Origin: a phage
Sequence record: PV419677.1
DNA: 64,000 bases
Reading direction: 5' to 3' (one strand)
Shown here: positions 1 to 64,000 of the stretch, piece by piece
How positions within the stretch are numbered: position 1 is the first letter of the stretch
Layout of the letters: each line of letters opens with the position of its first letter
The notes under the pieces: generated by a model
What the model was told of the DNA's origin: nothing
Seen by the model: the letters and a program-made list of their open reading frames with translations, nothing else
Database searches by the model: none
Program-made: the position numbers and the translations under genes

Positions 1-158
1 GTCAAATTGTGTGGCAGGTCTTGACGAATCCACGCTTTATAAAGCGCTTCTTTAATCGGACCTGCAAGCTGCCACTTTGTTCCGTTTTGACTAATAACAT
101 AATCAGCAGTCGTATCTTTACCACTGCGTTTTTTACCCACAATCGCAATTAATTTCAT
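1..158 (-). CDS. 1: dNMP kinase (T4 gene 1), N-terminal portion only; ORF runs off the window start
   Basis: Reverse translation from ATG at 158 gives MKLIAIVGKKRSGKDTTADYVISQNGTKWQLAGPIKEALYKAW..., with P-loop GKKRSGKDT and a close match to the recalled T4 gp1 N-terminus; start overlaps the upstream stop (ATGA). Confidence 0.7.
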   Translation of the reverse strand, partial: MKLIAIVGKKRSGKDTTADYVISQNGTKWQLAGPIKEALYKAWIRQDLPHNL

Positions 159-754
159 ACGTTTCTCATAGATGGATGCATTGACTTAGACCTGATTTCC
201 TGTTGCATTGCTGCATTACTATCAATCTGTGGTCTACCTTCTATTATTATACCATCAATTTCTACAGCAAAAGACTTAAAGTTAAAAGTTGCTGTTGCAT
301 TGATAGCCGGGTCAGAATCTTCTTTATATGAGTACTGAATCTCTGACAGGTCGGACGGCCATGCTCCATAGTAATGGATTGACATGACAATTTTGTCCTT
401 GTTGTTATCTAAGATATGAAGCGTGACCGCTTCGGGGCGACCCTTCGGATGCCATGCTTTTGATTCGTGTGTGATGTAGTTGTTGAGCGAGAGCATCCAT
501 TTATAGATGTCAAGCCATGCTCTTAAGTCTTTGTCACACAGAAAGTTAACAATCAGTGGGTCGAATTCTATTGTACTACCAGGAAGGCTGGAGCGATTTA
601 TACCTTGTGTTCCGCCCGGAACATCCGTCACAGGAATGTGAACTCCAGGGAGGGTAACATCTTGAACGTTGAGTTTAAAGGTCTGTGTGAGGTTTGAATC
701 GCTTACCTCTAATATAAAGTTAGTCGTGTTAGTTTGATTATATAAACCTGACAT
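155..754 (-). CDS. 3: tail completion / sheath stabilizer protein gp3 (assigned by position between genes 1 and 2)
   Basis: 199 aa ORF in track; SD AAGGTG upstream of ATG at 754; synteny 1-3-2-4 as in T4; sequence not independently recognised. Confidence 0.5.
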   Translation of the reverse strand: MSGLYNQTNTTNFILEVSDSNLTQTFKLNVQDVTLPGVHIPVTDVPGGTQGINRSSLPGSTIEFDPLIVNFLCDKDLRAWLDIYKWMLSLNNYITHESKAWHPKGRPEAVTLHILDNNKDKIVMSIHYYGAWPSDLSEIQYSYKEDSDPAINATATFNFKSFAVEIDGIIIEGRPQIDSNAAMQQEIRSKSMHPSMRNV

Positions 755-766
755 AATGCACCTTGT

Positions 767-804
767 TTGCTTTAAAACAATCAGTGTTATAATGGTTCTA
801 GACC
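767..804 (+). promoter_or_regulatory. MotA-type middle promoter module (TTGCTTTA, 13 nt, TATAAT) followed by palindromic element GGTTCTAGACC; oriented antisense to the downstream HNH gene
   Basis: TTGCTTTA at 767-774, TATAAT at 788-793, GGTTCTAGACC at 794-804; same module recurs at 37917-37955, 43231-43266, 61727-61764 and in variant form at 27761-27797. Confidence 0.45.
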
Positions 805-839
805 TTTTGTCCTTACCAATAACACTGACCGATAATAGA

Positions 840-1514
840 TTATTTTATTAATGTGTTAAGTCTTAGCTTAGTCATAAACGGATAACGTTCCAACATTGGC
901 TTTACCCAGTATCGAGGATGCAATTCCTTTTTATATGCTAGGACCAACTCTCGAGCTTGCTCGACGGTATCAACTCCGAAGTTTTTACACATTTCTTGCC
1001 TATCTTTTTCCCACCGGCGCTTTCTCAATTCATCCTGAATCTCTTTATTTTTAAAATGTTCATTATTGCGAGAATGTTTTGTACCCTTGGTTGGACTGTA
1101 ATGTCTTCCTTTGACAAACCCATCCGGAACATCTTCCCATGGAAATAGTTTTATCGATTTGACACCATTATTAAAGTAAACTTTACCGGTTTGACTTTTA
1201 GAAATATTGTCAGCGTGCCTACGTCTTAACCAACCAAATAATTTATTATTGCGTTTCAAATACTTGCTTGACTGACTCATAGATGTGGCGGCAAAACTTA
1301 AACCTGGATTTGTATGATATATTTTAACCAATAGTTGATGGGCTACATAATGTTCCTCTGGAGTCAAATCGACCAGATTATCTGGGTCATTGGAACCGCC
1401 CATACATTTTGGAATGATGTGATGAGATTCTTTATATGAAATCAGGACCCTATTACGGGCCCTTTCAATTAACGATAAATATATAAACTGATAATTCAAA
1501 GTGAATTTCTCCAT
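840..1514 (-). CDS. HNH homing endonuclease (freestanding, Mob-like)
   Basis: Motif [31 protein letters not shown] is a classic HNH core; AT-rich relative to neighbours; absent from this position in T4; start overlaps the 3' end of gene 2 by 19 nt. Confidence 0.8.
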
Positions 1515-2332
1515 ACTTTCTGTGAAGAAAATCTTTTGCCTTTTGAAAAAAACTGCTGAAGGGGGAGTAATACAACGTTTGCCCAGTCGCTGGGCTTGAT
1601 TTCAGTGATAGTACCTTTTATATTGCCAGGTATATATGCTTTAATCATCTGGTCAGCCCCTTTAAATCCCTTCACCTTTGACCAATCAATCTTCAGATGA
1701 GTCTTGTTTGTAATCGTAGGAGTATTGGCATATTGTTTAAGAAGTTCCTCAAGGAACTCTTGACGTGCCTTCGGTGGAATATAGTGCAAGTTCAAACCAT
1801 ACATCAAATTGTGCTTACCTAGCCCAAGATAAATGATTAACGGATATTTGTCCCAGTATGGAAGAGTATCCTTATGCTTTGCATCATAGATATAAGCATA
1901 AAGTTTGCCCGGTTGAGGTTTAGCCGTTACGTGCCCACGAACTGATTTCTTAATTGTCTCTGCGAACCATCTGGCAGATTTGGTGTTGCTTGCAGCACCT
2001 TCGTTAGCAATCTTATCTCTTATGCTCTTTCTAAAGCTATTCACCATTATCAGCTGGCGTTCTGCCTTCGTAAGTTTACCAGCAGGTTTCTTTTTGAGTT
2101 TAGATACTTTATAAGCAGTCTGAATTCTTGAATTGTATCTTGACATGCTTTTGGTAAAGGTCGAATAGTTGATTCCTTTCTCTTCAGCAAACTTCTTCGA
2201 GGTCATTCCCTTTTCTTTTGCTGTATAAAATTCAACCCCTATCTCAACCCATTGTTGTTCGGATTTACTGGGTTTCGGACCTGGTTTATCTGCAGATTCA
2301 TTGATAAATGTAAAAATACTCATCCTTTCCAT
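1496..2332 (-). CDS. 2: gp2 DNA end-protector protein
   Basis: 278 aa (T4 gp2 about 274 aa); synteny between genes 3 and 4. Confidence 0.75.
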
Positions 2333-3048
2333 CCTTCTATAAAATTAATCAAATCATTTTTTAAATAGTATGGTAAGGTTTCTGTATAGCCATCGACCAT
2401 AATATCTTTATTCAAATAACCTCTGTCTTTTATATATAATACAGATATTGCGGATTCTAACATTTTGGCTTGTGCACCCAGTTCAAATTCTCGATAATAT
2501 AATTTGGAACTAATGCATTTGGAAAAATGATTTTGCTGCCACAATCTAAAATCATGATTGGAAGTTATACCATACTTTAAAGCAGTTCCGCCCGGATATT
2601 CTATTTTATTAACATAAACAATAGCAGGTTTCTTTGCGTTAAATCCTTTGTGACAACAGTTTGGACATCCTTTGTTTTTTGTTGTAAAGTTGTTTAGATT
2701 TGTAATCCAACTGGTTGAACATGTAGAACACTTTATATAGGCTTTTGATTTTGTAAAAGTTGAATATGTGGTATCCCATTTATCAAAACTATACAATGGA
2801 TTCACGGAATTTATTCTTGTGATTGCATCTAATTCAGATATTAATTTGCTTTCACCATAAGAACGTTTTAAATTACAATTAGAACACCAACTTTTTGTTT
2901 TTAACTTATGCTTTAAAACAGTTGCTTTGTATTTGCATGTTTCTTCACATATAAAGCACTTTACAAATATCAAAGTTTTTGATTTATTAAAATCGCCTTG
3001 TCCCACTATCTCGCCATTTGTGATGTTAAAATCTGAACAATCGTACAT
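2320..3048 (-). CDS. Cys-rich protein (four CxxC pairs) with GIY-YIG-like C-terminal half; putative nuclease inserted between genes 2 and 4
   Basis: N-terminal [23 protein letters not shown]; C-terminal [29 protein letters not shown]...YREFELG resembles the GIY(10-11)YIG, Arg and Glu pattern of I-TevI-type domains; start ATG overlaps gp4 stop (TAATG), stop overlaps gp2 start. Confidence 0.45.
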
Positions 3049-3500
3049 TATAAACCCTTATATCCCATTTTTCTAAGCGCATCTTCAGTAATCAATCTAA
3101 ACTGGATGCCCATTTTATCGGCTACGGCCTGCGCTGCTTTCCACTTATCCTTGTTGACGGCCCAAGTGTACATTTCGTTCATGAATCTCTTCTTGCTCGC
3201 GGCAGTCGTATTAACTGGTTTTGCTGGAGGCCTTGTTTCCTTTTTGGGTTTGACCTCAAAGAAAAACTGTTGTCCATTTGAGAATTTCACCCACATATCC
3301 ATGTAATATCTGCGTTTTTTACCATCCGCATTACTGAAATATGGAATAATTACGGTCTCTGACCCCCATTGCACCACATCTGGATGATTATCCAACCAGT
3401 TAAATACAAATTTTTCCCAGTTTGACCTGTATGTGATTTTCTTCCAGTCTCCTTTGTACTTGGCAACGTTTTTTGGCTGCCACTTCCCGGAGTATGCCAT
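3048..3500 (-). CDS. 4: gp4 head completion protein
   Basis: 150 aa, same length as T4 gp4; SD AGGAGG before ATG at 3500; synteny. Confidence 0.75.
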   Translation of the reverse strand: MAYSGKWQPKNVAKYKGDWKKITYRSNWEKFVFNWLDNHPDVVQWGSETVIIPYFSNADGKKRRYYMDMWVKFSNGQQFFFEVKPKKETRPPAKPVNTTAASKKRFMNEMYTWAVNKDKWKAAQAVADKMGIQFRLITEDALRKMGYKGL

Positions 3501-3548
3501 ATAGCCTCCTAATAAATATTGATATACTTATTTATAAATGGAGGCTTT

Positions 3549-4151
3549 ATGCTTTTTTCATTTTTTAACCCAATTGATTATGATGCTAAAACAATCAGAA
3601 AAAACTCGGCATCATTAACGAAAGAAGACGTCTTAAGCATCCCAATGACTGACATCTTCAGAAACTATCGTGCATATTTTGATAAGGTTGCGGTTAATTA
3701 TACACCGAAAACATATTACATCGCTGGAGCTCCAAGACCTGAAGAACTTGCATATCAGCTCTATGGTAATACTCAACTCTATTGGGTTCTCCTTATGCTT
3801 AATGATATCTATGACCCGTATTATGGTTGGATATGTTCACAAGAATCATCATATCAGGCATCAATTCAACGCTATTCGAATATAGGTGGTAATCAGGTTC
3901 TTTATCATGTAAATGAAGATGGTGAAAAATTCTGGAATCTTGTTTCTTATCCTGATAATCCATACACATGGTATGATAAAGGTGATAAGAACAAATTATA
4001 CCCACAGTATGAAGGCCCATTAGCTGCAGTGGATATCTACGAAGATGCTATTCGCAAAAATGAATATAAACGAGAAATAAAGATAATCGACCCTAATGAT
4101 ATCGAATCATTTATTTCGGCATTAATCCGCGAGATGGAGAAGGCGCTATGA
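3549..4151 (+). CDS. 53: gp53 baseplate wedge protein
   Basis: Track ORF begins at a TTG (3519); ATG at 3549 preceded by GGAGG gives MLFSFFNPIDYDAKT..., matching the recalled T4 gp53 N-terminus; about 200 aa. Confidence 0.85.
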   Translation: MLFSFFNPIDYDAKTIRKNSASLTKEDVLSIPMTDIFRNYRAYFDKVAVNYTPKTYYIAGAPRPEELAYQLYGNTQLYWVLLMLNDIYDPYYGWICSQESSYQASIQRYSNIGGNQVLYHVNEDGEKFWNLVSYPDNPYTWYDKGDKNKLYPQYEGPLAAVDIYEDAIRKNEYKREIKIIDPNDIESFISALIREMEKAL

Positions 4152-5890
4152 TTAATATGTCAGATAGTGTAAGTTGGTTCGTCGGTGTTGTCGAAGACCG
4201 AATGGACCCACTTCAACAAGGTCGTGTTCGTGTTCGTGTATGGGGTATGCATCCATATGAGAAATCGCAAGGGCCTGTAAAAGGTATCAGAACTGAAGAC
4301 CTGCCCTGGATGTCTGTATTGATGCCAACATCATCTGCATCGGTTTCCGGTATTCAAACTGCCATGACTGGTATGGTCCCGGGTACTCAAGTATATGGTC
4401 ACTTTTTGGACAAATGGAAGCTCAATGGATTAGTCCTTGGTACATATGGCTCAGCATCAAGACAGAAGGCAAACACAACAGAAGGTTTTAGTGACCCCAC
4501 AGGGCAATATCCGCTTTATGTGGGCAATGATGCTGCTGCGCTTAACCGAGGCGGTGAGGTCGGTTATGATGACACTTCAAACGTAATTCAGGATGCAAAC
4601 CTTGATTTGGGTATTAACCCTGATGGCCTTGATTTGAGTCAAGTTAAGCCAGATGATAATCCTAATTTCACAATTGAAAATATGCTTCACCGCGATGAAG
4701 GTCTTCGTCTGAAAGTATATTGGGACACTGAAGGTTATCCTACTATAGGTATAGGACACTTAATTACACCACAACCTATTAGAGATATGAATCAGATAAA
4801 CAAAATATTATCCAATCAAATAGGCCGTGAAGTTAAAGGTAACCCTGGTGCAATATCAATGGACGAGGCTTCTAAGTTATTCCAAGAAGACCTTAAAAAA
4901 GTCCAAAATGATATAGGTAGACATAGTGTTGTAGGTCCGGTTTACAATAAAGAAAACCGTTCAAGACAAATGGCTCTTGAAAACATGGCTTTCCAAATGG
5001 GATTAGGTGGACTTGCTAAATTCCGTGGAATGCTTAGTGCAATGTTAATAGGCGATTATAAAAAGGCATTTGAAGAAGCTCGCAATTCAGTATGGTTTAA
5101 CCAAACTAAAGGACGTGCATCAAGGGTATCAATGATTATCCTTACTGGTAATATGGAATCATATGGTATTATGGCCCCTAAAGAAATGGAATTTAAAGGG
5201 CGTTCATATAGGATGATTCAAACCTTTGCGGCCCCTACAAATTCTGACCCGGCCGACCCGTGGACTCCAGAAGATACGAGGATTCTATTTAAAGAGCCAG
5301 AATCAAGTTACAAGGGCGAATATCCTTATGTACAGACAATGCAAACCGAAGGCGGACATATTCAGGAATTCGATAACACTCCAGGACAAGAACGTTATCG
5401 ACTGATTCATCCGACCGGTTCCTATGAGGAAGTTGCACCAGATGGTCGTAAGACTTCGAAGACGGTAGCCGATGGCTATTATATGACCCAGGGTGATTCA
5501 AGCACTTATGTTGGCGGGAATAATAAAGTCAACGTTGGCGGTGATGAAACCTATTACAATATGGCTAACGTTCGTCGTCAGACTGATGGAAACGAAAGTA
5601 TTCATATCAGAGGGAATGAAACCAAAACTATCGAAGGTGATGGTACAATTATCGTCAAAGGTAATGTAAGTATTCTTGTCGAAGGTAATGCTGAAATAAC
5701 TGTCAAAGGCGATGCAAAAACTCTTGTCGAAGGTGACCATGATTATACGGTAAATGGTAATGTCAAATGGTCCGTTAATGGAAACGTTGATATGACCGTG
5801 GCTGGCAATTGGTCCGAAACAATGTCAACAATGAGTTCTATTGCATCTGGTCAATATACTATTGATGGTTCGAGGATTGACATTGGCTAA
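4148..5890 (+). CDS. 5: gp5 baseplate central spike with lysozyme domain
   Basis: 580 aa; lysozyme core EGLRLKVYWDTEGYPTIGIGHL (T4 lysozyme-like); C-terminal beta-helix repeats (VKGNVSILVEGNAEITVKGDAKTLVEGD...). Confidence 0.95.
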   Translation: MINMSDSVSWFVGVVEDRMDPLQQGRVRVRVWGMHPYEKSQGPVKGIRTEDLPWMSVLMPTSSASVSGIQTAMTGMVPGTQVYGHFLDKWKLNGLVLGTYGSASRQKANTTEGFSDPTGQYPLYVGNDAAALNRGGEVGYDDTSNVIQDANLDLGINPDGLDLSQVKPDDNPNFTIENMLHRDEGLRLKVYWDTEGYPTIGIGHLITPQPIRDMNQINKILSNQIGREVKGNPGAISMDEASKLFQEDLKKVQNDIGRHSVVGPVYNKENRSRQMALENMAFQMGLGGLAKFRGMLSAMLIGDYKKAFEEARNSVWFNQTKGRASRVSMIILTGNMESYGIMAPKEMEFKGRSYRMIQTFAAPTNSDPADPWTPEDTRILFKEPESSYKGEYPYVQTMQTEGGHIQEFDNTPGQERYRLIHPTGSYEEVAPDGRKTSKTVADGYYMTQGDSSTYVGGNNKVNVGGDETYYNMANVRRQTDGNESIHIRGNETKTIEGDGTIIVKGNVSILVEGNAEITVKGDAKTLVEGDHDYTVNGNVKWSVNGNVDMTVAGNWSETMSTMSSIASGQYTIDGSRIDIG

Positions 5891-5924
5891 TATACTTCCA
5901 ATGAGCACTGACCTAGGAGACTCC

Positions 5925-6422
5925 ATGGAAGGAGCCTCAATCGATGTTACGTTTACAGCTCAATTAGAAACAAACGAAACATTAGTCGAAATAAATATAA
6001 CTGAATATGAGGCCACCCCTGGCGTTAATGTTGAGGGTAATCATCTTTATGGTGTTTATGAATCCGTGTTCGGATTTGCGGATGATGCACTTAAATATCG
6101 GCTTAATGACGAATTTAAAACTGCTGGTTCATGGGAAGACCTTCCTACCGATAAGAGTACTCAATTGTATCTCTGGAGGGCCCCATCGAGCCTCCAGAAG
6201 GTCTTTTCATACACGGTAACCCTAACCTATGACTTTCAAGAAGAGAGCTCTGGCGGAGACACAGGGAACTCTGGTGGCAGTAATAGCCGTGCAGTTAATG
6301 AGACCGACCCACCTCCTGCGCCAGTAAGAAAGACAATGACAAAAGTTTACACAAAAACTATCGTTGGCAACTGGTCAAGATGGGCAGATAAATTGCGTTC
6401 ATACGTATACGCGAGGGATTAA
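5925..6422 (+). CDS. gp5.1-like protein
   Basis: ATG at 5925 has SD AGGAG 5 nt upstream; track ORF (5841) overlaps gp5; alternative start 5901 lacks SD. Confidence 0.5.
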
Positions 6423-6715
6423 TGGCTGGATTAAGTTTTAATCAATGTGTTACAGCAGGCCACGAAGCATGGCCGCCGACTGTAATTAATGCAACTCAAG
6501 GTAAAGTATTCACCGGGGGAATTCCAGTATTAGTTGCCGGAGACCCTATTACCGAGCATACCGAAATTAAAAAACCATATGAAACCCATGGCGGAGTAAC
6601 ACAACCAAGAACTTCAAAGGTATTCGTCACCGGTAAGAAAGCTGTTCAAATGGCAGACCCGATTTCATGTGGTGATACTGTGGCTCAAGCCTCGGGGAAG
6701 GTGTTCATAAAATGA
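6422..6715 (+). CDS. 5.4: gp5.4 PAAR-repeat spike tip protein
   Basis: 97 aa (same as T4 gp5.4), position after 5.1. Confidence 0.75.
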
Positions 6716-7389
6716 ATAAAGAATTTAATTTTGTGTATATAACCACAAACCTTAAAAATGGTAAAAAGTATATAGGTAAACATTCCACGGATGATATGTT
6801 TGATGGATATTATGGTACAGGAGAGCTTATCAAAAAAGCTTATAAAAAATATGGAAAGGATTTGTTTGAGACAAAAATAATAAAATTTTTTGATACTGAA
6901 GATGAGGCTTACGACTACGAAGAATTTTTAGTAGACGAATCTATAATTTATGATGATAGATATTATAATATAGATTTGGGTGGCAAAGGAAGTATGCGAG
7001 GAAGAAAACATAAGGAATCTTCAAAGAAGCAAATATCAGACAAAATGAAGGGTAGGTCAAAGCCACCACGAAGTAAAGAATATATTGAAAATTTTGAAAA
7101 AGCTATGGCCAAAAGGAGAAAGCCTAAACCACCTCCTAAGCCGAGGGTTTTTGTTAGAGGAGAAGAACATCCTTTATATAAAAGATCAAGACCGCAATCT
7201 GTTATTGACCTATGTAAACTTAATAATAGAAAACACCCCATATGGCAATCATATGATATTTTATTCAAATTATGGAAAGAAAATGATAAGCCAGGTTGGA
7301 GAAAAATGACCAGATTAGCCATTGAAAACGGATTTCCAAATACGGCTTATGATAAAATGATAAAACAATTTAAACAGGATTCAGAATAA
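6712..7389 (+). CDS. GIY-YIG homing endonuclease (Seg-like), inserted between 5.4 and 6
   Basis: N-terminal [18 protein letters not shown] (GIY...YIG), YYGTG, YNIDLGG; basic Lys/Arg/Pro-rich C-terminal DNA-binding region; strongly AT-rich; ATGA overlap with gp5.4 stop and TAATG overlap with gp6 start; no gene at this position in T4. Confidence 0.8.
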
Positions 7390-9335
7390 TGGCTACTCCT
7401 ACGAATTACCAATTAACAAGAACCGTTAACGCTATCCCAAAAGTATTTGTGGGAGCTACGTTTGAAGAAATTAAAAAGAATATCATCGACTGGTTATCAA
7501 GCCAGGATGAATTTAAGGATTATGATTTCGTAGGTTCGCGAATGAATATCCTGATTGACATGCTTGCATATAATACATTGTATATGCAGCAGTTTGCTAA
7601 TACAGCGGTTTATGAATCATTTATCGGAACTGCAAACTTAAGGTCTTCAGTTGTTCAGGCTGCGCAGGATAATGGATATCTTCCATCTTCTCGCTCGGCT
7701 GCAAAGACTTCGGTTATGTTGACATGTTCTCATGCTCTGCAGCCATCGAATATTGAAATCCCACGAGGAACTAAATTCCTGGCTTATGCTCGTGATACAT
7801 CAGCCGACCCTTATGTTTTTGTTACCACGGAAAACGTTATCGCGGTTAAAGATATTAACAACCAATACCTTCCGATTGTATCTCTGGCACAGGGTCGTAT
7901 TATTCGTACGGAACTTTTATATGACCCGAAACAACCTATTCTTATCCGCGACCCGGATATTGACCGCAAAGAAGTTAAGTTATATGTGAATGGTGTTGAG
8001 TGGGATGACTGGACGAATAAATCAATGGTTCACGCTGGTTCGACTTCCACCATATTTTATATGCGTGAAACAATCGATGGCTATACCGAATTTTTCTTCG
8101 GTGAAGGCGAATCCACCAAATCTGTGGCCGGTGGCGTTATGGAAGCCAACTATATTGGCGGTCTTAAACCTGTGCAAGATTCAACAATTGTTATTGAGTA
8201 TCTTCGTACTTCCGGGGCAGATGCAAACGGCGCTGTCGATTTCAGTTATGCTGATACGTTGTCTTATATCACAGTGGATAAGATTACCGAAAACTATAAT
8301 AACGACCCTGATTATGTCGGTGCCGATGGCGGTGGTGACCCAGAAGATATCGAACGTATCCGTGAACTGGCTGTTGTTAAACGTGAAGCGCAGATGCGTG
8401 CTGTCACCGGAACGGATTATGATACCTTCGTATCCGAAAGATTTGGCTCAATCGTGCAAGCCGTACAGACGTTTACAGACGCTAATAAACCAGGGTATGC
8501 GTTTATATCAGTTAAGCCTAAATCGGGCTTGTATCTCACTGCAGTGCAGCGTGAGGACATCCAGAACTACCTTAGCGAGTTCAACGTATCAACAATTACA
8601 CCATCGGTAATTTCTCCGGATTATTTGTTCCTTAAACATAATATCAAAGTGTCTTATGCGCTGAACAAATTGCAAGAATCTGAACAATGGTTGCAAGCAC
8701 AAATCATTAATCAGATTGACCGTTATTATATTGATGAAGTTGAAATCTTTAACAGAAGTTTTGCTAAGTCAAAAATGCTTACATACGTGGATAATACCGA
8801 CCATAGTATTCTTGGTTCGTCTGCAACCATTTCGATGGTGCGTGAGGTCCTGAACTTCTTTAAGACTCCGGAATCCGGCATTAAATACTATAACCAGTAT
8901 GGCAACCGTTCAGTCGAATCAAGCGAATTTGAATTTGTTCCGACTACAGGTGAAGCCTATAACGTTCGCATTGTTGCAACTGATAAAGATTCTCGCGGTG
9001 ATGGCAAAATGGTAATTGGTCCATTCCGTCCGGGTGATGTTATCGAAAACGTAAACATCCAGCCTTACCTGCAAGATGACTTTAATAAAATGGAAGCTCC
9101 GGCTGACCAAACAGTTTATTACGCAATTGGCGAAATTGACTATTACTCTGATTATATTTTTTGGGATATCGCTGCGATTGGATTGACCTCCGACCGCTTT
9201 GAAGTTCAATCAATCGAACTTTATGCAAGTCCCAACCAAGATAATATATACACGCAAGATGGTTCACTGATTGTATTTGAGAATGACCTTCGTCCACAAT
9301 ATACAAAGATTGACCTTGAACCGATTACACTATAA
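7389..9335 (+). CDS. 6: gp6 baseplate wedge protein
   Basis: 648 aa (T4 about 660), synteny. Confidence 0.9.
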   Translation: MATPTNYQLTRTVNAIPKVFVGATFEEIKKNIIDWLSSQDEFKDYDFVGSRMNILIDMLAYNTLYMQQFANTAVYESFIGTANLRSSVVQAAQDNGYLPSSRSAAKTSVMLTCSHALQPSNIEIPRGTKFLAYARDTSADPYVFVTTENVIAVKDINNQYLPIVSLAQGRIIRTELLYDPKQPILIRDPDIDRKEVKLYVNGVEWDDWTNKSMVHAGSTSTIFYMRETIDGYTEFFFGEGESTKSVAGGVMEANYIGGLKPVQDSTIVIEYLRTSGADANGAVDFSYADTLSYITVDKITENYNNDPDYVGADGGGDPEDIERIRELAVVKREAQMRAVTGTDYDTFVSERFGSIVQAVQTFTDANKPGYAFISVKPKSGLYLTAVQREDIQNYLSEFNVSTITPSVISPDYLFLKHNIKVSYALNKLQESEQWLQAQIINQIDRYYIDEVEIFNRSFAKSKMLTYVDNTDHSILGSSATISMVREVLNFFKTPESGIKYYNQYGNRSVESSEFEFVPTTGEAYNVRIVATDKDSRGDGKMVIGPFRPGDVIENVNIQPYLQDDFNKMEAPADQTVYYAIGEIDYYSDYIFWDIAAIGLTSDRFEVQSIELYASPNQDNIYTQDGSLIVFENDLRPQYTKIDLEPITL

Positions 9336-9354
9336 GCCTCTTCGGAGGCTTTTT
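9335..9354 (+). terminator. terminator-like hairpin between genes 6 and 7
   Basis: AGCCTC-TTCG-GAGGCT followed by TTTTT right after gp6 stop; SD AAGGA then gp7 ATG at 9364. Confidence 0.4.
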
Positions 9355-9363
9355 AAGGAAACC

Positions 9364-12300
9364 ATGATGAGTGTTAAAGCCCCTTATGTAACCAGCTTAC
9401 GGATTGATAAACTATCTGCTAACCAGGTTAGCATAAAATGGGATAATGTTGGCGCCAACTTTTATTATTTTGTTGAGATTGCTACGACAAAAGAAAATGG
9501 TGTTGCTATTCCAGAAGAAAATCTGTTATGGAGGAATTTAGGTTATACTCCAGACAATGAATGGTTCGAACAAGATTTTATTCGTCCAGTATCATTTTAC
9601 AAAATGCGTGTTGCTGTTGCAGCAATGGGTTTTGAACAATCTGATTGGGTTTATACCGAAGAATTTGAAACCTTTGCAACTAACGCATACACATTTGAGC
9701 ACATGCGTGAATTTACATTAACAAATAAATTCATCGAAGAAAAATTCACAAACAATAACCAAGCTTATATCAACTTTAATAATGATGCAATTATGGCATC
9801 GCTGATGTCTGAAGATTTTAGCTTTACTCCTGCGTATTCTCATTTGTCTTCAATTTCAAACTATGTATTAAAAGAAGACCAATATCATGAAATTCAGGGT
9901 AACATTCAGCCGGTATGTAACGATGTTAATCGTACAATGATTGCTGAACTTGGTGGCGTACTGTATTTGTTTGAACGATTCCAGACAACTGTCAAAGTCT
10001 CCAATGATAAAGGGCAGAACTGGTATTATGTAAAATTGTTTAATGACCGTATCGGTAACCCAGTATCGCGCACAATTTATTATCAATCAGATACAACAAC
10101 TTACGTACTCGGGTATGACCGAATTTTTTACGGCCGCAAATCAAGTGACATAAGATGGTCTGCTGATGATGTTCGATTCAGTTCCCAGGATATAACATTT
10201 GCAAAAATTGGTTCGGATATCAATCTTGGATTTGATATTGAAATATTTGGCACATACGCAAGACTTCCTGCTTATATCTCGACAATTGCTGAAGCAATCA
10301 CTACGACCGATTCCATGATTTACGTTGCCGGGCGCGACCGCGTGTACAAAGCTAAATCTTCTGATGCTCCAATTGATAACGACCCCAACTCCCCAACATT
10401 CGGTGAAAAATTATTTGAAGCTGGATATAGCACAATAAGTGGTAACCCCAAAGCTGTTTGTTACAAGATGGATTCAATTGACGGTGAAGTGTTTGCATTA
10501 ATCACGGGTGAAGTAAAAGAAGAGCGACAAGACCCGACTAAACCTGAAAACGTTGTCGATTCGTTATCTAAGGGCGTTTATAAATTAAATGCTGACACCG
10601 ATACATGGACACGAGTTTTTGGTAACACAGAGGATGAACGTCGACGTATTGAACATGGTTACACAAGCATGTCAACCGACGGAATTGAACTTTTTATCAG
10701 TTCAAGTAACTTCCGTTATTCCGTAGAGCCGGATACTGAACTCCCTGCTAAGTATCCTGAAGAAGTTAATGAAGCAGTCAAATATGTGTATGATGAACAA
10801 TGGATACATGACAAGCATTATTTGATGATGAGTTTTAGGTCGAATAAAGATTCAGGTTGGGAAGAGTTTAAACCTGGCCGTATGTCATATTACGCTGAAC
10901 CGTTCTTTAACTGGTCTCGTCGTGATGATACTCGTTGTTGGATTACTACGTCAGACAGAGCTCTGGTTGTATATAATGACATGCTATATCAAAAGATTAT
11001 CGATACCTTTGGTGGTTCATCCCCTGAACGTATTGTACACGAATACTGGAATAAAGGTCAAGTAAAAGTTACTTCGCCTAACATCGAATTCAATGGCTTT
11101 AAAAAATACGCCTCGGGTATTATGTTACACAAAAATACTGGAGAGCTTATTGGCTATTTTGAATTTGACTATCGTAGACGTGATGAAGTTAGATTAATCT
11201 GGAAACCGAAAGAAGTTATGTTCACTGCAGAATTACAGAACCAGGAACATGATATTCCATGGACACCAGATAATGACGAACAAGAGAAAGACCCAGACTT
11301 GCGTCCTCTTTTAACAAAGATGGTTCCGGATAGTTATTTGCTCCAGGATAGCAACTTTGAAAAATTCTGTGAATATTATTTGCAGTTTATCAGTGATGGC
11401 TCTGGTACCTATTATAACAACCTTTTGAACTTGATTCGCAACCAGTACCCGCGCGAGGAAGATGCATGGGAATACCTTTGGAGCGAAATGTACAAAAGAA
11501 ATATATATTTGTCAAAGACCAAGCGTGACGAAGTAGTTCGTTTCTTTGAAGCAAGACAGTCTGATTTTTGGGCCACTAAGGGTACTGAAGCATCCTATAA
11601 GTTTTTGTTCAAATTGTTATATAATGAAGACGTTGAAATCGATATTGAATCCAAGAACGGAACCGAGTATGACATAATCGTCGAATCTGATAACATCAGC
11701 GAAGATATTGTTGGACAAACAATTTACACACCAACTGGTCGCAGTAACGTTACTTATATGGAACGTGACTACAAACAGGGTAAATTGAGATGGCGTATCA
11801 CGATTCATAACTTACTTGGTCGCTTTATTGTTGGGCAAGAAATTAAATCCGAAAGGACTTCCTTTGAAGGTATGATTGTTCAGGGTGTTCGTGGGAAAGA
11901 ATTACTTAGCAACAACATCGATTATATCAACCGAAATCGTTCTTACTATGTAATGACCATTAAATCAAGTCTCCCAACATCTCGTTATCGTAATGACGTA
12001 TTGCGATTTGTTCATCCGGTTGGATTTGGATTCGTTGGAATTACATTATTGACAATGTTTGTTAATGCTGGTCTGTCATTAAAACATACAGAAACTATTA
12101 TCAATAAACTGAACAACTATCGTTGGTCGTCTGGTATTCCGTCAGAATGGTGCGACCGTATCGCAGTTATTGGGGCCGATGGAAACATTGAGCATAGTCC
12201 TGTTACAGGTGAAGCAGTATATAATATTGCTCCTAATGCAGGTTTACCATTCCCATTACCAGCAGATTACGATGCCGAAAACGATTTTTCGGATTTTCAT

Positions 12301-12462
12301 GGGACTCTCCCGTCTGAACGTCGTAAAAAATACAGTCCATTGTTTGACCAGTCTGCCGTGACTTTTGCTAACTGGCGCAATTTGGTTAATCAACGTCTTA
12401 AGGATGATATTGGTAATCCACGCGACCCGAAAGACCCCACACAGGTAAAGGTAAATGAATAA
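9364..12462 (+). CDS. 7: gp7 baseplate wedge protein
   Basis: From ATG 9364: MMSVKAPYVTSLRIDKLSANQVSIKWDNVGANFYYFVEIA..., near-identical to the recalled T4 gp7 N-terminus; 1032 aa equals T4 gp7; the track start 9271 overlaps gp6 and is rejected. Confidence 0.9.
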   Translation: MMSVKAPYVTSLRIDKLSANQVSIKWDNVGANFYYFVEIATTKENGVAIPEENLLWRNLGYTPDNEWFEQDFIRPVSFYKMRVAVAAMGFEQSDWVYTEEFETFATNAYTFEHMREFTLTNKFIEEKFTNNNQAYINFNNDAIMASLMSEDFSFTPAYSHLSSISNYVLKEDQYHEIQGNIQPVCNDVNRTMIAELGGVLYLFERFQTTVKVSNDKGQNWYYVKLFNDRIGNPVSRTIYYQSDTTTYVLGYDRIFYGRKSSDIRWSADDVRFSSQDITFAKIGSDINLGFDIEIFGTYARLPAYISTIAEAITTTDSMIYVAGRDRVYKAKSSDAPIDNDPNSPTFGEKLFEAGYSTISGNPKAVCYKMDSIDGEVFALITGEVKEERQDPTKPENVVDSLSKGVYKLNADTDTWTRVFGNTEDERRRIEHGYTSMSTDGIELFISSSNFRYSVEPDTELPAKYPEEVNEAVKYVYDEQWIHDKHYLMMSFRSNKDSGWEEFKPGRMSYYAEPFFNWSRRDDTRCWITTSDRALVVYNDMLYQKIIDTFGGSSPERIVHEYWNKGQVKVTSPNIEFNGFKKYASGIMLHKNTGELIGYFEFDYRRRDEVRLIWKPKEVMFTAELQNQEHDIPWTPDNDEQEKDPDLRPLLTKMVPDSYLLQDSNFEKFCEYYLQFISDGSGTYYNNLLNLIRNQYPREEDAWEYLWSEMYKRNIYLSKTKRDEVVRFFEARQSDFWATKGTEASYKFLFKLLYNEDVEIDIESKNGTEYDIIVESDNISEDIVGQTIYTPTGRSNVTYMERDYKQGKLRWRITIHNLLGRFIVGQEIKSERTSFEGMIVQGVRGKELLSNNIDYINRNRSYYVMTIKSSLPTSRYRNDVLRFVHPVGFGFVGITLLTMFVNAGLSLKHTETIINKLNNYRWSSGIPSEWCDRIAVIGADGNIEHSPVTGEAVYNIAPNAGLPFPLPADYDAENDFSDFHGTLPSERRKKYSPLFDQSAVTFANWRNLVNQRLKDDIGNPRDPKDPTQVKVNE

Positions 12463-13459
12463 TTCATCTGTAGTTTATCGTTCGATAATTACCTCGAAAT
12501 TTCGAACTGAAAAAATGTATAACTTTTATAAAATGATTGGTAATGAGCCCGACCAGAATACGATGTATGTAACATTCGGTCGTGCTGAACCCTGGGCTTC
12601 GAATGAGAATGACCCGGGGTTCGCCCCTCCTTATCCGGTTGATACAGCACAAGGTGTTGAAGATACTTGGACCAATATGATGGGGGCAGTCAAAGTTTAT
12701 AAATCAATGCTTGATTGTGTTGTCCCACGTAAAGACTGGGGCGATATCAGATATCCTAATCCGCTTAACTTCCAGGTAGGGGAAATTGTTGTAGCTAACA
12801 GTGCTCCATATAACCGAACTGATGTTGGTAAAGGTTGGATGGTTTATCGTTGTGTAGATGTTCCTGATGTTGGGACTTGCTCCATTTATTCCATTATCAA
12901 TAAAGAAGAGTGCTTAAAACTCGGTGGTAAATGGACGGCGGAATATAACTCGACGAGAGCTCCAGCAGGGACTGGCGACACTGAAGGACGAGTTGATATG
13001 GGCGATGGTTATCTCTGGGAATATTTGTATGAGATTCCGCCTGATGTATCCATCAACCGTTGTACTAACGAATATATTGTTGTTCCATGGCCTGAAGAAA
13101 TCGAAGAAGACCCGTCACGCTGGGGTTACAAAGATAATATCAGCTGGCAACAAGATGATTTCGGTTTAATATATAGAATCAAAGGATATACAATCAGATT
13201 TAAAGCATTTATGGATTCCATTTACTTCCCAGAATTCAGTCTCCCGGGAAACAAAGGCTTCCGACAGCTGTCGATTATATCCAACCCACTTGAAGTTAAA
13301 GTACATCCTAATGACCCAAATATCAAAGCAATCAAAGAATACTACGATGCAATTGATTTGGACCGTCATTCTGGGGAAATGATTTATATGGAAAACCGCC
13401 CACCAATTATTCGTGCAATGGACCAGACAGAAGAAGTTAACATTATTTTTGAATTCTAA
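12455..13459 (+). CDS. 8: gp8 baseplate wedge protein
   Basis: 334 aa equals T4 gp8; MNNSSVVYRSIITSKFRTEKM... matches recalled T4 gp8. Confidence 0.9.
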   Translation: MNNSSVVYRSIITSKFRTEKMYNFYKMIGNEPDQNTMYVTFGRAEPWASNENDPGFAPPYPVDTAQGVEDTWTNMMGAVKVYKSMLDCVVPRKDWGDIRYPNPLNFQVGEIVVANSAPYNRTDVGKGWMVYRCVDVPDVGTCSIYSIINKEECLKLGGKWTAEYNSTRAPAGTGDTEGRVDMGDGYLWEYLYEIPPDVSINRCTNEYIVVPWPEEIEEDPSRWGYKDNISWQQDDFGLIYRIKGYTIRFKAFMDSIYFPEFSLPGNKGFRQLSIISNPLEVKVHPNDPNIKAIKEYYDAIDLDRHSGEMIYMENRPPIIRAMDQTEEVNIIFEF

Positions 13460-13462
13460 CTA

Positions 13463-13486
13463 GGGACCTTCGGGTCCCTTTTTTAT
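13463..13486 (+). terminator. rho-independent terminator
   Basis: GGGACC-TTCG-GGTCCC plus T-run. Confidence 0.6.
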
Positions 13487-13488
13487 TC

Positions 13489-13496
13489 TATAAATA
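13489..13496 (+). promoter_or_regulatory. T4-type late promoter (TATAAATA) for gene 9
   Basis: Exact TATAAATA about 28 nt upstream of gp9 ATG. Confidence 0.6.
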
Positions 13497-13523
13497 TAGC
13501 TATATCAATAACGAGGCTTACCT

Positions 13524-14393
13524 ATGATTAATCAAACCCCAAAATTATTAGTAGACATCGGCGAGATTGGTAACGCCAGCACCGGTGATATTCTATATGA
13601 AGGCGGTCGTAAACTGAACGTGGATTTAGACAGTTTGTATAATACATTTGGCGACCAGCGTCTATACTCCGTGAACAATGGAGAAAACACCCAGGTCCTT
13701 CATGCGACTGGATACTATCAAAAAGCTACAAATATCATCGAATGGAACTCAACTGTTGCTCTCGGTTCTATGCGTGATGTCAATACTGCCGAAGGTGTTA
13801 TCACCGCAAGAATTGCAAAAGGTAAAGCAGGCGAAGGTGTTATCTTTATTAACTCCAATGGTTCATTATCCACCTCGATGCCTCTGGAAGTTGAACTACA
13901 AGGCACGGATTCATTCCTGACCGCTGCAACGAACAAAATGAAATTTACTCAGCCTTATACAAAAATTACATTGTGGTGTATTGACGATGCTAACGGCGTA
14001 GGGACCTGGGACTACAAAATTGAAAGTATGTTTGGTAACCAATCTGTATTGCTCGACAAAACATACAATATGAGCTCGGTTGTTCGTGATATTCCAATCG
14101 CTTACCGCGCAGATTATAAAACTATCAAATTGATGCTTACGGCTATTTCAACAGACGAAACTAAATACAAAGCATCAGAAATGTTACTTTACATCGACCT
14201 TAAGGACCGCAAGGTATATAGCACAGAATACGCTGTAATCAGACGTGGACAAGCTAACGACGATGATGAGATATATGCCATCGATTTTAGAATTGATAAC
14301 CAGGACATCATACAGGCGGCTATAAGCTCACCCACTGCCATGAAGCTCGCTATTAAAGTAATTTCCGCCCAAACAATCGGAGTACCGGTATAA
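13524..14393 (+). CDS. 9: gp9 baseplate protein (long tail fibre socket)
   Basis: 289 aa (T4 288), synteny. Confidence 0.85.
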   Translation: MINQTPKLLVDIGEIGNASTGDILYEGGRKLNVDLDSLYNTFGDQRLYSVNNGENTQVLHATGYYQKATNIIEWNSTVALGSMRDVNTAEGVITARIAKGKAGEGVIFINSNGSLSTSMPLEVELQGTDSFLTAATNKMKFTQPYTKITLWCIDDANGVGTWDYKIESMFGNQSVLLDKTYNMSSVVRDIPIAYRADYKTIKLMLTAISTDETKYKASEMLLYIDLKDRKVYSTEYAVIRRGQANDDDEIYAIDFRIDNQDIIQAAISSPTAMKLAIKVISAQTIGVPV

Positions 14394-16204
14394 TGAAACA
14401 GAATTTAAAAATTGGCAATATGGTTGATGATGGTACTGGTGATTACCTTCGTCTCGGCGGTCAAAAAATAAATAATAACTTTGATGACCTTTATTATCAG
14501 CTAGGGGACGGTGAAAATCCCCATGCAGCTGGTGCATGGAAAACTTGGACTACGCAAGAAGGCACCGAGTTGTCCGCTGTTATGGGTCGAAGCTATACCA
14601 TCGATACATCAGCCGGCGCAGTTCGAGTTATCCTTCCAAAAGGAACAACTCAAGAATACAATTATGTAATTCGCTTGCGTGATGTGTTTGCTACCTGGCA
14701 AATCAACCCGGTGACAATTGTTCCTGCAGTTGGGGATACGATTAAAGGCTCACCGAATCCAGTAGAAATTAAACGCAACTTAGCTGACCTTGAACTTGTA
14801 TATTGTTCACCAGGTCGTTGGGAATATATCGATAATAAACAAGTCGATAAAATTTCAAATAACGACGTTGCCACAGTTGCATCCCAACAGTTTATTGCCA
14901 CCGAAGGACAAACTGACTTTATCAATGTGTTTGGTGCTATTCCATATAGCATATCGAACTTAGAAGTCAAACATCGTGGTAACGACCTGTTTTATGGTAA
15001 AGATGATATTTTCGACCCGGTGAATGCTGAATTTGGTTCCCCTGGTGCAAACCCTGGTGAAATCGTTGCGCTTGATGGTAAAAGCATCCGTCTGAAAATG
15101 CCATGTGCTGAAGGTGATACTGTTATCATCCGAACATTTAATGATGGTATTGCTCAATGGCGTAGTTCGTATAATCGTCGTGATATACTTGTTCGTAGTC
15201 AAGACAGGACCAAAGAAACAACAATTAATGGCTCTTTGATTGTTACGGATTTGACAACCAAACACACCTTTACAATTGAAGAACTTGGTATTTCTCCGGG
15301 TAGCCCAATTAACCCAAACGCATGTCAGGTATTCATTAACAGTATTTTACAACACCAAGCCGGGACCGCAGGAACTCCAGTATTTTATTGCGAAGGTGCA
15401 CAAGGTTCTACTGCTGCAGAATGTAGTGCAAATGGTGGTAGCTGGTCTGAATCAAACCAGGATTATTTGCTGCAATTTGATGATGATAACCGTATCGAAG
15501 GCATTAGCATTTACCGTGAATTTGAAGACGGTGATATTCTGTCGGTCATTTGGTACAATAACGATATCGGCACAACTATGACCATGGATGAAATCCGTGA
15601 TGAGACTGATACTCTTTATGTTTCTCAGGGAAATACGTTGAGCCTAACCGGTCGTGTGCGTATTACAGATTTTGATAATCCGTTTGCACCAAACGTTGAA
15701 CCAGTCGGTCTTCAGGAAGTTGTTCCATCTTCTGTTGGCGCTATCTTTGAATTATTCTATCCGGTCGGTACAATTTACGAAAATACGGTTAACCCAAATA
15801 ACCCGGTTACTTATATGGGATTTGGTTCATGGAAACGTTTGAAAGAACGTGTAATTGTTGCCTGGTCAGACGACCCTGCCTCAAACTTCCATACAAACAA
15901 TAATGACCTGGATTCTGGTGGTAACCCACAAGCGACAGCAGGTGGTACAGGTGGTAGCGTTGAAGTTCATATTAAAGATATAAACGTACCTAAACTTGAA
16001 ACTGATGAGAAGGTTTTAGTTGTTGATGATAATGGTCCGATTGTTGTCGGTGGTTGTCAGGTAGACCCAGATGCACAAGGTCCAGCCTATACCAAATACA
16101 GAGAAGACAAAGCCACCATTAATCAGGCGCAAGACCCTCAAGCTCAACCAGTTTATACAATGCCTCCATATTTGATTGCTCATCGCTGGGTAAGGATTGC
16201 TTAA
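14393..16204 (+). CDS. 10: gp10 baseplate wedge / short tail fibre attachment
   Basis: 603 aa (T4 602), synteny. Confidence 0.9.
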   Translation: MKQNLKIGNMVDDGTGDYLRLGGQKINNNFDDLYYQLGDGENPHAAGAWKTWTTQEGTELSAVMGRSYTIDTSAGAVRVILPKGTTQEYNYVIRLRDVFATWQINPVTIVPAVGDTIKGSPNPVEIKRNLADLELVYCSPGRWEYIDNKQVDKISNNDVATVASQQFIATEGQTDFINVFGAIPYSISNLEVKHRGNDLFYGKDDIFDPVNAEFGSPGANPGEIVALDGKSIRLKMPCAEGDTVIIRTFNDGIAQWRSSYNRRDILVRSQDRTKETTINGSLIVTDLTTKHTFTIEELGISPGSPINPNACQVFINSILQHQAGTAGTPVFYCEGAQGSTAAECSANGGSWSESNQDYLLQFDDDNRIEGISIYREFEDGDILSVIWYNNDIGTTMTMDEIRDETDTLYVSQGNTLSLTGRVRITDFDNPFAPNVEPVGLQEVVPSSVGAIFELFYPVGTIYENTVNPNNPVTYMGFGSWKRLKERVIVAWSDDPASNFHTNNNDLDSGGNPQATAGGTGGSVEVHIKDINVPKLETDEKVLVVDDNGPIVVGGCQVDPDAQGPAYTKYREDKATINQAQDPQAQPVYTMPPYLIAHRWVRIA

Positions 16205-16869
16205 TGAAAACATTAACGAATAAAAAGGCTGGAGTAATTTCCCGCCTTGCTAGTTGCTTAGAATTTCAAAATACATCAAAAAATATTACGGCTGTCATGG
16301 GTCAACGAGCAATCGGCGGCCCATCTGCAACACAAACAACCGAGGGTATTTTTTATCCAACAGTTCAGAGCGCAATAGATGATATTGCGTTTCGATATGA
16401 GCTTCCGGTTGGCAGTGTAATTACTAATACGAATAACCTTTCTCCTGCGGCAATCAGTCAGTCGGATAAAATTAAATTTACCGGGTCTATTTCTGGTGCT
16501 GGAGTTGGTGATACTGTTTTATTTTTCATTTTTGGTATTCCAGTTGAGGTTATTGTCGGGGATTCGGCTGTATTAGTTGCTTCCAAGGTTAACGATGCTT
16601 TGCTGGCGGCTGTTGCTGATAGTTTAATTGTATCAAGCTCTGCAATTGATAGTGTAGACCAGTCTATATTAAATATTACATATAACGACTATCAAAACCA
16701 TAATTTTGCACCTTTTACTCAATATGGTTGTACGCTTAGCCAGACTATTATACAGCAACCGCGCGGTGGTTATGGTTCCTGGGAATATCTTGGAACTTCA
16801 ACCCAGACATTATCAGGTGGCACAGCAGATGGCGCAATTTCACTTTACCATTATAAGCGAGTATCGTAA
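16204..16869 (+). CDS. 11: gp11 baseplate protein
   Basis: 221 aa (T4 219), synteny. Confidence 0.85.
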   Translation: MKTLTNKKAGVISRLASCLEFQNTSKNITAVMGQRAIGGPSATQTTEGIFYPTVQSAIDDIAFRYELPVGSVITNTNNLSPAAISQSDKIKFTGSISGAGVGDTVLFFIFGIPVEVIVGDSAVLVASKVNDALLAAVADSLIVSSSAIDSVDQSILNITYNDYQNHNFAPFTQYGCTLSQTIIQQPRGGYGSWEYLGTSTQTLSGGTADGAISLYHYKRVS

Positions 16870-18419
16870 TGACAACGACTAACACGCTAAAACACATTAG
16901 CGATAAATCCGAATATAAAACATTCGACCCGACGGGAACAGCTTTCCCGTCGACTGTTACCAACGTACAAGAGGCTTTAGGGTCTCTTAATAAAATTGCG
17001 TTAGATGGATATATCCCAGCCTCATCCGAAACGACCGCAGGACTCATCAGGCTAGCCACCACACAAGAAGTTATTGATGGTATTAGTCCAGACTCTGCAG
17101 TTACTCCAGCGACCTTAAAAGCTCGTTTAGACATTCCTACGCAAGCTACAGAAACTTATGTAGGTATTACCCGTTATGCAACCAATGCCGAAGCAATTGC
17201 CGGGACAGTAACCGATGCAGCTATTGTTCCATCTTCATTAAAAGCAACAATTGATAATGTTTTTACTGTTCGTGTTGGTACTGAAAATAACCTGGGTGTT
17301 CTTCGTATTAGTACCGAGGATGCAGCTTTAGCTGGCACAGATGACACAACCGCTATGTCTCCGTTGAAAGTTGCTCTGGCAATTGGCAAAGCAACAGCGG
17401 CGCTTCCAACTTATTCAACTGCCACACAAACTGTTTCTGGTTTAGTACGAATTGCTACAAATGCTGAAGTGCAAGCAGGAACCCTGGGTGACGGTGTAGC
17501 AATTTCTCCAGCAGGTTTAAATGCTCGTACAGCAACACAAGACCGCGCTGGGATTATTCGTCTTGGTAATCAGTCAGAGATTAATAACAGTGCTGATGGT
17601 GTTGCGGTAACTGGCGCAACTCTTAATGGTCGTGGAGCCACAACCGATAATCGCGGCGTCGTTAGATTAACTACTCAGGCTGGGGTTGCTCCTGGTGGTG
17701 ATGGTGCCGGTGCACTGGCTTGGAATGCTGATGTAATCAACACTCGCGGTGGTCAACGAATTAATGGAAGTCTTTCTTTAGATTATATTTCCACCGGCAA
17801 TTTTGATTCCAATACAGCTCATATGGGCGGTCAATTACTTTCTACACAGCGTTATGCTTCTGAACGGGTTCCAGTTGGAACGGTGATGATGTTCGCAGGT
17901 GATAGTGCTCCTCCTGGCTGGATTATGTGTCACGGCGGCACCGTTAATGGGGACCAATTCCCCGACTATCGAAATACTGTTGGAACTCGTTTCGGTGGCG
18001 ATTGGACCAACGTCGGTATTCCTGATATGCGTGGTTTGTTTGTTCGTGGTGCTGGTACCGGTGGACATATTCTGAATAACCGCGGTCAAGATGGTTATGG
18101 CAAAGACCGTTTGGGTGTTGGTTGTGATGGTTCATGGGTCGGTGGTGTACAAGCTCAGCAAATGTCATATCATAAACACGCGGGTGGTTGGGGTGAATAC
18201 CAACGTAACGAAGCTCCATTTGGTGCATCAGTTTATCAAGGTTATCTGGGTACAAGAAAATATGCAGACTGGGATAACGCTTCATATTTTACTAACGATG
18301 GATTTGAACTCGGTGGCGGCAGAGATGCTTTAGGTACGTTAAACCGTGAAGGTCTTATTGGTTATGAAACTCGCCCATGGAATATGTCTTTAAACTATAT
18401 TATCAAAATTCATTACTAA
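16869..18419 (+). CDS. 12: gp12 short tail fibre
   Basis: 516 aa (T4 527); Ala/Thr/Gly-rich repetitive fibre sequence. Confidence 0.9.
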   Translation: MTTTNTLKHISDKSEYKTFDPTGTAFPSTVTNVQEALGSLNKIALDGYIPASSETTAGLIRLATTQEVIDGISPDSAVTPATLKARLDIPTQATETYVGITRYATNAEAIAGTVTDAAIVPSSLKATIDNVFTVRVGTENNLGVLRISTEDAALAGTDDTTAMSPLKVALAIGKATAALPTYSTATQTVSGLVRIATNAEVQAGTLGDGVAISPAGLNARTATQDRAGIIRLGNQSEINNSADGVAVTGATLNGRGATTDNRGVVRLTTQAGVAPGGDGAGALAWNADVINTRGGQRINGSLSLDYISTGNFDSNTAHMGGQLLSTQRYASERVPVGTVMMFAGDSAPPGWIMCHGGTVNGDQFPDYRNTVGTRFGGDWTNVGIPDMRGLFVRGAGTGGHILNNRGQDGYGKDRLGVGCDGSWVGGVQAQQMSYHKHAGGWGEYQRNEAPFGASVYQGYLGTRKYADWDNASYFTNDGFELGGGRDALGTLNREGLIGYETRPWNMSLNYIIKIHY

Positions 18420-18427
18420 GGACCAAA

Positions 18428-20053
18428 ATGATTAATAAACTCAGTCTCAAAGAACTGCCGTATAGCATCGGTATTCCAGACGAAGGTCAACAGAGAATTC
18501 GTTGGATACAAAACGGCGATTGTATGACTGCGGCCAGTACCAAATATGGTCATGATGGTAATTTGAACGCCGCTGCAGTTGGCGTTCAAACAAACGTAGA
18601 TACACTCGACGACAACTCAAATGCATCTAAAGAAAAAATAAACGAAATTATTGATAACGTCAATAATATTCAGGAAGCTTTGAATATAACAACTAACACG
18701 GAAGTTGTTAAACAAATTGAAAAAAACCGTACAGATATTCTTGACCTTGATGAACGTCAATTTAATACCGAATTGTTATCAAGCGAAACATCTGAAGACC
18801 TTAAAAAGTTAAAAGAAGATGTTGGTGTTTATGACCCGTTAACCGATTCATATTATCGCACAGTTCGTAATGACCTCGTATGGATTAAAAATGAATTAGG
18901 CCAGTATGTTGACCAAGATATAAATGGTCTCCAGGTTATCGGCAATCCGTCAAAAGGCATGAAACGCCGCATCATCGATAACAGTTCGGCTATTGTTGCT
19001 CATGGAGTTCGTATTAAGACTCTTGAAGATAACTATCATGATTCTGATGTTGGTTCTCTTAACGTAAAAGTAATTAAAATTCGTGAAGAATTAGGTGAGT
19101 CTACTTTAGCAACAGGTAAACCGGCTGTATTTGTTCGACTGAATACTCTTGATGGTAAAGCAGTTGAAATTGACGAAGATATTGCCAACATTCAAGAAGC
19201 TATTGGTTTTGGTACCGGACTTGCAATTACAACTCGCGTTGAAAATCTTGGTGGACGTGTTTCGGTCAATGAAACAGATATTGCGGATATCAAACCAAGA
19301 CTTGCTAAGGTTGAAGCTGATATCGGCACCGCTCTGGAACCGTTAACAATTAATGGTCGAATCAGTGCTTTGCGTTCGGATGTTAATGGCTTACAGGTTG
19401 TTGTTGGCCAGGATTCAAGCTCTGGTTTACGTGGTACCACTGCATGGCTTTCTCAGAGAATCGGTACAGAGCAATCTCCGGAGCCAAACACTATCACGTA
19501 TAAGTTGAATGCGACCACTACACTGGCTAACGAAACTGCATCAGGCCTTCAGGATGTACAGGCCGAAATCGGTACAAATAACACTGGTATGAAAGGCTCT
19601 ATTTTGACTTTAACTAGCCAGATGAATGGTACAAACCCTAACGGTGCTACCGTGGCTGAACGTGGTGTTCTTCCAGTTGTAATTAACTTGGATATGCTGA
19701 TGGCGTCCAAGCTGAACGACGCACCATTGGACAATAAGTTATATGGTCGCAAGCAAGGAAACTGGACTGAAATTATCGATACCAGAACCGAGATTGATGC
19801 AATTAAACTCGATACTGCAAAAATTGCACCATTAACCACTCGCGTGACAACCCTTGAAGGTACAGTAACTCCGCTCCCTGGTCGCCTGGATGCGGCCGAG
19901 GCGAAGATAACTACTTTAGAAGGTAAAGTATCAGCCTTAGAAACAGAGCTCGCCAAAAGGCCTCCTGTCGCTCCTGCAGCTGATGGTCTCCCTTATGTGC
20001 TCGTTGATAATGCATGGGTTCTTTTGTCTACATTCGTGACTGTTGGACCATAA
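18428..20053 (+). CDS. wac: fibritin (whisker antigen control)
   Basis: From ATG 18428 (SD AAGGA): MINKLSLKELPYSIGIPDEGQQRIRWIQNG..., matching recalled T4 Wac; C-terminal foldon-like ...VLVDNAWVLLSTF...; track start 18377 overlaps gp12. Confidence 0.85.
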   Translation: MINKLSLKELPYSIGIPDEGQQRIRWIQNGDCMTAASTKYGHDGNLNAAAVGVQTNVDTLDDNSNASKEKINEIIDNVNNIQEALNITTNTEVVKQIEKNRTDILDLDERQFNTELLSSETSEDLKKLKEDVGVYDPLTDSYYRTVRNDLVWIKNELGQYVDQDINGLQVIGNPSKGMKRRIIDNSSAIVAHGVRIKTLEDNYHDSDVGSLNVKVIKIREELGESTLATGKPAVFVRLNTLDGKAVEIDEDIANIQEAIGFGTGLAITTRVENLGGRVSVNETDIADIKPRLAKVEADIGTALEPLTINGRISALRSDVNGLQVVVGQDSSSGLRGTTAWLSQRIGTEQSPEPNTITYKLNATTTLANETASGLQDVQAEIGTNNTGMKGSILTLTSQMNGTNPNGATVAERGVLPVVINLDMLMASKLNDAPLDNKLYGRKQGNWTEIIDTRTEIDAIKLDTAKIAPLTTRVTTLEGTVTPLPGRLDAAEAKITTLEGKVSALETELAKRPPVAPAADGLPYVLVDNAWVLLSTFVTVGP

Positions 20054-20054
20054 C

Positions 20055-20076
20055 AAAAGGGCTTCGGCCCTTTTTT
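20055..20076 (+). terminator. rho-independent terminator
   Basis: GGGC-TTCG-GCCC with flanking A/T runs. Confidence 0.6.
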
Positions 20077-20078
20077 CG

Positions 20079-20086
20079 TATAAATA
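20079..20086 (+). promoter_or_regulatory. late promoter TATAAATA for gene 13
   Basis: Exact TATAAATA 19 nt upstream of gp13 ATG. Confidence 0.6.
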
Positions 20087-20104
20087 CAGTAAAGAGGAAA
20101 ACAT

Positions 20105-21043
20105 ATGGCAACTGAATCATACAACCCGAAACAATTAAAAGATGCAATCCTTCGACGTCTTGGTGCTCCAATTACGAATATCGAAGTTACGACCGAACAG
20201 GTCTATGATTGCATCCAGCGTGCATTAGAATTATATGGCGAATATCATTATAATGGTTATAACAAAGGTTATCAGGCTTTTTATATCGGTCATGATGACG
20301 TTTCACAACAGAAATTTCGCGATGGTGTTTTCGATTTAAAAGGCCGTAATATTTTTGCAGTAACGCAGATTATTCGTACTAACGTCGGTTCATTAACTTC
20401 GATGGATGGTCAAGCTACATATCCATGGTTCACAGATTTTGTTCTGGGACTGGCCGGGATTAACGGTGGAATGGGTAGCTCATGTAACAGCTTTGGTCCA
20501 AATGCTTTTGGTGCAGACCTTGGTTATTTTACACAGCTTATGCAATATCGTTCAATGATGCAAGACCTGATGGTTCCGCTTCCGGATTACTGGTATAATG
20601 ACGATACTGAACAACTTAAAATTATGGGCAACTTCCGTCAGGGAGATGTGATTGTAATTGAAGTTTATACCAAATCGTATAACGGCGTGGATTCAATGGT
20701 AGGTAATACAGCTGGATATGGTTTTGCTTCGGCCGATTGTGATAATCCGTGGAATGCTGGCGCACAGTGGGATAACCCGGCACGCAGAATAAGCGGCATG
20801 AGAGCAGGTGAGGACCTTGGACTTCAAGATGGCGCATACAACAACCGTTGGGTGAAAGACTATGCCACGGCGCTCGTTAAGGAAGTTAACGGCAACGTAT
20901 TGGCTAAACACCAGGGGATGATGATGCCAGGTGGTACCACGGTTGATGGTGTTCGTTTAATTGAAGAAGCTCGTATGGAAAAAGAACGTCTCCGCGAAGA
21001 ACTTGACCTGCTGGATGCACCGACTCCTATATTGGTGGGCTAA
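20105..21043 (+). CDS. 13: gp13 neck protein
   Basis: 312 aa (T4 309), synteny. Confidence 0.85.
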
Positions 21044-21828
21044 TGGCTACTTATGACGCAAGATTATTCGCCCGGCTCGAAGACGGGACCGGGTATGACA
21101 ATACCAATGCTACAGAGATATTGAACCCTTATGTAAACTTTATGCATCATGAAAATACTCAGACTTTAGCCGATGCTATTGTTGCTGAAAGTATTCAAAT
21201 GCGCGGAATGTCTCTTTATTATATCCCAAGACAATTCGTTAAACCGGATTTATTATTCGGTGAAGACCTCCAGAGTAAATTTGATAAAGCATGGAAATTT
21301 GCTGGATATCTGGATACGTTCGATGCATATCAGGGTGATGGTTCTATCTTTAGTAAATTCGGTATGACTGTGAACGATGAAATTACAATATCCATTAACC
21401 CTAATCTGTTTAAACACCAATGTAACGGAACTGAACCTATTGCCGGGGATTTGATTTATTTCCCTCTTGATAACAGCCTGTTCGAAATTACATGGGTGCA
21501 ACCTTATGACCCATTCTATCAGGTAGGTCAAAATGCTATCCGTAAAATCACCGCGAGCAAATACATTTACTCCGGAGAAGAGCTTAAACCCGAATTGCAA
21601 CGGAATGAAGGTATTAATATTCCAGAATTCAGTGAGCTCGATTTACAACCAATCCACAATATCGATGGTCTTACAGATATCAGCGATATCCCTTATGCTG
21701 AATCCAATGAGATTAACGCAGAAGCAGCTGAATATGTTAAACCATATTTTGTGCAGAATGGTCGTGGACTTGAGGCTCCTCCGAAGGCAAAACAGGATAG
21801 CTTTGACGATAGTTTCTTTGATGAATAA
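21043..21828 (+). CDS. 14: gp14 neck protein
   Basis: 261 aa (T4 256), synteny. Confidence 0.85.
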
Positions 21829-21871
21829 ATACATTTATTAATGCGCCCGAACTGGGCGCCTGGAGGTTACT

Positions 21872-22743
21872 TTGTTTGGGCATTTTTATAATTCGTCTCT
21901 GCGTCGCTATATCGTTTTAATGGGCGATTTATTTTCCCATGTACAAGTGGCCAGAACCAGAGAAGACACTGGACTTAAATATATTAAGGTCCCTATTTCT
22001 TATGCTTCAAAAGAAAAATTCATGATGCAGCTTGGAAAATGGACCGCTATTCAGAATACACCGACTCCTGACATGTCACCACAAGAACGTGCTGCTCAGA
22101 AGGCTAAAATCGAGACCGTATTGCCCCGTATGAACCTGCATATGGTTGACTTGATGTATAACGGGCAATATAAAACGGCTCTCCAGAATCACACACAGGC
22201 GCGATTTGCTAATAACGACCCCCGCAAGCAGATATCTCAATATTCTCCTGTACCGGTCAAAATGATTTTCGAGCTTGGAATATATACAAGGCATCAAGAT
22301 GATATGTTCCAGATTATCGAACAAATCATGCCTTACTTCCAGCCACATTTTAATACAACTATCACAGAACTTTATACGAATGAAATTACGTTCGAACGTG
22401 ATATAAGAATCGTATTGCAGTCCATAGCAATGGATGAGCAAATTGAAGGTGATGCAATGACTCGTCGTAGACTCGAATGGTCCATTATGTTCGAAGTTAA
22501 CGGTTGGTTATATCCACCGGTCAAGGAAGTAGCCGGGGAAATCCGTACTATCTATCTTGACTTCTTTGCAAATTCCAGAGAGCTTGCACCGGAAGGTAAT
22601 TTCGAATCTGTTGACTCGGAAGCCGTTCCACGAGACGTCGACCAAGAAGACTGGCAAGGCGAATCTGTTCAAACCTATTCGCAGGATATTCCTGTACCGG
22701 TTGACCCAGCACCTCCAGCTCCAAGAAAAAATAGGGTACCATT

Positions 22744-22747
<4 letters not shown>
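21872..22747 (+). CDS. 15: gp15 tail sheath stabilizer / tail terminator
   Basis: [21 protein letters not shown] matches recalled T4 gp15 N-terminus; apparent TTG initiation codon with GGAGG 5 nt upstream. Confidence 0.85.
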
Positions 22748-25054
<2,307 letters not shown>

Positions 25055-25083
25055 AAGTAAAGCAAACTATTAGAGGACTCAAA

Positions 25084-27063
25084 ATGGCTTTATTATCCCC
25101 GGGCATTGAGCTCAAAGAAACAACGGTACAAAGCACTGTTGTTCGTAACGCGACGGGTCGTGCGGCGCTGGTTGGTAAATTCCAGTGGGGCCCAGCTTTC
25201 CAGGTAACTCAAATTACAAACGAAGTTGAACTTGTTGATTTGTTTGGTGGTCCGAATAATGAAACAGCAGATTACTTTATGAGTGGGATGAACTTCCTGC
25301 AATATGGTAATGACCTCCGTACTGTACGTGTTGTTAACCGTGACGAAGCTAAAAACGCATCCCCTATTGCTGGCAATATTGAAACTACCATCGTAACTGC
25401 TGGTACAAACTATGCTGTCGGTGATGTTATTCAGGTTAAACACAACCAGACTGTTGTTGAACCGGCTGGCCGTGTGACCAAGGTCGACGTTGATGGTAAA
25501 ATTCTGGCAATCTTTATTCCTACAAATAAGATTATTGCATTTGCCAAAACTATTAACCAGTATCCTAATTTAGGTAGTGCATGGACCGCGGAAGTTACAA
25601 CCACTTCTTCTGGTGTATCTGGTACCATCACCGTTGGGAAAATTGTTACCGATTCTGGCATTCTGTTGACTGAAGCAGAAAACAGTGAAGAAGCAATTAC
25701 TTCTCTGGAATTCCAGGCATCACTAGCAAAATATGCAATGCCAGGTGTTGTTGCTCTTTATCCAGGTGAAATCGGTTCGACTTTGGAAGTTGAAATCGTA
25801 TCTAAAGCTGACTTTGAAAAAGGCGCAGCTGCAAATCTGAATATTTTCCCAGGCGGCGGAACGCGTGCTTCTGTGGCTCGTGCCGTGTTTAACTATGGCC
25901 CGCAGTCTGAAAACCAATATGCAATTATCGTTCGCCGCGATGGCGCAATCGTCGAAAACGTTGTTTTGTCTACCAAACAGGGCGAAAAAGATGTTTACGG
26001 TAATAACATTTACTTGGATGACTACTTTGCAAAAGGTACTTCCAACTACATCTATGCAACATCTCGCAACTGGCCTGCAGGCTTCAGTGGTATCATCAAT
26101 CTGTCTGGTGGTATTTCTGCAAACGATAAGATTACCGCTGGTGATTTGATGCAAGGTTGGGACCTGTTTGCTGACCGTGAAGCACTGCATATTAACCTGC
26201 TTATCGCTGGTGCTGTTGCCGGTGAAGGTGATGCGACTGCTTCCACTGTTCAGAAACACGTGGTTTCTATTGCTGACGAACGTCAGGATTGTCTGGCATT
26301 TATTTCCCCGCCGAAAGGTCTGTTGGTTAACGTTCCTCTGACCCGTGCAGTGGATAACCTGATTGACTGGCGTACAGGTGCTGGCGCATTTGATACTGAT
26401 AACATGAATATCAGCACGACTTATGCAGCGATTGATGGCAACTATAAATATCAGTATGATAAATATAATGACGTTAACCGTTGGGTTCCTCTGGCAGCTG
26501 ATATGGCTGGTCTGTGTGCTCGTACTGATGATGTTTCTCAGCCTTGGATGTCTCCGGCTGGTTATAACCGCGGTCAGATTCTGAACGTTCTGAAATTGGC
26601 TGTTGAACCACGTCAGACCCAACGTGACCGCATGTATCAAGAAGCTATCAACCCGGTTGTTGGTTTCGCAGGTGGTGATGGTTTTGTTCTGTATGGTGAT
26701 AAGACTGCAACTAAAGTTCCATCTCCGATGGACCATATTAACGTTCGTCGTCTTACGAATATGCTGAAGAAAAATATCGGTGATGCATCCAAATATAAAC
26801 TGTTTGAGCTTAACGATAACTTCACTCGTGCATCATTCCGTATGGAAACTTCTCAATACTTGGATGGTATTCGTGCACTTGGTGGCATTTATGAAGGTCG
26901 TGTAGTTTGTGATACTACTAACAACACCCCGGCGGTTATAGACCGAAATGAGTTTGTTGCTAGCATATATTTTAAACCAGCAAGGTCGATAAATTTTATC
27001 ACGCTTAATTTCGTAGCAACAAGCACGGGCGCTGATTTTGATGAGTTGATTGGAGCGAACTAA
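25084..27063 (+). CDS. 18: gp18 tail sheath protein
   Basis: 659 aa equals T4 gp18. Confidence 0.95.
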   Translation: MALLSPGIELKETTVQSTVVRNATGRAALVGKFQWGPAFQVTQITNEVELVDLFGGPNNETADYFMSGMNFLQYGNDLRTVRVVNRDEAKNASPIAGNIETTIVTAGTNYAVGDVIQVKHNQTVVEPAGRVTKVDVDGKILAIFIPTNKIIAFAKTINQYPNLGSAWTAEVTTTSSGVSGTITVGKIVTDSGILLTEAENSEEAITSLEFQASLAKYAMPGVVALYPGEIGSTLEVEIVSKADFEKGAAANLNIFPGGGTRASVARAVFNYGPQSENQYAIIVRRDGAIVENVVLSTKQGEKDVYGNNIYLDDYFAKGTSNYIYATSRNWPAGFSGIINLSGGISANDKITAGDLMQGWDLFADREALHINLLIAGAVAGEGDATASTVQKHVVSIADERQDCLAFISPPKGLLVNVPLTRAVDNLIDWRTGAGAFDTDNMNISTTYAAIDGNYKYQYDKYNDVNRWVPLAADMAGLCARTDDVSQPWMSPAGYNRGQILNVLKLAVEPRQTQRDRMYQEAINPVVGFAGGDGFVLYGDKTATKVPSPMDHINVRRLTNMLKKNIGDASKYKLFELNDNFTRASFRMETSQYLDGIRALGGIYEGRVVCDTTNNTPAVIDRNEFVASIYFKPARSINFITLNFVATSTGADFDELIGAN

Positions 27064-27095
27064 GACTTTACTTCTGATTTAACTTGGGTTATAAT

Positions 27096-27118
27096 GCGCG
27101 TATAATATAAATACGCGC
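27096..27118. repeat. GC-clamped inverted repeat enclosing a late-promoter box, upstream of the HNH gene
   Basis: GCGCGTA-taatataaa-TACGCGC; TATAAATA at 27105-27112 sits in the loop. Confidence 0.5.
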
Positions 27119-27130
27119 AAGGATTTACAA

Positions 27131-27736
27131 GTGATTATTTCTAAATTTGTTGAAGTTCAAATACGAAATCATGCAAAGTGGTGGAGCGAATACTTAGGTA
27201 AAACTCTAACATATCATGATGTGATTTCTGTACCAGTTGAACAAATGCCAGATAATAGTAATAAAAAGATTGAATGTTCCTGTGATGAATGTGGTGCACA
27301 TTTTGAACGTGGTATTCAGTTGCTTCGGCGCGTTGATAAACATTTATGTAAGACCTGCGCAAGAAAAGATGTGGGTGCAAAAGTTTCTGTAAAAATGGCT
27401 GGAGTATCAAGATTTGATTTACGAGGAGAAAACCACCCTAGATGGAAAGGTAATCGCAAAGAATATGATTTGTATGCCCAGCGCATTCATGCATTAACTC
27501 GTGGAAAACATCTAAAGAATATTTGGTCAACATGGGAAAATGCAGATAAGATAGGAAAATGTGGAGAAGAAGGTGCATATCAGCTTGACCATAAAGTTTC
27601 TATTGCATATGGATTTTATAATCATATACCAGAGACAGTTATCGCTTCGCTCAACAATTTAGAAATAGTCACTTGGGAATCTAATAGGTCCAAAGGAAAA
27701 TCAAATAGTATTGACTTATGGGATATATTATCCTGA
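27131..27736 (+). CDS. HNH homing endonuclease with N-terminal zinc ribbon, inserted between genes 18 and 19
   Basis: CSCDEC...CKTC zinc ribbon; ENHPRWKG; YQLDHKVSIAYGF...NNLEIVTWESNRSKG (HNH core); GTG start with SD AAGGA; no gene here in T4. Confidence 0.8.
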   Translation: MIISKFVEVQIRNHAKWWSEYLGKTLTYHDVISVPVEQMPDNSNKKIECSCDECGAHFERGIQLLRRVDKHLCKTCARKDVGAKVSVKMAGVSRFDLRGENHPRWKGNRKEYDLYAQRIHALTRGKHLKNIWSTWENADKIGKCGEEGAYQLDHKVSIAYGFYNHIPETVIASLNNLEIVTWESNRSKGKSNSIDLWDILS

Positions 27737-27760
27737 CAGTAAATGTAATTAAGCAGTAAA

Positions 27761-27813
27761 CCGTAGAACCATTATACAATGCTATAAATAAAAGCATATC
27801 ATCGGTTCTACGG
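27761..27813. repeat. perfect 10-bp inverted repeat (CCGTAGAACC / GGTTCTACGG) with a 33-nt loop carrying promoter signals on both strands
   Basis: Plus-strand TATAAATA at 27783-27790; minus-strand TATAAT (27771-27776) with MotA-like box TGCTTTT upstream, directing transcription antisense into the HNH gene. Confidence 0.5.
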
Positions 27814-27871
27814 ACTCCTCAGAGCTCCTCCAGCGACCTAAATACATTTATTGATGAATCATATTACCTAG

Positions 27872-27879
27872 TATAAATA
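27872..27879 (+). promoter_or_regulatory. late promoter TATAAATA for gene 19
   Basis: Exact TATAAATA about 50 nt upstream of gp19 ATG; followed by palindrome CGCGTACGCG (27893-27902). Confidence 0.55.
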
Positions 27880-27931
27880 CATGCATCAGGGACGCGTACG
27901 CGCGACCTGTGTCTATAAAGAGGATTCCTTA

Positions 27932-28423
27932 ATGGAACTTACTGATATATCCAGAGCCTTCGAATCCGGCGACTTTGCTCGTCCTAACCTGTTCGAAGTC
28001 GAAATCCCATTCCTGGGTAAAAACTTTGCTTTCCATTGTAAAGCAGCCCCGATGCCAGCAGGCATTGTAGAAAAAGTTCCTGTCGGTTACATGAACCGTA
28101 AAATCAACGTTGCGGGCGACCGTACATTTGATGACTGGACTATTACGATTTATAACGACGATGCTCATAAAGTTCGTCAAGCAATTGTTGATTGGCAAAA
28201 CCTGTGTCACGGTATGACTAACGAAATCACCGGTGCAGCTCCTGCTGATTATAAGAAAACCGCTACTGTCCGCCAGTTCCATCGTGATGGCAAGACCGTT
28301 ACGAAAGAAGTTGTTATTACCGGCATGTGGCCAACCAACGTTGGGGAAGTCCAGATGGATTGGGATTCGAACAACGAAATTGAAACGTTCGAAGCAACGT
28401 TCGCAATTGACTGGTGGGAATAA
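27932..28423 (+). CDS. 19: gp19 tail tube protein
   Basis: From ATG 27932: MELTDISRAFESGDFARPNLFEVEIPFLG..., matches recalled T4 gp19; 163 aa equals T4; track start 27881 rejected. Confidence 0.9.
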   Translation: MELTDISRAFESGDFARPNLFEVEIPFLGKNFAFHCKAAPMPAGIVEKVPVGYMNRKINVAGDRTFDDWTITIYNDDAHKVRQAIVDWQNLCHGMTNEITGAAPADYKKTATVRQFHRDGKTVTKEVVITGMWPTNVGEVQMDWDSNNEIETFEATFAIDWWE

Positions 28424-28424
28424 G

Positions 28425-28432
28425 TATAAATA
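28425..28432 (+). promoter_or_regulatory. late promoter TATAAATA for gene 20
   Basis: Exact TATAAATA, then hairpin ATGAGGC-TTCG-GCCTCAT at 28441-28458. Confidence 0.55.
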
Positions 28433-28480
28433 AAGTTATTATGAGGCTTCGGCCTCATTTCCCAAACTTCGGAGACTCTA

Positions 28481-30055
28481 ATGGCAGGTTTTAACACAAT
28501 ACTAAATTTTCTTAAGCCTTGGGCTAAAGAAGATGAACAAGAATATAAGCAACAAGAAAAAAATAATTTAGAGTCAATGACCGGGCCGAAGTTTGACGAT
28601 GGGGCTCGCGAAATTGAGTCACAAGAACAAAACGTCCCGTATAATGCATTGATGCAACAGATGTTCGGGAGTAATGAACCTGAAGTAAAAAATACCAGGG
28701 AATTAATTGACACCTACCGCAACTTACTAAATAATTATGAAGTTGATAACGCGGTGCAAGAAATTGTGTCTGATGCTATCGTTTTTGAAGACGGTAAAGA
28801 TGTTGTAGCTCTTAACCTTGATGCTACCGAATTTAGTCAGAAAATTAAAGACCGAATCCTTGAAGAATTTTTGGAAGTTAATAACCTCCTTAATTTCGAG
28901 CGTAAAGGTTCTGACCATTTTAAACGTTGGTATGTGGATTCTCGAATTTTCTTCCACAAAATTATCAACCCAGCAAAACTTAAAGATGGAGTTCAAGAAC
29001 TTCGTCGCCTTGACCCAAGACAAATCCAGTTCATTCGTGAAATCGTTACACGCATGGAAAATGGTACAAAAATTGTCGACGGTTACAGAGAATATTTTGT
29101 ATACGATACTGGCCATGAAAGTTATTGTGCCGATGGTCGTATATATGAAGCAGGTACTAAAATAAAAATTCCTCGTGCGGCAATTGTATATGCACATTCT
29201 GGATTACTTGATTGCTGTGGTAAGAATATCATCGGATACTTGCAACGAGCAATTAAACCTGCAAACCAATTAAAACTATTAGAAGATGCTTTAGTCATTT
29301 ATCGTATAACTCGTGCCCCAGACCGCCGAGTCTTTTATATCGATACCGGGAATATGCCGTCTCGTAAAGCAGCAGCACATATGCAACATATTATGAACAC
29401 GATGAAAAACCGTGTCGTATATGATGCAACCACGGGTAAAATCAAAAACCAACAGCACAACATGTCTATGACAGAAGACTATTGGTTGCAACGTCGTGAT
29501 GGTAAAGCTGTCACCGAAGTTGATACTCTTCCGGGAGCGCAAGGCATGTCGGATATGGACGATGTTCGCTGGTTTAAGAACAACCTATATCAGGCTCTCC
29601 GAATTCCATTATCTCGTATCCCTAATGACCAAAACAGCGGCGTTATGTTTGATGCGGGCGCGACAATTACTCGCGATGAATTGAATTTCTCTAAATGGAT
29701 TAGGCAGCTACAGAATAAATTTGAAGAAGTTTTCCTCGACCCGCTTAAAACCAACCTTATCCTGAAAAAAATTATTTCAGAAGAGGAATGGGAAAAGGAA
29801 CTAAATAATATTAAAGTTACGTTCAACCGTGATAGCTATTTCACCGAAATGAAAGACGCAGAAATCATGGAACGCAGAATCAATATGCTAACGATGGCTG
29901 AACCGTTTATCGGTAAATATATTTCGCATCAAACGGCTATGAAGGACTTCCTCCAGATGTCTGATGAAGAAATTAATCAAGAAGCTAAGCAAATTGAATT
30001 GGAGTCCAAAGAGGCTCGTTTCCAAAACCCTGAAGAAGAAGAAGAGGATTTCTAA
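28481..30055 (+). CDS. 20: gp20 portal protein
   Basis: 524 aa equals T4 gp20. Confidence 0.9.
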
Positions 30056-30303
30056 TGGATGATTTATTTGAAGCCATTAAATCAAACGACCTCGTAGCCG
30101 TTCGCAAATATTTTGCTGAAAACATTGGCCCAGTATGCGGTAGTTTGATTGAAGAACGTAAGATTGAAATTGCACGTTCCATCATGATTGAAGGCGAAGA
30201 GCCTAAAGAAGATGATGAAGACGGTAAAGCAGAAAAGAAAGACAAAAAAGAATCTGATGACGCTGACGAAGGCGACGATGATGAAGATGAGGACGATGAA
30301 TAA
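30055..30303 (+). CDS. 67: gp67 prohead core protein
   Basis: 82 aa, acidic C-terminus ([12 protein letters not shown]), synteny. Confidence 0.7.
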
Positions 30304-30731
30304 TGTTTATTATCCCTGATGATTACGAATTAACTCTTGAAAACATTGAAAGTGTTTCCGAAGAAGCTCAGGGACAATTTGATTCATTATCTGAAGCCTT
30401 AGAAAAAGACGATATAAATATTATTGTAGAAAACATGTTTGCAGCCGGTGAATATGAAAAAGCAACGGTTATCGGCGCGCTGAATGAAGGTGTTCAGCTT
30501 AACGAATTTATCGTTAAACATGTATCGTCTCGCGGTGAGTTAACCCGCACAAAAGACCTAGCTACTCGTAAGCGTAATGCTTTCCAAACAACTGGTCTTT
30601 CTAAAGCTAAACGTCGTCAAATTGCCCGTCTGGCTACTAAAACAAAAAGAGCAAACCCATCTACGCAAATCAGAGCAGAGCGCAAGCGCAAAAAAGCTCG
30701 AGCTAAGCGTAAAGCATTCGGACTTGATTAA
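30303..30731 (+). CDS. 68: gp68 prohead core protein
   Basis: 142 aa (T4 141), synteny. Confidence 0.7.
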
Positions 30732-31369
30732 TGGAACAGAAACCAGAGTTACTAATTGAACACTGGGGTCAACCGGGCGAAATTAAAGATGGTGTACCGA
30801 TGTTGGAATCTCATGACGGTTCCAGCAGCGGTTTAAAGCCAGGACTTTATATTGAAGGTATTTTCCTACAAGCTGAAGTTGTTAACCGTAATAAACGACT
30901 TTATCCTAAACATATTTTGGAAAAAGCCGTTGCTGATTATATGACAGAACAGGTTGCTACTAAACAAGCTTTAGGAGAATTAAATCATCCGCCCCGTGCT
31001 AACGTCGACCCTATGCAAGCCGCTATTATTATTGAAGATATGTGGTGGAAAGGTAATGATGTATATGGCCGCGCACGTATTATCGAAGGCGACCATGGCC
31101 CAGGTGATAAACTTGCTGCAAATATAAGAGCAGGTTGGATTCCAGGTGTATCTAGTCGTGGACTTGGTTCCTTGACTAAATCAGCAAAAGGTTATAGCAT
31201 CGTTAATGAAGGTTTTAAATTGACGGTTGGAGTAGATGCAGTATGGGGGCCAAGTGCTCCGGACGCTTGGGTCAAACCAAAGCAGATTACAGAATCACAA
31301 ACGGCAGTTGCCGATACCAGTGCCGATGACGCCTTTATGGCTCTCGCAGAGGCTTTAAAGACGTTATAA
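30731..31369 (+). CDS. 21: gp21 prohead core protease
   Basis: 212 aa equals T4 gp21. Confidence 0.85.
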   Translation: MEQKPELLIEHWGQPGEIKDGVPMLESHDGSSSGLKPGLYIEGIFLQAEVVNRNKRLYPKHILEKAVADYMTEQVATKQALGELNHPPRANVDPMQAAIIIEDMWWKGNDVYGRARIIEGDHGPGDKLAANIRAGWIPGVSSRGLGSLTKSAKGYSIVNEGFKLTVGVDAVWGPSAPDAWVKPKQITESQTAVADTSADDAFMALAEALKTL

Positions 31370-31372
31370 ATA
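31365..31372 (+). promoter_or_regulatory. late promoter TATAAATA for gene 22
   Basis: Exact TATAAATA overlapping gp21 stop. Confidence 0.55.
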
Positions 31373-31401
31373 AATGTATATCTTAACAACAGGACTACAA
31401 A

Positions 31402-32220
31402 ATGCTTAAAGAACAACTCATTTCTGAAGCTCAGAATATCGATGCTTCCGTTGCTCTCGATAGTATTTTCGAATCAGTTAATTTGTCCCCGGAAGCGAAA
31501 GCTACCTTCGGCACTGTATTCGAAGCTACCGTCAAGCAACACGCCATCAAACTGGCAGAATCTCACATTCACGCCATCGCTGAAAAAGCTGAAGAAGAAG
31601 TCGAAAAGAATAAAGAAGAAGCCGACGAAAAAGCAGAGAAAAAACTGAAAGAATCTGCAGCTAAATTCCTGGACCACGTTGCTAAAGAATGGCTCGCTGA
31701 AAATAAACTGGCTGTCGACCGTGGCATTAAAGCTGACCTGTTCGAATCCATGTTCACCGGCATGAAAGAACTGTTCGTTGAGCACAACGTTGTTGTTCCA
31801 GAAGAATCTGTCGATGTTGTTGCAGAAATGCAGGAAGAACTGGCTGAACAGAAAGAAGAAACCGCTAATCTGTTCGAAGAAGTTGCTAAGCGTGATGCTT
31901 ATATCAATTATGTCCAACGTGAAGTTGCGTTGACTGAAGCGACTAAAGACCTGACTGAATCTCAAAAAGAAAAAGTTGGTTCTCTGGTAGAAGGCATGGA
32001 ATACTCTGATGCATTCGGTACCAAAATTGGCGCTATCGTTGAAATGGTTAAAGGTCAGGTAGAACCCACCGGCAAACCAATCACCGAAGCCGCTATAAAT
32101 AAAAATGTAGACGATGCTGCGGCACTGAATTACATTTCAGAAGCAGTTGAAGAAAAAGGCGCCAAGCCTACCCTGTCCTTCGCGGACTTGTCTGCTCTCG
32201 CAGCATCACGAATTTCTTAA
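31402..32220 (+). CDS. 22: gp22 prohead scaffold protein
   Basis: 272 aa, Glu/Lys-rich coiled-coil composition. Confidence 0.85.
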   Translation: MLKEQLISEAQNIDASVALDSIFESVNLSPEAKATFGTVFEATVKQHAIKLAESHIHAIAEKAEEEVEKNKEEADEKAEKKLKESAAKFLDHVAKEWLAENKLAVDRGIKADLFESMFTGMKELFVEHNVVVPEESVDVVAEMQEELAEQKEETANLFEEVAKRDAYINYVQREVALTEATKDLTESQKEKVGSLVEGMEYSDAFGTKIGAIVEMVKGQVEPTGKPITEAAINKNVDDAAALNYISEAVEEKGAKPTLSFADLSALAASRIS

Positions 32221-32241
32221 TTTAATAAGGTTATACAACAC

Positions 32242-33801
32242 ATGAAAAAGAATGCATTAGTTCAAAAATGGTCCGCTCTGTTGGAAAACGAAGCTCTTCC
32301 GGAAATCGTTGGTGCTTCCAAACAAGCTATCATCGCTAAAATCTTTGAAAACCAGGAACAAGATATTCTGACCGCTCCTGAATACCGTGACGAAAAAATC
32401 TCCGAAGCATTTGGTTCTTTCCTGACCGAAGCTGAAATCGGTGGTGACCATGGTTATGATGCTACCAATATCGCTGCTGGCCAGACCTCTGGTGCAGTAA
32501 CTCAGATTGGGCCGGCAGTTATGGGCATGGTTCGTCGTGCTATCCCGCATCTGATTGCGTTTGATATTTGTGGCGTACAGCCTCTGAACAACCCGACTGG
32601 CCAGGTATTTGCCCTGCGTGCAGTTTACGGTAAAGACCCTGTAGCTGCTGGTGCTAAAGAAGCTTTCCACCCGATGTATGCTCCGAACGCTATGTTCTCT
32701 GGTCAGGGCGCTGCTCAGACTTTTGAAGCACTGGCTGCAGGTAAAGTTCTGGAAGTTGGTAAAATTTATTCTCACTTCTTCGAAGCAACTGGTTCCGCAC
32801 ACTTCCAGGCTGTTGAAGCTGTAACCGTTGATGCTGGCGCTACTGATGCTGCTAAACTGGATGCTGAAGTTACCAAACTGCTCGAAGCTGGTCAGCTGGC
32901 TGAACTGGCTGAAGGTATGGCTACCTCCATCGCCGAACTGCAAGAAGGTTTTAACGGTTCCTCTGATAACCCGTGGAACGAAATGGGCTTCCGTATTGAC
33001 AAACAAGTTATCGAAGCTAAATCTCGTCAGCTGAAAGCAAGCTACTCTATCGAACTGGCACAGGACCTGCGCGCTGTTCATGGTATGGATGCTGATGCCG
33101 AATTGAGTGGTATTCTGGCTACCGAAATTATGCTGGAAATCAACCGCGAAGTTATCGATTGGATTAACTACTCCGCACAGGTTGGTAAATCTGGTATGAC
33201 CAACACCGTTGGCGCTAAAGCTGGTGTGTTTGACTTCCAGGACCCGATTGATATCCGTGGTGCTCGTTGGGCTGGTGAAAGCTTCAAAGCTTTACTGTTC
33301 CAGATTGATAAAGAAGCCGCTGAAATCGCTCGTCAGACCGGTCGTGGTGCAGGTAACTTCATCATCGCTTCCCGTAACGTAGTTAACGTACTGGCTGCTG
33401 TTGATACTTCTGTTAGTTATGCTGCTCAGGGTCTGGGTAAAGGTTTCAACGTTGACACCACTAAAGCTGTGTTCGCTGGTGTTCTGGGTGGCAAATACCG
33501 TGTCTATATCGACCAGTATGCTCGTGCAGATTACTTCACCATCGGTTACAAAGGCGCTAACGAAATGGATGCTGGTATCTACTACGCACCATATGTTGCA
33601 CTGACCCCGCTGCGTGGCTCTGACCCGAAAAACTTCCAGCCGGTTATGGGCTTCAAAACCCGTTACGGTATCGGTATCAACCCGTTTGCTGACCCTGCTG
33701 CTCAGGCTCCGACCAAGCGCATTCAGAACGGCATGCCGGATATCGTTAACAGCCTTGGCTTGAACGGTTACTTCCGCCGCGTATATGTTAAAGGAATTTA
33801 A
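32242..33801 (+). CDS. 23: gp23 major capsid protein
   Basis: 519 aa (T4 521). Confidence 0.95.
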   Translation: MKKNALVQKWSALLENEALPEIVGASKQAIIAKIFENQEQDILTAPEYRDEKISEAFGSFLTEAEIGGDHGYDATNIAAGQTSGAVTQIGPAVMGMVRRAIPHLIAFDICGVQPLNNPTGQVFALRAVYGKDPVAAGAKEAFHPMYAPNAMFSGQGAAQTFEALAAGKVLEVGKIYSHFFEATGSAHFQAVEAVTVDAGATDAAKLDAEVTKLLEAGQLAELAEGMATSIAELQEGFNGSSDNPWNEMGFRIDKQVIEAKSRQLKASYSIELAQDLRAVHGMDADAELSGILATEIMLEINREVIDWINYSAQVGKSGMTNTVGAKAGVFDFQDPIDIRGARWAGESFKALLFQIDKEAAEIARQTGRGAGNFIIASRNVVNVLAAVDTSVSYAAQGLGKGFNVDTTKAVFAGVLGGKYRVYIDQYARADYFTIGYKGANEMDAGIYYAPYVALTPLRGSDPKNFQPVMGFKTRYGIGINPFADPAAQAPTKRIQNGMPDIVNSLGLNGYFRRVYVKGI

Positions 33802-33823
33802 TCCTAGATTAAGTTAAATAAAA

Positions 33824-33847
33824 AGGGACCCTTGGGGTCCCTTTCTT
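33824..33847. terminator. bidirectional hairpin terminator between gene 23 and the convergent small ORF
   Basis: AGGGACC-cttgg-GGTCCCT followed by T-rich run. Confidence 0.55.
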
Positions 33848-33851
33848 GTTT

Positions 33852-34133
33852 TCATACCATACCATTTAAATGAACTTCTACCCGCCGCTTGATGAGGTCT
33901 CTGAAGTTAACATTGTTTTCTTGAAGTTTCAACCAGTTACCATTTTTATCTTTAGTGTGAGTAGAATAATTACCATTCCACCAGAAATCAGTGTCATATG
34001 CTAAGTTTTCATATTTTTTAACTAGTTTGTTCAGAGCATTGCCATTAACACCATTTGGGTATTTGTTGACCAATGCAATAACTTCAATTTCCAATTTTTT
34101 AAAGGTATTCAGAAGGAAAGTTGCTTTGTTCAT
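33852..34133 (-). CDS. hypothetical early protein at the T4 segD position (not a GIY-YIG protein)
   Basis: About 93 aa from ATG 34133 (SD GGAG); own early promoter upstream; opposite strand to the flanking late genes 23 and 24. Confidence 0.5.
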   Translation of the reverse strand: MNKATFLLNTFKKLEIEVIALVNKYPNGVNGNALNKLVKKYENLAYDTDFWWNGNYSTHTKDKNGNWLKLQENNVNFRDLIKRRVEVHLNGMV

Positions 34134-34169
34134 TTTAGACTCCATTGTTTGGTAACTCAGTATGAAATC

Positions 34170-34199
34170 ATTATGTCTTATCTTAATCGGGTTGTAAAC
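34170..34199 (-). promoter_or_regulatory. sigma70-type early promoter (GTTTAC, 18 nt, CATAAT)
   Basis: -35 GTTTAC (34199-34194), -10 CATAAT (34175-34170); 24-nt core identical to the copy at 57682-57705. Confidence 0.5.
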
Positions 34200-34205
34200 A
34201 ACTTT

Positions 34206-34213
34206 TATAAATA
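34206..34213 (+). promoter_or_regulatory. late promoter TATAAATA for gene 24
   Basis: Exact TATAAATA 27 nt upstream of gp24 ATG. Confidence 0.6.
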
Positions 34214-34239
34214 AAGTATATCACAAAAGGAAAGCGCAA

Positions 34240-35520
34240 ATGGCAAAGATTAACAAATTACTGCGCGAGTCAACTATTACTACCAGCAACTCCTTGGGCC
34301 GCCCGAATCTTGTTGCTTTGACCCGCGCTACGACTAAATTGATTTACCGCGATATCATCGCTGAACAACGTACTAACCAGCCTGTTGCTGCACTGTATGG
34401 TGTTAAATATCTTACTCCTGATAACGAATTCAGTTTCCAGACGGGCGCTACTTATGGAGGTGAAGTCGGTTCTAAAGACCGTACAACTATTCCAGAGTTA
34501 GCTACAGCCACTCAACCTGTGGCTAAAGGCGAATATGTAAAATACCAAAATATCGTTTATAAAGCTCTGGTTGATAATCCATTTGCATCGACCACAGAAA
34601 CAGTGTTATCTGATGTTCTGCAAGAAGGTCTTATTGCATCGACTATTCGTTTAGTTCCTGATGCGGCACACACCGAGAAATTCGAAGCTGGTGATGTTGA
34701 AATTAGCAATGCTGTATTCCAGGTTAACAAATGGAATGCCCCGGTTAAAACACGTAAATTGAAAACTGCATTAACTGTTGAACTTGCTCAGGATATGGAA
34801 GCAAATGGTTTTAACGCTCCTGCATTCTTGGAAGACCTGCTTGCCACTATTATGGCAGATGAAATTAACAAAGATGTTCTTCAGTCTCTTATTACCGTTT
34901 CCAAGCGTTATAAAGTAACTGGCGTTTCTGACAATGGCACCATCGATTTAACATACGATGCAGCCCCAGAAGGTGCACGTAAACTGTACGAACTGGTTTG
35001 CGAAATGAACTCCGAAATTCAGAAAACTACATCTTATTCCGGTACCTTTGTTGTTGCCTCTAGCCGTGTTGCTGCTATGTTGGCCGGTTCTGGTTGGTTG
35101 AAACACAGGCCAGAAGACGAACAGTGGCTCCCCGAAACAGCGTACGGTTATTTGATTAATGGCCTCCCTGTATTCTGTGATGTTAACAGTCCATTGGATT
35201 ATGTAACTGTTGGTGTTAAAGAAAATTACGGCGGAAACGAAGTCGTAGGCTCAATTTTCTATGCTCCTTATACCGAAGGCCTGGACTTGGATGATGAAGA
35301 GCACGTTGGTGCGTTTAAGGTCATTGTGGACCCAGACAGCTTGCAGCCATCTATCTCTCTGATGGTTCGTTACGCACTTTCAGCTAACCCGTACACCGTT
35401 GCTAAAGACGATAAAGAAGCTCGTATTATCGATGCAACCAATATGGATTTAATGGCCGGTCAGAGCAATATGTCTTATCTGCTCGGTGTTAAACTTCCGC
35501 CAATCATTTATGAGGCGTAA
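34240..35520 (+). CDS. 24: gp24 capsid vertex protein (copy A, T4-like)
   Basis: 426 aa; MAKINKLLRESTITTSNSLGRPNLVALTRATTKLIY... matches recalled T4 gp24. Confidence 0.9.
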   Translation: MAKINKLLRESTITTSNSLGRPNLVALTRATTKLIYRDIIAEQRTNQPVAALYGVKYLTPDNEFSFQTGATYGGEVGSKDRTTIPELATATQPVAKGEYVKYQNIVYKALVDNPFASTTETVLSDVLQEGLIASTIRLVPDAAHTEKFEAGDVEISNAVFQVNKWNAPVKTRKLKTALTVELAQDMEANGFNAPAFLEDLLATIMADEINKDVLQSLITVSKRYKVTGVSDNGTIDLTYDAAPEGARKLYELVCEMNSEIQKTTSYSGTFVVASSRVAAMLAGSGWLKHRPEDEQWLPETAYGYLINGLPVFCDVNSPLDYVTVGVKENYGGNEVVGSIFYAPYTEGLDLDDEEHVGAFKVIVDPDSLQPSISLMVRYALSANPYTVAKDDKEARIIDATNMDLMAGQSNMSYLLGVKLPPIIYEA

Positions 35521-36804
35521 ATGCAAAAGATTAATGCACTAATTCACGAATCAACATTAACGGCGGCCAACCAGGTCGCCCGTCCTAATTTGCTTTCTTA
35601 TACTCAAGCCACGAATAAACGAATTTTTAAAGCGCTCGTGGCCGAACAGAAAACTACCCAGCCTGTTGCAGCGCTGTATGGTGTTCGTGTTCTGAACCCA
35701 GATGATAAAATGACTTATCTCGGTGGAGCAACATTTGCAGGTCAGATTGGTATGTTCGAGCGTAAGAATATTCCAGAATTTACAAACAAAGACGAAGCTT
35801 ATGCAGTCGGCGATATGTTCCAGTTTGAAAGTGTTGTGTTCAAAGTTTTGGAAGCATCCCCATTCGCCGGTACACTCGAAACTGATTTAGGTGAAGTTAT
35901 TTCTGAAGCCATTGCTGCTGGGCATATAAGAATGATGTCAGATGCTGCTTTCACTGATAAATTTGAAAAGGGGCATCCTGAAATTGCTGAAGCTGGTTTT
36001 CGTATCGATAAATGGCAGACTGAAGTTAAATCCAGAAAGTTGAAAACTTCTTTAACTGTCGAGCTTGCCCAGGACCTGGAAGCAAACGGTTTTGATGCAA
36101 CAGACTTCATCGATAATATTCTCGGCATTCAAATGGCAGAGGAAATTAATAAGGATGTATTGCAATCCCTTATTACTGTTAGTTCCCGCTTCAAGGTGCA
36201 AGGTGTTTCGGAAAAAGGTGTATTGAATCTTACTGACCCGAAATATGATAATGCCCAGGACCGCGCACGAACCCTGTATTATTATATGTGTGAAATGAAT
36301 TCTGCAGTTCAACGTCAGACTTCGTTTGCTGGTACATATGCAGTTGCTTCTTCCCGTTGTGCAGCTATTTTAGCCGCTTCTGGCTGGGTTGAGAAAAAGG
36401 AAGACCAGGATGAATTGGCCTATGGTGTTCTGAAGAACGGTTTGCCTCTTTACGCTGATATGAATAGTCCATGCGATTATGTTATTGTTGGTGTAAATGC
36501 GGATATGGGTGAAGGTCAGACGGTCGCATCTTTATATTATGCGCCTTATACGGAAGGACTTAGCGAAGTTGATGATGAGGGTGATACCTCGGTTGGGGAA
36601 TTCAAGGTTATTGTTGACCCTGAAAGCTTACAGCCTACGGTTGCACTGTTAGCTCGTTATGCTTTGACTGCGAACCCTTACACCGTTGCTAAAGATGATA
36701 AAGAAGCTCGCCTTATTGATGGAGCTGATATGGATAAGATGGCTAACCAAAGTCAATTGAGTTCTTATCTTGGCGTTAAACTTCCACCGCTGGAAAAAGA
36801 ATAA
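35521..36804 (+). CDS. gp24 paralog (copy B, diverged)
   Basis: 427 aa; collinear with copy A, conserved blocks TQPVAALYGV, KSRKLKT.LTVELAQD.EANGF, EINKDVLQSLITVS, YAPYTEGL, FKVIVDP.SLQP, ANPYTVAKDDKEAR; ATG directly abuts copy A stop. Confidence 0.85.
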   Translation: MQKINALIHESTLTAANQVARPNLLSYTQATNKRIFKALVAEQKTTQPVAALYGVRVLNPDDKMTYLGGATFAGQIGMFERKNIPEFTNKDEAYAVGDMFQFESVVFKVLEASPFAGTLETDLGEVISEAIAAGHIRMMSDAAFTDKFEKGHPEIAEAGFRIDKWQTEVKSRKLKTSLTVELAQDLEANGFDATDFIDNILGIQMAEEINKDVLQSLITVSSRFKVQGVSEKGVLNLTDPKYDNAQDRARTLYYYMCEMNSAVQRQTSFAGTYAVASSRCAAILAASGWVEKKEDQDELAYGVLKNGLPLYADMNSPCDYVIVGVNADMGEGQTVASLYYAPYTEGLSEVDDEGDTSVGEFKVIVDPESLQPTVALLARYALTANPYTVAKDDKEARLIDGADMDKMANQSQLSSYLGVKLPPLEKE

Positions 36805-36825
36805 GGGCCTTGCGGCCCTTTTTTT
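36805..36825 (+). terminator. rho-independent terminator after gene 24 copy B
   Basis: GGGCC-TTGC-GGCCC followed by T7. Confidence 0.6.
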
Positions 36826-37831
36826 ATTCACTAATTAATGCAATCCATACATGTCTTAATGTTTCTTTTACATTTGCGATAAGTTGCTTTTTAACTTCAA
36901 CAGGATTTTCTGTCTGGGTTAATTCAAGTCCTTCACGACCCGCTTCTTCCAGGATATCCTGGACAGTCAAACCCATTACCTTCCCAAAATCCTTCGGCGA
37001 TACTTCCCCAATCTTACTGATAACATTGTTAATACGGTTGACAGTCACATAATCAGTAAACTTCCATAAAACATCCAGGTCTTCCTGGGACAACACAACA
37101 GCAGCCTTAATAGGCTTATCAGACTTTTTCTTTTCGCTGAATTTAGAGTTCTTACATTTAATCGCTACACGCTCGCCGTTAGGTAACCATGCAGGAACAT
37201 CAGGTTTTAATACAAATCCTTCAGCAGTGAATACTTTACCTTCCACTTTTGCATCAAAATCAGTGGTATTTGCTGTAGTCAATCCTGCGTTATCCACTGT
37301 AAAATTGTAATCAGGGACCACAGAATCCAGGTCATTAGGGAGCTTAATCAAGTCTTCAAAGCTACCTGTGGCCAGGCGTGGAGCAACTTTAAACTTATGA
37401 ATAATACAAAAGGCTTCCATAAGTGTGTCAGTCAGGACGGATTCAGAGCCATCTTCCTTAGTAACGCGGATATCAAACACATAGAAATCTTTATCGCCGT
37501 AATCCACATTCTTCTGGATACCTGTACCAGCAAACTCACCATAAATCTGGTAAGCCTGGTAATTAATATCCTGTAAAAGTTTCTGCACAGATTTAATAGA
37601 ATCTGCGTAGTTCTTTAATACAATTTCATAACCATAGAAATCTTCTGCAGGTAGGATAGGTCCAGTGCGTTTCGCGCATGTCACATTGTCTTGTTCAATG
37701 ATTAATGAAAAGTTGGTACCATGAATCTTTTCACGAGCTACCCATTCACCGCTGGTGAAGCCTTGCAGGCGAATCTTTTCAATGAACTTGTTATTATAGT
37801 GATTTTCAAGGCTGTTGTATTTCTTAAACAT
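36824..37831 (-). CDS. rnlB: RNA ligase 2
   Basis: 335 aa; [12 protein letters not shown]...[13 protein letters not shown] (KxHGxN nucleotidyltransferase motif), close to recalled T4 Rnl2. Confidence 0.9.
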
Positions 37832-37916
37832 AATCTCTCACTTTTGATGTTATAAATATCATTATAAATTAGACCCGCTATACTTTTTTTCTCTGAAAGG
37901 AATTAATAGTCACAAA

Positions 37917-37955
37917 GGGTCTAGAACCATTATACCGCATTTTTATTTGAAGCAA
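37917..37955 (-). promoter_or_regulatory. MotA-type middle promoter module with GGTTCTAGACC element, upstream of rnlB
   Basis: Minus strand: TTGCTTCA (37955-37948), 13 nt, TATAAT (37934-37929), then GGTTCTAGACCC. Confidence 0.5.
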
Positions 37956-37961
37956 AAAGGG

Positions 37962-38225
37962 TCAGAATTTTACATACAGCATTGGCTTGGATTCTTGCCA
38001 ATCATAATTCCAGGTAAAAGATGTAAATTTTTCTGCTCGCAGAAATTCAGATATCTTTGCGCGGTTTCCTTCTTCATACTCTTTTTCAGAAACTGCCATA
38101 TTAACAGCATCTTTGCCATTCTCGGCGGCGGCGATAGCCACTTTGCGAAATATAGAAATAAAGTCATTTGCAACTTTATCTTGTGACTCTTTGGCTATTT
38201 GGCGTAGTTCTTCTGCGAATGTCAT
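37962..38225 (-). CDS. hypothetical protein (T4 24.2 position)
   Basis: 87 aa ORF from track, synteny only. Confidence 0.5.
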   Translation of the reverse strand: MTFAEELRQIAKESQDKVANDFISIFRKVAIAAAENGKDAVNMAVSEKEYEEGNRAKISEFLRAEKFTSFTWNYDWQESKPMLYVKF

Positions 38226-38425
38226 TTCTTCACCTTTTTGTTATTCAAACGTTTACGATAAACAATCTTTTCTTTCGCTTTAAATTTAGCTTTGGCTTGT
38301 TCTACATCAACCCAGGCCTTTGCCATCTCTTTAGCAGTCCCGCCTAATACCTTGGCGATTTCAATAAATGTCATACCAGATTCATGCAGAAAATGTACTT
38401 TAACCTTATCCATAATGATTCTCAT
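38222..38425 (-). CDS. small helix-turn-helix-like protein (T4 24.3 position)
   Basis: 67 aa; ESGMTFIEIAKVLGGTAKEMAKAW resembles an HTH DNA-binding motif. Confidence 0.45.
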   Translation of the reverse strand: MRIIMDKVKVHFLHESGMTFIEIAKVLGGTAKEMAKAWVDVEQAKAKFKAKEKIVYRKRLNNKKVKK

Positions 38426-38567
38426 GTTGAGTTAGTGAAGTTATCTTAACATGGAATTTTTAACTTGTAAACATGATTTTTATGCCAGATGAACAATTGC
38501 ATGGTATGGTCACAAAGACTCACTAGAGAAGGGTCCAGGTAACATTTGCCCAGTACCATAAAAATAA

Positions 38568-38590
38568 AGGGACCCGAAGGTCCCTTTTTA
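38568..38590. terminator. bidirectional hairpin terminator downstream of hoc
   Basis: GGGACC-CGAA-GGTCCC flanked by A/T runs. Confidence 0.55.
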
Positions 38591-38591
38591 A

Positions 38592-39725
38592 TTAATAAAC
38601 GTAATCGTATATAATACCAGTTTCTAAAGCGGTGCGATGAATAACTCGACCATTACGAGATTCTTGTACATCAACCTCTGGATAGTCGGTAATCATTTTT
38701 TGAAGTGTGTATCGGTGCAAATAATACGGGCTATCCGGGTCATCAGTTTTCCAGTCTTGGCCGGCAAGAGTCATTTTCTGAATTTCATCCATAACCCACC
38801 AACCACACCAGATATAAGCTGAATTACGTACTGGCAATGGGTGAATATATGGTAATTCGCCATCTGGAACTGGTGCGACTTTAGCCGTGACTGTTACATT
38901 ACCAGTTTTGGTAACGGTTACAGGGTTATAATCTGTAGCAGATACAACAACAGAAACTTCAATTAACTGGGAACCTTCGGCGCTTGTATCGATTGCTAAA
39001 GTATCCGTGGTACCAGCGACTGGTGAACCATCTTTCTTCCAAGAATAGGCAAAAGTAGCACCAGCAGGCGCACCGGCTACAGTAGCTTTAAAAGAAGCCG
39101 GAGTTCCTTCAGGAACATTAATAGAGGTCGGTGCTAAAGTAACAGAAACACCCGACATAGTTTTCTTAACAAAAGTTACCGCAGCTCCTTTAGATGCGGT
39201 GCCATTATTATAATCGGGTGCAGAAACAGTAACTTCACAGTTCAATGTATAATTTGCTTCTGCTGATTCGGTGACGGTAATAGTTTTACCAGTTTGACCT
39301 GCGATTACGCTAGTGTTACGTTTCCAAACGTAAGCGATTGTTGCACCAGAAGGAGCGCCTGTCACGTTAGCAGTAACAACTTGAGATTGCCCCACTTCTT
39401 TAGTAACAGAGGCAGGGTCTAAAGTCAATGTAATAGCAGGCATTGTTTTATTCTGGATAGTTAAAGTTGTCTCAGCCTCAGCAGTTTCCGGTTCACCGTC
39501 TGCCGGAGTGGTAGTTGCAACAACTTTAATAGTCTTACTGCCTGCTGGGCCAACAGCGACATAATCCATTGCTGCAGTCACAGAAGATTGAGGAACGCCA
39601 TCAACGGTCCATACAAATGATTCAACACCTTCAGCTGCAGCACCAGAGCCGGTTGCAGTGAAATTGGTTGTTGCTCCAATAACGGCCGTAGCCGCCAAAG
39701 GAGCAATAGCTACGGTATAAGCCAT
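38592..39725 (-). CDS. hoc: Hoc, highly immunogenic outer capsid protein (Ig-like domains)
   Basis: 377 aa; C-terminal ...VTVTKTGNVTVTAKVAPVPDGELPYIHPLPVRNSAYIWCGWWVMDEIQKMT... nearly identical to recalled T4 Hoc. Confidence 0.9.
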   Translation of the reverse strand: MAYTVAIAPLAATAVIGATTNFTATGSGAAAEGVESFVWTVDGVPQSSVTAAMDYVAVGPAGSKTIKVVATTTPADGEPETAEAETTLTIQNKTMPAITLTLDPASVTKEVGQSQVVTANVTGAPSGATIAYVWKRNTSVIAGQTGKTITVTESAEANYTLNCEVTVSAPDYNNGTASKGAAVTFVKKTMSGVSVTLAPTSINVPEGTPASFKATVAGAPAGATFAYSWKKDGSPVAGTTDTLAIDTSAEGSQLIEVSVVVSATDYNPVTVTKTGNVTVTAKVAPVPDGELPYIHPLPVRNSAYIWCGWWVMDEIQKMTLAGQDWKTDDPDSPYYLHRYTLQKMITDYPEVDVQESRNGRVIHRTALETGIIYDYVY

Positions 39726-39734
39726 AATAAACCC

Positions 39735-40400
39735 TTATTTTAAAGTGACAAAAGATGAGTTACGAGTTTCTCGTATTAGAACAGACCCATTACGATTGAT
39801 GTAATAAATCAAACTGAATAGGGTTTGATGCGCGGTGGGATGTGGGAAAGCAGTTGGACGTTCTTTCCAATCCGGAGTCTCAGAAATCCACTGATAAATC
39901 CACCATGGAACAGTACAGAATCCAGGGTTCTTGCCAATAAGCATAAGATTTGGACTAAAGTTTTTTGGTAGAGCAAATACAGGTTTTTCAGATTCGATAA
40001 CCTTAGCAACAGCTGCTTCGAACTTTTCTTCGATAAAAGGAACATCTTCTTCGACCAAAACAACTGGTTCTTCGATTTCAACAACTTCAACCTTTGCTTC
40101 GGTTGGAGCATCAAATAAGAGTTTAGCTTCTTCTTTAGCTGACTCATCGCCATCAAATTTAGCACCTGACAATTCATCGTCAGCATCAATAAGGTCGGTG
40201 ATGCTCAGGCCTTCATTATCATCAGGCATAGGCATGTCAGCAAATGCTTTAAGTCCTGCTTCCAGGTCAGCCAACATATTATCAAAGGTTTTTGTTTTCT
40301 TAACATCAACGCCAAGTGATGCTGCATATTCGGCTAATTTTTCTTTGGCTTCTTTTTTCTCGAGGACACGAATTTCCTCAATGTAGTTCTTGTCAATCAT
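39735..40400 (-). CDS. inh: Inh-like protein (inhibitor of prohead protease), assigned by position
   Basis: 221 aa acidic protein between hoc and uvsW as in T4. Confidence 0.5.
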   Translation of the reverse strand: MIDKNYIEEIRVLEKKEAKEKLAEYAASLGVDVKKTKTFDNMLADLEAGLKAFADMPMPDDNEGLSITDLIDADDELSGAKFDGDESAKEEAKLLFDAPTEAKVEVVEIEEPVVLVEEDVPFIEEKFEAAVAKVIESEKPVFALPKNFSPNLMLIGKNPGFCTVPWWIYQWISETPDWKERPTAFPHPTAHQTLFSLIYYINRNGSVLIRETRNSSFVTLK

Positions 40401-40418
40401 GATGAACCTCGGTTAGTG

Positions 40419-40426
40419 TATAAATA
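40419..40426 (+). promoter_or_regulatory. late promoter TATAAATA for uvsW
   Basis: Exact TATAAATA 29 nt upstream of uvsW ATG. Confidence 0.55.
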
Positions 40427-40454
40427 TAGATATATTTATTACCTTGGAATCATC

Positions 40455-41954
40455 ATGGATATTAAAATCAACTTTCTAAATTTTAGTCACGTGCATGTTG
40501 AATGTGAAGATGGAATCTTCTACGAACTCCGTGATTACTTCAGCTTCGAAGCTGAAAACTATCGCTTCAATCCAAAATTCAAGCAGGGAGTTTGGGACGG
40601 ACGAATCCGCCTCCTGGATTACAATCGTAAATTACCATACGGTTTGGTTAATCAAATTAAAAAGTTCGCTGACCAGTTTGGCTATTCATTCTGGATTGAC
40701 CCACAAATCACCGAGAAAGAAGAAATCTCTCGCGAAGAATTCGACAAATGGGTCGAGTCAAAAGAAATCTATTCAGGCAATACTAAGATAACTCCTCATT
40801 GGTATCAATCTGACGCCGTATATGATGGTCTGGTCAACAGAAGAAAGATTCTGAACTTACCTACGTCTGCGGGTAAAAGCCTCATCCAGGCGCTTCTGGC
40901 GCGATATTATCTCGAGAACTATGAAGGCAAAGTACTTATCCTTGTTCCTACAACTGCGCTCGTTGACCAGATGATTAATGACTTTGTTGATTATCGTCTG
41001 TTCCCTCGTGAAGCTTGTCTGGGTATTCGTTCTGGTACCAAACGCGATTCTGATGCGATGATTTATGTATCGACTTATCAGACGGCTGTAAAACAACCTA
41101 AAGAATGGTTTGAACAGTTTGGTCAGTTTATGAATGACGAATGTCATATGGCGACAGGTAAATCAATTTCGACGGTTATCGAAGGCCTTACGAATTGTAT
41201 GTTTAAATTTGGTTTGTCAGGTTCACTCCGTGACGGCAAAGCCAACCTTATGCAATATATGGGTCTGTTTGGTGATATCTTTAAACCGGTATCAACATCT
41301 AAATTGATGGAAGATGGTCAGGTCACTGACCTTAAAATAAATAGTATTTTCCTTCGTTACCCTGATGAATTTACCGTTAAAATGAAAGGTAAAACTTATC
41401 AGGATGAAATTAAGGTAATTACAAAAGCTACACGCCGAAATAAATGGGTAACAAATCTTGCTCTCAAGCTTGCTAAAAAAGATGAAAACGTCTTTTTGAT
41501 GTTTAAGAATATCGAGCACGGTAAATCGATGTTTGAAATGCTTAAGGAAGCTGGTCATGAGAAAGTGTATTATGTTTCCGGGGAAGTTGATACCGAAACT
41601 CGTAATGCATTAAAGGTCATGGCAGAGAATGGAAAAGGAATTATTGTTGTAGCTTCATACGGTGTATTTTCGACGGGTATTTCCGTTAAAAACCTCCATC
41701 ATATTATTTTCGCTCACCCGGTCAAATCAAAGGTAATTGTACTCCAGACAATTGGCCGCGTGCTTCGAAAACATGAATCCAAATCGACCGCAAACGTTTT
41801 TGATATCGTGGATGATATGGGGGTCAAACCCAAATCAGCAAATGCTAAAAAGAAATATGTTCATTTGAACTTTGCTCTAAAGCATGGTCTTGAACGCATA
41901 CAACGATATGCAGACGAACAATTCAATTATGTAATTAAACAGGTGGAAATATAA
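40455..41954 (+). CDS. uvsW: UvsW helicase
   Basis: From ATG 40455: MDIKINFLNFSHVHVECEDGIFYELRDYFSFEAENYRFNP..., matches recalled T4 UvsW; helicase motifs PTSAGKS and DECH. Confidence 0.9.
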   Translation: MDIKINFLNFSHVHVECEDGIFYELRDYFSFEAENYRFNPKFKQGVWDGRIRLLDYNRKLPYGLVNQIKKFADQFGYSFWIDPQITEKEEISREEFDKWVESKEIYSGNTKITPHWYQSDAVYDGLVNRRKILNLPTSAGKSLIQALLARYYLENYEGKVLILVPTTALVDQMINDFVDYRLFPREACLGIRSGTKRDSDAMIYVSTYQTAVKQPKEWFEQFGQFMNDECHMATGKSISTVIEGLTNCMFKFGLSGSLRDGKANLMQYMGLFGDIFKPVSTSKLMEDGQVTDLKINSIFLRYPDEFTVKMKGKTYQDEIKVITKATRRNKWVTNLALKLAKKDENVFLMFKNIEHGKSMFEMLKEAGHEKVYYVSGEVDTETRNALKVMAENGKGIIVVASYGVFSTGISVKNLHHIIFAHPVKSKVIVLQTIGRVLRKHESKSTANVFDIVDDMGVKPKSANAKKKYVHLNFALKHGLERIQRYADEQFNYVIKQVEI

Positions 41955-42181
41955 TGAAATCCTTTGAAGAAATTATGTACGAAGCATCAATTGAAGGCTT
42001 TATGGCTAAGATTGGTTCCTGTCAGACCATGGACGGTCTGAAGGAGTTGGAAGGCTATTATAAAAAACGCAGCAAAGAAGCCGAACTAAAAGATTCCGAT
42101 GATATCAGTGTTCGCGATGCTCTTGCCGGTAAACGCGCCGAGCTTGAGGATATGGACGAAGACGAAGACGAAGATTTCTAA
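41954..42181 (+). CDS. UvsW.1-like small acidic protein
   Basis: 75 aa, synteny. Confidence 0.6.
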   Translation: MKSFEEIMYEASIEGFMAKIGSCQTMDGLKELEGYYKKRSKEAELKDSDDISVRDALAGKRAELEDMDEDEDEDF

Positions 42182-42238
42182 ATAAAAAGGCCCCAACCAA
42201 AAGGAAGGGGCAAAACCAAAAATGGTTAACAACACTAG

Positions 42239-42406
42239 CTAAATTAAAAGTTGGGTCTCGTTCAGTTGCTCTTCTGTATTTTCCGTAACTGGCAAACTCT
42301 GAACATAATTATAACAGGCGCCCGGATGCACCGGACCTTGGTCTGTATCCACAACCAATGCAGAATCGATTGGAGTTTTACAGACAACACAAATCTTATC
42401 TGACAT
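42239..42406 (-). CDS. small zinc-ribbon-like protein (55 aa), not in ORF track
   Basis: Hand translation: MSDKICVVCKTPIDSALVVDTDQGPVHPGACYNYVQSLPVTENTEEQLNETQLLI; strong SD GAGGAG 6 nt upstream. Confidence 0.45.
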   Translation of the reverse strand: MSDKICVVCKTPIDSALVVDTDQGPVHPGACYNYVQSLPVTENTEEQLNETQLLI

Positions 42407-42434
42407 GATTGTCTCCTCAGTTAAACTTACATAT

Positions 42435-42545
42435 CTATTTAGTGCTCTTCATAATAGCAGCACGAGCTTTCATCTCATTAACAATTTCAGTTATTCGGTT
42501 TGCAGAGATAACCATCTCGTCGAGAATCTTACTAATATTTTTCAT
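42435..42545 (-). CDS. possible small ORF (36 aa), translationally coupled to the upstream gene
   Basis: ATG immediately follows upstream TAA (TAAATG); MKNISKILDEMVISANRITEIVNEMKARAAIMKSTK. Confidence 0.3.
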   Translation of the reverse strand: MKNISKILDEMVISANRITEIVNEMKARAAIMKSTK

Positions 42546-42779
42546 TTAATTTTCCTTAAAGTATCTCATACCAGTATCTATCCCCATATTGTGAGAATAG
42601 AACGCATCATCGATGTATCCTGCAAATTTACCTTTAACATAGATAACATCTTCACCGCAAGGGTGGTCAGCGCAGATACGAATATCTGCACGATTCAATT
42701 TCCATTCCTTCATCATATACTTAATTTCTTCTTCGAACTCTTCGTCTTGGTTAAACGCATCGTCGATAGAATATCGCAT
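42546..42779 (-). CDS. hypothetical protein downstream of uvsY (uvsY.-1 position)
   Basis: 77 aa ORF, start overlaps uvsY stop. Confidence 0.6.
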   Translation of the reverse strand: MRYSIDDAFNQDEEFEEEIKYMMKEWKLNRADIRICADHPCGEDVIYVKGKFAGYIDDAFYSHNMGIDTGMRYFKEN

Positions 42780-43213
42780 TATTTGCCTGCCTCGAATTGT
42801 CTTATTTCTAACATATGTTTAAGTGCGAAACTTCGCGACTTAACACCATCTAATGCAGCGCTACAGAAGTCCTGGAGTAGTGCCCAATACTGAATTGAAG
42901 TATCAATCTTCAGTATGTTTGAATCTGCTGCCATGACTGTTTTCAATTCCGACTTCTCGTATACATCCATGCATACCTCTTCCCCTGGGTCACCTCTTCC
43001 AGTATAATGGTCTAGTCGTTTTTTCAGTGCAGTTTTCTTCTGAATCTCAAGACGCATTATTTCTTTCTTGCAGTTGGTATACAATCTCAACCATTTGCTA
43101 TGCAACAAAACGTTGTTTTGTGTTTCATATTGAAGTTGCGTACCATCAATTTTTAAATCCGCATCTAACTCATCCTGAAAGACTTCTAACTTATATTCAA
43201 TCTCTGTTTTCAT
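42779..43213 (-). CDS. uvsY: UvsY recombination mediator
   Basis: From ATG 43213: MKTEIEYKLEVFQDELDADLKI..., aligns with recalled T4 UvsY start; the track start 43243 lies inside the promoter palindrome. Confidence 0.85.
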   Translation of the reverse strand: MKTEIEYKLEVFQDELDADLKIDGTQLQYETQNNVLLHSKWLRLYTNCKKEIMRLEIQKKTALKKRLDHYTGRGDPGEEVCMDVYEKSELKTVMAADSNILKIDTSIQYWALLQDFCSAALDGVKSRSFALKHMLEIRQFEAGK

Positions 43214-43230
43214 AATGTATCCAATGTAAG

Positions 43231-43266
43231 GGTCTAGAACCATTATACAGCCATAAAATTAAAGCA
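43231..43266 (-). promoter_or_regulatory. MotA-type middle promoter module with GGTTCTAGACC element, upstream of uvsY
   Basis: Minus strand: AATGCTTTA (box at 43266-43260, overlapping gp25 stop), 12 nt, TATAAT (43247-43242), GGTTCTAGACC (43241-43231). Confidence 0.55.
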
Positions 43267-43656
43267 TTAACCGTTTTGACTTAGCTGAATCCTGATTTGT
43301 TCGAGGGTGTCAGGGTCATCAACAATGCTGAACTGAACCGTTACGATAATGGAGTTATCATCATACATAGGGACAACTGCAACCTGTAGATTGCTTATTC
43401 TTGGTTCGAAGTTCCGCACCGCGGAGACGATGTTGCGTTTAATGGTATCTGTAATTAACGGTGTGATATTCTCAAAAAGCTGATTACTTATATCACATCC
43501 AAATTCAGGCATAAAAGGCCGTGACCCTTTTCTTGTGGTGATTATTCCCAGAAGACTGTTCTTAACAGACCTTGCACCAGTTACTTTAGCAACGTCTTTA
43601 TCCCAACTTGTAGATAAGTCGGGAGATACATCGCTATACATTTTGTTTATATTCAT
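43267..43656 (-). CDS. 25: gp25 baseplate wedge protein
   Basis: 129 aa; LLGIITTRKGSRPFMPEFGCD...FSIVDDPD matches recalled T4 gp25. Confidence 0.9.
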   Translation of the reverse strand: MNINKMYSDVSPDLSTSWDKDVAKVTGARSVKNSLLGIITTRKGSRPFMPEFGCDISNQLFENITPLITDTIKRNIVSAVRNFEPRISNLQVAVVPMYDDNSIIVTVQFSIVDDPDTLEQIRIQLSQNG

Positions 43657-44313
43657 TTACATAAACTTAAAGAATTCTTTAAGCCCCTTAATTACATGGA
43701 CAGAATGCGCTCCGCACTCACAAGAGATAGGAATAGCCATTTGGACCTGTGGCTTGAGAAGTTCTTCGGTTAGTGCATTTATATCATCGAGGGTAATTGC
43801 GTTGTATAGGTCCTCGATTTCGGCTTCATTTAAGTCATCAACAACGATGCGCTCGCCACCTTCCGTGATAATATATTCGATACAACAAGCAATCATTTTA
43901 CCTTTATCGCCGTCTTCAAACAACCCAGGATAACGGAATTTAATTTTAAATGCCCCGAAATCACGAATAACTTCAGACTCATCCACGATGCTTGCACGAC
44001 TTATAGTCACAGGAATATCTTGTTCCTTTCCGCATTCGCATACCCATGTATGCTCGACGTTAACAGCTCCGAGACTATTTGCCCAGAGATTAATAAGAAG
44101 CAGCTCGGCTTCCTGTTTGTTTAACCCTTTAGCATCAGTGCATTTATTAAGCAGTTCAATTATTGCAGGTTCCATACGCTTTTCTAATTTTGCCTGAAGC
44201 AAATCTTTGTATTCGCGCAATGTAAAAGCCCTACAATTTATAGTTTTATTTTTAATTTGGACAATAAATTCATAAGTCATAATTTGCTCCTTTACTGTAT
44301 TTATAAATATCAA
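43657..44313 (-). CDS. 26: gp26 baseplate hub protein
   Basis: 218 aa (T4 208), synteny. Confidence 0.8.
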   Translation of the reverse strand: MIFINTVKEQIMTYEFIVQIKNKTINCRAFTLREYKDLLQAKLEKRMEPAIIELLNKCTDAKGLNKQEAELLLINLWANSLGAVNVEHTWVCECGKEQDIPVTISRASIVDESEVIRDFGAFKIKFRYPGLFEDGDKGKMIACCIEYIITEGGERIVVDDLNEAEIEDLYNAITLDDINALTEELLKPQVQMAIPISCECGAHSVHVIKGLKEFFKFM

Positions 44314-44333
44314 TAAAGATAAAAGGGGATTCT

Positions 44334-45086
44334 ATGGCCAATATCGTAAGATGTGAAATGCCAGACGGAGTTCATCGTTTCAAACCGTTTACAGTCGCTG
44401 ATTACCGTGATTTACTGCTTGTGCGAAACGACATGAACAACAAACCCGTCGAAGAACAAAAACAATTATTAGACGAACTGTTGGAAGATTATTTTGGAGA
44501 GTATCCGAAAGCATGGAGACCATACATATTCTTGAAGGTATTCACTTCCTCTATCGGTAAGACAAAAGTCCCGGTAGCGTTCGAATGTCAAAAATGTAAA
44601 AAGACAAAGCAGACTTTGTTTAATATGAGCCAAGGTCCATTGACAAATCCAACAATGGAAACCGCGGGGATAAAAATACAATTTAAGTTCCCTGAAGTAG
44701 AATATAAAGATAAGTCGGAGCTTGTTCTAAACACCATCCAGACTGTCGAAGACTCAGAACAAAAATACAATTGGGAAGACCTTCCTGAAGAAACGAAGAT
44801 GCAGGTTATTGATGCAATTGATATAGAGAGTCTCGAAGAGCTCCTTAAGAAAATGCATTCAGTTTATATTCCATTTACATATGGTTGCTGCGAAAAACAC
44901 AAAACCGAATATACAGACTTGATTGATGTCTTTAAGCTTATCCTTAACCCGGATGAAGTCTTTGTATTTTATCAAATTAACCACTTACTGGTAAAGAATC
45001 AATATACACTGGATAGCATCATGCACATGATTCCTATCGAACGAGGTATTGCTTTATCGTTAGTTGAGAAGGACTTGAAGAAATGA
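44334..45086 (+). CDS. 51: gp51 baseplate hub assembly catalyst
   Basis: 250 aa (T4 249), synteny. Confidence 0.85.
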
Positions 45087-46252
45087 CAGCTAAATCTATG
45101 CAGCGTGAAGGTTTTCCTAATATCAGTATACGCCTTTACGAAGATTATGATGCCTGGCTCGAACACCGTTTTGTAGAACTGGCTGCGACATTTACAACCA
45201 TGACCATGCGTGATTCCCTTTACGGAAGAAACGAAGGTCTGTTGCAATTCTACGACACAAAGAACTTACATACAAAAATGAACGGTGAACAAATTATACA
45301 AGTCTCCGTTAAGAATGCCAACTCAGACCGAACCCAATCCAGAATATATGGAAGCAAACACTTTGCAGTTTCTGTGGATTCAAAAGGCGATAATATAATT
45401 ACAATTCAGCTGGCTCCGATTCATGAAATCGAAGACCTGAAATTTAGTCGTATGTTTTACCCGAGTGTACAAGAAACATTAGTCGAAATGACCGGGGTAA
45501 TTTATCAGGATAGACCGTTGCTTTCTCCACCAATAAACGGCATAAACGTTTATGCTCCTAACGTTCCATGGTGTGATTCGATGAACCGATATATGGAATT
45601 CATAAGGGAAGTTGGTCTGGCAGTAGAAACTGATAAATTTGTTTTTGTATGGGAAGATATTGATGGAATAAGTATCCAGGATTATGAATGGTTAACATCA
45701 CAAGAGCCAATTAATTTCGTGGTGGGTGAACCTCGATTGGTCGGCCAGTTTGTACAAAACCTCGAGACTCCATTGGCCTTCGATTTTGAATGGTTAACAA
45801 AGGCGAACCAACACACAAGAAAACCATACGAAAACGCAACCGTGTATGCACATTCATTCCTTGACAAGAACGCAACCAGAATAACTTTTGGGGAAGGACA
45901 AAACAGCATTCTGGTATCTCGTTCAGGCGGCTATTCGGATTATACATACCGAAACGGTTTCGAAGAAGCGCAACGATTAATAACCATGTCTCAATATGAT
46001 GGTTACGCGCATTGCAAAACATACGGGAACTTTGAATTAACCCCGGGTGATAAGATAAATTTCTATGACCCGAAGAACCAATTCAAATATGATTTTTACG
46101 TAGACGAAGTTATTCATGAAGTGAGTAACAATACATCAATTACAAACCTCTATATGTTTACCAATGGTAAGCCTATTGAAGTTGAAGAGCCACCAAAGGT
46201 TAAAAATGAACTTAAAACTGATTCTGCCGACGAAGAAAATACAGCTGGGTGA
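45083..46252 (+). CDS. 27: gp27 baseplate hub protein
   Basis: 389 aa (T4 391), synteny. Confidence 0.9.
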
Positions 46253-46724
46253 TAAAGAGATTCACATTCCTAAGCTGGGTCTTAAACATCACAATCTGAT
46301 TAAAAACGAACCTAACCCATACGCTGCATTAAGAAAGATTATGCAATCGATATTCCCTAATCTTACAGCAGCTGAATCCGACTTTGTATCTTTACATCTT
46401 CTGGAATTTAATGGTAAGCTAAAAGACAAACGTGAGATTGATGGGTTTACATATAAGCTGGATGATGTTTATATCTGTCAGCGCCTTGAATTCTCTTATC
46501 AAGGAAAAACATTTAAATTCCGCTCTAATAAACCGTATGAAGAATTCGGACCAGTTGACAATCTTCTGGAGACTCTTTATCTCGGGGAAGACGTTCCAGA
46601 CTTTCTGGATATGCCTGCTTTTGTTGCTAAGTGGGCAGACGATATCACAAGCACATTAGCAATCCCGGGACCGAATGGTCCTGTTAAGGGGTTACTGAAA
46701 ATAATGGAACTCCTAAATGAATAA
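46164..46724 (+). CDS. 28: gp28 baseplate hub distal protein
   Basis: 186 aa from track start; alternative ATG 46206 gives 172 aa (T4 177). Confidence 0.75.
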
Positions 46725-48462
46725 GAACTCCGAACAAACGAGCTTCAGACGCAGTGGACCGAATAAAAAGCTTATTGAAGAATTAGCACCACAAAGGAGG
46801 GCGGAAGCCCTCTCTGCCGAACAGAATGACGAACTATCGAATCTGAATACAACTCTTACAAATACACAAGCTGCAACCGAACTTGTGTCGGAAGCTATTG
46901 AGGATAAGGGTAATCAGATTATCGAGAATATCCAAACCAATAATGGAGTCCTCCAGGATATCAGTGCTGGGGTCGAACTGACGGCCGAAGCCACCGAGAA
47001 GACTCAACAAGGGATTAAAAACCTCACGGATATTCTCTCGGATAAACTCGACAAACTCAGCGCAATGATAAGTGGTAAACTAGGCGTCACGTCTCCTGTG
47101 GCTGGTTCTGAAAGCCTTAAACCCGTAGAGGATGCACTACCAGAGCCTGAAGAGAATAAGCCCACAGCGAGCGTTCCAGAGCTCATACCACCTGAAGAAC
47201 AAAAGCCAGACGCAGACTTCATTCCGGAACCAGAACAACCAAAAAACGATGCAGAAGGCAAAGAGACTAATACCTGGTCACTTGGCGATAAGCTTGACAC
47301 CCTTTCGAAGATAACCGAAAAAGGATTTAAGGCATCGATTTCTGTTGCTGACCGAATCTCCGGGATGTTGTTCAAATACACAATTACGGCCGCTGCTGAA
47401 GCAGCCAAGCTTATTGGTGGATTATTGCTGTTGGTATTTGGTATCGATGCGATACGAGTTTATTTTCAATATTTCATGAAACAATTCGAAAAAGGATGGG
47501 CCGAATTTAATGACAAGTTCAAAGAATGGGGACCGTTACTCGAAGGACTAATGACTTGGGCTAAGAATGCTGAAGCGATGTTTAGTGAAAGGAACTGGTT
47601 GGGATTAGCTGAAGCTATTATCCGTGGGATGGTTAACTTAACGAAGAACATGGCTCAACTTCTTATGCTTGGGATTTCGAAACTGATTTCAGCTATCTTA
47701 AGCAAAATCCCTGGGATGGGCGATTTAGCGGATAATGTGGAAGCCTCGGCTTTGATGTCTTATCAGCAAAATACAGGGGCAACTCTGGATGATGAAGACC
47801 AAACCAAGATAGCAAAATATCATGACAAACGTTCGGCTGAAGCAATGAAAGCTGCAGAGAAGATGAATAAGAAGTATAAGGATAAGCCTGAACTAATTAA
47901 TCAAGCCGAAAAATATGGTAACCTTACCAAGGAACAAGCTGACCAACTTCGCGCGGGTGGTATTGACACAAGCTTCAGAGACCTTCCAGAAGAAGAACGT
48001 CTGGACTATTTCAAGAAGCGTGACAAAGCACAGGCTGATATTATTCGTTTGACCCAAACTGCTGACAACCTAATGAAGCCAGATGCGACCGATAAAAAGA
48101 ATGCGCTGGAAATGAGAGCTAACATTGAAAAACAATTAGCTGACCCTGCTATGGCGAAAGGTGGAGCTCCGAAAGACTTGAATATGCGTGCTCTCCTGGA
48201 AAAACTTGATAAGTCTCTTGAGAAGTTCAAAGATGAACCGAAGGTTAAACCGCCAGACATTAAGACTTCTCCGGATGCGCAACAAGCCGCGAAGGTTGAT
48301 GAAGGCATGAAGGCCAAAGAAAATAAATACAAGGATGTACCAGCTCAGGCCCAAATTAACACGGTCAATAATATTCAGAAGACTTCCAGGACGCACTACA
48401 ATATGCCTCCCCAAAGTTCAACCCCTGCCCCTGGCATGAGACAGGCTACGAGAATTAACTAA
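46717..48462 (+). CDS. 29: gp29 tail tube length tape-measure / hub protein
   Basis: 581 aa (T4 590), synteny. Confidence 0.85.
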   Translation: MNKNSEQTSFRRSGPNKKLIEELAPQRRAEALSAEQNDELSNLNTTLTNTQAATELVSEAIEDKGNQIIENIQTNNGVLQDISAGVELTAEATEKTQQGIKNLTDILSDKLDKLSAMISGKLGVTSPVAGSESLKPVEDALPEPEENKPTASVPELIPPEEQKPDADFIPEPEQPKNDAEGKETNTWSLGDKLDTLSKITEKGFKASISVADRISGMLFKYTITAAAEAAKLIGGLLLLVFGIDAIRVYFQYFMKQFEKGWAEFNDKFKEWGPLLEGLMTWAKNAEAMFSERNWLGLAEAIIRGMVNLTKNMAQLLMLGISKLISAILSKIPGMGDLADNVEASALMSYQQNTGATLDDEDQTKIAKYHDKRSAEAMKAAEKMNKKYKDKPELINQAEKYGNLTKEQADQLRAGGIDTSFRDLPEEERLDYFKKRDKAQADIIRLTQTADNLMKPDATDKKNALEMRANIEKQLADPAMAKGGAPKDLNMRALLEKLDKSLEKFKDEPKVKPPDIKTSPDAQQAAKVDEGMKAKENKYKDVPAQAQINTVNNIQKTSRTHYNMPPQSSTPAPGMRQATRIN

Positions 48463-48470
48463 GGAATAAC

Positions 48471-49565
48471 ATGAAAGTAAAAGAACTCGATATTGATATT
48501 GCGGGTTTGTTTAACGGAGGTTCTAAGACCTCCGCGGGGCAGTCAAAAGCTGCCCCGACTCAAGCTACTATTGTGGCGCAATATCCAGCAGAACGAGCTT
48601 CCGGTAATGATTCTTCAGATGATATGCGAGTTAATGACCTTTATAAAAATGGTCTGTTATTCACGGCATACAATTTCAGTTCAAGAACATCTCCGGAATT
48701 ACGCTCAGACAGGTCAAGCCAATTGACTTCATTAAAGAAAGTTTCAAATGGTGCTTCATTTAACCCGGTTAAAAGTTTAACATCTTTTGCTAAATCGAAA
48801 TTAACCGGGGCTGGCTCAACAGGTAAAAGTTTTGATTCAAATGCTGTTGCAAATATCCTGTTGCCTCGTTCGAAGTCTGATGTAGAATCCGTGTCGCATC
48901 GATTCAATGATGTTGGTGAATCTCTTATTACGAAAGGGGGTGGCTCAGCCACTGGTATTCTTAGTAACATTGCATCGACTGCAGTTTTCGGCGCACTCGA
49001 ATCAGTTACAAACGGTGTAATGGCCGACCACGGTGAACAGATTTACACAACCGCACGAAGCATGTATGCTGGTCCGGATAACAGGACAAAAGTTTATACC
49101 TGGGAGATGACTCCACGTTCGGCCCAGGACTTAATCCAGATAGTGAAGATATACGAGATTTTTAACTATTACTCCTATGGGGAAACCGGTAAAAGTTCGT
49201 TTGCTTCCGAGCTGAAAGAAAAAATCGATACATGGTATAAATCCACCTTCAAAAAGGAAGCAATCGATAACTTTGACGGCAAGTTGCTCGGTGAAGAGAT
49301 AACAAGCTTCCTAACGAACGTTCTGGTGGTCTCTAACCCTACTATCTGGTATATCCGCAACTTCGGTGATACAAGCTCGTACGATGGTCGTGGGGAGCTA
49401 TTTGGGCCATGTCAGATTCAGAGCATAAGATTTGATAAATCTCCGGATGGTCATTTCGGCGGATTAGCTATTGCTCCTAACCTGCCATCGACTTTTGTAC
49501 TTGAAATCACTTTCCGTGAAATCATTACGCTTAACCGTGGCTCGTTATATGCGGAGGGTTTCTAA
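48471..49565 (+). CDS. 48: gp48 baseplate tail tube cap
   Basis: 364 aa equals T4 gp48. Confidence 0.85.
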   Translation: MKVKELDIDIAGLFNGGSKTSAGQSKAAPTQATIVAQYPAERASGNDSSDDMRVNDLYKNGLLFTAYNFSSRTSPELRSDRSSQLTSLKKVSNGASFNPVKSLTSFAKSKLTGAGSTGKSFDSNAVANILLPRSKSDVESVSHRFNDVGESLITKGGGSATGILSNIASTAVFGALESVTNGVMADHGEQIYTTARSMYAGPDNRTKVYTWEMTPRSAQDLIQIVKIYEIFNYYSYGETGKSSFASELKEKIDTWYKSTFKKEAIDNFDGKLLGEEITSFLTNVLVVSNPTIWYIRNFGDTSSYDGRGELFGPCQIQSIRFDKSPDGHFGGLAIAPNLPSTFVLEITFREIITLNRGSLYAEGF

Positions 49566-50524
49566 TGTTTACTTTACAAGAATTCCAAACGCAGGCGATT
49601 AATATCGACTTACAAAGGAATAACCTTTTTAGTGTGGTCTTCGCGACCACACCTTCCTCCAAATCTCAGAATCTTCTGGACCAGTTTGGTGGCGCATTAT
49701 TCAGCAACCTTCCTGTTAACTCAGATTGGTTTGGTTTAACGCAAGGCGACTTAACTCAAGGGATAACAACTCTTGTTACTGCTGGGACACAAAAGCTTAT
49801 TCGCAAATCAGGGATAAGCAAATATCTTATCGGGGCAATGAGTAACCGTGTTGTGCAATCATTATTGGGGGAATTCGAGGTTGGTACTTACCTGCTTGAT
49901 TTCTTTAATATGGCCTATCCAACGGCTGGTCTATTGGTCCACTCTGTTAAGCTTCCGGATAACACGTTGAACTACGAAATGGACCTCAACCATAACGCAC
50001 CAAATATCAAGATAACAGGAAGAGAATATTCTCCATTGGTATTGAGCTTTAGAATGGATTCAGAGGCAGGGAACTACAGAGCATTTAACGATTGGGTTAA
50101 CTCTGTGCAAGACCCAGTTACCCAGCTAAGGGCCTTGCCTGAAGACGTTGAAGCTGATATTCAGGTTAACCTTCACTCACGTAATGGATTGCCACATACG
50201 GTTGTTATGCTAACCGGTTGTGTTCCTGTAAGTGTATCAGCGCCTGAATTGAGTTATGAAGGGGATAATCAGATAGCTACATTTGATGTTACTTTTGCTT
50301 ATCGCGTTATGTCAACTGGCGCGGTGGGAAGAGCTGCTGCATTGGAATGGTTAGAAGATAAGGTTATTAAGGGTGTATCTGGTATTAGTTCAGATAACAA
50401 CTTGAACGCAGAAGTTGCCAAATTGAGTCGCTTGTCTGGTGCTCAATCTGGATTAACAAGTCTGTACAATACGTTCACTGGTTCTGGGAGAACAATCTCC
50501 GGTGGAAGTCAACGTATATTATAA
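49565..50524 (+). CDS. 54: gp54 baseplate tail tube initiator
   Basis: 319 aa (T4 320). Confidence 0.85.
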   Translation: MFTLQEFQTQAINIDLQRNNLFSVVFATTPSSKSQNLLDQFGGALFSNLPVNSDWFGLTQGDLTQGITTLVTAGTQKLIRKSGISKYLIGAMSNRVVQSLLGEFEVGTYLLDFFNMAYPTAGLLVHSVKLPDNTLNYEMDLNHNAPNIKITGREYSPLVLSFRMDSEAGNYRAFNDWVNSVQDPVTQLRALPEDVEADIQVNLHSRNGLPHTVVMLTGCVPVSVSAPELSYEGDNQIATFDVTFAYRVMSTGAVGRAAALEWLEDKVIKGVSGISSDNNLNAEVAKLSRLSGAQSGLTSLYNTFTGSGRTISGGSQRIL

Positions 50525-50530
50525 AAAGAA

Positions 50531-50553
50531 AGGGACCCGAAGGTCCCTTTTTA
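50531..50553. terminator. bidirectional hairpin terminator
   Basis: AGGGACC-CGAA-GGTCCCT plus T-run. Confidence 0.55.
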
Positions 50554-50841
50554 TTTGCGGAATGAAATGAAACCTGCTGCAGTCATTACAGCTTCTTTCT
50601 TAGCAAAGACTGTAATTGCAATTGGTGCTTCAGATTCAAGTTGTCCAGTTACTACACCATTAAAAATATTTTCTGTTTGTTCAGAATTTACAAAGTTTTC
50701 AACAGGGCGAAGGTCAAACTTCTTATCTTCACCAAATACACGGCGCAATTCATTACCCACCGCGCTGTCAAACTCTTCTGAAGCCGGGATAACATTCTCA
50801 ACTACCAGTTCCTGACCGTTAAAGCGAAAAGATGATTTCAT
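50551..50841 (-). CDS. hypothetical early protein downstream of alt (alt.-x position)
   Basis: About 96 aa from ATG 50841 (SD GAGGA); early promoter and shared leader upstream. Confidence 0.5.
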   Translation of the reverse strand: MKSSFRFNGQELVVENVIPASEEFDSAVGNELRRVFGEDKKFDLRPVENFVNSEQTENIFNGVVTGQLESEAPIAITVFAKKEAVMTAAGFISFRK

Positions 50842-50872
50842 TTTGTTTTCCTCATGTGTAATTGATATGAAC

Positions 50873-50902
50873 ATTGTATCGCACTTCCTTGTGCTTGTAA
50901 AC
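50873..50902 (-). promoter_or_regulatory. sigma70-type early promoter (GTTTAC, 18 nt, TACAAT)
   Basis: -35 at 50902-50897 (abuts alt stop), -10 at 50878-50873; leader and RBS 18-mer shared with the cd.3 promoter at 61354-61371. Confidence 0.5.
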
Positions 50903-50904
50903 CC

Positions 50905-52965
50905 CTATGAAAGGAATTTAGGAGGAATAGCTTCCAAATTAATACAACTAGCAAGAATACCAAGCCCTTGATTGACTTTCTTCGTTACCCCAGAGGATGC
51001 AAACGATGCAAAGTCAACAGATTCTACTGGCTCTTCTGTTTCCTCGCCCTGATAAACGACAAGCTCACCAGTTTCCATCAACACATCACCATCATAGATA
51101 ACTGCATTTTCATCCAGTTGGTCCGTAGTCTGGATATCAGCTTCCAACATTTTGACGTTCGCGTTTCCTTGATACGAAGCATCAGTAATTTTGGTAATCT
51201 TAACTACAGTCCCACGAGGAAGAATAACTTCCTGCTCGGATGGGTTGCCTGACAATTCCCCAGGAACAATTACGTTAATTAAGTCCGCCCCAGAAATTTT
51301 CCAACCAACATGCATCATTACGTGGTCGCGGCGTGCTTCCGGCATATCTGGTAAAACAATTTCGTCATCAGCCTGGAAAGATGTCCCATCACGATAGTCC
51401 TGATGAACTGCAGCCATAGCAACGTTCGCCACCCAGCCACCAAAGATAATCGGTTTAAACGACGTTGATACATAGTTCCTGAAATAAAATAATTTAGATT
51501 TCTTAATTTTATCAAATGTAGGAACGTTTAAATATTGACCACGCCAAAGAGTTGTATTAGGTGGCAACTTATGTCCAATTTCAAAGGCCGAATCCAATTC
51601 CTTAATTGTTTCGACAACTCTGTCTAGATTTAGGAATTCAGCTTCTTCTTCATAATATTTGCCCATCAAATAATTATTAATATCGGCATAGTTTGCTCCA
51701 CAATAATCTGCAATTGCTTCTCGCTGACCATAATGGAAACGGTTGTCAGTATACCCTGCTGTGAAATTAAGAGTATTTTCTGATGCTTCTTCAGCAAAGT
51801 CTTTAACTGCAACACGAATGGCGCTTGTGTATTCTTTTTCCCAGAGCGAGGCTGCATAAGTGGCTGCATCCACGTTAGGAGGAGCATCATTCATTTTTCT
51901 TTCGATAAATGCGGCTTTGCGAAGGTTAAGAATCTCTGCGCATGATTCGGCAAAAATCTGCATCTGCTTCATACTACCAACTGGAGCACGTTTAAGTTCG
52001 CGATGCATACGATTAAAAATTGGGTCAGAGTCTTCAACACGAATTTCTTCTTTCCAAACACCATTTGCTCGCATAGCCGTATCTGCTGCGCGCATACGAG
52101 CCATAGTATTCGTTTCGGAAGGTCGAACAAAAATTTCCAGTTCTTCATAATCATCGATAAGTTCTGCCGTAGCCGGGCGACTAAACTTAGCAGCTTCTGC
52201 ATCGATTTCGTCCCAACCTTCTGGCACGGAATCCATTGGGGCGTACTGGGCTTGTGCAATAGCTCGGCGACTGATTTTAGTTTTCTGGGCAACAGCAGCA
52301 TCGGTCTTTTTGTTTGCTGCGTCAATCAGAATCTCGGCTGCAATTTCTTGTTTGGATACTTGTGCACCATTATCTTTATTGGTGAATACATCACCAACTT
52401 TAGTTTCGACTTTTTTATATTTCTCAGGGACTGGTGGCATACCATCAACCGAAAGTAGGTCAACACCCCTTTTGTACATAATTACATAAGCGTTCTTTTT
52501 ACCAAGGCCAGAAGCATTCGGAAGAACATGATAACGTCCGCTGGTTTTCATTTGAATCAGTCGATTCATAATACGAATAATAGCTTGGTCTTGTCCTTTC
52601 ATCTTTTTGGATGGGAAACGGAACAAGACTACATCAGGTTTGCCTAGTTTAATGCTTTCCCAGACTGTAGTAAAAATCAAGTTAATTGCATCAAGAGGTT
52701 TTTCACCTAAACCACCCTTCAGAGGAACAGCATGACCGTGTGAAGTTCCGGATAACAGGAATACCTCGGCAATTGCATCGCCGCGTTTATATTGTTTAAC
52801 TGTTTCTTTGCCCGTGAATTGCATCAAACGAGCCATAAGAGAATTGGTCCCAGGAACACCGAATTGCCAAACCTGTGGGACCTTGTATTTTGGATTCATA
52901 TTAATGACAGGATAACCGAAGGCTTCGATATATTTGTCAAAGAGTTCATTTAATTGTTCAGACAT
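50905..52965 (-). CDS. alt: Alt ADP-ribosyltransferase (virion-packaged)
   Basis: 686 aa (T4 682), position between 54 and 30; late promoter immediately upstream. Confidence 0.85.
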   Translation of the reverse strand: MSEQLNELFDKYIEAFGYPVINMNPKYKVPQVWQFGVPGTNSLMARLMQFTGKETVKQYKRGDAIAEVFLLSGTSHGHAVPLKGGLGEKPLDAINLIFTTVWESIKLGKPDVVLFRFPSKKMKGQDQAIIRIMNRLIQMKTSGRYHVLPNASGLGKKNAYVIMYKRGVDLLSVDGMPPVPEKYKKVETKVGDVFTNKDNGAQVSKQEIAAEILIDAANKKTDAAVAQKTKISRRAIAQAQYAPMDSVPEGWDEIDAEAAKFSRPATAELIDDYEELEIFVRPSETNTMARMRAADTAMRANGVWKEEIRVEDSDPIFNRMHRELKRAPVGSMKQMQIFAESCAEILNLRKAAFIERKMNDAPPNVDAATYAASLWEKEYTSAIRVAVKDFAEEASENTLNFTAGYTDNRFHYGQREAIADYCGANYADINNYLMGKYYEEEAEFLNLDRVVETIKELDSAFEIGHKLPPNTTLWRGQYLNVPTFDKIKKSKLFYFRNYVSTSFKPIIFGGWVANVAMAAVHQDYRDGTSFQADDEIVLPDMPEARRDHVMMHVGWKISGADLINVIVPGELSGNPSEQEVILPRGTVVKITKITDASYQGNANVKMLEADIQTTDQLDENAVIYDGDVLMETGELVVYQGEETEEPVESVDFASFASSGVTKKVNQGLGILASCINLEAIPPKFLS

Positions 52966-52990
52966 AATAGGTTCCTTATAAAATATGATG

Positions 52991-52998
52991 TATTTATA
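52991..52998 (-). promoter_or_regulatory. late promoter TATAAATA for alt
   Basis: Exact TATAAATA on minus strand 26 nt upstream of alt ATG. Confidence 0.55.
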
Positions 52999-53000
52999 CT

Positions 53001-53020
53001 AAAAAAGGGCCGAAGCCCTT
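53001..53020 (-). terminator. rho-independent terminator after gene 30
   Basis: Minus strand GGGC-TTCG-GCCC followed by T6. Confidence 0.55.
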
Positions 53021-53023
53021 TTG

Positions 53024-54556
53024 TTATTTTAACCCGGTCTTTGACCAGTCGCCAAATACATCTTCGAATGTGTCTGCATGGTCTTTATCGAAACGGAACC
53101 CTTTAATAATCGGCAGGAACAATGCAACCGTATTATCTTTACGAGTCTCGGAAGTCAACCAACCATTGCATTCACAGTCGGCAATCATTCCAACCAATTC
53201 ACCTTTACGAGCTTTAACCATCAAGGCTTCACGGTCCATTTTATGACGCTCCTCAATCGGAATAGTAACCCATTTTTTGGTTTTCTTATCTTTAACTTGA
53301 GTTGTGTCTTTAAAACCAGAACCACAGTTATTTGTAATCTTACCACAAGAAGAACGAAGCACCACACCGCCAATCTTATTCGGGTCTTTATCGTGCTCGT
53401 AATATCCAATGATTTCCATTGCAATATCAATTACTTCTTTGAACTTATATAGGTTCTTTGAGCGCTTGTTTTCCCAAATCGATGCCATGTTCTTAAGGAT
53501 AATACCTTCAAGACCTTCATCCACGTATTTCTTATAGATAACTTTCGCTTCATCAAGATTGTTAACAACATGGTTTTCAATCAGAATCATGCGGTCAAAA
53601 CCATGCAGCACCACGTTATCTGCAATCATTTTTTCCAGAACAGCAAAACGCACATCGTATTTCAACGGATTGAGAATCTTAACATCAGAATAGACTTCAA
53701 TCAGCGGAACATAATCCCAAACCTGGAATTTCATACAAGAAGCTTCTGCTGCAGAAATAGTTCCTTTCAATGATTTGTTTGCCATACCATTTGAAAAGGT
53801 TCTTGATTCAGCAGTTTCTTTTGCTTTGCTAAGTTCAGGCACATCGTCAAAAAGGAAGCCCAAACCGTCATTCTGGGGAGCTACTTTCTGTTCATGGTAT
53901 ACTAACTCGCCATCAATTAAAACGCCCTCAGGATGTCTCTCACGCGCTTCACGAGTAGCTTCAATCAATTCCTTTTTAAGGAGGTCAAGCTTGAGGTATT
54001 CATTACCAGCGCGGGATAACAATCGAACATCATCCAACTCATCGCCACGAACTTCTGCAAAACACCGAGCGCCATCGGCTTTCAATTGTGCAAAGGCCGG
54101 GAACTTAATGTTCTTAGCAATACCAGCTTCATCATAAGAAGAAGCGAGCATCTGCGGTTGTTCAGGAATTAAACCTTTCCAAACCTTATTCGCAATTGAT
54201 ACAGACGCACCACATTCCAGGTCACGCATCATCACGCGGCGAAGAACTTCAACATCATCTTTTTTACCATCTGCAATATAACCAGATAATTCCTCGATTG
54301 CCGCATTACCTGTTAATTTACGCGGGGCTAATGTGAATTCGATAAAGTCAAGCATATCATCGATATTCAGCATTCCAAAGCTTTGGGTAGTTAACCCAGC
54401 GTTTGGCCATTTCTTGATATAGAACTGGATGCCTTTGGAATATGTCAAACGATACACACGTTTAAGGGTTTCATTGTCAGAATACGATTCCAGGATAGCT
54501 TGTTTCTCTTTAGTGGAATCGGTTGCAGCAATTTCATTTAAAATATCTAAAATCAT
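53024..54556 (-). CDS. 30: ATP-dependent DNA ligase gp30
   Basis: 510 aa; MILDILNEIAATDSTKEKQAILE...AFAQLKADGARCFAEV (adenylation KxDG motif) matches recalled T4 ligase. Confidence 0.95.
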   Translation of the reverse strand: MILDILNEIAATDSTKEKQAILESYSDNETLKRVYRLTYSKGIQFYIKKWPNAGLTTQSFGMLNIDDMLDFIEFTLAPRKLTGNAAIEELSGYIADGKKDDVEVLRRVMMRDLECGASVSIANKVWKGLIPEQPQMLASSYDEAGIAKNIKFPAFAQLKADGARCFAEVRGDELDDVRLLSRAGNEYLKLDLLKKELIEATREARERHPEGVLIDGELVYHEQKVAPQNDGLGFLFDDVPELSKAKETAESRTFSNGMANKSLKGTISAAEASCMKFQVWDYVPLIEVYSDVKILNPLKYDVRFAVLEKMIADNVVLHGFDRMILIENHVVNNLDEAKVIYKKYVDEGLEGIILKNMASIWENKRSKNLYKFKEVIDIAMEIIGYYEHDKDPNKIGGVVLRSSCGKITNNCGSGFKDTTQVKDKKTKKWVTIPIEERHKMDREALMVKARKGELVGMIADCECNGWLTSETRKDNTVALFLPIIKGFRFDKDHADTFEDVFGDWSKTGLK

Positions 54557-54566
54557 TAATCACCTC

Positions 54567-54848
54567 TTAGTCGTTGGCTCTATTATATGCCACGTCTTCC
54601 AAAAGCAAATCCAACCGCTTATGATAAGTGAACACAAATTTAGTTGCCCCATCTGGTTTCATTTTGGTCATGAAGTGAACATAGATAAATCCTTGCTCAA
54701 CGCATTCACGCCAAACGGGGTTATCTTTAGCCGGATTAATATCAAACGAGTAATTATGATTCACATGACGAATAAACTGGTTAACATGACCGTAATCCAT
54801 CGTGGTAGTTGGACCACGGTCAGAAATAGTATGAACGACAAACATCAA
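54567..54848 (-). CDS. hypothetical protein (30.1 position)
   Basis: 93 aa ORF, synteny only. Confidence 0.45.
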   Translation of the reverse strand: MMFVVHTISDRGPTTTMDYGHVNQFIRHVNHNYSFDINPAKDNPVWRECVEQGFIYVHFMTKMKPDGATKFVFTYHKRLDLLLEDVAYNRAND

Positions 54849-55669
54849 TTACCCCCTTGGCCACCGGTCGGTTGATTGTACCAGTATTCAATACCAGTAC
54901 CTACACGCTGGCCATATTGATATGGATATCCTGGATTATATCCAGGAGTCCACGGTTGACCAGGCTGCCAGCCTTGCTGCATTTGTTGTTGAAGGCGTCG
55001 AGTTTCACGAAACAGCTCTTCCAGTTTACGGAGTTCATCTGGAGTGAATTCTGGTTTGACCGGTTCATCTTTGTGTTTCAGTTTAAGCTGTCCAGCAACA
55101 TCGTCCCAATTAAAAACTTTGGAAGCTGTTTTAGGAATAGCATCACGTTCGCCGCGGGCCATCCAATAAACCGGAACCTCAAGAATTTCACTCGCATGGT
55201 CGCAATGGTGTGCAAGGTCATCAATATAACAAATGACATTATATTTGTCTTTTGCCTTCTGAAACAAATCCTCTTTAGAGGCTGTATGACCACACATCAT
55301 CACTTCTTTAAACGCTCCAGGGAACAAAGCATTCAGGTTAAATTGACGATTCAAGCGTGCGTCAATGGAATCACCCAGGGCTGTAACAGCCACAAAATCA
55401 TATTGCTCTTTGAGGTTATTAATAACCCTTAATGCATCCGCATAAGGAGACAAATAGCGAATAAAGTCTGAACAGTTATATTTTTCAATTAACTGCGCGC
55501 CTAACTCTTCATCACAATTGAAAAGTTTACCAGGGGTCACAAATTTTTCATCCTGAATCATCTTAAGGATATGTTCCAGGGGTAAATTATATTTTTGGGC
55601 GAAATAAGGCAAGCCAGACTGCCATGACAAACATACGCCATCAATATCTGTTAAAATAACGGGTTTCAT
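54845..55669 (-). CDS. HAD-superfamily phosphatase-like protein with Gln/Pro/Gly/Tyr-rich C-terminal tail
   Basis: MKPVILTDIDGVCL (HAD motif I DxDG), VICYIDD (motif IV); last about 50 aa are low complexity (QQQMQQGWQPGQPWTPGYNPGYPYQYGQ...GGQGGN). Confidence 0.55.
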   Translation of the reverse strand: MKPVILTDIDGVCLSWQSGLPYFAQKYNLPLEHILKMIQDEKFVTPGKLFNCDEELGAQLIEKYNCSDFIRYLSPYADALRVINNLKEQYDFVAVTALGDSIDARLNRQFNLNALFPGAFKEVMMCGHTASKEDLFQKAKDKYNVICYIDDLAHHCDHASEILEVPVYWMARGERDAIPKTASKVFNWDDVAGQLKLKHKDEPVKPEFTPDELRKLEELFRETRRLQQQMQQGWQPGQPWTPGYNPGYPYQYGQRVGTGIEYWYNQPTGGQGGN

Positions 55670-56133
55670 AATGCATCTCTCAATTGGTTAAGTATGTCAA
55701 TAAATTCTTGTTCAGTCAATATTGTATCATGAACAGTAAGGTGGCTCGCCATCGAATGCTTTAAAACTTTGCCTTTTGTAGCTTGTAATGCGTCGCGGAA
55801 TCCTTTGTTTTGGAGCGCTGCTTCAAAATATGCACTTGTATACAGCTCTTTCCATGATGCAGAGTATCTTGAAAAGGGAATTCCAAGCCAGAAAAGCGTC
55901 CCACGGTCCGCAGCTCTTGCATAAGCTCTTCCACTTTGCTGGGCGGCCAATCCGGACATCCCAAATATACGTTTTTGTTGTTCATGATTTCTCACCTTGC
56001 ACCCTTGTAGGAAGCCTTCAAGACCCCCAAACTGGATACCCTCCATAACAAAAGGCCATTTGGCAAAGTTACTTAATGCACATGATGGCCACGGGAAATT
56101 GCTTCTTATTTCTAACTCAGACATTTTTGACAC
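55666..56133 (-). CDS. NADAR / YbiA (DUF1768)-like protein
   Basis: ALSNFAKWPFVMEGIQFGGLEGFLQGCK resembles the YbiA core DFSNFAAWP...F.TSEHYFQA.K; assignment by recalled motif only. Confidence 0.4.
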   Translation of the reverse strand: MSKMSELEIRSNFPWPSCALSNFAKWPFVMEGIQFGGLEGFLQGCKVRNHEQQKRIFGMSGLAAQQSGRAYARAADRGTLFWLGIPFSRYSASWKELYTSAYFEAALQNKGFRDALQATKGKVLKHSMASHLTVHDTILTEQEFIDILNQLRDAL

Positions 56134-56329
56134 TGATAATCTCTACATCAGCCCAATGACCATAACCAGGTAAACGGTCTTTAATAGATAATCCGCCGTC
56201 AGATTTCAGCATTTTAATTGTTTTAGTATATGGTTCAATATTTCGGGCCCATGGACTTACGTCAGTCACGCGATAAGTAACTTCAACCATTTCTGTTCCC
56301 AAAATTTTCTGAATCAGTTTCTTAAACAT
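56117..56329 (-). CDS. hypothetical protein (30.x cluster)
   Basis: 70 aa ORF, overlapping start/stop with neighbours. Confidence 0.4.
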   Translation of the reverse strand: MFKKLIQKILGTEMVEVTYRVTDVSPWARNIEPYTKTIKMLKSDGGLSIKDRLPGYGHWADVEIISVKNV

Positions 56330-56330
56330 A

Positions 56331-56525
56331 TTATCCTCGCTTTAAGCATTTGATTACAGACAACTCACCACCCATGCGAACGTCTTCAGTTCCATCAACC
56401 CACAAGACTGCATATGCTTCTTTAATTTGGGTATTGCCTAATTTAAACGCAGGCAGGACCTTTGAAATCATTCCAGGAATACCCACACCTTTTAACTGAA
56501 CAGTTTGTGATAAGAATAATTTCAT
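56331..56525 (-). CDS. hypothetical protein (30.x cluster)
   Basis: 64 aa ORF. Confidence 0.4.
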   Translation of the reverse strand: MKLFLSQTVQLKGVGIPGMISKVLPAFKLGNTQIKEAYAVLWVDGTEDVRMGGELSVIKCLKRG

Positions 56526-56812
56526 TAGAACCTCATCTGGAAACCGTGTGATTTAACATTACCGCCATTAATATCAGATGAATTAATTTCGCGCGCCACG
56601 GTTGGGTCAATATTAATGTCACGACTAAGCTTAGTGATTGCCAGAGTATCGCGTCCATTAACAGTCCGGAATTCTAGTGGGCAAACCACATCAACATAGT
56701 TCTTAATGGAATCACGTGTTGGTTCACACCCAGCAGGAACATTAGGGCCTTTTTTAGAGAGAACAACTTCACAGAAATTTTTACGTGTATCAAAGTAAGT
56801 AGTCATAAACAT
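56525..56812 (-). CDS. hypothetical protein (30.x cluster)
   Basis: ATG 56812 with SD GAGGA; GC hairpin GGGGGC-TTTC-GCCCCC (56827-56842) immediately upstream. Confidence 0.45.
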   Translation of the reverse strand: MFMTTYFDTRKNFCEVVLSKKGPNVPAGCEPTRDSIKNYVDVVCPLEFRTVNGRDTLAITKLSRDINIDPTVAREINSSDINGGNVKSHGFQMRF

Positions 56813-56852
56813 AGTATTTTCCTCAAGGGGGCTTTCGCCCCCCCATTTAAGA

Positions 56853-57218
56853 TTAGATATCAAATTCATTAAGAACTACATCAAAGATTGCTTCCAGGTG
56901 TTCAGGTTTTGCTTTGTTGCTCAGGATGTGACGAATCCAAGTTTTAACCAGAAGCTTGCGATTAACACCATTCCAGCAAGGATGGGTTCCTAAATCACGT
57001 TCACGGAAATCATCATCTAACGCGATTTTGAATACCGAGCCTTCCATCGTGATTGAAAGAGTGATACCATTTTCAAATCGCATATAAACGTAGTTAGGAG
57101 TCATATATTGTTCAATTTCACACACTGAACCGTTTTGATGTTTCCACAAGCAAATAACTTCAGAAGAACCTGGGATGCAGTTAGAAACATATTTGCGTTC
57201 AAAGTTGATGTAGTTCAT
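56853..57218 (-). CDS. hypothetical protein (30.x cluster)
   Basis: 121 aa ORF, SD GGAG. Confidence 0.5.
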   Translation of the reverse strand: MNYINFERKYVSNCIPGSSEVICLWKHQNGSVCEIEQYMTPNYVYMRFENGITLSITMEGSVFKIALDDDFRERDLGTHPCWNGVNRKLLVKTWIRHILSNKAKPEHLEAIFDVVLNEFDI

Positions 57219-57289
57219 TTTATTCTCCAGTTGTTTTCATTTGTTGGTACAGGTTTATAATATCATAACCTGTACCAAAGTAAACTGTT

Positions 57290-57658
57290 TTATGCGACTT
57301 TAATCCAATTATCTAAATTTAATTCACCCTTAGCTTTCATTTTTTCAATCAGAAGGTCTGCAGTGGTGCGACCATTTTGATACCATGTAACATCTTCAGA
57401 ATAACCAGTTTCTTCATCTTCATAGGTCTTACAACGAATCTTACCCAAAATCAAAGTTTTCAGTTCGTAGGTATCACCAGTAAAAAAGTTTGTTACCATA
57501 ATTTTCCAAGAGAAGTCATCAGAAGGACCTTCTGGAGTCATGCAACCTACAAATTCAAACTGCTCTTTATACAAGTGCCATTGCATCTCTTTAGTTTCGA
57601 TTGCTTTGTAGCCGTCGTGGTCTTTACCTTTGATGTATGAGTTAAGATTGATTTTCAT
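57290..57658 (-). CDS. hypothetical protein (30.x cluster)
   Basis: 122 aa ORF, SD GGAG, early promoter upstream. Confidence 0.5.
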   Translation of the reverse strand: MKINLNSYIKGKDHDGYKAIETKEMQWHLYKEQFEFVGCMTPEGPSDDFSWKIMVTNFFTGDTYELKTLILGKIRCKTYEDEETGYSEDVTWYQNGRTTADLLIEKMKAKGELNLDNWIKVA

Positions 57659-57699
57659 TTTATGCTCCAGTGTTTTATTGTGTAACTCAGTATGAAATC

Positions 57700-57729
57700 A
57701 TTATGCACTGGACCAACCCTGTTGTAAAC
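57700..57729 (-). promoter_or_regulatory. sigma70-type early promoter (GTTTAC, 18 nt, CATAAT)
   Basis: -35 at 57729-57724, -10 at 57705-57700; core identical to the promoter at 34170-34199. Confidence 0.5.
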
Positions 57730-57750
57730 CCCTTTATGGAAAATAAAAAA

Positions 57751-57770
57751 AGGGACTCCGAAGAGTCCCT
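57751..57770 (-). terminator. rho-independent terminator (minus strand)
   Basis: AGGGACTC-TTCG-GAGTCCCT followed by U-run on minus strand. Confidence 0.55.
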
Positions 57771-57774
57771 GAAC

Positions 57775-57936
57775 TTATGCTTTCGGCTTACCAAAGCAAG
57801 CTGCATCGGCACGCAATACCGCACGAGCACGAGCCTGAAGTTTATCAGTCACCTGATTGATTCGCTTGTTGGACGCACGCTTGTAACCAGCGCGTTTGGA
57901 GGAGTCATCAACAACTTTAACTTCTTTCTTAGCCAT
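57775..57936 (-). CDS. small basic protein (53 aa), not in ORF track
   Basis: Hand translation: MAKKEVKVVDDSSKRAGYKRASNKRINQVTDKLQARARAVLRADAACFGKPKA; followed by terminator. Confidence 0.4.
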   Translation of the reverse strand: MAKKEVKVVDDSSKRAGYKRASNKRINQVTDKLQARARAVLRADAACFGKPKA

Positions 57937-58325
57937 ATTAAATTCTCTTTAAAATAGAATGCAGGACTTATTGGCATTGCCTGCGCAAGCCCTCGAAGGG
58001 AACATTAGGTTTCGGATATTTAACGACAGGATAACCATAAACCTCGTCATCATAGCTCTTATCTGTTGCACACCGTTAGCTTAAAGGTTCCGGGTTCGAT
58101 TTCTCGAGGATAAGATATATACTGATGGATATATAGGCCTTGAGGCGTACTCCCGATTGGCCATCACCTCGGGGTAGCATGCACTTGCCGCTATAAAATA
58201 ACATTCAAGAGGTACACCGTAAAACTGCCGAGGTCTTAAAACTATAATGATTCGCAAATCATTAATCAGACAGTTCGACGGCTCCTCGATTTTAGCTCAC
58301 ACTAAGGCAGTGAATCTCCAATAAA
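57937..58325. other. ORF-free region (~390 bp) with tRNA-like T-arm fragment and several local inverted repeats
   Basis: No ORF with SD on either strand; CCGGGTTCGATT at 58081-58092 resembles a tRNA T-stem/loop without a complete cloverleaf. Confidence 0.3.
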
Positions 58326-58580
58326 TTACTTCAATGTTACCACAAAGTGACGAACTGCTTTTCGTGCAGCAGATGCCAGCGGCTTAGCAAATTTCAGTTC
58401 ATCTTTTGCTTCGAGCACTGCGCGAAGGTCGGTTTGAACCGGGTTAAGATGTTTGAAATACTGCAGAATTTCCAGTGCTTCGGCTTCAACATCAATAGAT
58501 GCGCCGTAGTTTTCGTGACCGTTATTCCATGCAGTGCGTTGCAGTTCGAGAGCGTGTTGTAATTGTTTGTTTAAAGACAT
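58326..58580 (-). CDS. rIII: rIII-like protein (lysis inhibition accessory)
   Basis: 84 aa from ATG 58580 (SD GAGG): MSLNKQLQHALELQRTAWNNGHENYG...; size and position between the 30.x cluster and gene 31 as T4 rIII. Confidence 0.55.
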   Translation of the reverse strand: MSLNKQLQHALELQRTAWNNGHENYGASIDVEAEALEILQYFKHLNPVQTDLRAVLEAKDELKFAKPLASAARKAVRHFVVTLK

Positions 58581-58720
58581 TTTAGAAGCCTCAATATGAG
58601 GTGAATATTTGGTGGACACGTTCTTCTGAATTTCACTTCCTTTCGGCAAGTCTCTCAGTTGTAGTCCACCGTTTAGGATTCTCCGGTTAACTAACTGGTC
58701 CGGCAGCCAATCCATATTAT

Positions 58721-58728
58721 TATTTATA
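58721..58728 (-). promoter_or_regulatory. late promoter TATAAATA (minus strand) upstream of rIII
   Basis: Exact TATAAATA on minus strand. Confidence 0.4.
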
Positions 58729-58737
58729 ACGCTAATT

Positions 58738-59085
58738 TTACTTATAAAGACAAGGAACAGCTTTATAATGACAGGTCACAAATTTCTGCTTAACTTCTTT
58801 AGCCTGCTTAAGTCCCAGTGCAACCAGAGGATGTGGAACGTTTGCAATCTTGCCAACCGGAAGAGGAGTCAAATCACCTACTTCGCAGAAGCCTTCAGGA
58901 ACATCCGGACCAACCGAAAATACTTCACACATCTCCGGGATTTCACCCTGATGGAGTTTTCCGATAACGATGCCTGATGCCGTAGTTTCTTCATCACCAG
59001 CTTGCTTTGGCTCAGAAACCAAAATAATATATTCACCTACTGCTTTAATTGGTAATTCCATATTTAATCCATGTTGTTTGGTCAT
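58738..59085 (-). CDS. 31: gp31 co-chaperonin (GroES analogue)
   Basis: 115 aa; [29 protein letters not shown]...[14 protein letters not shown] matches recalled T4 gp31. Confidence 0.9.
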
Positions 59086-59116
59086 GTATTAATAATAGCA
59101 TGCATTGTTTGAAGCA

Positions 59117-59416
59117 TTAAAGAACGAGCAGAGTCTCGGTCTGCAGTCCATTCACGGAAATCAATTTATTGAAACAGAATGAACGCCATTCATTAAGCTT
59201 GGTATCAAATACCCGGATATAGCTAACTGGTTCTTTATTGACTTCTGGTCCAGGGGCCTGGATTTCTTTATACGGAAGCAGGTCCAGGTCGCGAGTACAA
59301 GTCATACGACGAACACTGCCATCTGCTTTTTCAAACAGAACTTCGTGAAAGCCAACAGACAAAATAGTCTTGACTTTTTCACGGAGGCGAATTGTTTCTT
59401 GTTCAGTTAAAATCAT
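59117..59416 (-). CDS. hypothetical protein (31.1 position)
   Basis: 99 aa ORF, synteny. Confidence 0.5.
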   Translation of the reverse strand: MILTEQETIRLREKVKTILSVGFHEVLFEKADGSVRRMTCTRDLDLLPYKEIQAPGPEVNKEPVSYIRVFDTKLNEWRSFCFNKLISVNGLQTETLLVL

Positions 59417-59418
59417 AA

Positions 59419-59652
59419 TTATTCCAAAACAGTTTTAATAGTGGTTGCATTCCGCTCTTTTAGAGCACTCAGCAGGGATTTGCATTTTTCAAAAACCGGG
59501 TCCGTTTTATACCGGATGCTTTCGTCAATCCATTCGGATTTATAGTAAGACTTCCAACGAGAGAAGAAATACTTTTTGTATTCCACTGAAAAAGAGATTA
59601 TACCCGTCCCCCGAGGACTAAGACTGGTTATTTTAACCATACGAAATTTCAT
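59419..59652 (-). CDS. hypothetical protein (31.2 position)
   Basis: 77 aa ORF, synteny. Confidence 0.5.
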   Translation of the reverse strand: MKFRMVKITSLSPRGTGIISFSVEYKKYFFSRWKSYYKSEWIDESIRYKTDPVFEKCKSLLSALKERNATTIKTVLE

Positions 59653-60233
59653 TATTCACCACAAAATTCGTTAATGTTTTCCCAGTTCAATTTGTCTAGA
59701 CTGCGCTTAGGCACATTGAACACCTCAATTCCTGCGTTCTTCAGGATATCATCCCAACCAGGAATATTCTTGTCATACGTTTCACAGTAAACCAATTTCT
59801 TGATTCCTGATTGGGAGATTGCTTTTGCGCAATCAGGACAAGGAGAAAGCGTCACATACATAGTAGCGCCTTCAATTGACGAACCCATTCTTGCTGCGAA
59901 CAGAATCGCATTAAGCTCAGCATGGATTTCGTTGTTCTTTGACCAGGCAGAATGGGCTTCGCGATGGGCTTTCGCCAATACAAAACGGTCAACCTTGCTG
60001 AATCTCACGCATTCTGGCTTATGTCCAGGGACGAGAACGGGTTTAGGTTTATTCAGTAACCAACCTTGCTCTTCCGCATGCTCGCAACAGTTGACCCCAC
60101 CTGCAGGGGAACCATTATACCCTGTAGAAATAATGCGCCCATTCTTTTCAATAACAGCTCCCACTTTCCAGGAGCAACATTTGGATTCTTGAGATACAAG
60201 GTATGCGATTTGCAGAACAGTAGTTGGTTTCAT
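59652..60233 (-). CDS. cd: dCMP deaminase
   Basis: 193 aa equals T4 Cd; zinc-binding HAELNAI and PCPDC motifs. Confidence 0.9.
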   Translation of the reverse strand: MKPTTVLQIAYLVSQESKCCSWKVGAVIEKNGRIISTGYNGSPAGGVNCCEHAEEQGWLLNKPKPVLVPGHKPECVRFSKVDRFVLAKAHREAHSAWSKNNEIHAELNAILFAARMGSSIEGATMYVTLSPCPDCAKAISQSGIKKLVYCETYDKNIPGWDDILKNAGIEVFNVPKRSLDKLNWENINEFCGE

Positions 60234-60569
60234 TTACATCACCACGAGATAATTGGTTTTAATAGTTTCAACACGATATAATTCATGTCGCAATTTAGTA
60301 ATGCTCTTAACATGTGTTGTAATTATACTATCACCGTCGCTGAAGCGTTTTTTCTTATCGTCAAAAATCACCCCAAACATTCGCTCACCAATTTCTACAG
60401 GAGCTTCTGTGATAACAACCGCATCATAATTACTTGGGTGAATACTTTTAAACAGAGCATCATTCGCAAGCGTTACTTTGATAAATGCAGTTGTTTCTGG
60501 GTCCAACTTACGATGGTCACCTAAATCATTTTTAAGTGATTCTTTGAAAATATCCATTAAATTCATCAT
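60234..60569 (-). CDS. hypothetical protein (cd.1 position)
   Basis: 111 aa ORF. Confidence 0.5.
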   Translation of the reverse strand: MMNLMDIFKESLKNDLGDHRKLDPETTAFIKVTLANDALFKSIHPSNYDAVVITEAPVEIGERMFGVIFDDKKKRFSDGDSIITTHVKSITKLRHELYRVETIKTNYLVVM

Positions 60570-60811
60570 TGAATATACACTCGCTGCGCTTCAACCAGAC
60601 CATCAGAACCCAATTTCAGTTGGGTAAACTGGTCACCACCTTTTAGAGTAATTTTCGGATTAATGACAATCATAAAACTGCGTGCAGATTCCTGAATAAC
60701 TTGCAAAGTCGCAGCAGGGAATCGCTGTGATACGCGGTTAATCATCTCTTGAGCAAATTCCTTCACTTTTTCGTGAAACTCTTCAACAGTAATTGGGGTT
60801 TCGCTAAGCAT
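60566..60811 (-). CDS. hypothetical protein (cd.2 position)
   Basis: 81 aa ORF. Confidence 0.5.
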   Translation of the reverse strand: MLSETPITVEEFHEKVKEFAQEMINRVSQRFPAATLQVIQESARSFMIVINPKITLKGGDQFTQLKLGSDGLVEAQRVYIQ

Positions 60812-61353
60812 CAGATTGCCTCCTGTTTAACTTGTTTAACGATAGAAACTTTTGTGATATCACCTTTGATAATATAGCAATCTTCTGCAGTACCACGGTT
60901 TAACAGGCGTTCTGCTTCGTCTTCCGCATATTCTTTTGACACATGACGAGAGTTAATCTCAATCTTGCCATTTTTAACCACAAGCAATTTCCAAACTGAT
61001 GCAAGTTTTACTGGCACAGGTTCAACTTCTGGCTTAACACCAACTTCCGCCTGGATGAAATATTTGAATTCATCTGATAATGGACCAACAGAAACAAACA
61101 TTGCCCCACGATGCCTGTTCTGCTCGTCAGATATTTTTACCAAATCCACAAAATCATTTTCATCAATCAGACGAATCTCACAAACTTTTTTACCGCCGCT
61201 AACATTATCAGGTAAAATCTTAACTTCAAACGGAGTCATACCGATGTATCCAGCAATTTGGTAATTAGATGCCCATCCACCAGAGACAAACTGTTTTTTG
61301 GCATTTTCAGATACAAATTTGTAAAACTTACCTTCTTCAAAGAAATCGCTCAT
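60811..61353 (-). CDS. hypothetical protein (cd.3 position)
   Basis: 180 aa ORF; SD GAGGA; early promoter upstream. Confidence 0.55.
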   Translation of the reverse strand: MSDFFEEGKFYKFVSENAKKQFVSGGWASNYQIAGYIGMTPFEVKILPDNVSGGKKVCEIRLIDENDFVDLVKISDEQNRHRGAMFVSVGPLSDEFKYFIQAEVGVKPEVEPVPVKLASVWKLLVVKNGKIEINSRHVSKEYAEDEAERLLNRGTAEDCYIIKGDITKVSIVKQVKQEAI

Positions 61354-61382
61354 TTTGTTTTCCTCATGTGTTGATGAAATTC

Positions 61383-61411
61383 ATTATACACCATCCATGG
61401 TGAAAGTAAAC
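61383..61411 (-). promoter_or_regulatory. sigma70-type early promoter (GTTTAC, 17 nt, TATAAT)
   Basis: -35 at 61411-61406 (abuts upstream stop), -10 at 61388-61383. Confidence 0.5.
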
Positions 61412-61413
61412 AC

Positions 61414-61692
61414 TTAAATTGCTTCGACAACTACCGTTTGTTTCTGGAAGTCCATTTTGCATGAAATAGCCAAAATGTGGTTATCAATTTTAAATGGAAC
61501 AATTGCAAATGCTGCACCAGGCGTGAGTTGAACAGTGATTGCATCAACTGCATCCGGGAACATGATTTCCAGAATAGCAGACAAACGACCGTGCACTTTT
61601 AGTTCAGTCGACACGTCGACGCTTTCGTATAGATAATCAGATACAATCTGACTAAAAAGTACTTTAACAATTTCAGAATATGTAGGAAACAT
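61414..61692 (-). CDS. hypothetical protein (cd.4 position)
   Basis: 92 aa ORF. Confidence 0.5.
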   Translation of the reverse strand: MFPTYSEIVKVLFSQIVSDYLYESVDVSTELKVHGRLSAILEIMFPDAVDAITVQLTPGAAFAIVPFKIDNHILAISCKMDFQKQTVVVEAI

Positions 61693-61726
61693 TTCTTTTC
61701 TCGCTTAGTTATTGGGGCTATCCAAA

Positions 61727-61764
61727 GGACCTAGACCCCATTATACCATAAAATTTTTAAAGCG
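61727..61764 (-). promoter_or_regulatory. MotA-type middle promoter module, variant palindrome (GGGGTCTAGGTCC)
   Basis: Minus strand: CGCTTTA (61764-61758), 12 nt, TATAAT (61745-61740), palindrome-like element. Confidence 0.45.
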
Positions 61765-61972
61765 TTAATGGACGGTATGCACCTTGACATTAACGATAAA
61801 TCGGTCAATGACTTCAGTCAGCGGAACGAATTCAACATAATATTCGCCCTTGTACCGTTCGTTGATGTCATTACGCAGTGCAGCCAGGTTATTGATAAGA
61901 GCAGGAGACATATTCTGACCTACCAGTTTCTGAAGCTCTTTATAAGCTTCTTCTTCAACTTCATGGTGTTTG

Positions 61973-61980
<8 letters not shown>
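61765..61980 (-). CDS. hypothetical protein (cd.5 position)
   Basis: Start ATG 61980 overlaps upstream stop (ATGTATAA); track start 62049 lies inside the upstream ORF. Confidence 0.45.
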
Positions 61981-63388
<1,408 letters not shown>

Positions 63389-63392
<4 letters not shown>

Positions 63393-63907
63393 ACACCAAG
63401 CTCCTTATAAAGTTCTTCGCGACAAGTTTTAAGGATTTTACCAGTTTCATAAGCTGCGCTTTCAGAAACATCACCAAGTGTAGCGGCAGCTTGCATTTGT
63501 CCATGACGTTTAGCCGCGTATTCAAAACTTTTTACTAGCTCACGAATACGTTCTTTTTCATTGTATTCTTCAATGAATTCTGGGTATTCCCAAACAGGTC
63601 GCATCATACGATACCAATGCTGAATAGTGATATAATTACTTCCATCCAGATTAATAATTTGTGAAGGCTTAATAGCACCCGGAGCATAAAAAGTTACCTG
63701 TCTTACTACATCAATACCGTCCACCATAGCCCAAGCAAAATCAAAAGTTGCCTTCTTTTCAATTGGTGTACTTGCACAGGACCCTAATTTTAAGAGCTTT
63801 TGTAATGCAGGGGATTTAACACCTGAAATGTATTCAGGATTAGCTACAAAAGAATTGTCACGTAAAGTCATAGTCATTTCCTCAAATTTTATAATCCGTG
63901 GGAGCAT
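63389..63907 (-). CDS. hypothetical protein; possibly Alc by size and position, unverified
   Basis: 172 aa ORF upstream of pseT; sequence not recognised. Confidence 0.3.
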
Positions 63908-64000
63908 TATACTCTACTCCCATAAGTTTGTACACTACTTACCAAAAATACCATGCATGCACATGCTAAACACGATTCCAAAACAAAAACATGCAGCACC

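What the first reader, a model, noticed from the sequence alone, without database searches (positions are those of the whole stretch)
767..842. Middle-promoter cassette aimed antisense into the HNH gene between genes 3 and 2
The 85-bp gap between the HNH stop (840) and the gene-3 start (754) contains, on the plus strand, TTGCTTTA, 13 nt, TATAAT, GGTTCTAGACC: a textbook MotA-box middle promoter whose transcript would run antisense through the minus-strand HNH ORF. The HNH gene between 18 and 19 has the same arrangement (minus-strand TATAAT plus GGTTCTACGG at 27761-27797 pointing back into that ORF). Two independent HNH genes each faced by a convergent promoter suggests antisense or transcriptional-interference control of endonuclease expression.
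Basis: partly seen in the sequence, partly recalled or inferred. Interest (0 to 1): 0.6.

Follow-up and report, generated by a model that had tools for sequence, protein, structure and literature searches.

The report
Conserved orphan middle promoter, not HNH-specific
The promoter-like sequence looks like a real "middle" promoter pointing backwards into late genes and is conserved across T4-like phages, but it was there before the HNH endonuclease gene landed next to it, so it is not a dedicated control for that gene.

Summary
The window is a T4-like Gaprivervirus. On the + strand it reads GTTTGCTTTA (765-774), 13 nt, TGT-TATAAT (785-793), GGTTCTAGACC (794-804). The second copy lies on the - strand at 27760-27796. 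It is not chance: the strict pattern occurs twice against 0.01 expected.

The HNH link fails. The 85-bp spacer is identical in relatives that lack the HNH gene, and deleting 843-1501 recreates their empty site exactly. The 18/19 element is also present in insert-free genomes.

A MotA box, TATAAT and GG in the same antisense orientation sit in the gene 2/gene 3 spacer of seven lineages, including T4 itself (about 75,968-76,002). The rest of the spacer has diverged. This T4 site is absent from the published list of 58 T4 middle promoters.

Four copies of TATAATGGTTCTA occur in the window. Two are the sense promoters of rnlB and uvsY, which match the mapped T4 promoters PrnlB and PuvsY.

Best reading: a native orphan MotA-type promoter that makes a non-coding transcript antisense to late genes, like T4 P34i. 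The HNH gene is an incidental passenger. The function (antisense damping or origin-like R-loop) is unresolved.

The parts
765..774 (+). MotA box GTTTGCTTTA (core TGCTTTA at 768-774)
   Evidence: Matches 9 of 10 positions of the consensus (a/t)(a/t)(a/t)TGCTTtA (PMC2988021). GCT and the final A are invariant across 7 lineages.
785..793 (+). Extended -10 element: TGT followed by TATAAT (788-793), 13 nt downstream of the MotA box
   Evidence: TATAAT is invariant in all 7 lineages.
794..804 (+). Conserved -10-proximal and initial transcribed core GGTTCTAGACC. Predicted start is A800, inferred from the mapped T4 PuvsY start, which lies 7 nt after the -10.
   Evidence: The same core follows the -10 at the rnlB and uvsY promoters and, through GGTTCTA, at the 18/19 promoter.
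781..828 (-). Inverted repeat TCAGTGTTAT (781-790) / ATAACACTGA (819-828). It forms a hairpin in the sense (late, minus-strand) gene 2 to gene 3 RNA and is followed by UUGUUUU.
   Evidence: Fold gives dG -23.9 kcal/mol, z = -4.96. Hairpins occur in other lineages but at different positions relative to the promoter.
831..842 (-). TAATCTATTATC: the stop codon used by gene 2 in empty genomes and by the HNH ORF here, plus 9 conserved nt
   Evidence: Conserved in Gaprivervirus and Dhakavirus-like contigs, and as TAATTCTATTATC in T4. It is the only exact copy in the window.
843..1501 (-). 659-bp HNH homing-endonuclease insertion (ORF 840-1499/1514)
   Evidence: Deleting it recreates the EAWsc9 empty site. 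PHROG 655 homing endonuclease. Weak Pfam HNH match.
155..754 (-). Gene 3 (tail completion and sheath stabilizer)
   Evidence: Annotation of the identical record OR670333.
1496..2332 (-). Gene 2 (DNA end protector). In HNH-less genomes its 3' end is the first target of the antisense transcript.
27760..27814 (-). Second orphan promoter, in the native 18/19 spacer. MotA box TGCTTTT 27796-27790, TATAAT 27776-27771, GGTTCTACGG 27770-27761. It lies inside the inverted repeat 27760-27770 / 27804-27813. The + strand late promoter TATAAATA (27783-27790) sits between the box and the -10.
   Evidence: Present in HNH-less EAWsc9 and VR20.
27131..27736 (+). gp19.1 ORF, a gene that is present in some relatives and absent in others. 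HNH status unconfirmed.
   Evidence: Absent in EAWsc9 and most relatives. PHROG 5104. No Pfam or NCBIfam HNH hit.
37922..37954 (-). Paralogous sense promoter upstream of rnlB (TGCTTCA-13-TATAAT-GGTTCTAGACCC)
   Evidence: The downstream ORF is RNA ligase 2. T4 has a mapped PrnlB.
43235..43266 (-). Paralogous sense promoter upstream of uvsY (TGCTTTA-12-TATAAT-GGTTCTAGACCC), the positional homologue of T4 PuvsY/oriF
   Evidence: The downstream ORF is UvsY (Pfam E = 2.4e-50).

Best explanation
The motif at 765-804 is a native, evolutionarily conserved MotA/AsiA-type middle promoter in the gene 2/gene 3 spacer of T4-like phages.

Inferred mechanism: at middle times, RNA polymerase modified by AsiA and MotA binds the box at about -30 and the TGnTATAAT -10. 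It starts near A800 and transcribes the + strand. This gives a non-coding transcript antisense to the 3' end of the late 4-2-3 operon.

It is one of three orphan antisense middle promoters in this genus. The others are in the 18/19 spacer and inside gene 34, the P34i/oriG homologue. It belongs to a small set of near-identical promoter cores (TATAATGGTTCTAGACC) shared with the uvsY and rnlB promoters.

The HNH gene was inserted later, between the promoter and gene 2. It is crossed by the transcript only incidentally.

Most likely role (inferred, about 40%): convergent transcription or antisense pairing that damps prereplicative expression or read-through of the late operon's 3' end, whatever gene lies there.

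Shown: the sequence, its non-randomness, its conservation, its independence from the HNH gene, and its paralogy to known promoters.
Inferred: promoter activity in vivo, the start site and the function.
For: - The motif is exact, with 0.01 expected against 2 found for the strict pattern.
- It fits the published consensus and the 12 +/- 1 spacing (PMC2988021).
- There is no usable -35.
- The genus encodes motA and asiA (VR7 annotation).
- The three sense-oriented strict hits in the window lie upstream of rnlB, uvsY and, by position in the VR7 genome map, gene 30. These match the mapped T4 promoters PrnlB, PuvsY and P30, so the pattern is predictive here.
- The spacer is identical in HNH-less genomes, and the empty site is regenerated by deleting 843-1501.
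- An antisense MotA box, TATAAT and GG are conserved in 7 lineages with gp3 identity down to about 51%. The only invariant columns are GCT..A, TATAATGG and one C.
- T4 has it at about 75,968-76,002(+).
- In a whole-genome scan of VR7, the only antisense MotA/TATAAT promoters are 2/3, 18/19 and the gene 34 internal one.
- No conserved ORF lies downstream.
Against: - There is no transcript evidence.
[quoted passage not shown] It may therefore be weak or silent in vivo.
- MotA-like sequences with GATT boxes are known to be inactive on modified T4 DNA, so sequence alone is not proof.
- The -10 overlaps one arm of a strong sense-strand hairpin, which could contribute to its conservation within this genus.
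- Phages in which genes 2 and 3 overlap lack the promoter, so it is dispensable.
- The proposed damping role is untested. At the 18/19 site there is no obvious prereplicative sense transcription to damp.
Confidence: 0.7

Rival explanations
1. Origin-type promoter. The orphan promoters at 2/3 and 18/19 work like T4 P34i (oriG) and PuvsY (oriF). The middle transcript forms a persistent R-loop in the A+T-rich DNA downstream and primes leading-strand synthesis. In T4 the 76.0-kb copy would contribute to the nearby oriE.
For: - The only characterised orphan antisense middle promoter in a T4 late gene, P34i, is a replication origin.
- The core is shared with PuvsY/oriF in both T4 and this genus.
- All three orphans in VR7 carry the GG[TG][TC]C core, against 3 of about 12 sense promoters.
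- Positions are interchangeable between genera. T4 has 2/3 only; the contigs where genes 2 and 3 overlap have 18/19 only; Gaprivervirus and Dhakavirus-like contigs have both. This fits a position-independent role.
- The downstream 60 nt are 67-72% A+T, against a window mean of 59% and 70% at oriF.
- The T4 site is about 2 kb from repEB/oriE.
Against: - Similarity to PuvsY stops at about +12. No unwinding-element homology was found.
- The closest paralogue of site A is the ordinary rnlB mRNA promoter, so the core is not origin-specific.
- Plasmid screens for T4 origin fragments yielded only oriF and oriG.
- The review attributes oriE to an early promoter.
- The A+T enrichment is only about 1 SD in the empty configuration.
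Confidence: 0.2
2. One reading: the convergent promoters are dedicated antisense or transcriptional-interference controls of HNH endonuclease expression.
For: In this genome both elements do face a gene that is present in some relatives and absent in others. No + strand intrinsic terminator lies between 800 and 1500, so the HNH ORF would be transcribed antisense at middle times. Tight regulation of homing endonucleases is known, but by other means (PMC2988022).
Against: - The promoters are identical in genomes without the inserts.
- They are conserved in T4 and other genera with no HNH there.
- Most T4 homing-endonuclease genes in late regions are not next to such promoters.
- The HNH ORF has no promoter of its own and overlaps the gene 2 stop. 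The only upstream late promoter found by the exact TATAAATA scan is at 3536(-). It is therefore probably made late, after middle promoters shut off.
- gp19.1 has its own late promoter (27106) and is not demonstrably an HNH protein.
Confidence: 0.05
3. Not a promoter. The + strand motif is a by-product of sense-strand signals, namely a hairpin or terminator between genes 2 and 3 and the leader of gene 3.
For: There is a strong sense-RNA hairpin (dG -23.9 kcal/mol, z = -4.96) followed by UUGUUUU, and the TATAAT overlaps one arm. Dhakavirus-like spacers also have an inverted repeat around the -10.
Against: - Hairpins lie at different places in different lineages, while box, spacing, TATAAT and GG stay fixed.
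- T4 and L016/L017 keep the promoter outside any hairpin.
- Chance or hairpin constraints do not explain a MotA box at 12-13 nt in 7 lineages, nor identity with the uvsY and rnlB promoter cores.
Confidence: 0.08

Closest known systems
T4 P34i, the MotA-dependent middle promoter inside late gene 34 (oriG / ori(34))
   Same: An orphan middle promoter in a late region, oriented against the late gene, with no ORF to express. The box, spacing and TATAATGG architecture are the same. Its homologue is present in this genus (VR7 151942).
   Different: It lies inside a coding sequence rather than in a spacer. Origin activity is demonstrated for P34i and untested here. The downstream sequences are unrelated.
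T4 PuvsY (oriF) and PrnlB middle promoters
   Same: The window's uvsY and rnlB promoters share 20-50 bp of near-identical core with the 2/3 element. T4's own 2/3 element and PuvsY share GTGGTATAATG..TCTAAGTCC.
   Different: Those promoters drive sense mRNAs for uvsY and rnlB. The 2/3 and 18/19 copies have no downstream gene and run antisense.
PeSL promoter/stem-loop regulatory cassettes of T4-like phages (Arbiol 2010; Comeau 2014, PMC4122927)
   Same: Short, repeated, conserved promoter-plus-stem-loop modules found next to insertions and deletions.
   Different: PeSLs are early sigma-70 promoters with a terminator, co-oriented with small ORFs in the variable (hyperplastic) regions of the genome. 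Here the promoter is MotA-type, antisense, and lies in spacers of the core late region. The inserts are not flanked by two copies.
Known controls of T4 homing-endonuclease genes (promoter choice, autorepression, internal terminators, hairpins that hide the ribosome-binding site; PMC2988022, PMC3014915)
   Same: These concern how a mobile endonuclease gene fits into the host transcription programme.
   Different: None uses a dedicated convergent promoter, and the element here predates the endonuclease gene.

Membership tests
MotA/AsiA-dependent T4 middle promoter | MotA box (a/t)(a/t)(a/t)TGCTTtA centred near -30 | tested here: met
   GTTTGCTTTA at 765-774 matches 9 of 10 positions. The consensus is from PMC2988021.
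MotA/AsiA-dependent T4 middle promoter | Box positioned 12 +/- 1 bp upstream of the -10 | tested here: met
   13 nt at sites A, B and C and 12 nt at D. Spacing is 12-13 nt in the other lineages.
MotA/AsiA-dependent T4 middle promoter | Excellent sigma-70 -10 (TAtaaT), often with TGn, and no functional -35 | tested here: met
   TGT-TATAAT at 785-793. The -35/-10 scan does not pick up the site.
MotA/AsiA-dependent T4 middle promoter | The phage encodes MotA and AsiA | tested here: met
   motA and asiA are annotated in the congeneric VR7 genome. These genes lie outside the 64-kb window.
MotA/AsiA-dependent T4 middle promoter | MotA- and AsiA-dependent initiation demonstrated (primer extension, in vitro transcription) | not testable with these tools
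   The T4 homologue is absent from the list of 58 mapped promoters. The dRNA-seq start-site table is not held.
T4 R-loop origin (oriF/oriG type) | Middle-mode promoter | tested here: met
   Met at sequence level only (see the rows above).
T4 R-loop origin (oriF/oriG type) | A+T-rich unwinding element within about 50-100 bp downstream | tested here: inconclusive
   The region +1 to +60 is 66.7% A+T in the empty configuration and 71.7% with the HNH insert. The window mean is 59.3% (sd 6.9) and oriF is 70%. No homology to oriF extends beyond about +12.
T4 R-loop origin (oriF/oriG type) | Persistent R-loop, or autonomous replication of a plasmid carrying the fragment | not testable with these tools
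   Historical plasmid screens recovered only oriF and oriG.
   The promoter is identical in HNH-less genomes. The empty site is regenerated by deleting 843-1501. The promoter is present in T4 and four other lineages.
PeSL mobile regulatory cassette | Early sigma-70 promoter plus terminator stem-loop, co-oriented with flanking ORFs in variable (hyperplastic) regions | tested here: not met
   The element is middle-type, antisense and in core late-gene spacers.
PeSL mobile regulatory cassette | Near-identical repeated copies located at insertion/deletion boundaries | tested here: inconclusive
   There are four exact 13-mer copies. Two of them abut insertions, but the inserts are not bracketed by two copies.

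The most novel reading that the evidence does not exclude
The orphan MotA promoters in the late-gene spacers (2/3 and 18/19) are additional R-loop origin or primer promoters of T4-like phages. On this reading, the unlisted T4 copy at about 76.0 kb is a missing middle-mode component of oriE. The shared, within-genome co-varying core TATAATGGnYCYAG, also found at PuvsY/oriF and P34i/oriG, marks a functional subclass recognised by something beyond MotA and sigma-70.
Probability: 0.15. Interest if true: 0.65.

Novelty: new member of a known kind. Interest (0 to 1): 0.35.

Why it matters
For the finding as written, the result is corrective. The promoter that appears to face the endonuclease gene is a coincidence of insertion, not a regulatory device.

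What remains is modest but real. A conserved, apparently unlisted orphan middle promoter sits between genes 2 and 3 of T4 itself and its relatives, and a second sits between genes 18 and 19 in some genera. If active, they are defined sources of prereplicative RNA antisense to late genes.

They also enlarge the very small class of non-coding MotA promoters, whose only studied member is a replication origin. That makes two questions directly testable with existing T4 genetics and public dRNA-seq data. First, what antisense transcription of late genes is for. Second, whether oriE really lacks a middle-mode promoter.

Tried and rejected
- **Chance match:** rejected by shuffles and by conservation across lineages.
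- **Promoter carried by the HNH cassette:** rejected by comparison with empty sites.
- **Duplicated oriF module:** pairwise alignments show identity only from about -27 to +17 at best.
- **Conserved sense-strand hairpin as the real feature:** folding seven lineages shows hairpins at non-homologous positions.
- **Small ORF or defined sRNA:** no conserved ORF was found. A + strand terminator-like hairpin at 1581-1595 lies inside the gene 2 coding sequence, and by eye it is not conserved in Dhakavirus-like contigs.
- **TAATCTATTATC as a repeated motif in this genome:** only one exact copy.
- **Literature:** no antisense-promoter control of homing endonucleases was found, and no hit for "anti-late RNA". 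Miller 2003, Brister & Nossal 2007, Brister 2008 and Vaiskunaite 1999 are not held.
- **T4 records:** the GenBank entries carry no promoter features here.
- **T4 dRNA-seq preprint:** it reports 150 T4 start sites, 22 of them antisense, but the table is not in the held supplement.
- **gp19.1 as an HNH protein:** profile searches did not confirm it.

Full report
**What the window is.** The first 4.2 kb is 100% identical to Shigella phage fPSFA and 90-98% identical to Gaprivervirus phages (DK-13, RZ, VR7, VR25 and others). The gene order matches T4: gene 1, gene 3 (155-754, -), a putative mobile endonuclease (840-1499/1514, -), gene 2 (1496-2332, -), a further ORF (2320-3048, -), gene 4 (3048-3500, -) and gene 53 (+).

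The gap between the HNH stop and the gene 3 start is 85 bp. On the + strand it holds GTTTGCTTTA (765-774), 13 nt, TGT (785-787), TATAAT (788-793) and GGTTCTAGACC (794-804). This fits the published T4 middle-promoter definition: MotA box (a/t)(a/t)(a/t)TGCTTtA placed 12 +/- 1 bp from a TAtaaT -10, often with TGn (PMC2988021). A generic -35/-10 scan does not flag the site, as expected for a promoter that lacks a -35. The second site is also as described, on the - strand: TGCTTTT (27796-27790), 13 nt, TATAAT (27776-27771) and GGTTCTACGG (27770-27761).

**It is not chance.**
- TGCTTTA-N11-13-TATAAT occurs twice in the window against 0.01 expected.
- The 13-mer TAGAACCATTATA, the reverse complement of TATAATGGTTCTA, occurs four times exactly: 788-800(-), 27764(+), 37922(+) and 43235(+).
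- Every copy has TGCTT 12-13 nt upstream of the -10.

**The link to the HNH gene fails.**
- DK-13 and EAWsc9 lack the endonuclease gene. In them gene 2 ends at the same TAA (840-842) and the same 85-bp spacer follows.
- The spacer is 100% identical in EAWsc9. In DK-13 it differs by one base, outside the motif.
- Deleting 843-1501 (659 bp) from the window regenerates the empty site exactly.
- By BLAST coverage classes, and by annotation where it was checked, most of the 34 close relatives appear to lack the insert.
- The 18/19 element behaves the same way. The block AAACCGTAGAACCATTATACA..TATAAATAAAAGCATA..GGTTCTACGG is present, between gene 18 and gene 19, in relatives that lack the gp19.1 ORF.

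Both promoters are therefore native spacer features. The mobile genes were inserted just after the stop codon of gene 2 or gene 18, between that gene and a promoter that already pointed at it. In addition, gp19.1 cannot be confirmed as an HNH protein by Pfam or NCBIfam. The 2/3 ORF is a clear homing-endonuclease family member (PHROG 655).

**What the element is.** I collected the gene 2/gene 3 spacer from 25 IMG/VR contigs of T4-like phages.
- An antisense MotA box, 12-13 nt, TATAAT and GG is present in seven lineages: Gaprivervirus, Dhakavirus-like, four further lineages (L016, L017, L022, L024) and the T4 group.
- gp3 identity to the window falls to about 51% across these lineages.
- In a MAFFT alignment the only invariant columns are GCT and A of the box, TATAATGG, and one C near +5. 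The sequence between box and -10, and everything past about +12, has diverged. This is a promoter footprint.
- T4 itself carries TAATGCTTTATAACTGTTGGTGGTATAATGGGTCTAAGTCC on the + strand between genes 3 and 2, at about 75,968-76,002.
- This T4 site is not in the compiled table of 58 T4 middle promoters. It is not annotated in either T4 GenBank record.
- Contigs in which the gene 2 stop overlaps the gene 3 start lack the element.

**The motif is predictive here.** The window has five strict matches to TGCTTnn-N11-13-TATAAT.
- Three are in sense orientation, and each matches a mapped T4 promoter (PrnlB, PuvsY, P30).
  - One lies upstream of RNA ligase 2 (rnlB).
  - One lies upstream of UvsY.
  - One lies upstream of gene 30, by position in the VR7 genome map.
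- The other two are the antisense sites, A (gene 2/3) and B (gene 18/19).
- A scan of the complete VR7 genome shows that the only antisense MotA/TATAAT promoters are 2/3, 18/19 and one inside gene 34. The last is the clear homologue of T4 P34i, the oriG promoter.
- VR7 encodes motA and asiA.

**A shared core.**
- In VR7 the sequence after the -10 is GGTTCTAGACC at 2/3, rnlB and uvsY. It is GGTTCTACGG at 18/19, GGGTCTAGGTCC at cd.3 and GGTCCCAGAG at 34i.
- Nine other MotA/TATAAT promoters in the early and middle regions lack this core.
- The core co-varies within genomes. Dhakavirus-like contigs have GGTCCTAGG at 2/3 and GGTCCTATGG at uvsY. T4 has GGGTCTAAGTCC at 2/3 and GAATCTAAGTCC at uvsY.
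- Pairwise alignments show that the paralogy is short. It runs from about -4 to +12 in general and from -27 to +17 between site A and the rnlB promoter. What is shared is a promoter core, not a duplicated origin.

I cannot explain the co-variation. Gene conversion, or a factor that contacts the start-site region, are both possible.

**The sense strand.** The minus-strand RNA of the spacer folds into a strong hairpin (arms 781-790 and 819-828; dG -23.9 kcal/mol, z = -4.96) followed by UUGUUUU. Every lineage has some hairpin in this spacer. They lie at different positions relative to the promoter: around the -10 in Gaprivervirus and Dhakavirus-like contigs, downstream of it in T4, and next to the gene 3 ribosome-binding site in L016/L017. 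The hairpin is probably a real feature of the late mRNA, but it does not explain the conserved promoter elements.

**How it most likely works.** This part is inferred. At middle times, AsiA/MotA-modified polymerase starts near A800, by analogy with the mapped T4 PuvsY start 7 nt after the -10. It transcribes the + strand into the 3' end of gene 2, or first through the HNH insert where that is present. I found no conserved ORF and no conserved terminator downstream.

The transcript is therefore a non-coding RNA antisense to late genes. Its role is open.
- I rank general antisense or transcription-interference damping of the late operon's 3' end first, at about 40%.
- An oriG-like R-loop or origin role comes second, at about 20%. 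In its favour are the P34i precedent, the interchangeable positions among genera, the moderately A+T-rich downstream DNA and the closeness of the T4 copy to oriE. Against it are the lack of homology beyond the core, the fact that plasmid screens found only oriF and oriG, and the review's statement that oriE has no middle-mode promoter nearby.

**Consequence for the HNH gene.**
- The endonuclease ORF has no promoter of its own. Its start overlaps the gene 2 stop.
- The only upstream late promoter found by the exact TATAAATA scan is at 3536(-). The ORF is therefore probably translated at low level from late mRNA.
- Middle-time antisense transcription across it is a side effect of where it landed.
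- Known regulation of T4 homing endonucleases uses promoter choice, autorepression, terminators and hairpins that hide the ribosome-binding site. It does not use convergent promoters.

**Verdict.** The promoter reading is supported at the level of sequence and conservation. The HNH-control reading is not supported. The element is a new member of a known kind, the orphan MotA-type middle promoter. The decisive test is simple: look for a + strand primary 5' end at T4 about 76,001 in the public dRNA-seq data.

Noticed in passing
L007 1469-1503 (T4 NC_000866.4, about 75,968-76,002, + strand): T4 itself has an unannotated MotA-box/TATAAT promoter-like site between genes 3 and 2, antisense to gene 2. 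It is absent from the published table of 58 T4 middle promoters. It shares GTGGTATAATG..TCTAAGTCC with PuvsY (oriF).
   Followed up: partly
window 788-804, 27760-27776, 37922-37934, 43235-43247; VR7 132883 and 151942 (L118, L119): A subset of MotA promoters shares a -10-proximal core (TATAATGG[TG][TC]C[TC]AG). The core co-varies within genomes between distant loci in Gaprivervirus, Dhakavirus-like contigs and T4. All three antisense orphans in VR7 carry it. The cause is unknown.
   Followed up: partly
window 27760-27814: In the 18/19 spacer, the + strand late promoter TATAAATA (27783-27790) lies between the MotA box and the -10 of the - strand promoter. The whole unit sits in the loop of a 10-11 bp inverted repeat (27760-27770 / 27804-27813).
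   Followed up: partly
window 831-842 (-); L011-L015 and L047: TAATCTATTATC (a stop codon plus 9 nt) follows gene 2 in Gaprivervirus and Dhakavirus-like contigs (TAATTCTATTATC in T4). It also follows gene 18 in Dhakavirus-like contigs. The HNH gene here, and gp19.1 in L045, are inserted immediately 5' of it. It might be part of a homing site or an RNA-processing signal.
   Followed up: partly
window 2320-3048 (-): A third gene that is present in some relatives and absent in others lies between genes 2 and 4. It is absent in EAWsc9, VR7 and many relatives. It matches PHROG 681 'endonuclease' and has a weak treble-clef zinc-finger hit, so it is probably another free-standing mobile nuclease.
   Followed up: partly
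window 27096-27118: The gp19.1 insert brings its own late promoter, displayed in the loop of a G+C-rich hairpin (GCGCGTA-TAATATAAA-TACGCGC). A related GCGTACGCGC lies just after the gene 19 late promoter, near 27872-27905.
   Followed up: no
window 1581-1595 (+): A terminator-like hairpin, GCCCAGTCGCTGGGC followed by TTGATTT, lies on the antisense strand inside gene 2. In HNH-less genomes it sits about 125 nt from the predicted start and could define a short antisense RNA. T4 has a comparable CGCCC...GGGCG hairpin by eye. Dhakavirus-like contigs do not.
   Followed up: partly
L015 (IMGVR_UViG_2974497520_000001), upstream of gene 3: By eye, a Dhakavirus-like contig carries what looks like the same family of endonuclease insert at the same junction after gene 2. 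This would suggest homing across genera into this site.
   Followed up: no

Follow-up and report, generated by a model that had tools for sequence, protein, structure and literature searches.

Phage T4 carries 15 homing endonuclease genes (PMC2988022, PMC2993671). The Mob group is defined by a common N-terminal HNH domain and a C-terminal region specific to each member (PMC2790892, PMC2988022). MobE, encoded between nrdA and nrdB of T4, is described as a free-standing Mob-type HNH enzyme between conserved genes (Wilson and Edgell 2009, PMC2790892). Nicking and homing were demonstrated for MobE, and its spread by recombinational repair with co-conversion was shown; the mobE gene is promoterless and depends on upstream transcription, and a weak internal terminator was mapped 27 nt after its AUG (PMC2790892). 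MobB, encoded in the intergenic region between alpha-gt and alpha-gt.2 of T4, has its own upstream promoter, and its activity has not been determined (PMC2988022). Two mob-like HNH genes were counted in phage RB32 (Petrov et al. 2010, PMC2993671). The intron-encoded phage HNH enzymes I-HmuI and I-TevIII share with the protein described here the catalytic chemistry and the combination of nuclease and DNA-binding modules and, as is proposed for the present gene, home with co-conversion of flanking DNA.

The window analysed here is a stretch of 64,000 nt from phage sequence record PV419677.1 and belongs to a T4-like phage of the genus Gaprivervirus. Over its first 4.2 kb, identity was 100% with Shigella phage fPSFA (OR670333) and 90-98% with Gapriverviruses such as DK-13, RZ, VR25, VR7 and SP18. 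The ORF at 840-1514 on the minus strand, encoding 224 aa with an HNH motif, was present in the window as noted in the original prediction, and its location between gene 3 and gene 2 was confirmed by PHROG and Pfam matches for both neighbours. The downstream neighbour is gene 3 (155-754, minus strand; gp19/gp3-type matches), the product of which is the tail completion protein and sheath stabiliser. Gene 2 (1496-2323, minus strand; phrog_429, E 2.5e-78) encodes the DNA end protector and stops with TGA at 1498-1496. An extra ORF (2320-3048, minus strand; phrog_681 'endonuclease') and gene 4 (3048-3500, minus strand) are located upstream, and gene 53 lies beyond gene 4 on the opposite strand. The head completion protein gp4 (3048-3500, minus strand) showed a Pfam match to the N-terminal domain of TnsA-like endonucleases (2.9e-22), which agrees with the label 'head completion nuclease' in the record of one relative.

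The gene is an ordinary selfish nuclease gene such as T4-like phages carry, belongs to a familiar kind of element and had been annotated before. In the fPSFA record (OR670333), it is labelled 'putative mobile endonuclease (VR7ORF161c)' with a CDS at 840-1499 on the minus strand. The VR7 record describes the orthologue VR7ORF161c as 'similar to T4 MobB and RB32 ORF146c', and the RB32 record describes RB32ORF146c as 'similar to mobB; not conserved from T4 position'. Database labels for an endonuclease at the gene 2 site date back to RB32 (2006) and VR7 (2010). The gene had been called AT-rich, which applies only mildly, with a GC content of 36.6% for the insert versus 40.7% for the window.

The CDS of the Mob-type HNH endonuclease extends on the minus strand from TTG 1499-1497, the first codon of an opening 'MNY', to TAA 842-840 and encodes 219 aa (840-1499). 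The protein matched PHROG 655 'homing endonuclease' with an E value of 2.4e-56. Its N-terminal residues 1-107 were 50% identical to T4 MobB (E 2e-30, BLASTP), the best match in T4, and T4 MobC (3e-14) and MobD (1e-18) also matched in tblastn. The endonuclease and MobB both open with MNY and have the core HHIIP.CMGG..D..NLV.LTPEEH..AH in common, and it is because of this overall match that RB32ORF146c and VR7ORF161c were annotated as similar to mobB. Motif alignment, invariant columns and an AlphaFold2 model placed the HNH catalytic core, with a predicted beta-beta-alpha-metal fold, at residues S25-H54 (1338-1427, minus strand). Residues H26, H27, N41, H50 and H54 were invariant in 40 homologues and also in T4 MobB, MobC and MobD, and the pattern HH(26,27)...N41...H50...H54 aligned with the motifs of pyocin AP41 DNase, McrA and group II intron maturase. 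The HNH core proposed in the original prediction was thus supported, and the catalytic His and Asn residues were retained on alignment. The Pfam HNH model (PF01844) gave 19.3 bits, just under the gathering score of 21.4, which is a detection criterion and not a biochemical one, and homology rests on PHROG 655 and T4 MobB, whose E values lie far outside what chance would give. The PDB sequence search returned marginal HNH-motif matches only, and NCBIfam returned a single marginal match, to the part of the IscB model that covers the HNH domain.

In the AlphaFold2 model (pLDDT 89.8), the beta-beta-alpha core (E24-27, E42-45 and H47-60) reached a pLDDT of about 95, and beyond the core, four C-terminal helices were modelled as well as a beta-hairpin at 107-118. 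Past about residue 107, no similarity to T4 MobB, MobC or MobD was found by alignment or BLASTP. No Pfam match was obtained with C-terminal fragments, no NUMOD or I-HmuI-type DNA-binding module was found after the HNH domain, and structure searches gave nothing specific and, for the C-terminal half, no match that was informative. In more than 2,500 relatives, it was mainly the N-terminal 45-65% of the protein that was shared. The end of similarity to the T4 Mob proteins at about residue 107 matches the published definition of the Mob group. Judged from sequence comparison, the protein is composed of a T4 Mob-type N-terminal HNH domain and an unrelated, lineage-specific C-terminal half, which is presumed to be the DNA-binding region. 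It differs from MobB in this unrelated C-terminal half and in its genomic location, and MobE presumably has another C-terminal domain as well. The claim that the gene has no T4 counterpart was correct for the gene 2/3 junction of T4, where the gene is absent and gp2 and gp3 are separated by 106 intergenic nt, but paralogues encoding MobB, MobC and MobD are located elsewhere in T4.

Pairwise dN/dS values among the orthologues were 0.07-0.21, indicating that the endonuclease is under purifying selection. These values bear on the possibility that the gene is a decaying or inactive relic of a homing endonuclease that merely hitch-hikes with its neighbours. T4 does contain a defunct homing endonuclease, I-TevIII (PMC2790892), and the sub-threshold Pfam HNH score would suit a relic; however, the ORF was intact in all copies examined, the catalytic residues were invariant at low dN/dS, and the start context and the hairpin described below were conserved. 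We therefore consider a relic very unlikely.

Comparison of the gene 3/gene 2 junction showed that the gene is an optional insertion, with a presence/absence polymorphism and a precise empty site in close relatives. The site was not occupied in all relatives, and the assignment to the homing endonuclease type made in the original prediction was upheld. Relative to HNH-less Gapriverviruses, the insertion is 659 bp long and covers 843-1501 on the minus strand, with boundaries accurate to +/-1 nt in junction alignments. With a slash marking the boundary, the empty site reads ...AAATTCA/TAATCTATT... in SP18, DK-13 and seven other HNH-less phages, and the filled site of the window reads ...AAATTCA/C..(insert)..AAAA/TAATCTATT... 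In a longer read, the empty site of the nine HNH-less Gapriverviruses is ...AAATTCA/TAATCTATTATCGG..., and the six HNH-carrying Gapriverviruses show ...AAATTCA/C TTTGA ATTATCAG...(gene)...ATAAAA/TAATCTATTATCGG... with identical boundaries. The insert is placed exactly before the native TAA of gene 2, which now serves as the stop codon of the endonuclease, and the gene is free-standing, located between the last sense codon and the native stop of gene 2. By the insertion gp2 gains one residue (Leu) and a new TGA and is otherwise intact; its CDS is 828 nt in the window and RB32 versus 825 nt in SP18 and T4.

The same architecture was found in Tequatrovirus when RB32 was compared with T4. Orthologues occupy the same site in Tequatrovirus, Karamvirus, Winklervirus, Kanagawavirus and Dhakavirus, which together with Gaprivervirus make six genera of the Tevenvirinae. 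RB32ORF146c, VR7ORF161c and the genes of the Karam-, Winkler-, Kanagawa- and Dhakaviruses are true orthologues with 59-88% identity over the full length (59-68% for the latter four genera), and they have the same insertion point, start/stop overlap and 5' hairpin as the gene in the window. The sequence TAATCTATTATC (831-842, minus strand), identified in junction alignments, consists of the native gene 2 stop and a conserved downstream motif. This motif follows the endonuclease gene in Gaprivervirus, Tequatrovirus, Dhakavirus and Kanagawavirus and comes directly after gp2 in the HNH-less T4 and SP18. The 12-nt motif TAAT(T)CTATTATC (831-842, minus strand; loci L016, L017, L100 and L101) was kept amid otherwise divergent intergenic DNA, and it may be part of the recognition site of the endonuclease. 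A strong hairpin of 54 nt followed by UUGUUUU (778-831, minus strand; -23.9 kcal/mol, z = -4.7) resembles a terminator upstream of gene 3. Relatives without the HNH gene have the same sequence in their gene 2/gene 3 interval, and this hairpin is therefore resident and does not belong to the insert.

The start of the gene had been placed at an ATG 19 nt inside gene 2. The arithmetic was correct, but comparison of the orthologues indicates that TTG 1499 is most likely the start, giving a TTGA overlap of 4 nt (1496-1499, minus strand) between the TTG of the endonuclease and the TGA of gene 2, in line with the CDS in OR670333. The MNY start is universal among the orthologues and T4 MobB, MobC and MobD. 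Its Met is TTG 1499 in Gaprivervirus, whereas in the five other genera it is encoded by an ATG that, joined with the gene 2 stop, gives ATGA or TAATG. A GGAG Shine-Dalgarno sequence in the last gene 2 codons (1509-1512, minus strand) is located 9 nt upstream of TTG 1499. The ATG at 1514-1512 corresponds to TTG in VR7, RB32 and C6, it overlaps the GGAG at 1512-1509, and inspection of the sequence revealed no Shine-Dalgarno at a usable distance from it. The conserved MNY, the lack of conservation of ATG 1514 and the GGAG at 9 nt all point to TTG 1499. ATG 1514 was dropped as the main start since orthologues and T4 MobB, MobC and MobD start with MNY at the position of 1499, and the possible N-terminal extension of five codons (1500-1514, minus strand) is probably unused. 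A TTG start is unusual, and its assignment, which is comparative, is probably correct. RB32 has the same GGAG at the same spacing, made by a change of a gene 2 Ser codon from TCA to AGC relative to the HNH-less T4 and LH2; in a comparison of three Tequatrovirus genomes, only the HNH-carrying RB32 had the recoded codons at the end of gene 2.

Translational coupling to gene 2, as proposed in the original prediction, is plausible from either start, but the description of gene 2 as essential was too strong. Gene 2 of T4 is conditionally essential, being needed in recBCD+ hosts. Low-level translation of the endonuclease would come about by termination-reinitiation, coupled to that of gene 2. Going upstream from the endonuclease gene, the first consensus late promoter is the T4-type TATAAATA at 3529-3536 on the minus strand, upstream of gene 4. 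A promoter scan found no TATAAATA between 3529 and the endonuclease gene on its strand, and no convincing MotA box was found directly upstream of the gene. TGCTT cores occur at 1898 and 2117, inside gene 2, and late-like boxes with one mismatch at 1436, 1053 and 935. With neither a consensus late promoter nor a convincing MotA box directly upstream, a promoter of its own was rejected. The gene looks promoterless because the sole upstream consensus late promoter on the same strand is the one at 3529-3536, from which it would be transcribed together with genes 4 and 2. It resembles mobE in having no promoter of its own and relying on transcription from upstream, and it differs in this respect from mobB.

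A 7-bp hairpin, AGGGCCC-GUAAUA-GGGUCCU (1444-1463, minus strand), was detected by a terminator scan and by folding 36 nt after the start codon, and it was seen in folds of four genera. All eight orthologues tested carried the hairpin, with 96% of cells paired versus 12-59% in slid controls. Two of its pairs showed compensatory changes at synonymous sites (G-C/C-G/U-A and U-A/C-G), in a small sample of eight sequences. The hairpin was not conserved in 60 distant relatives from IMG/VR, found by protein and mostly from other contexts, which were used for this test only. The hairpin is therefore specific to the gene 2-site orthologues, and the idea that it is a general feature of the Mob family was ruled out. 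In both mobE and the gene described here, the coding region contains a hairpin after about 30 nt, and the terminator mapped 27 nt past the mobE AUG makes the hairpin at 1444-1463 a plausible analogue. It differs from that of mobE in its weak or absent U-tract, the U-tract being poor or absent in several genera. Given this analogy, we regard the hairpin as a plausible candidate for an attenuator or weak terminator, which probably damps expression in the manner of the internal terminator of T4 mobE.

In the phage collection, the junction was uninterrupted in 25 of 34 Gaprivervirus records and interrupted in the remaining 9; once RefSeq duplicates were removed, 28 distinct genomes remained, 7 of which had the gene. 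For Tequatrovirus, the junction was uninterrupted in 464 of 504 records. The RB32-type gene was carried by 38 records, and in 37 of these identity was at least 99% over the 200 nt tested. An exact 29-mer search of IMG/VR for further Tequatrovirus loci returned two, too few for statistics. This distribution bears on the possibility that the gene encodes an HNH protein of packaging or morphogenesis, comparable to the terminase-associated HNH proteins of HK97-type cos phages, which would work with gp2 and gp4 in head completion. The site within the head and tail completion cluster, beside the end protector gp2 and near gp4 with its TnsA-like nuclease fold, would agree with such a role. However, the gene is missing from three quarters of the Gapriverviruses, from more than 90% of the Tequatroviruses and from T4 itself, and these natural HNH-less relatives already imply that it is dispensable in single infection. 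In addition, its neighbours are gp2 and gp3 and not terminase or portal genes, and it is most closely related to the Mob homing endonucleases of T4. A protein of the terminase-associated type of cos phages was rejected on distribution and genomic context, and a role in packaging is to be regarded as extremely improbable. The relic and the packaging protein are both disfavoured because they conflict with the data on selection, distribution and context.

Between genera, the HNH proteins were 59-70% identical versus 67-77% for gp2. Since the HNH identity is no higher than that of gp2, there is no sign of recent transfer between genera, and the identities would fit a long vertical residence. Within Gaprivervirus, the VR7 allele was divergent (88% aa identity, dS 0.49), with flanks of 97% (gp2) and 100% (gp3) identity. 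The 5' end and the last ~65 codons of the VR7 gene (L006, 1339-1995) were nearly identical to the window, and its divergent central part resembled the allele of Winklervirus X20, with 70% identity between VR7 and X20 versus 64% between the window and X20. As far as can be judged from the alignments, this mosaic suggests that endonuclease alleles of different genera have recombined.

The last ~75 nt of gene 2 form a hypervariable, mostly synonymous island (1514-1577, minus strand) in haplotype alignments. Among the window and 14 relatives, the island was 72-83% identical between three haplotypes, and the flanks, namely gene 3, the intergenic region and the remaining part of gene 2, were 96-99% identical. 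Haplotype A was found in five HNH-carrying genomes and the HNH-less RZ, haplotype B in seven sampled Gapriverviruses, all HNH-less, and haplotype C in VR7, which carries the gene, and SP18, which does not. Between RB32 and T4, 16 of the 29 differences in gene 2 fell within its last 70 nt. The gene 2 end was T4-type in 448 Tequatrovirus records and RB32-type in 53, versus 38 records carrying the HNH gene, and the HNH-less LH2 contained the upstream part of the RB32-type patch. LH2 (L105, 157-981) and RZ (L010, 1340-2164) are HNH-less genomes with the HNH-linked haplotype of the gene 2 3' end. Such carriers may have arisen by partial conversion or secondary loss, or may have resistant alleles. 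The island cannot be equated with self-immunity because RZ, SP18 and LH2, which are without the HNH gene, break the haplotype link. MobE is likewise optional among close relatives and has a polymorphic patch in an adjacent conserved gene near its insertion, with its site and presumed target at the 5' end of nrdB versus the 3' end of gene 2 here. The island is suggestive, but not proof, of the target site or co-conversion tract of a homing endonuclease.

These data can also be read in favour of an old resident of the gene 2/3 junction that is inherited vertically and has repeatedly been lost by homologous recombination with HNH-less phages, its nuclease no longer homing or never having done so. 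Such a gene would have been kept for a benefit to the phage, for example by excluding competitors or by acting on host or competitor DNA. The divergence of the HNH gene between genera, which roughly parallels that of gp2, gp3 and gp4, its presence at the same site in six genera, the strong purifying selection and the HNH-linked gene 2 haplotype of the HNH-less RZ and LH2 are in agreement with this explanation. However, the gene is in the minority in both well-sampled genera, and the near identity of 37 of the 38 Tequatrovirus copies suggests recent spread. Furthermore, an island abutting the insertion is a classic signature of co-conversion or of a target, and MobE and MobA, the closest characterised relatives, are mobile nicking enzymes (PMC2790892, PMC2988022). 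On balance, we consider a non-homing old resident unlikely.

Taken together with the proposed expression, cutting and spread, the gene in the window probably encodes a free-standing homing endonuclease of the Mob family. Homing activity is inferred here from sequence comparison, in contrast to MobE, for which nicking and homing were demonstrated, and a search of the literature found no published experiment on nicking, cleavage or homing by the gene or any orthologue. On mixed infection with a related phage, the endonuclease would nick or cut that phage's HNH-less allele, either within the final ~75 bp of gene 2 or where gene 2 meets TAATCTATTATC, the junction split by the insertion. Recombinational repair from the HNH-carrying genome would then copy the gene and the adjacent gene 2 sequence into the recipient. 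Repair with co-conversion would explain both the patchy distribution and the divergent island beside the insertion. Going further, and only tentatively, the gene might represent an old and site-faithful lineage present in at least six genera of the Tevenvirinae, with its own selected RNA attenuator, that nicks the last ~75 bp of gene 2 and so maintains the hypervariable island in this virion gene, which is otherwise conserved at 96-99%. As part of the same tentative proposal, it might, in mixed infections, bias how the 4-2-3 morphogenesis region is inherited and act as a weapon of marker exclusion.

The original prediction had also claimed an unusually high density of selfish elements in this region. 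This claim did not hold, as such a density is normal for T4-like phages, with 15 homing endonuclease genes in T4 alone. Further nuclease genes were observed nearby and in relatives. The ORF at 2320-3048 (minus strand; 242 aa, 29.8% GC), between gene 4 and gene 2, matched phrog_681 'endonuclease' with 2.5e-29 and, at a sub-threshold score, a treble-clef zinc finger (DUF4379). It is optional, being present in DK-13 and RZ, with nothing at the junction in SP18, VR25 and VR7; P479, P8 and PSD2001 contain a 648-bp GIY-YIG gene at this junction instead. Selfish nuclease genes thus have a second hot spot in the gene 4/gene 2 junction. A free-standing GIY-YIG seg-like gene (6712-7389, plus strand; 225 aa) is located directly upstream of an ORF of 648 aa (7389-9335), and in tblastn its product shared 40% identity with the T4 SegB N-terminus and 42-43% with the products of two P479 GIY-YIG genes. 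In some Gapriverviruses, namely UPEC07 (L007, 3247-3954), and TH55 (L015) and phage 212 (L014) at 2588-3295, another Mob-type HNH gene of 708 bp separates gene 4 from gene 53. Its product contains MNYLKHY...HHIIPRCMGG and has a zinc-finger-like C-terminal end. In the genomes with this gene, the annotated gene 4 was 477 or 357 nt long versus 453 nt, and gene 53 of phage 212 was only a misc_feature. The 708-bp insertion may disturb its neighbouring genes.

The importance of the gene beyond correct annotation is small, as it is one more free-standing Mob-type gene in a phage group full of such genes. What is added here is the corrected start, the exact boundaries of the insertion, the fidelity to one site across genera, the covarying hairpin and the gene 2 island. 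For annotators, the locus is a warning that the ATG of the longest ORF is probably not the start in this gene. Natural pairs with and without the HNH gene exist, such as VR25 or fPSFA versus SP18 or DK-13, and RB32 versus T4. The insertion at the stop codon in six genera, the recoding that supplies the Shine-Dalgarno sequence, the covarying hairpin and the 75-nt island lead to testable hypotheses on the target site and the regulation of the endonuclease, and these comparative details are useful toward an experimentally tractable second Mob enzyme besides MobE.

Follow-up and report, generated by a model that had tools for sequence, protein, structure and literature searches.

Introduction

Endonuclease genes of the T5orf172 type have been surveyed by Barth, Dunham and Seed (2023, PMC10448857), who found one or more N-terminal CapR/DUF723/DUF4379 zinc fingers in 200 of 229 of them, the fingers being strung ahead of the nuclease domain like "beads on a string". 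These genes are variably present, adjoin essential genes and mark boundaries of genetic exchange, and phage T4 carries none; more generally, homing endonuclease genes often decay after fixation (PMC10448857). The finger domain is best known from CapR, the PLE repressor, a Cys4 zinc-finger DNA-binding domain that is homologous to the N-termini of ICP1 proteins with a C-terminal T5orf172 domain (Netter et al. 2021, PMC8096241). T5 Orf141 was named in the same work as a relative of the ICP1 CapR-domain proteins, and a homing-endonuclease role was proposed for these T5orf172-bearing proteins (PMC8096241). A further protein, Odn, combines an N-terminal DNA-binding domain with a C-terminal T5orf172 domain and cuts DNA in vitro, an activity that is abolished by the E180A substitution (PMC8263062).

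Here, we describe an open reading frame (ORF) of this kind in a 64,000-nucleotide stretch of phage DNA (sequence record PV419677.1), referred to below as the window. The window derives from a T4-like phage of the Gaprivervirus type. Over the first 5.3 kb it is identical to Shigella phage fPSFA, and it shares ~96% identity there with phages DK-13 and vB_EcoM_RZ (RZ). The ORF is labelled "hypothetical protein" in the GenBank records of fPSFA, DK-13, RZ and the Yersinia phage MHG19, and a search of the literature on these four carrier phages found no paper on the gene.

Results

The ORF occupies positions 2320..3048 of the window on the minus strand, begins with ATG and encodes 242 residues; we regard it as a putative free-standing homing-endonuclease gene. 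Profile searches and an AF2 model give it two Cys4 zinc-finger modules followed by a T5orf172-like domain of the GIY-YIG superfamily. An initial annotation, made from the sequence alone, had described an AT-rich ORF of this length with four CxxC pairs, overlapping both of its neighbours in a place where T4 has no gene, and our analysis confirmed this description throughout. GC content is 0.298 in the ORF compared with 0.417 in gp4, 0.388 in gp2 and 0.407 in the window, and the four pairs are C31-C34, C55-C58, C107-C110 and C128-C131. The upstream overlap is 1 nt, a single base being common to the ATG of the ORF (3048..3046) and the TAA stop of gp4 (3050..3048). The downstream overlap is 4 nt, an ATGA in which the TGA stop of the ORF (2322..2320) runs into the ATG of gp2 (2323..2321). 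In T4 itself, gene 4 (76885..77337) and gene 2 (76061..76885) have nothing between them, and the close relatives VR25 and UPEC07 likewise lack a gene at this place. By tblastn and profile search, the window contains no second copy of the ORF.

The N-terminal half of the protein carries the two zinc-finger modules. Module 2 (aa 86-135; window 2644..2793, minus strand; C107, C110, C128 and C131) is probably a finger of the CapR/DUF4379 treble-clef type and is presumed to bind DNA. Its C128 and C131 are invariant in alignment A1, which comprises the query and 30 homologs of similar length (31 sequences). The query itself scores under the Pfam cut-offs in this half, both for the CapR homology domain (PF21817; 21.7 bits, cut-off 24.2) and for DUF4379 (PF14311, "probable treble clef zinc finger"; 20.8 bits, cut-off 24.5). 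The MHG19 ortholog, which is 69% identical to the query, exceeds both cut-offs (30.6 bits for CapR, 27.2 for DUF4379), as does T5.141 (85.9 and 29). When the family profile was compared with PDB sequences, matches were obtained in the zinc-finger part only, to a DUF4379 mitoribosome factor (E 0.002) and to HypA, with module 2 matching the DUF4379 chain 6sga_Fd. Module 1 (aa 12-68; window 2845..3015, minus strand) contains C31, C34, C55 and C58, of which the last two are at least 90% conserved in A1. It is predicted to adopt a beta-beta-beta-alpha topology with a CxxC at the start of the helix, the AF2 model placing strands at residues 12-17, 26-31 and 37-41 and helices at 42-51 and 56-68. Scanned alone, module 1 matched no Pfam family, neither CapR nor DUF4379, and so its family assignment comes from cysteine pattern and topology only. 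In the AF2 model both modules are beta-beta-beta-alpha units; each has one CxxC in a knuckle and the other following the helix. The two may be repeats of each other, as judged from cysteine spacing and predicted topology only; a BLASTP comparison of module 1 with module 2 was not significant (E 1.7). The initial annotation had predicted two zinc ribbons. The predicted Cys4 zinc-binding character stands, whereas the ribbon class does not, the classifiable modules being of the CapR/DUF4379 treble-clef type by Pfam and AF2.

The C-terminal domain (aa 141-238; window 2335..2628, minus strand) belongs to the GIY-YIG superfamily and is T5orf172/MUG113-like. Its motif residues are Y145 (in VYV), K158-Y-G-I-T162, R168, E198 and G220-Y-T-E-T224. 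Eleven positions of the protein are invariant in A1 (C128, C131, Y145, K158, G160, R168, G191, E198, G220, E223 and T224) and a further six are at least 90% conserved (C55, C58, P129, G135, I161 and T222). The core positions Y145, K158-Y159-G160, R168 and E198 are thus invariant or nearly so among the 31 sequences, and from motif order we infer that they would correspond to Y6, Y17, R27 and E75 of I-TevI. The position four residues past the conserved arginine is usually His or Tyr in classical GIY-YIG enzymes. Here it is Gln in the query and Gln or His in the homologs of A1. The AF2 model, which is confident overall (mean pLDDT 91), shows an alpha/beta domain over aa 142-238 with the core fold of the superfamily, a three-stranded sheet that includes the "GIY" and "YIG" strands. 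GIY-YIG nucleases top the fold search, and the BFVD viral structure library returned 145 matches at E up to 0.001, the named ones including a CapR homology domain, a T5 Orf172 DNA-binding domain, a GIY-YIG domain and a homing endonuclease. The GIY-YIG-like segment proposed in the initial annotation is thus borne out by Pfam matches of homologs, by conserved motifs and by the fold search. The domain is nevertheless too divergent for the Pfam T5orf172 model (PF10544), which gave no match to the query at E up to 10. The MHG19 ortholog reached 19.5 bits at aa 144-210, just under the gathering cut-off of 20 bits, and 15 bits against MUG113. We accordingly describe the domain as T5orf172-like and of the same clan, and not as a member by the Pfam rule. 

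Since the query lies under the Pfam cut-offs, its family assignment was made via the ortholog, the homologs and the predicted fold. The query matches PHROG 681, "endonuclease" (aa 19-239, E 2.5e-29). An exhaustive HMMER search recovered 1097 clusters of homologs (E up to 0.001), in many of which the finger module is repeated; a word-indexed search recovered the identical protein and the MHG19 ortholog only. The phage T5 homolog is T5.141, with 36% identity over aa 86-227 (E 8e-17). Within A1, DUF4379 is matched by 26 of the 31 sequences, CapR by 21, MUG113 by 16, T5orf172 by 9 and the classical GIY-YIG family by 5. Neither the PADLOC anti-phage defence models nor NCBIfam gave a match to the ORF, or in the latter case a useful one. 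We also considered a conserved structural protein and rejected it: the homologs are named endonuclease, CapR homology, T5 Orf172 or GIY-YIG, no structural annotation exists among them, and T4 and most relatives manage without the gene. Compared with the MHG19 ortholog, the ORF has a dN/dS of 0.15, similar in both halves, at a dS near saturation. Two points of the initial annotation need qualification in the light of these assignments. The domain order is indeed the reverse of that in Seg and I-TevI, yet it is not unusual, as it is the standard one in the T5orf172 homing-endonuclease family (PMC10448857). Similarly, of the proposed "unusual nuclease or nuclease-derived regulator" the nuclease-type domain is retained and the word unusual is not; the invariance of the catalytic-type residues and the purifying selection on them make an active nuclease more likely than a regulator.

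The distribution of the ORF is sporadic. By tblastn, identity of at least 99% was found in four records only (fPSFA, DK-13 and RZ twice), followed by MHG19 at 69% and all others below 60%. Orthologs are thus present in 5 of the 178 tblastn-positive phage records, equivalent to 4 isolates, and nearly all of the ~590 T4-like records that match the surrounding region lack one. Otherwise collinear close relatives thus either have the gene or lack it, always at one position flanked by conserved genes, the pattern expected of a homing gene. MHG19 and the next three closest homologs (69, 44, 38 and 34% identity; the last three, P0003-P0005, metagenomic) come from different T4-like genomes or contigs, and all four occupy the gp4/gp2 slot with an AT content above that of the sequence around them. 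No copy seen has a disrupted reading frame. A comparison with RZ revealed a tract free of differences at window positions 2293..3155. It covers the ORF together with 27 nt of gp2 and 107 nt of gp4, and the flanks around it diverge by 3.5%. Of the 729 nt of the ORF, none differs from RZ and two differ from DK-13; at the rate of 3.5% seen in flanking gp2 and gp4, the probability of this by chance is about 7e-12 (RZ) and 1e-9 (DK-13). We interpret the tract as the probable, if indirect, footprint of a recent lateral transfer with short co-converted flanks.

The slot between gp4 and gp2 can hold another gene. In the sister phages P479, vB_YenM_P8 (P8) and PSD2001 it is occupied by a 215-aa Seg-type GIY-YIG endonuclease gene. 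The two sides of the slot differ in their relationship to endonuclease-free phages. On the gp2 side, most 45-nt blocks of the window are 93-100% identical to VR25, the lowest being 87%. On the gp4 side, the window is 62-80% identical in nucleotides to VR25 and UPEC07, compared with 78-100% per block to P479 and P8 (92% overall to P479). A megablast search with the gp4 allele of the window returned exactly seven records, and 7 of 7 have an endonuclease gene in the gp4/gp2 slot. The allele is therefore linked to slot occupancy. We also observed that gp4 is mosaic among Gapriverviruses more generally, the empty-site phages VR25 and UPEC07 sharing 74% nucleotide identity in gp4 next to a near-identical gp2. 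In these alignments the gp4/gp2 junction appears as a recombination boundary whichever endonuclease gene is present. The locus offers a clean added case for the published idea that nuclease genes lie at boundaries of genetic exchange.

The ends of the insertion were examined by comparison with the empty sites. In VR25 and UPEC07, gp4 ends in LGWKG and a stop codon, encoded by TTAGGATGGAAAGGATGAGT, in which GGAAAGGA is the ribosome-binding site and ATGA the stop/start overlap with gp2. The ORF ends in EGWKG and a stop codon, encoded by GAAGGATGGAAAGGATGAGT, and the comparison of the two identifies its last 15 nt, GGATGGAAAGGATGA (2320..2334, minus strand; GWKG and stop), as a copy of the native gp4 3' end that includes the Shine-Dalgarno sequence and the ATGA overlap for gp2. 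In MHG19, the same 18 nt (AGGATGGAAAGGATAATG) are found at the gp4 end and at the ORF end, so that a direct repeat flanks the insert. Translation of gp2 is coupled to the upstream gene by these signals, which the element thus retains. The downstream gene, gp2 (1496..2323, minus strand; DNA end protector, PHROG 429), starts with MSIFTF, and its start is annotated as MSIF in relatives. A mechanical ORF list starts gp2 at an in-frame upstream ATG (MERMSIF, 2332) rather than at 2323 as in relatives; this ATG lies inside the 15-nt gp4-end copy (window 2321..2332) and is probably not used.

At the other end of the ORF, AAGGG stands six bases ahead of the ATG. A hairpin hides the ribosome-binding site in some T4 endonuclease genes. 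We detected none masking that of the ORF (z = +1.24). The T4-type late promoter consensus TATAAATA occurs at 3529..3536 on the minus strand, just upstream of gp4 (3048..3500, minus strand; head completion, TnsA-like fold by a profile family match), and this is its only match in the first 6000 bases on both strands. It is likely that gp4, the ORF and gp2 form one late transcript from this promoter. Co-translation with the two head genes, as stated in the initial annotation, would be consistent with the 1-nt and 4-nt overlaps and with the late promoter upstream of gp4. 

We also recorded other candidate endonuclease genes. The interval between gp3 and gp2 holds a second free-standing endonuclease gene (window 840..1514, minus strand; 224 aa, HNH motif; PHROG 655 "homing endonuclease", E 2.4e-56). 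Its VR25 counterpart is annotated as MobB-like, and the gene is found in VR25, P479 and UPEC07 and not in RZ, DK-13 or P8. With this gene and the ORF at 2320..3048, gp2 is bracketed by two endonuclease genes. Further away, a 201-aa ORF (27131..27736, plus strand) follows the tail sheath gene (25084..27063) and precedes the next tail gene. This ORF combines an N-terminal CxxC...CxxC finger with a C-terminal HNH-looking stretch (QLDHKVS...N). It matches PHROG 5104 (unknown function, E 2.8e-75), with a weak match to a "homing endonuclease" PHROG and another to the profile of the 242-aa ORF's family (E 6e-5), and matched neither Pfam nor PADLOC. This is probably another zinc-finger-first endonuclease gene. 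Occupancy varies in adjacent slots as well. In UPEC07, an HNH endonuclease gene (3047..3754) is present between gp4 and gp53 and overlaps the start of an extended gp4, and in P479 a 211-aa ORF (4370..5005; PHROG 314 "homing endonuclease", E 5e-49) is found between gp53 and gp5. Finally, gp4 itself matches Pfam Tn7_TnsA-like_N (E 2.9e-22), giving it a restriction-endonuclease-like fold, and is annotated as "head completion nuclease" in one relative.

Discussion

We consider it probable that the ORF is a homing endonuclease gene of the free-standing kind, belonging to the T5orf172 branch of the GIY-YIG superfamily and to the type represented by T5.141 and the ICP1 proteins. The analysis establishes its domain make-up, conserved motifs, fold, patchy occurrence, transfer footprint and restriction to the slot; cleavage of DNA, a target site and homing itself are inferred. 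A late transcript starting at the promoter ahead of gp4 would carry such a gene along with gp4 and gp2, and its translation would be coupled to the gp4 stop. The two Cys4 zinc-finger modules would bind a specific DNA sequence and the GIY-YIG-type domain (Y145, Y159, R168 and E198) would cut nearby. During co-infection, the endonuclease would act on a phage without the gene, at its uninterrupted gp4/gp2 junction, and recombinational repair from the endonuclease-bearing genome would copy the gene and short flanks into the cut genome. We propose that the carrier genome may be protected because the insertion splits the junction and the gp4 allele differs. We further propose that, with the 15-nt copy of the gp4 end kept (ribosome-binding site and ATGA), expression of the essential gp2 may proceed undisturbed.

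A clade that is confined to one slot across divergent T4-like phages could instead point to a host-beneficial role. The ORF might then be a domesticated relative of an endonuclease, acting as a DNA-binding regulator comparable to CapR or as a weapon against competitors or satellites comparable to Odn, and not be purely selfish. CapR and Odn exemplify both routes within this family, and the faithfulness of the clade to its slot, the purifying selection on it and the tight coupling of the ORF to late head genes would all fit. We nonetheless judge domestication unlikely: almost all close relatives lack the ORF, its place can be taken by a Seg-type endonuclease gene, it shows the footprint of a recent transfer, it retains the full nuclease-type domain with invariant motif residues, unlike CapR, and PADLOC offers no match. 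The ORF could also be a decaying, inactive remnant that no longer cuts DNA, a fate that often befalls homing endonuclease genes once fixed (PMC10448857). The Gln in place of the usual His/Tyr after the conserved Arg and the scores under the Pfam cut-offs could be taken as signs of such decay. They have to be set against a frame that is intact in every copy seen, a dN/dS of 0.15 in both halves, the preservation of all motif residues and the near-identical copies in phages with differing flanks, which indicate recent spread; inactivity is on this balance quite improbable.

We give very little credence to a functional partnership in which the ORF would help gp4, with its nuclease fold of the TnsA type, and the DNA end protector gp2 to complete heads or process DNA ends. 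Although in this clade the ORF is always found between gp4 and gp2 and overlaps both, heads are completed without it in T4 and in hundreds of related phages, members of the family are found in unrelated slots of T5, jumbo phages and vibriophages, and an unrelated Seg gene occupies the very same slot. 

Returning to a homing endonuclease, a broader, tentative possibility concerns the slot itself, and we rate it as doubtful at present. The gp4/gp2 junction may be a long-lived contested site, in which a slot-specific T5orf172-like clade and an unrelated Seg-type endonuclease replace one another in association with one linked gp4 allele. The allele itself could be immune to cleavage and travel with whichever of the endonuclease genes occupies the slot. 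If true, the junction would provide a natural system for competition between homing endonuclease families, and also for endonuclease-driven allele replacement in an essential head gene. More immediately, the assignment fills an annotation gap for a gene labelled "hypothetical protein" and extends the T5orf172/CapR-finger endonuclease family into the Tevenvirinae. No general concept is changed by it.

Among known proteins, the closest solved structures are those of the GIY-YIG structure-specific nucleases SLX1 and At-HIGLE. These serve as a structural reference only (16-18% identity), as both are repair enzymes of eukaryotes whose partner domains are different. Seg and I-TevI share with the ORF the GIY-YIG superfamily and the free-standing position between conserved genes, Seg-type genes even using the same slot. 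They differ in having the GIY-YIG domain first and the DNA-binding NUMOD, zinc-finger or HTH part last. The ORF has no detectable sequence similarity to the Seg-type protein of P479, and hhalign of the family profile against this single sequence gave a probability of 1.8%, a single-sequence template being of no help for a relationship this distant. CapR of the Vibrio cholerae PLE satellite has a homologous Cys4 zinc-finger domain (PF21817), but consists of the finger domain alone, without a nuclease domain, and represses the ICP1 capsid operon. Odn (ICP1 Gp88, origin-directed nuclease) resembles the ORF in placing DNA binding first and the T5orf172-type domain last, in keeping the conserved Arg and Glu, and in lacking the usual His/Tyr of helix 1; it supplies biochemical proof that domains of this type cleave DNA. 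Unlike the ORF, it binds through a RepA_N domain taken from the satellite and not through zinc fingers, and it is an anti-satellite weapon rather than a homing element. The same order as in the ORF, N-terminal Cys4 module(s) followed by a C-terminal T5orf172-like domain, is found in ICP1 Gp53, Gp121, Gp130, Gp165 and Gp174 and in T5 Orf141 (T5.141). Like the ORF, the T5orf172 genes of ICP1 and T5 lie beside essential structural genes, are variably present and sit at a boundary of genetic exchange. The ORF differs from them in residing in a Tevenvirinae phage (Gaprivervirus) and in belonging to a sub-clade so far seen only in the gp4/gp2 slot. Its architecture, family and life style have all been described previously, and the ORF adds one more member to them.

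Follow-up and report, generated by a model that had tools for sequence, protein, structure and literature searches.

A free-standing Seg-type homing endonuclease gene between genes 5.4 and 6 of a T4-type phage

The 64,000-nucleotide stretch of phage DNA analysed here (sequence record PV419677.1; referred to as the window) contains, at 6712..7389 on the plus strand, a real open reading frame for a 225-aa protein (ATG start, stop codon included in the coordinates) that is a selfish gene for a Seg-type homing endonuclease, a kind common in T4-like phages. The evidence below argues that this gene, hereafter seg, is very probably functional and mobile, and that it belongs to a free-standing T4 Seg-type lineage specific to the junction of genes 5.4 and 6. 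Other phages have annotated genes nearly identical to it at this junction, so the gene itself is already known. In the literature searched, we found no paper characterising a Seg endonuclease at this junction, and the paper on phage LC53, a carrier discussed below, goes no further than to mention that winklerviruses vary in their endonucleases.

On its upstream side, seg adjoins gene 5.4 (6422..6715, plus strand), encoding a 97-aa PAAR tip protein (Pfam PF05488, E 2.1e-10), and on its downstream side gene 6 (7389..9335, plus strand), encoding the baseplate wedge protein gp6 with five gp6-specific Pfam domains (E 1e-35 to 1e-45). The host backbone is that of a Gaprivervirus-like T4-type phage. 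No Rfam family, and hence no intron, was detected around seg at E ≤ 1, and the gene stands free between the conserved gp5.4 and gp6 genes. As the preliminary description had stated, T4 has no gene at this junction, its gene 5.4 ending at 81072 and its gene 6 starting at 81081; T4 does carry segC between 5.1 and 5.3, two genes further upstream. The strong AT-richness noted earlier was also borne out, with a GC fraction of 0.307 in the open reading frame versus 0.446 in gene 5.4, 0.412 in gene 6 and 0.407 in the whole window, placing seg 10–14 points under both neighbours.

The initial recognition of a Seg-like GIY-YIG endonuclease was supported by family profiles and by matches to the I-TevI catalytic domain, both in a profile search and in the predicted fold. 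Among the open reading frames of the window, seg is the only one to match a GIY-YIG profile (E 2.5e-42), so that the match is not a chance one. The protein also matched phrog_314 “homing endonuclease” (3.7e-43) and PADLOC “HEase” (5.2e-29), and TIGR01453 at 5e-12, under the family cut-off. Both Pfam scores were borderline, SegE_GIY-YIG reaching 25.9 bits against a cut-off of 25 and GIY-YIG 22.1 bits, just below its cut-off of 22.6. A single-sequence search of PDB sequences with the seg protein returned nothing at E ≤ 1; the I-TevI match was reached with a 24-sequence profile.

The nuclease domain spans residues 5–94 (6724..6993, plus strand), and a three-stranded sheet with flanking helices, as in the GIY-YIG fold, is present in its predicted structure. 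Its N-terminus had been described as a canonical GIY...YIG, which is true of the YIG box only: the motif reads NFVY-x10-YIG, with FVY as the “GIY” box. Specifically, Y9 (6736–6738) is invariant across 24 homologues and pairs with Y6 of I-TevI, while the literal and invariant Y20-I-G22 follows 10 residues past Y9, its Y20 (6769–6771) pairing with I-TevI Y17. Further along, E70 (6919–6921; at least 90% conserved) pairs with I-TevI E75 in the profile alignment to 1LN0, and the invariant N86 (6967–6969) with I-TevI N90. Of the catalytic Tyr, Arg, Glu and Asn whose absence had been proposed as a refutation, both tyrosines, the glutamate and the asparagine were therefore found, but the arginine could not be aligned, as the homologue alignment holds no conserved Arg between Y20 and E70 that would be equivalent to I-TevI R27. 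Where I-TevI has the helix with R27 and H31, the seg protein has an 11-residue loop, conserved as DGYxGSG, in which Y33 and G35 are invariant.

The lack of an Arg27 equivalent, together with the borderline Pfam scores, could be taken to mean that seg is an inactive or decaying relic, kept only for the gp6 ribosome-binding site and start context in its 3′ end. However, T4 SegA–E are likewise devoid of an alignable R27, and endonuclease activity is listed for SegA, SegB, SegC and SegE, that of SegD being not determined (PMC2988022, Table 1). The missing arginine is thus a trait of the clade rather than a sign of inactivation and constitutes weak evidence against activity, and to demand it is too strict for this clade. 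The near-invariant K23 and H24 (of the GKHST motif) are candidate substitutes for Arg27.

Past the nuclease domain, residues 95–160 (6994..7191, plus strand) form a basic linker with a net charge of +17 (24 K+R, 7 D+E) and two predicted helices, at 102–112 and 122–135. The linker contains a NUMOD3-like motif (E 0.045) that, at 14.1 bits, stays below the cut-off of 20.4, and whose position matches the significant NUMOD3 of T4 SegA. The “basic C-terminal tail” of the preliminary description is therefore a basic region indeed, but a central one, the last 65 residues having a net charge of only +4. These residues (161–225; 7192..7386, plus strand) make up a SegA-like domain of four predicted helices (162–173, 177–190, 195–206 and 209–224), in which a 19-residue stretch can be aligned to LAIEAGFPNKSYARMLEVF at the T4 SegA C-terminus. 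Because neither a Pfam family nor a solved fold matched this C-terminal domain, its role as a module for DNA binding and target recognition is only presumed. The three-part architecture as a whole is likewise a prediction, with a sub-threshold NUMOD3 and a C-terminal domain that resembles SegA alone.

The alignment to T4 Seg proteins that had been suggested as a check yielded 33% identity over 221 aa for SegA, 50% over 111 aa for SegE, 37% for SegC and 25% for SegF. SegA is the only one to align end to end, has the same length and has a similar C-terminal helical domain, and it is the source of the “segA” label in the record of phage VR26. We nevertheless rejected orthology with T4 segA, given the 33% identity and the different site: T4 segA is located at 23570–24235, between uvsX and beta-gt, and its product cuts in uvsX (PMC2988022). 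For SegE the 50% identity lies in the nuclease domain and includes the clade-specific GKHST...DGYxGSG...KKYG...E...YN motifs, and its gene (in the inh/uvsW region) is also a free-standing open reading frame flanked by conserved genes, but it is unrelated past residue 111 and has another insertion site and another target. SegE cuts seg-less phages in the intergenic region, and its homing reaches an efficiency of ~100%, with co-conversion (PMC2330249). SegC belongs to the same baseplate cluster as the junction studied here, but it counts 140 aa without a C-terminal domain and its 37% identity lies in the nuclease domain; SegF and SegG are more distant. I-TevI, from the T4 td intron, has the same catalytic fold and shares both tyrosines, the glutamate and the asparagine, and its order of nuclease, linker and DNA-binding domain is also the one predicted for the seg protein. 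It differs in that seg stands outside an intron and its protein is without the R27/H31 helix, has a different C-terminal domain and has no identified zinc finger.

At both of its ends, seg is fused to its neighbours. The preliminary description had reported four-base overlaps, which is correct for the 5′ junction, where the seg ATG (6712–6714) and the 5.4 TGA (6713–6715) combine into ATGA, but not for the 3′ junction, where the seg TAA (7387–7389) and the gp6 ATG (7389–7391) combine into TAATG and overlap by one base. Its suggestion that the insertion preserved translational coupling of the flanking genes proved untenable for this lineage. In the closest relatives and in T4 the empty site is without overlap and consists of TAG, the 8 nt GAAATAAA and ATG, this spacer having its own AGGA-type Shine-Dalgarno. 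Because of this 8-nt spacer, coupling must have been created rather than preserved. The same empty-site form (TAG + 8 nt + ATG) is seen in Gaprivervirus, Dhakavirus and T4, while the Winklervirus form is TAATG. As judged from these comparisons, the 8-nt spacer has been replaced by the seg cassette.

The left end of the cassette lies within the final 5.4 codons (6694..6711, plus strand) and is marked by seg-linked substitutions that create a Shine-Dalgarno for seg, GGGGAAGGTG (AGGTG at 6699–6703), 8 nt ahead of its ATG. These substitutions turn gp5.4 Ser93 into Gly and AAA GTC into AAG GTG, the latter two changes being synonymous. Positions 6695, 6696, 6700 and 6703 fully separate seg-carrying (n = 3) from seg-less (n = 6) phages, and GGTG is found at the equivalent place in five of the seven seg-carrying lineages. 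The right junction (7370..7391, plus strand) comprises the 3′ codons F-K-Q-D-S-E-stop, within which the gp6 Shine-Dalgarno AGGA (7376–7379) is embedded, and the TAA, whose final A is also the first base of the gp6 ATG; it stands where empty sites have the TAGGAAATAAA spacer. In all seg orthologues, CAATTTAAA(C/G)AGGA is kept at the DNA level, although the proteins are only 55–67% identical to that of the window. The gp6 ATG is part of a TAATG fusion in five lineages; in a sixth it is located 17 nt within seg. Since the 3′ end of seg carries start signals of the essential gene 6, clean deletion would be hard, and the gp6 Shine-Dalgarno within seg codons hence counts in favour of a retained relic. 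We claim no regulatory hairpin at either start, as 81-nt windows tested for RNA structure hiding the seg or gp6 start were no more stably folded than their shuffled versions (z –0.8 and +0.6).

Promoter searches gave no match to the exact late-promoter consensus TATAAATA on the plus strand from 3536 to 13489; matches with one mismatch were located at 5990 and 6841, and sigma-70-like sites stayed below shuffled-sequence expectation. With no recognisable promoter of its own, seg would be transcribed as part of the late baseplate message. In this respect it differs from T4 segE, which has its own upstream promoter (PMC2988022), while no late-promoter consensus precedes seg, and it resembles T4 segC, segF and segG, which are promoter-less cassettes on polycistronic host messages. 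In those three, host expression signals are embedded in the endonuclease open reading frame; the same review describes homing by double-strand break repair with co-conversion (PMC2988022).

All full-length orthologues found (55–98% aa identity) lie between a PAAR gene and gene 6. Phage VR26 (gp163, “segA homing endonuclease”) and phage CLB_P2 (homing endonuclease) encode proteins with 98.2% aa identity at this junction, from which the window allele differs by 20 nt and 4 aa; the window backbone is ECML-359-like rather than VR26-like. The Serratia phages X20 (gp256) and LC53 (putative endonuclease) follow with 64–67% aa identity, and together with metagenomic loci (L009, L010 and L011–L013) representing three lineages of unassigned genus they cover a range of 57–67%. 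A scan of IMG/VR with the single protein retrieved VR26 itself only, and an alignment-based scan yielded 80 loci that resemble the N-terminal domain only (short stretches with ≤ 56% identity), adding no full-length orthologue. One metagenomic relative was found to have endonucleases in both slots, 5.1/5.3 and 5.4/6. A frameshifted allele, whose tail corresponds to a +2-frame open reading frame at 7085..7309, is present in public assembly P0005; the contig measures only 1.1 kb, and the frameshift may be an assembly error. The allele could speak for decay of the gene, but its weight is reduced by that possible error.

The distribution of the gene is patchy. The insert is present in 4 of 540 matching phage records, corresponding to two phages, and the flanks are joined without it in 36 of the best 40 of these 540 matches. 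Within Winklervirus, X20 and LC53 carry seg, while six sisters with ~98% identical flanks do not. Such scattered occurrence, combined with a precisely empty site in close relatives, is typical of Seg genes, and the contrast between occupied and empty sites among sister phages, along with the similarity to T4 SegA (end to end) and SegE, upheld the original reading of seg as an inserted Seg-like endonuclease gene. The constant position and the shared junction design (QFKQD codons with the gp6 Shine-Dalgarno) in several T4-like genera might instead be explained if seg were an ancestral, immobile gene of the baseplate cluster that descended vertically and was lost many times. We consider this extremely unlikely, given the mere two phages with the gene among the 540 records, its precise absence in sisters with 98–99% identical flanks, and its low GC content relative to both neighbours. 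Moreover, empty sites show no deletion scar but an intact spacer that includes its own Shine-Dalgarno.

Vertical descent is further contradicted by the comparison of VR26 (Gaprivervirus) with CLB_P2 (Dhakavirus), as it would have seg and its flanks diverge equally. These two phages are 100% identical over the 795 nt corresponding to window positions 6686–7480, whereas most windows in their flanks show 14–40 differences per 100 nt (~20–30% divergence). The identical tract between genera indicates a recent lateral transfer. Such recent, active spread also argues against a relic, as does the pattern of substitution: dN/dS versus orthologues ranges from 0.05 to 0.15 along the whole protein in lineages that are 55–98% identical, the 20 differences between seg and its VR26 counterpart comprise 16 synonymous and 4 non-synonymous changes, and 100 residues, in both domains, are invariant in six orthologues. 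Judging from these values, the protein itself is under purifying selection, and a decaying gene retained for its 3′ end is very improbable.

A co-conversion-like tract was found in the 3′ 124 nt of gene 5.4 (6589–6712, plus strand), on the basis of difference density versus seg-less phages. Specifically, the window shows 0–2 differences from its four closest seg-less phages in the 167 nt at 6422–6588, but 12–15 at 6589–6712; in the first 400 nt of gene 6 there are 1–3 differences from the three closest seg-less phages and 12 from MN01. The attribution of all window-versus-ECML-359 differences at 6589–6631 to conversion was weakened, because several of these sites vary among seg-less phages as well (6607–6616 is polymorphic there), leaving 6695, 6696, 6700 and 6703 as the only strictly linked positions. 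The tract claim consequently rests on the density contrast and these four sites.

Downstream of seg, no end of the tract can be defined, as the initial 92 nt of gene 6 (7389..7480, plus strand), which form the downstream homology arm, are invariant in all phages compared, with and without seg and in two genera. Among nine Gaprivervirus and Dhakavirus phages no variable column occurs before 7481, and in a 7-kb alignment of VR7 with IME08 the longest identical run, of 96 nt, consists of this arm and the spacer, the next measuring 47 nt. Between these genera, identity at synonymous sites of gene 6 is 29/29 in codons 1–30, then 20/30, and then falls to a background of ~50%. We rejected nucleotide-level constraint on gene 6 as the cause, since codons 1–30 show ordinary synonymous divergence in other genus pairs. 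It is possible, although rather doubtful, that the recognition or cleavage region includes the 5′ end of gene 6 and that repeated Seg-driven conversion homogenised the tract across both genera, seg-less phages included, in which case “immunised” alleles would have spread by co-conversion without the endonuclease gene.

This homogenised tract and the mosaic blocks adjoining seg would also suit a nuclease that mainly serves the phage, either by excluding the markers of relatives in the same infected cell or through stimulated recombination or amplification of the tail-tip and baseplate genes, a role compatible with homing. T4 Seg enzymes do cause localised marker exclusion (PMC2988022), and SegB is reported to promote segmental amplification of anti-defence loci (PMC13096335). 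However, the neighbours of seg (PAAR tip and gp6) are conserved structural genes rather than known anti-defence genes, and a large benefit would be at odds with how rare seg is in close relatives, so that we hold a mainly phage-serving nuclease to be highly improbable.

In the homing cycle that we favour, the protein would act as a GIY-YIG nuclease of the SegA–E sub-type, joined by its very basic NUMOD3-like linker to a SegA-like helical domain presumed to recognise the target DNA. During mixed infection of seg-carrying and seg-less relatives, the seg-less genome would be cut at or near the empty 5.4/6 junction, and repair by recombination with the seg-carrying genome would fill the break with the gene and short stretches of its flanks. 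The carrier genome would presumably escape cutting, its site being altered by the insertion and by the base changes linked to it.

Beyond careful annotation the finding has little importance, as public records already carry a Seg-type label; the database label “segA” is a name given for similarity and does not denote orthology. As seg-carrying and seg-less sisters are present in culture collections (VR26/VR7, X20/CHI14, CLB_P2), the junction offers a convenient natural system for studying homing and the lengths of co-conversion tracts. The lineage is tied to a single site, between the PAAR-tip and gp6 genes, in at least three named genera of T4-like phages and in three metagenomic lineages, and the DNA-level evidence for its transfer between genera is clear. 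It also illustrates neatly how a selfish gene rewrites the translation signals of its neighbours, with its own Shine-Dalgarno placed in gene 5.4 and that of gene 6 in its own codons.

The seg ORF (6712..7389, + strand) has an ATG start and 225 codons in the ORF list, exactly as placed in the preliminary description. It was found between the gene for a 97-aa PAAR-motif protein that is the counterpart of T4 gp5.4 (6422..6715, +) and gene 6 (7389..9335, +), whose 648-aa product matched all five gp6-specific Pfam domains. The four-base overlaps previously claimed for both ends held at the 5′ junction, where ATGA holds both the seg ATG and the 5.4 TGA, but not at the 3′ junction, where the seg TAA and the gp6 ATG overlap by one base (TAATG). 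The reported strong AT-richness was borne out by a GC content of 0.307, versus 0.446 in 5.4 and 0.412 in gp6. Among the ORFs of the 64-kb window only seg matched a GIY-YIG profile, and no RNA family or intron was detectable around it. The earlier observation is confirmed with small corrections, and its interpretation is supported.

Profile libraries agreed in predicting a homing endonuclease, with matches to phrog_314 (E 3.7e-43) and the PADLOC 'HEase' model (E 5.2e-29), a score barely over the cut-off for Pfam SegE_GIY-YIG, and a TIGR01453 group I intron endonuclease match (E 5e-12) under its cut-off. A profile of 24 homologues reached the catalytic-domain crystal structures of I-TevI, the GIY-YIG endonuclease encoded in the T4 td intron (1LN0, E 5.9e-5), and paired Y9, Y20, E70 and N86 of the seg protein with Y6, Y17, E75 and N90 of I-TevI. 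Of the T4 free-standing endonucleases, SegE had the nearest nuclease domain (50% identity over 111 aa), while SegA was the sole protein to align end to end (33% over 221 aa), taking in the NUMOD3 position and the C-terminal helices; the alignments with SegC (37%) and SegF (25%) were partial. The catalytic domain is SegE-like and the C-terminal half SegA-like. Family profiles, I-TevI match and SegE/SegA alignments all agreed with the original Seg-like GIY-YIG call, and seg belongs to the free-standing Seg GIY-YIG homing endonucleases of T4-like phages, a class already well described.

Regarding the catalytic Tyr, Arg, Glu and Asn, whose absence the preliminary description had held to be decisive against this call, the Tyr, Tyr, Glu and Asn of the GIY-YIG set were present and conserved, but no conserved Arg corresponded to R27 of I-TevI. 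The I-TevI helix carrying R27 and H31 is replaced in the seg protein by a short loop with a DGYxGSG motif. Because T4 SegA to SegE all have this R27-less arrangement, and SegA, B, C and E are listed as active endonucleases (SegD being listed as not determined; PMC2988022, Table 1), the missing Arg is a property of the SegA–E clade and no sign of inactivation. The nearly invariant K23/H24 of the GKHST motif might be candidate stand-ins for R27.

A megablast search with the 2.5-kb seg neighbourhood matched 540 phage records, only four of which spanned the insert (Gaprivervirus VR26 twice and Dhakavirus CLB_P2 twice), and 36 of the best 40 matches joined both flanks without seg. The VR26 orthologue (3913..4590 of locus L001, record KP007362.1), between gp5.4 and gp6 homologues, is annotated 'segA; homing endonuclease' and that of CLB_P2 'homing endonuclease', with 98.2% protein identity to the window's in each case. 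The gene thus already has annotated counterparts at this junction in public records, and its kind is not new; no paper characterising a Seg at the 5.4/6 junction was found in the literature searched. Further orthologues occurred in the Serratia phages X20 and LC53 (64–67% identity) and on the metagenomic contigs L009, L010 and L011–L013 (55–65%), and every orthologue found was housed between the PAAR gene and gene 6. In Winklervirus, the genus of X20, seg is absent from six X20 sisters with flanks about 98% identical. Where seg is missing in Gaprivervirus, Dhakavirus and T4, the last correctly described earlier as having no gene here, the junction reads TAG, an 8-nt spacer (GAAATAAA or similar) holding the gp6 Shine-Dalgarno, and ATG; the empty Winklervirus junction already has a TAATG overlap of 5.4 and 6.

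T4 segC lies two genes upstream of the 5.4/6 site. In the T4-like contigs L011 (2098..2712) and L012 (1756..2370), seg is joined by a further endonuclease ORF of 204 aa with NUMOD3, which fills the T4 segC slot between 5.1 and the PAAR gene. The 5.1–6 interval seems to be a hotspot for endonuclease genes. Orthology to T4 segA, as the VR26 label might imply, was rejected given the different site (T4 segA lies between uvsX and beta-gt) and the 33% identity; the VR26 name is a similarity label only, and naming is inconsistent between records, the X20 orthologue being called 'putative endonuclease segE'.

Elsewhere in the window, a nuclease-like ORF of 242 aa (2320..3048, –; phrog_681 'endonuclease', 2.5e-29; weak treble-clef zinc-finger match; no PADLOC match) is wedged between, and overlaps, gp2 (1496..2332) and gp4 (3048..3500), which are directly adjacent in VR26, ECML-359, VR7, CLB_P2 and IME08. 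Phages RZ, DK-13 and fPSFA have 100% identical copies at this position, and Yersinia phage MHG19 has one of 69% identity. This sporadically present ORF probably represents a further mobile endonuclease.

In most 100-nt intervals of the baseplate genes on either side, VR26 and CLB_P2 differed at 14–40 positions; over 6686–7480, a span of 795 positions made up of the seg ORF with 26 nt of 5.4 and 91 nt of gene 6, they were identical throughout. The window's seg allele differed from theirs by 20 nt (16 synonymous, 4 non-synonymous), and its backbone showed 0–3 differences per 100 nt from seg-less ECML-359 over most of 3500–10400. Compared with four close seg-less phages, the window had 0–2 differences in the first 167 nt of 5.4, 12–15 in its last 124 nt (6589–6712), and 1–12 in the first 400 nt of gene 6 (1–3 to the three closest, 12 to MN01). 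Such a pattern would be expected of co-conversion from a seg+ donor that has not been sampled. Several sites of the 6589–6712 tract are also polymorphic among seg-less phages, so its boundary is soft, and positions 6695, 6696, 6700 and 6703 split all three seg+ from all six seg– phages. A dN/dS of 0.05–0.15 among seg orthologues indicated purifying selection on the protein. One Logan contig (P0005, 1122 nt) holds a frameshifted 198-aa allele, 84% identical, whose tail past about residue 150 follows the reading frame of the window's +2-frame ORF 7085..7309; either decay of the gene or an error of assembly may account for it. Two further blocks, 4586–4686 in gene 5 and 5583–5883 at the gene 5/5.1 boundary, are 17–33% divergent from ECML-359 in a 99–100% identical backbone and lie near VR26 (4–10 differences per 100 nt), which shows ordinary T4-like mosaicism in a phage recombining ECML-359-like and VR26-like lineages.

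The first 92 nt of gene 6 (7389..7480) showed no variation among the nine Gaprivervirus and Dhakavirus phages compared, seg+ and seg– alike. Between seg-less VR7 and IME08, the longest identical run of a 7-kb alignment was 96 nt here (spacer included), followed by 47 nt. Third-position identity between these two genera was 29/29 in codons 1–30 of gene 6, 20/30 in codons 31–60 and about half thereafter, the gradient reaching about 7570. Over the same first 30 codons, T4/VR7, X20/VR7 and T4/X20 showed ordinary third-position identity (10–14 of 23–25), so nucleotide-level constraint on gene 6 was rejected in favour of homogenisation. General mosaicism is an alternative explanation for the tract, and other low-divergence blocks do occur between Gaprivervirus and Dhakavirus, such as 4786–5183 in gp5. 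That second inter-genus exchange region, in the lysozyme region of gene 5, has 5–9 differences per 100 nt, against 20–30 elsewhere, and adjoins no endonuclease gene in the window. The gene 6 pattern itself points to a recent homogenisation between the two genera, adjoining the seg site and fading with distance into gene 6; nothing comparable is seen on the 5.4 side. The invariant 92 nt may be a homology arm enabling inter-genus homing or, alternatively, the trace of recurrent conversion set off by Seg, which extended to phages that did not retain seg.

By analogy with SegE, SegF, SegG and SegB (PMC2988022, PMC2330249), in a mixed infection the enzyme would cut the genome without seg, at or close to its empty 5.4/6 junction, after which the break would be resected and repaired from the seg+ genome, copying seg and short flanks; the carrier's own site would be altered by the insertion and the linked substitutions. 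The minimal tract shared by VR26 and CLB_P2, with a left crossover at most 26 nt from the seg start and a right crossover within the invariant 92 nt, argues that the break falls near the place where seg was inserted.

The + strand of 3536–13489 contained no exact match to the T4-type late promoter (TATAAATA) and sigma-70-like sites were not enriched, so that seg looks like a promoter-less cassette within the late baseplate transcript, as described for T4 segC, segF and segG (PMC2988022). Strictly seg-linked substitutions in 5.4, namely AAA GTC to AAG GTG (both synonymous) and TCA to GGG or GGA (Ser to Gly; Ser93 in the window), jointly create GGGGAAGGTG, in which AGGTG ends 8 nt before the seg ATG; five of the seven seg+ lineages have GGTG here. 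At the 3′ end of seg, the codons for the C-terminal QFKQD keep the sequence CAATTTAAA(C/G)AGGA in all lineages, despite 55–67% protein identity to the window's, and its AGGA, 9 nt before the gp6 ATG, takes over from the Shine-Dalgarno lost with the spacer. No convincing RNA hairpin covered the seg or gp6 start. Given the spacer of the empty site and these embedded signals, the idea that insertion preserved a translational coupling does not hold for the window's lineage, in which no overlap pre-existed; rather, the insertion exchanged the 8-nt spacer for two new junctions, each with a putative ribosome-binding site set within codons. By carrying a signal on which an essential downstream gene depends, such elements are known to resist deletion, as argued for promoters embedded in segG, segA and segE (PMC2988022).

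Left junctions differed between lineages. In those of Winklervirus type (X20, at 3501..3508 of locus L004, and L009, L010 and L011), the PAAR gene runs 8 nt into seg (e.g. CTTAATGGCTAA), altering its last residues from VFIK to VFLNG, while the ATGA overlap of the window is accompanied in gp5.4 only by the change of Ser93 to Gly. The change that seg insertion brings to the C-terminus of the tail-tip protein thus depends on the lineage.
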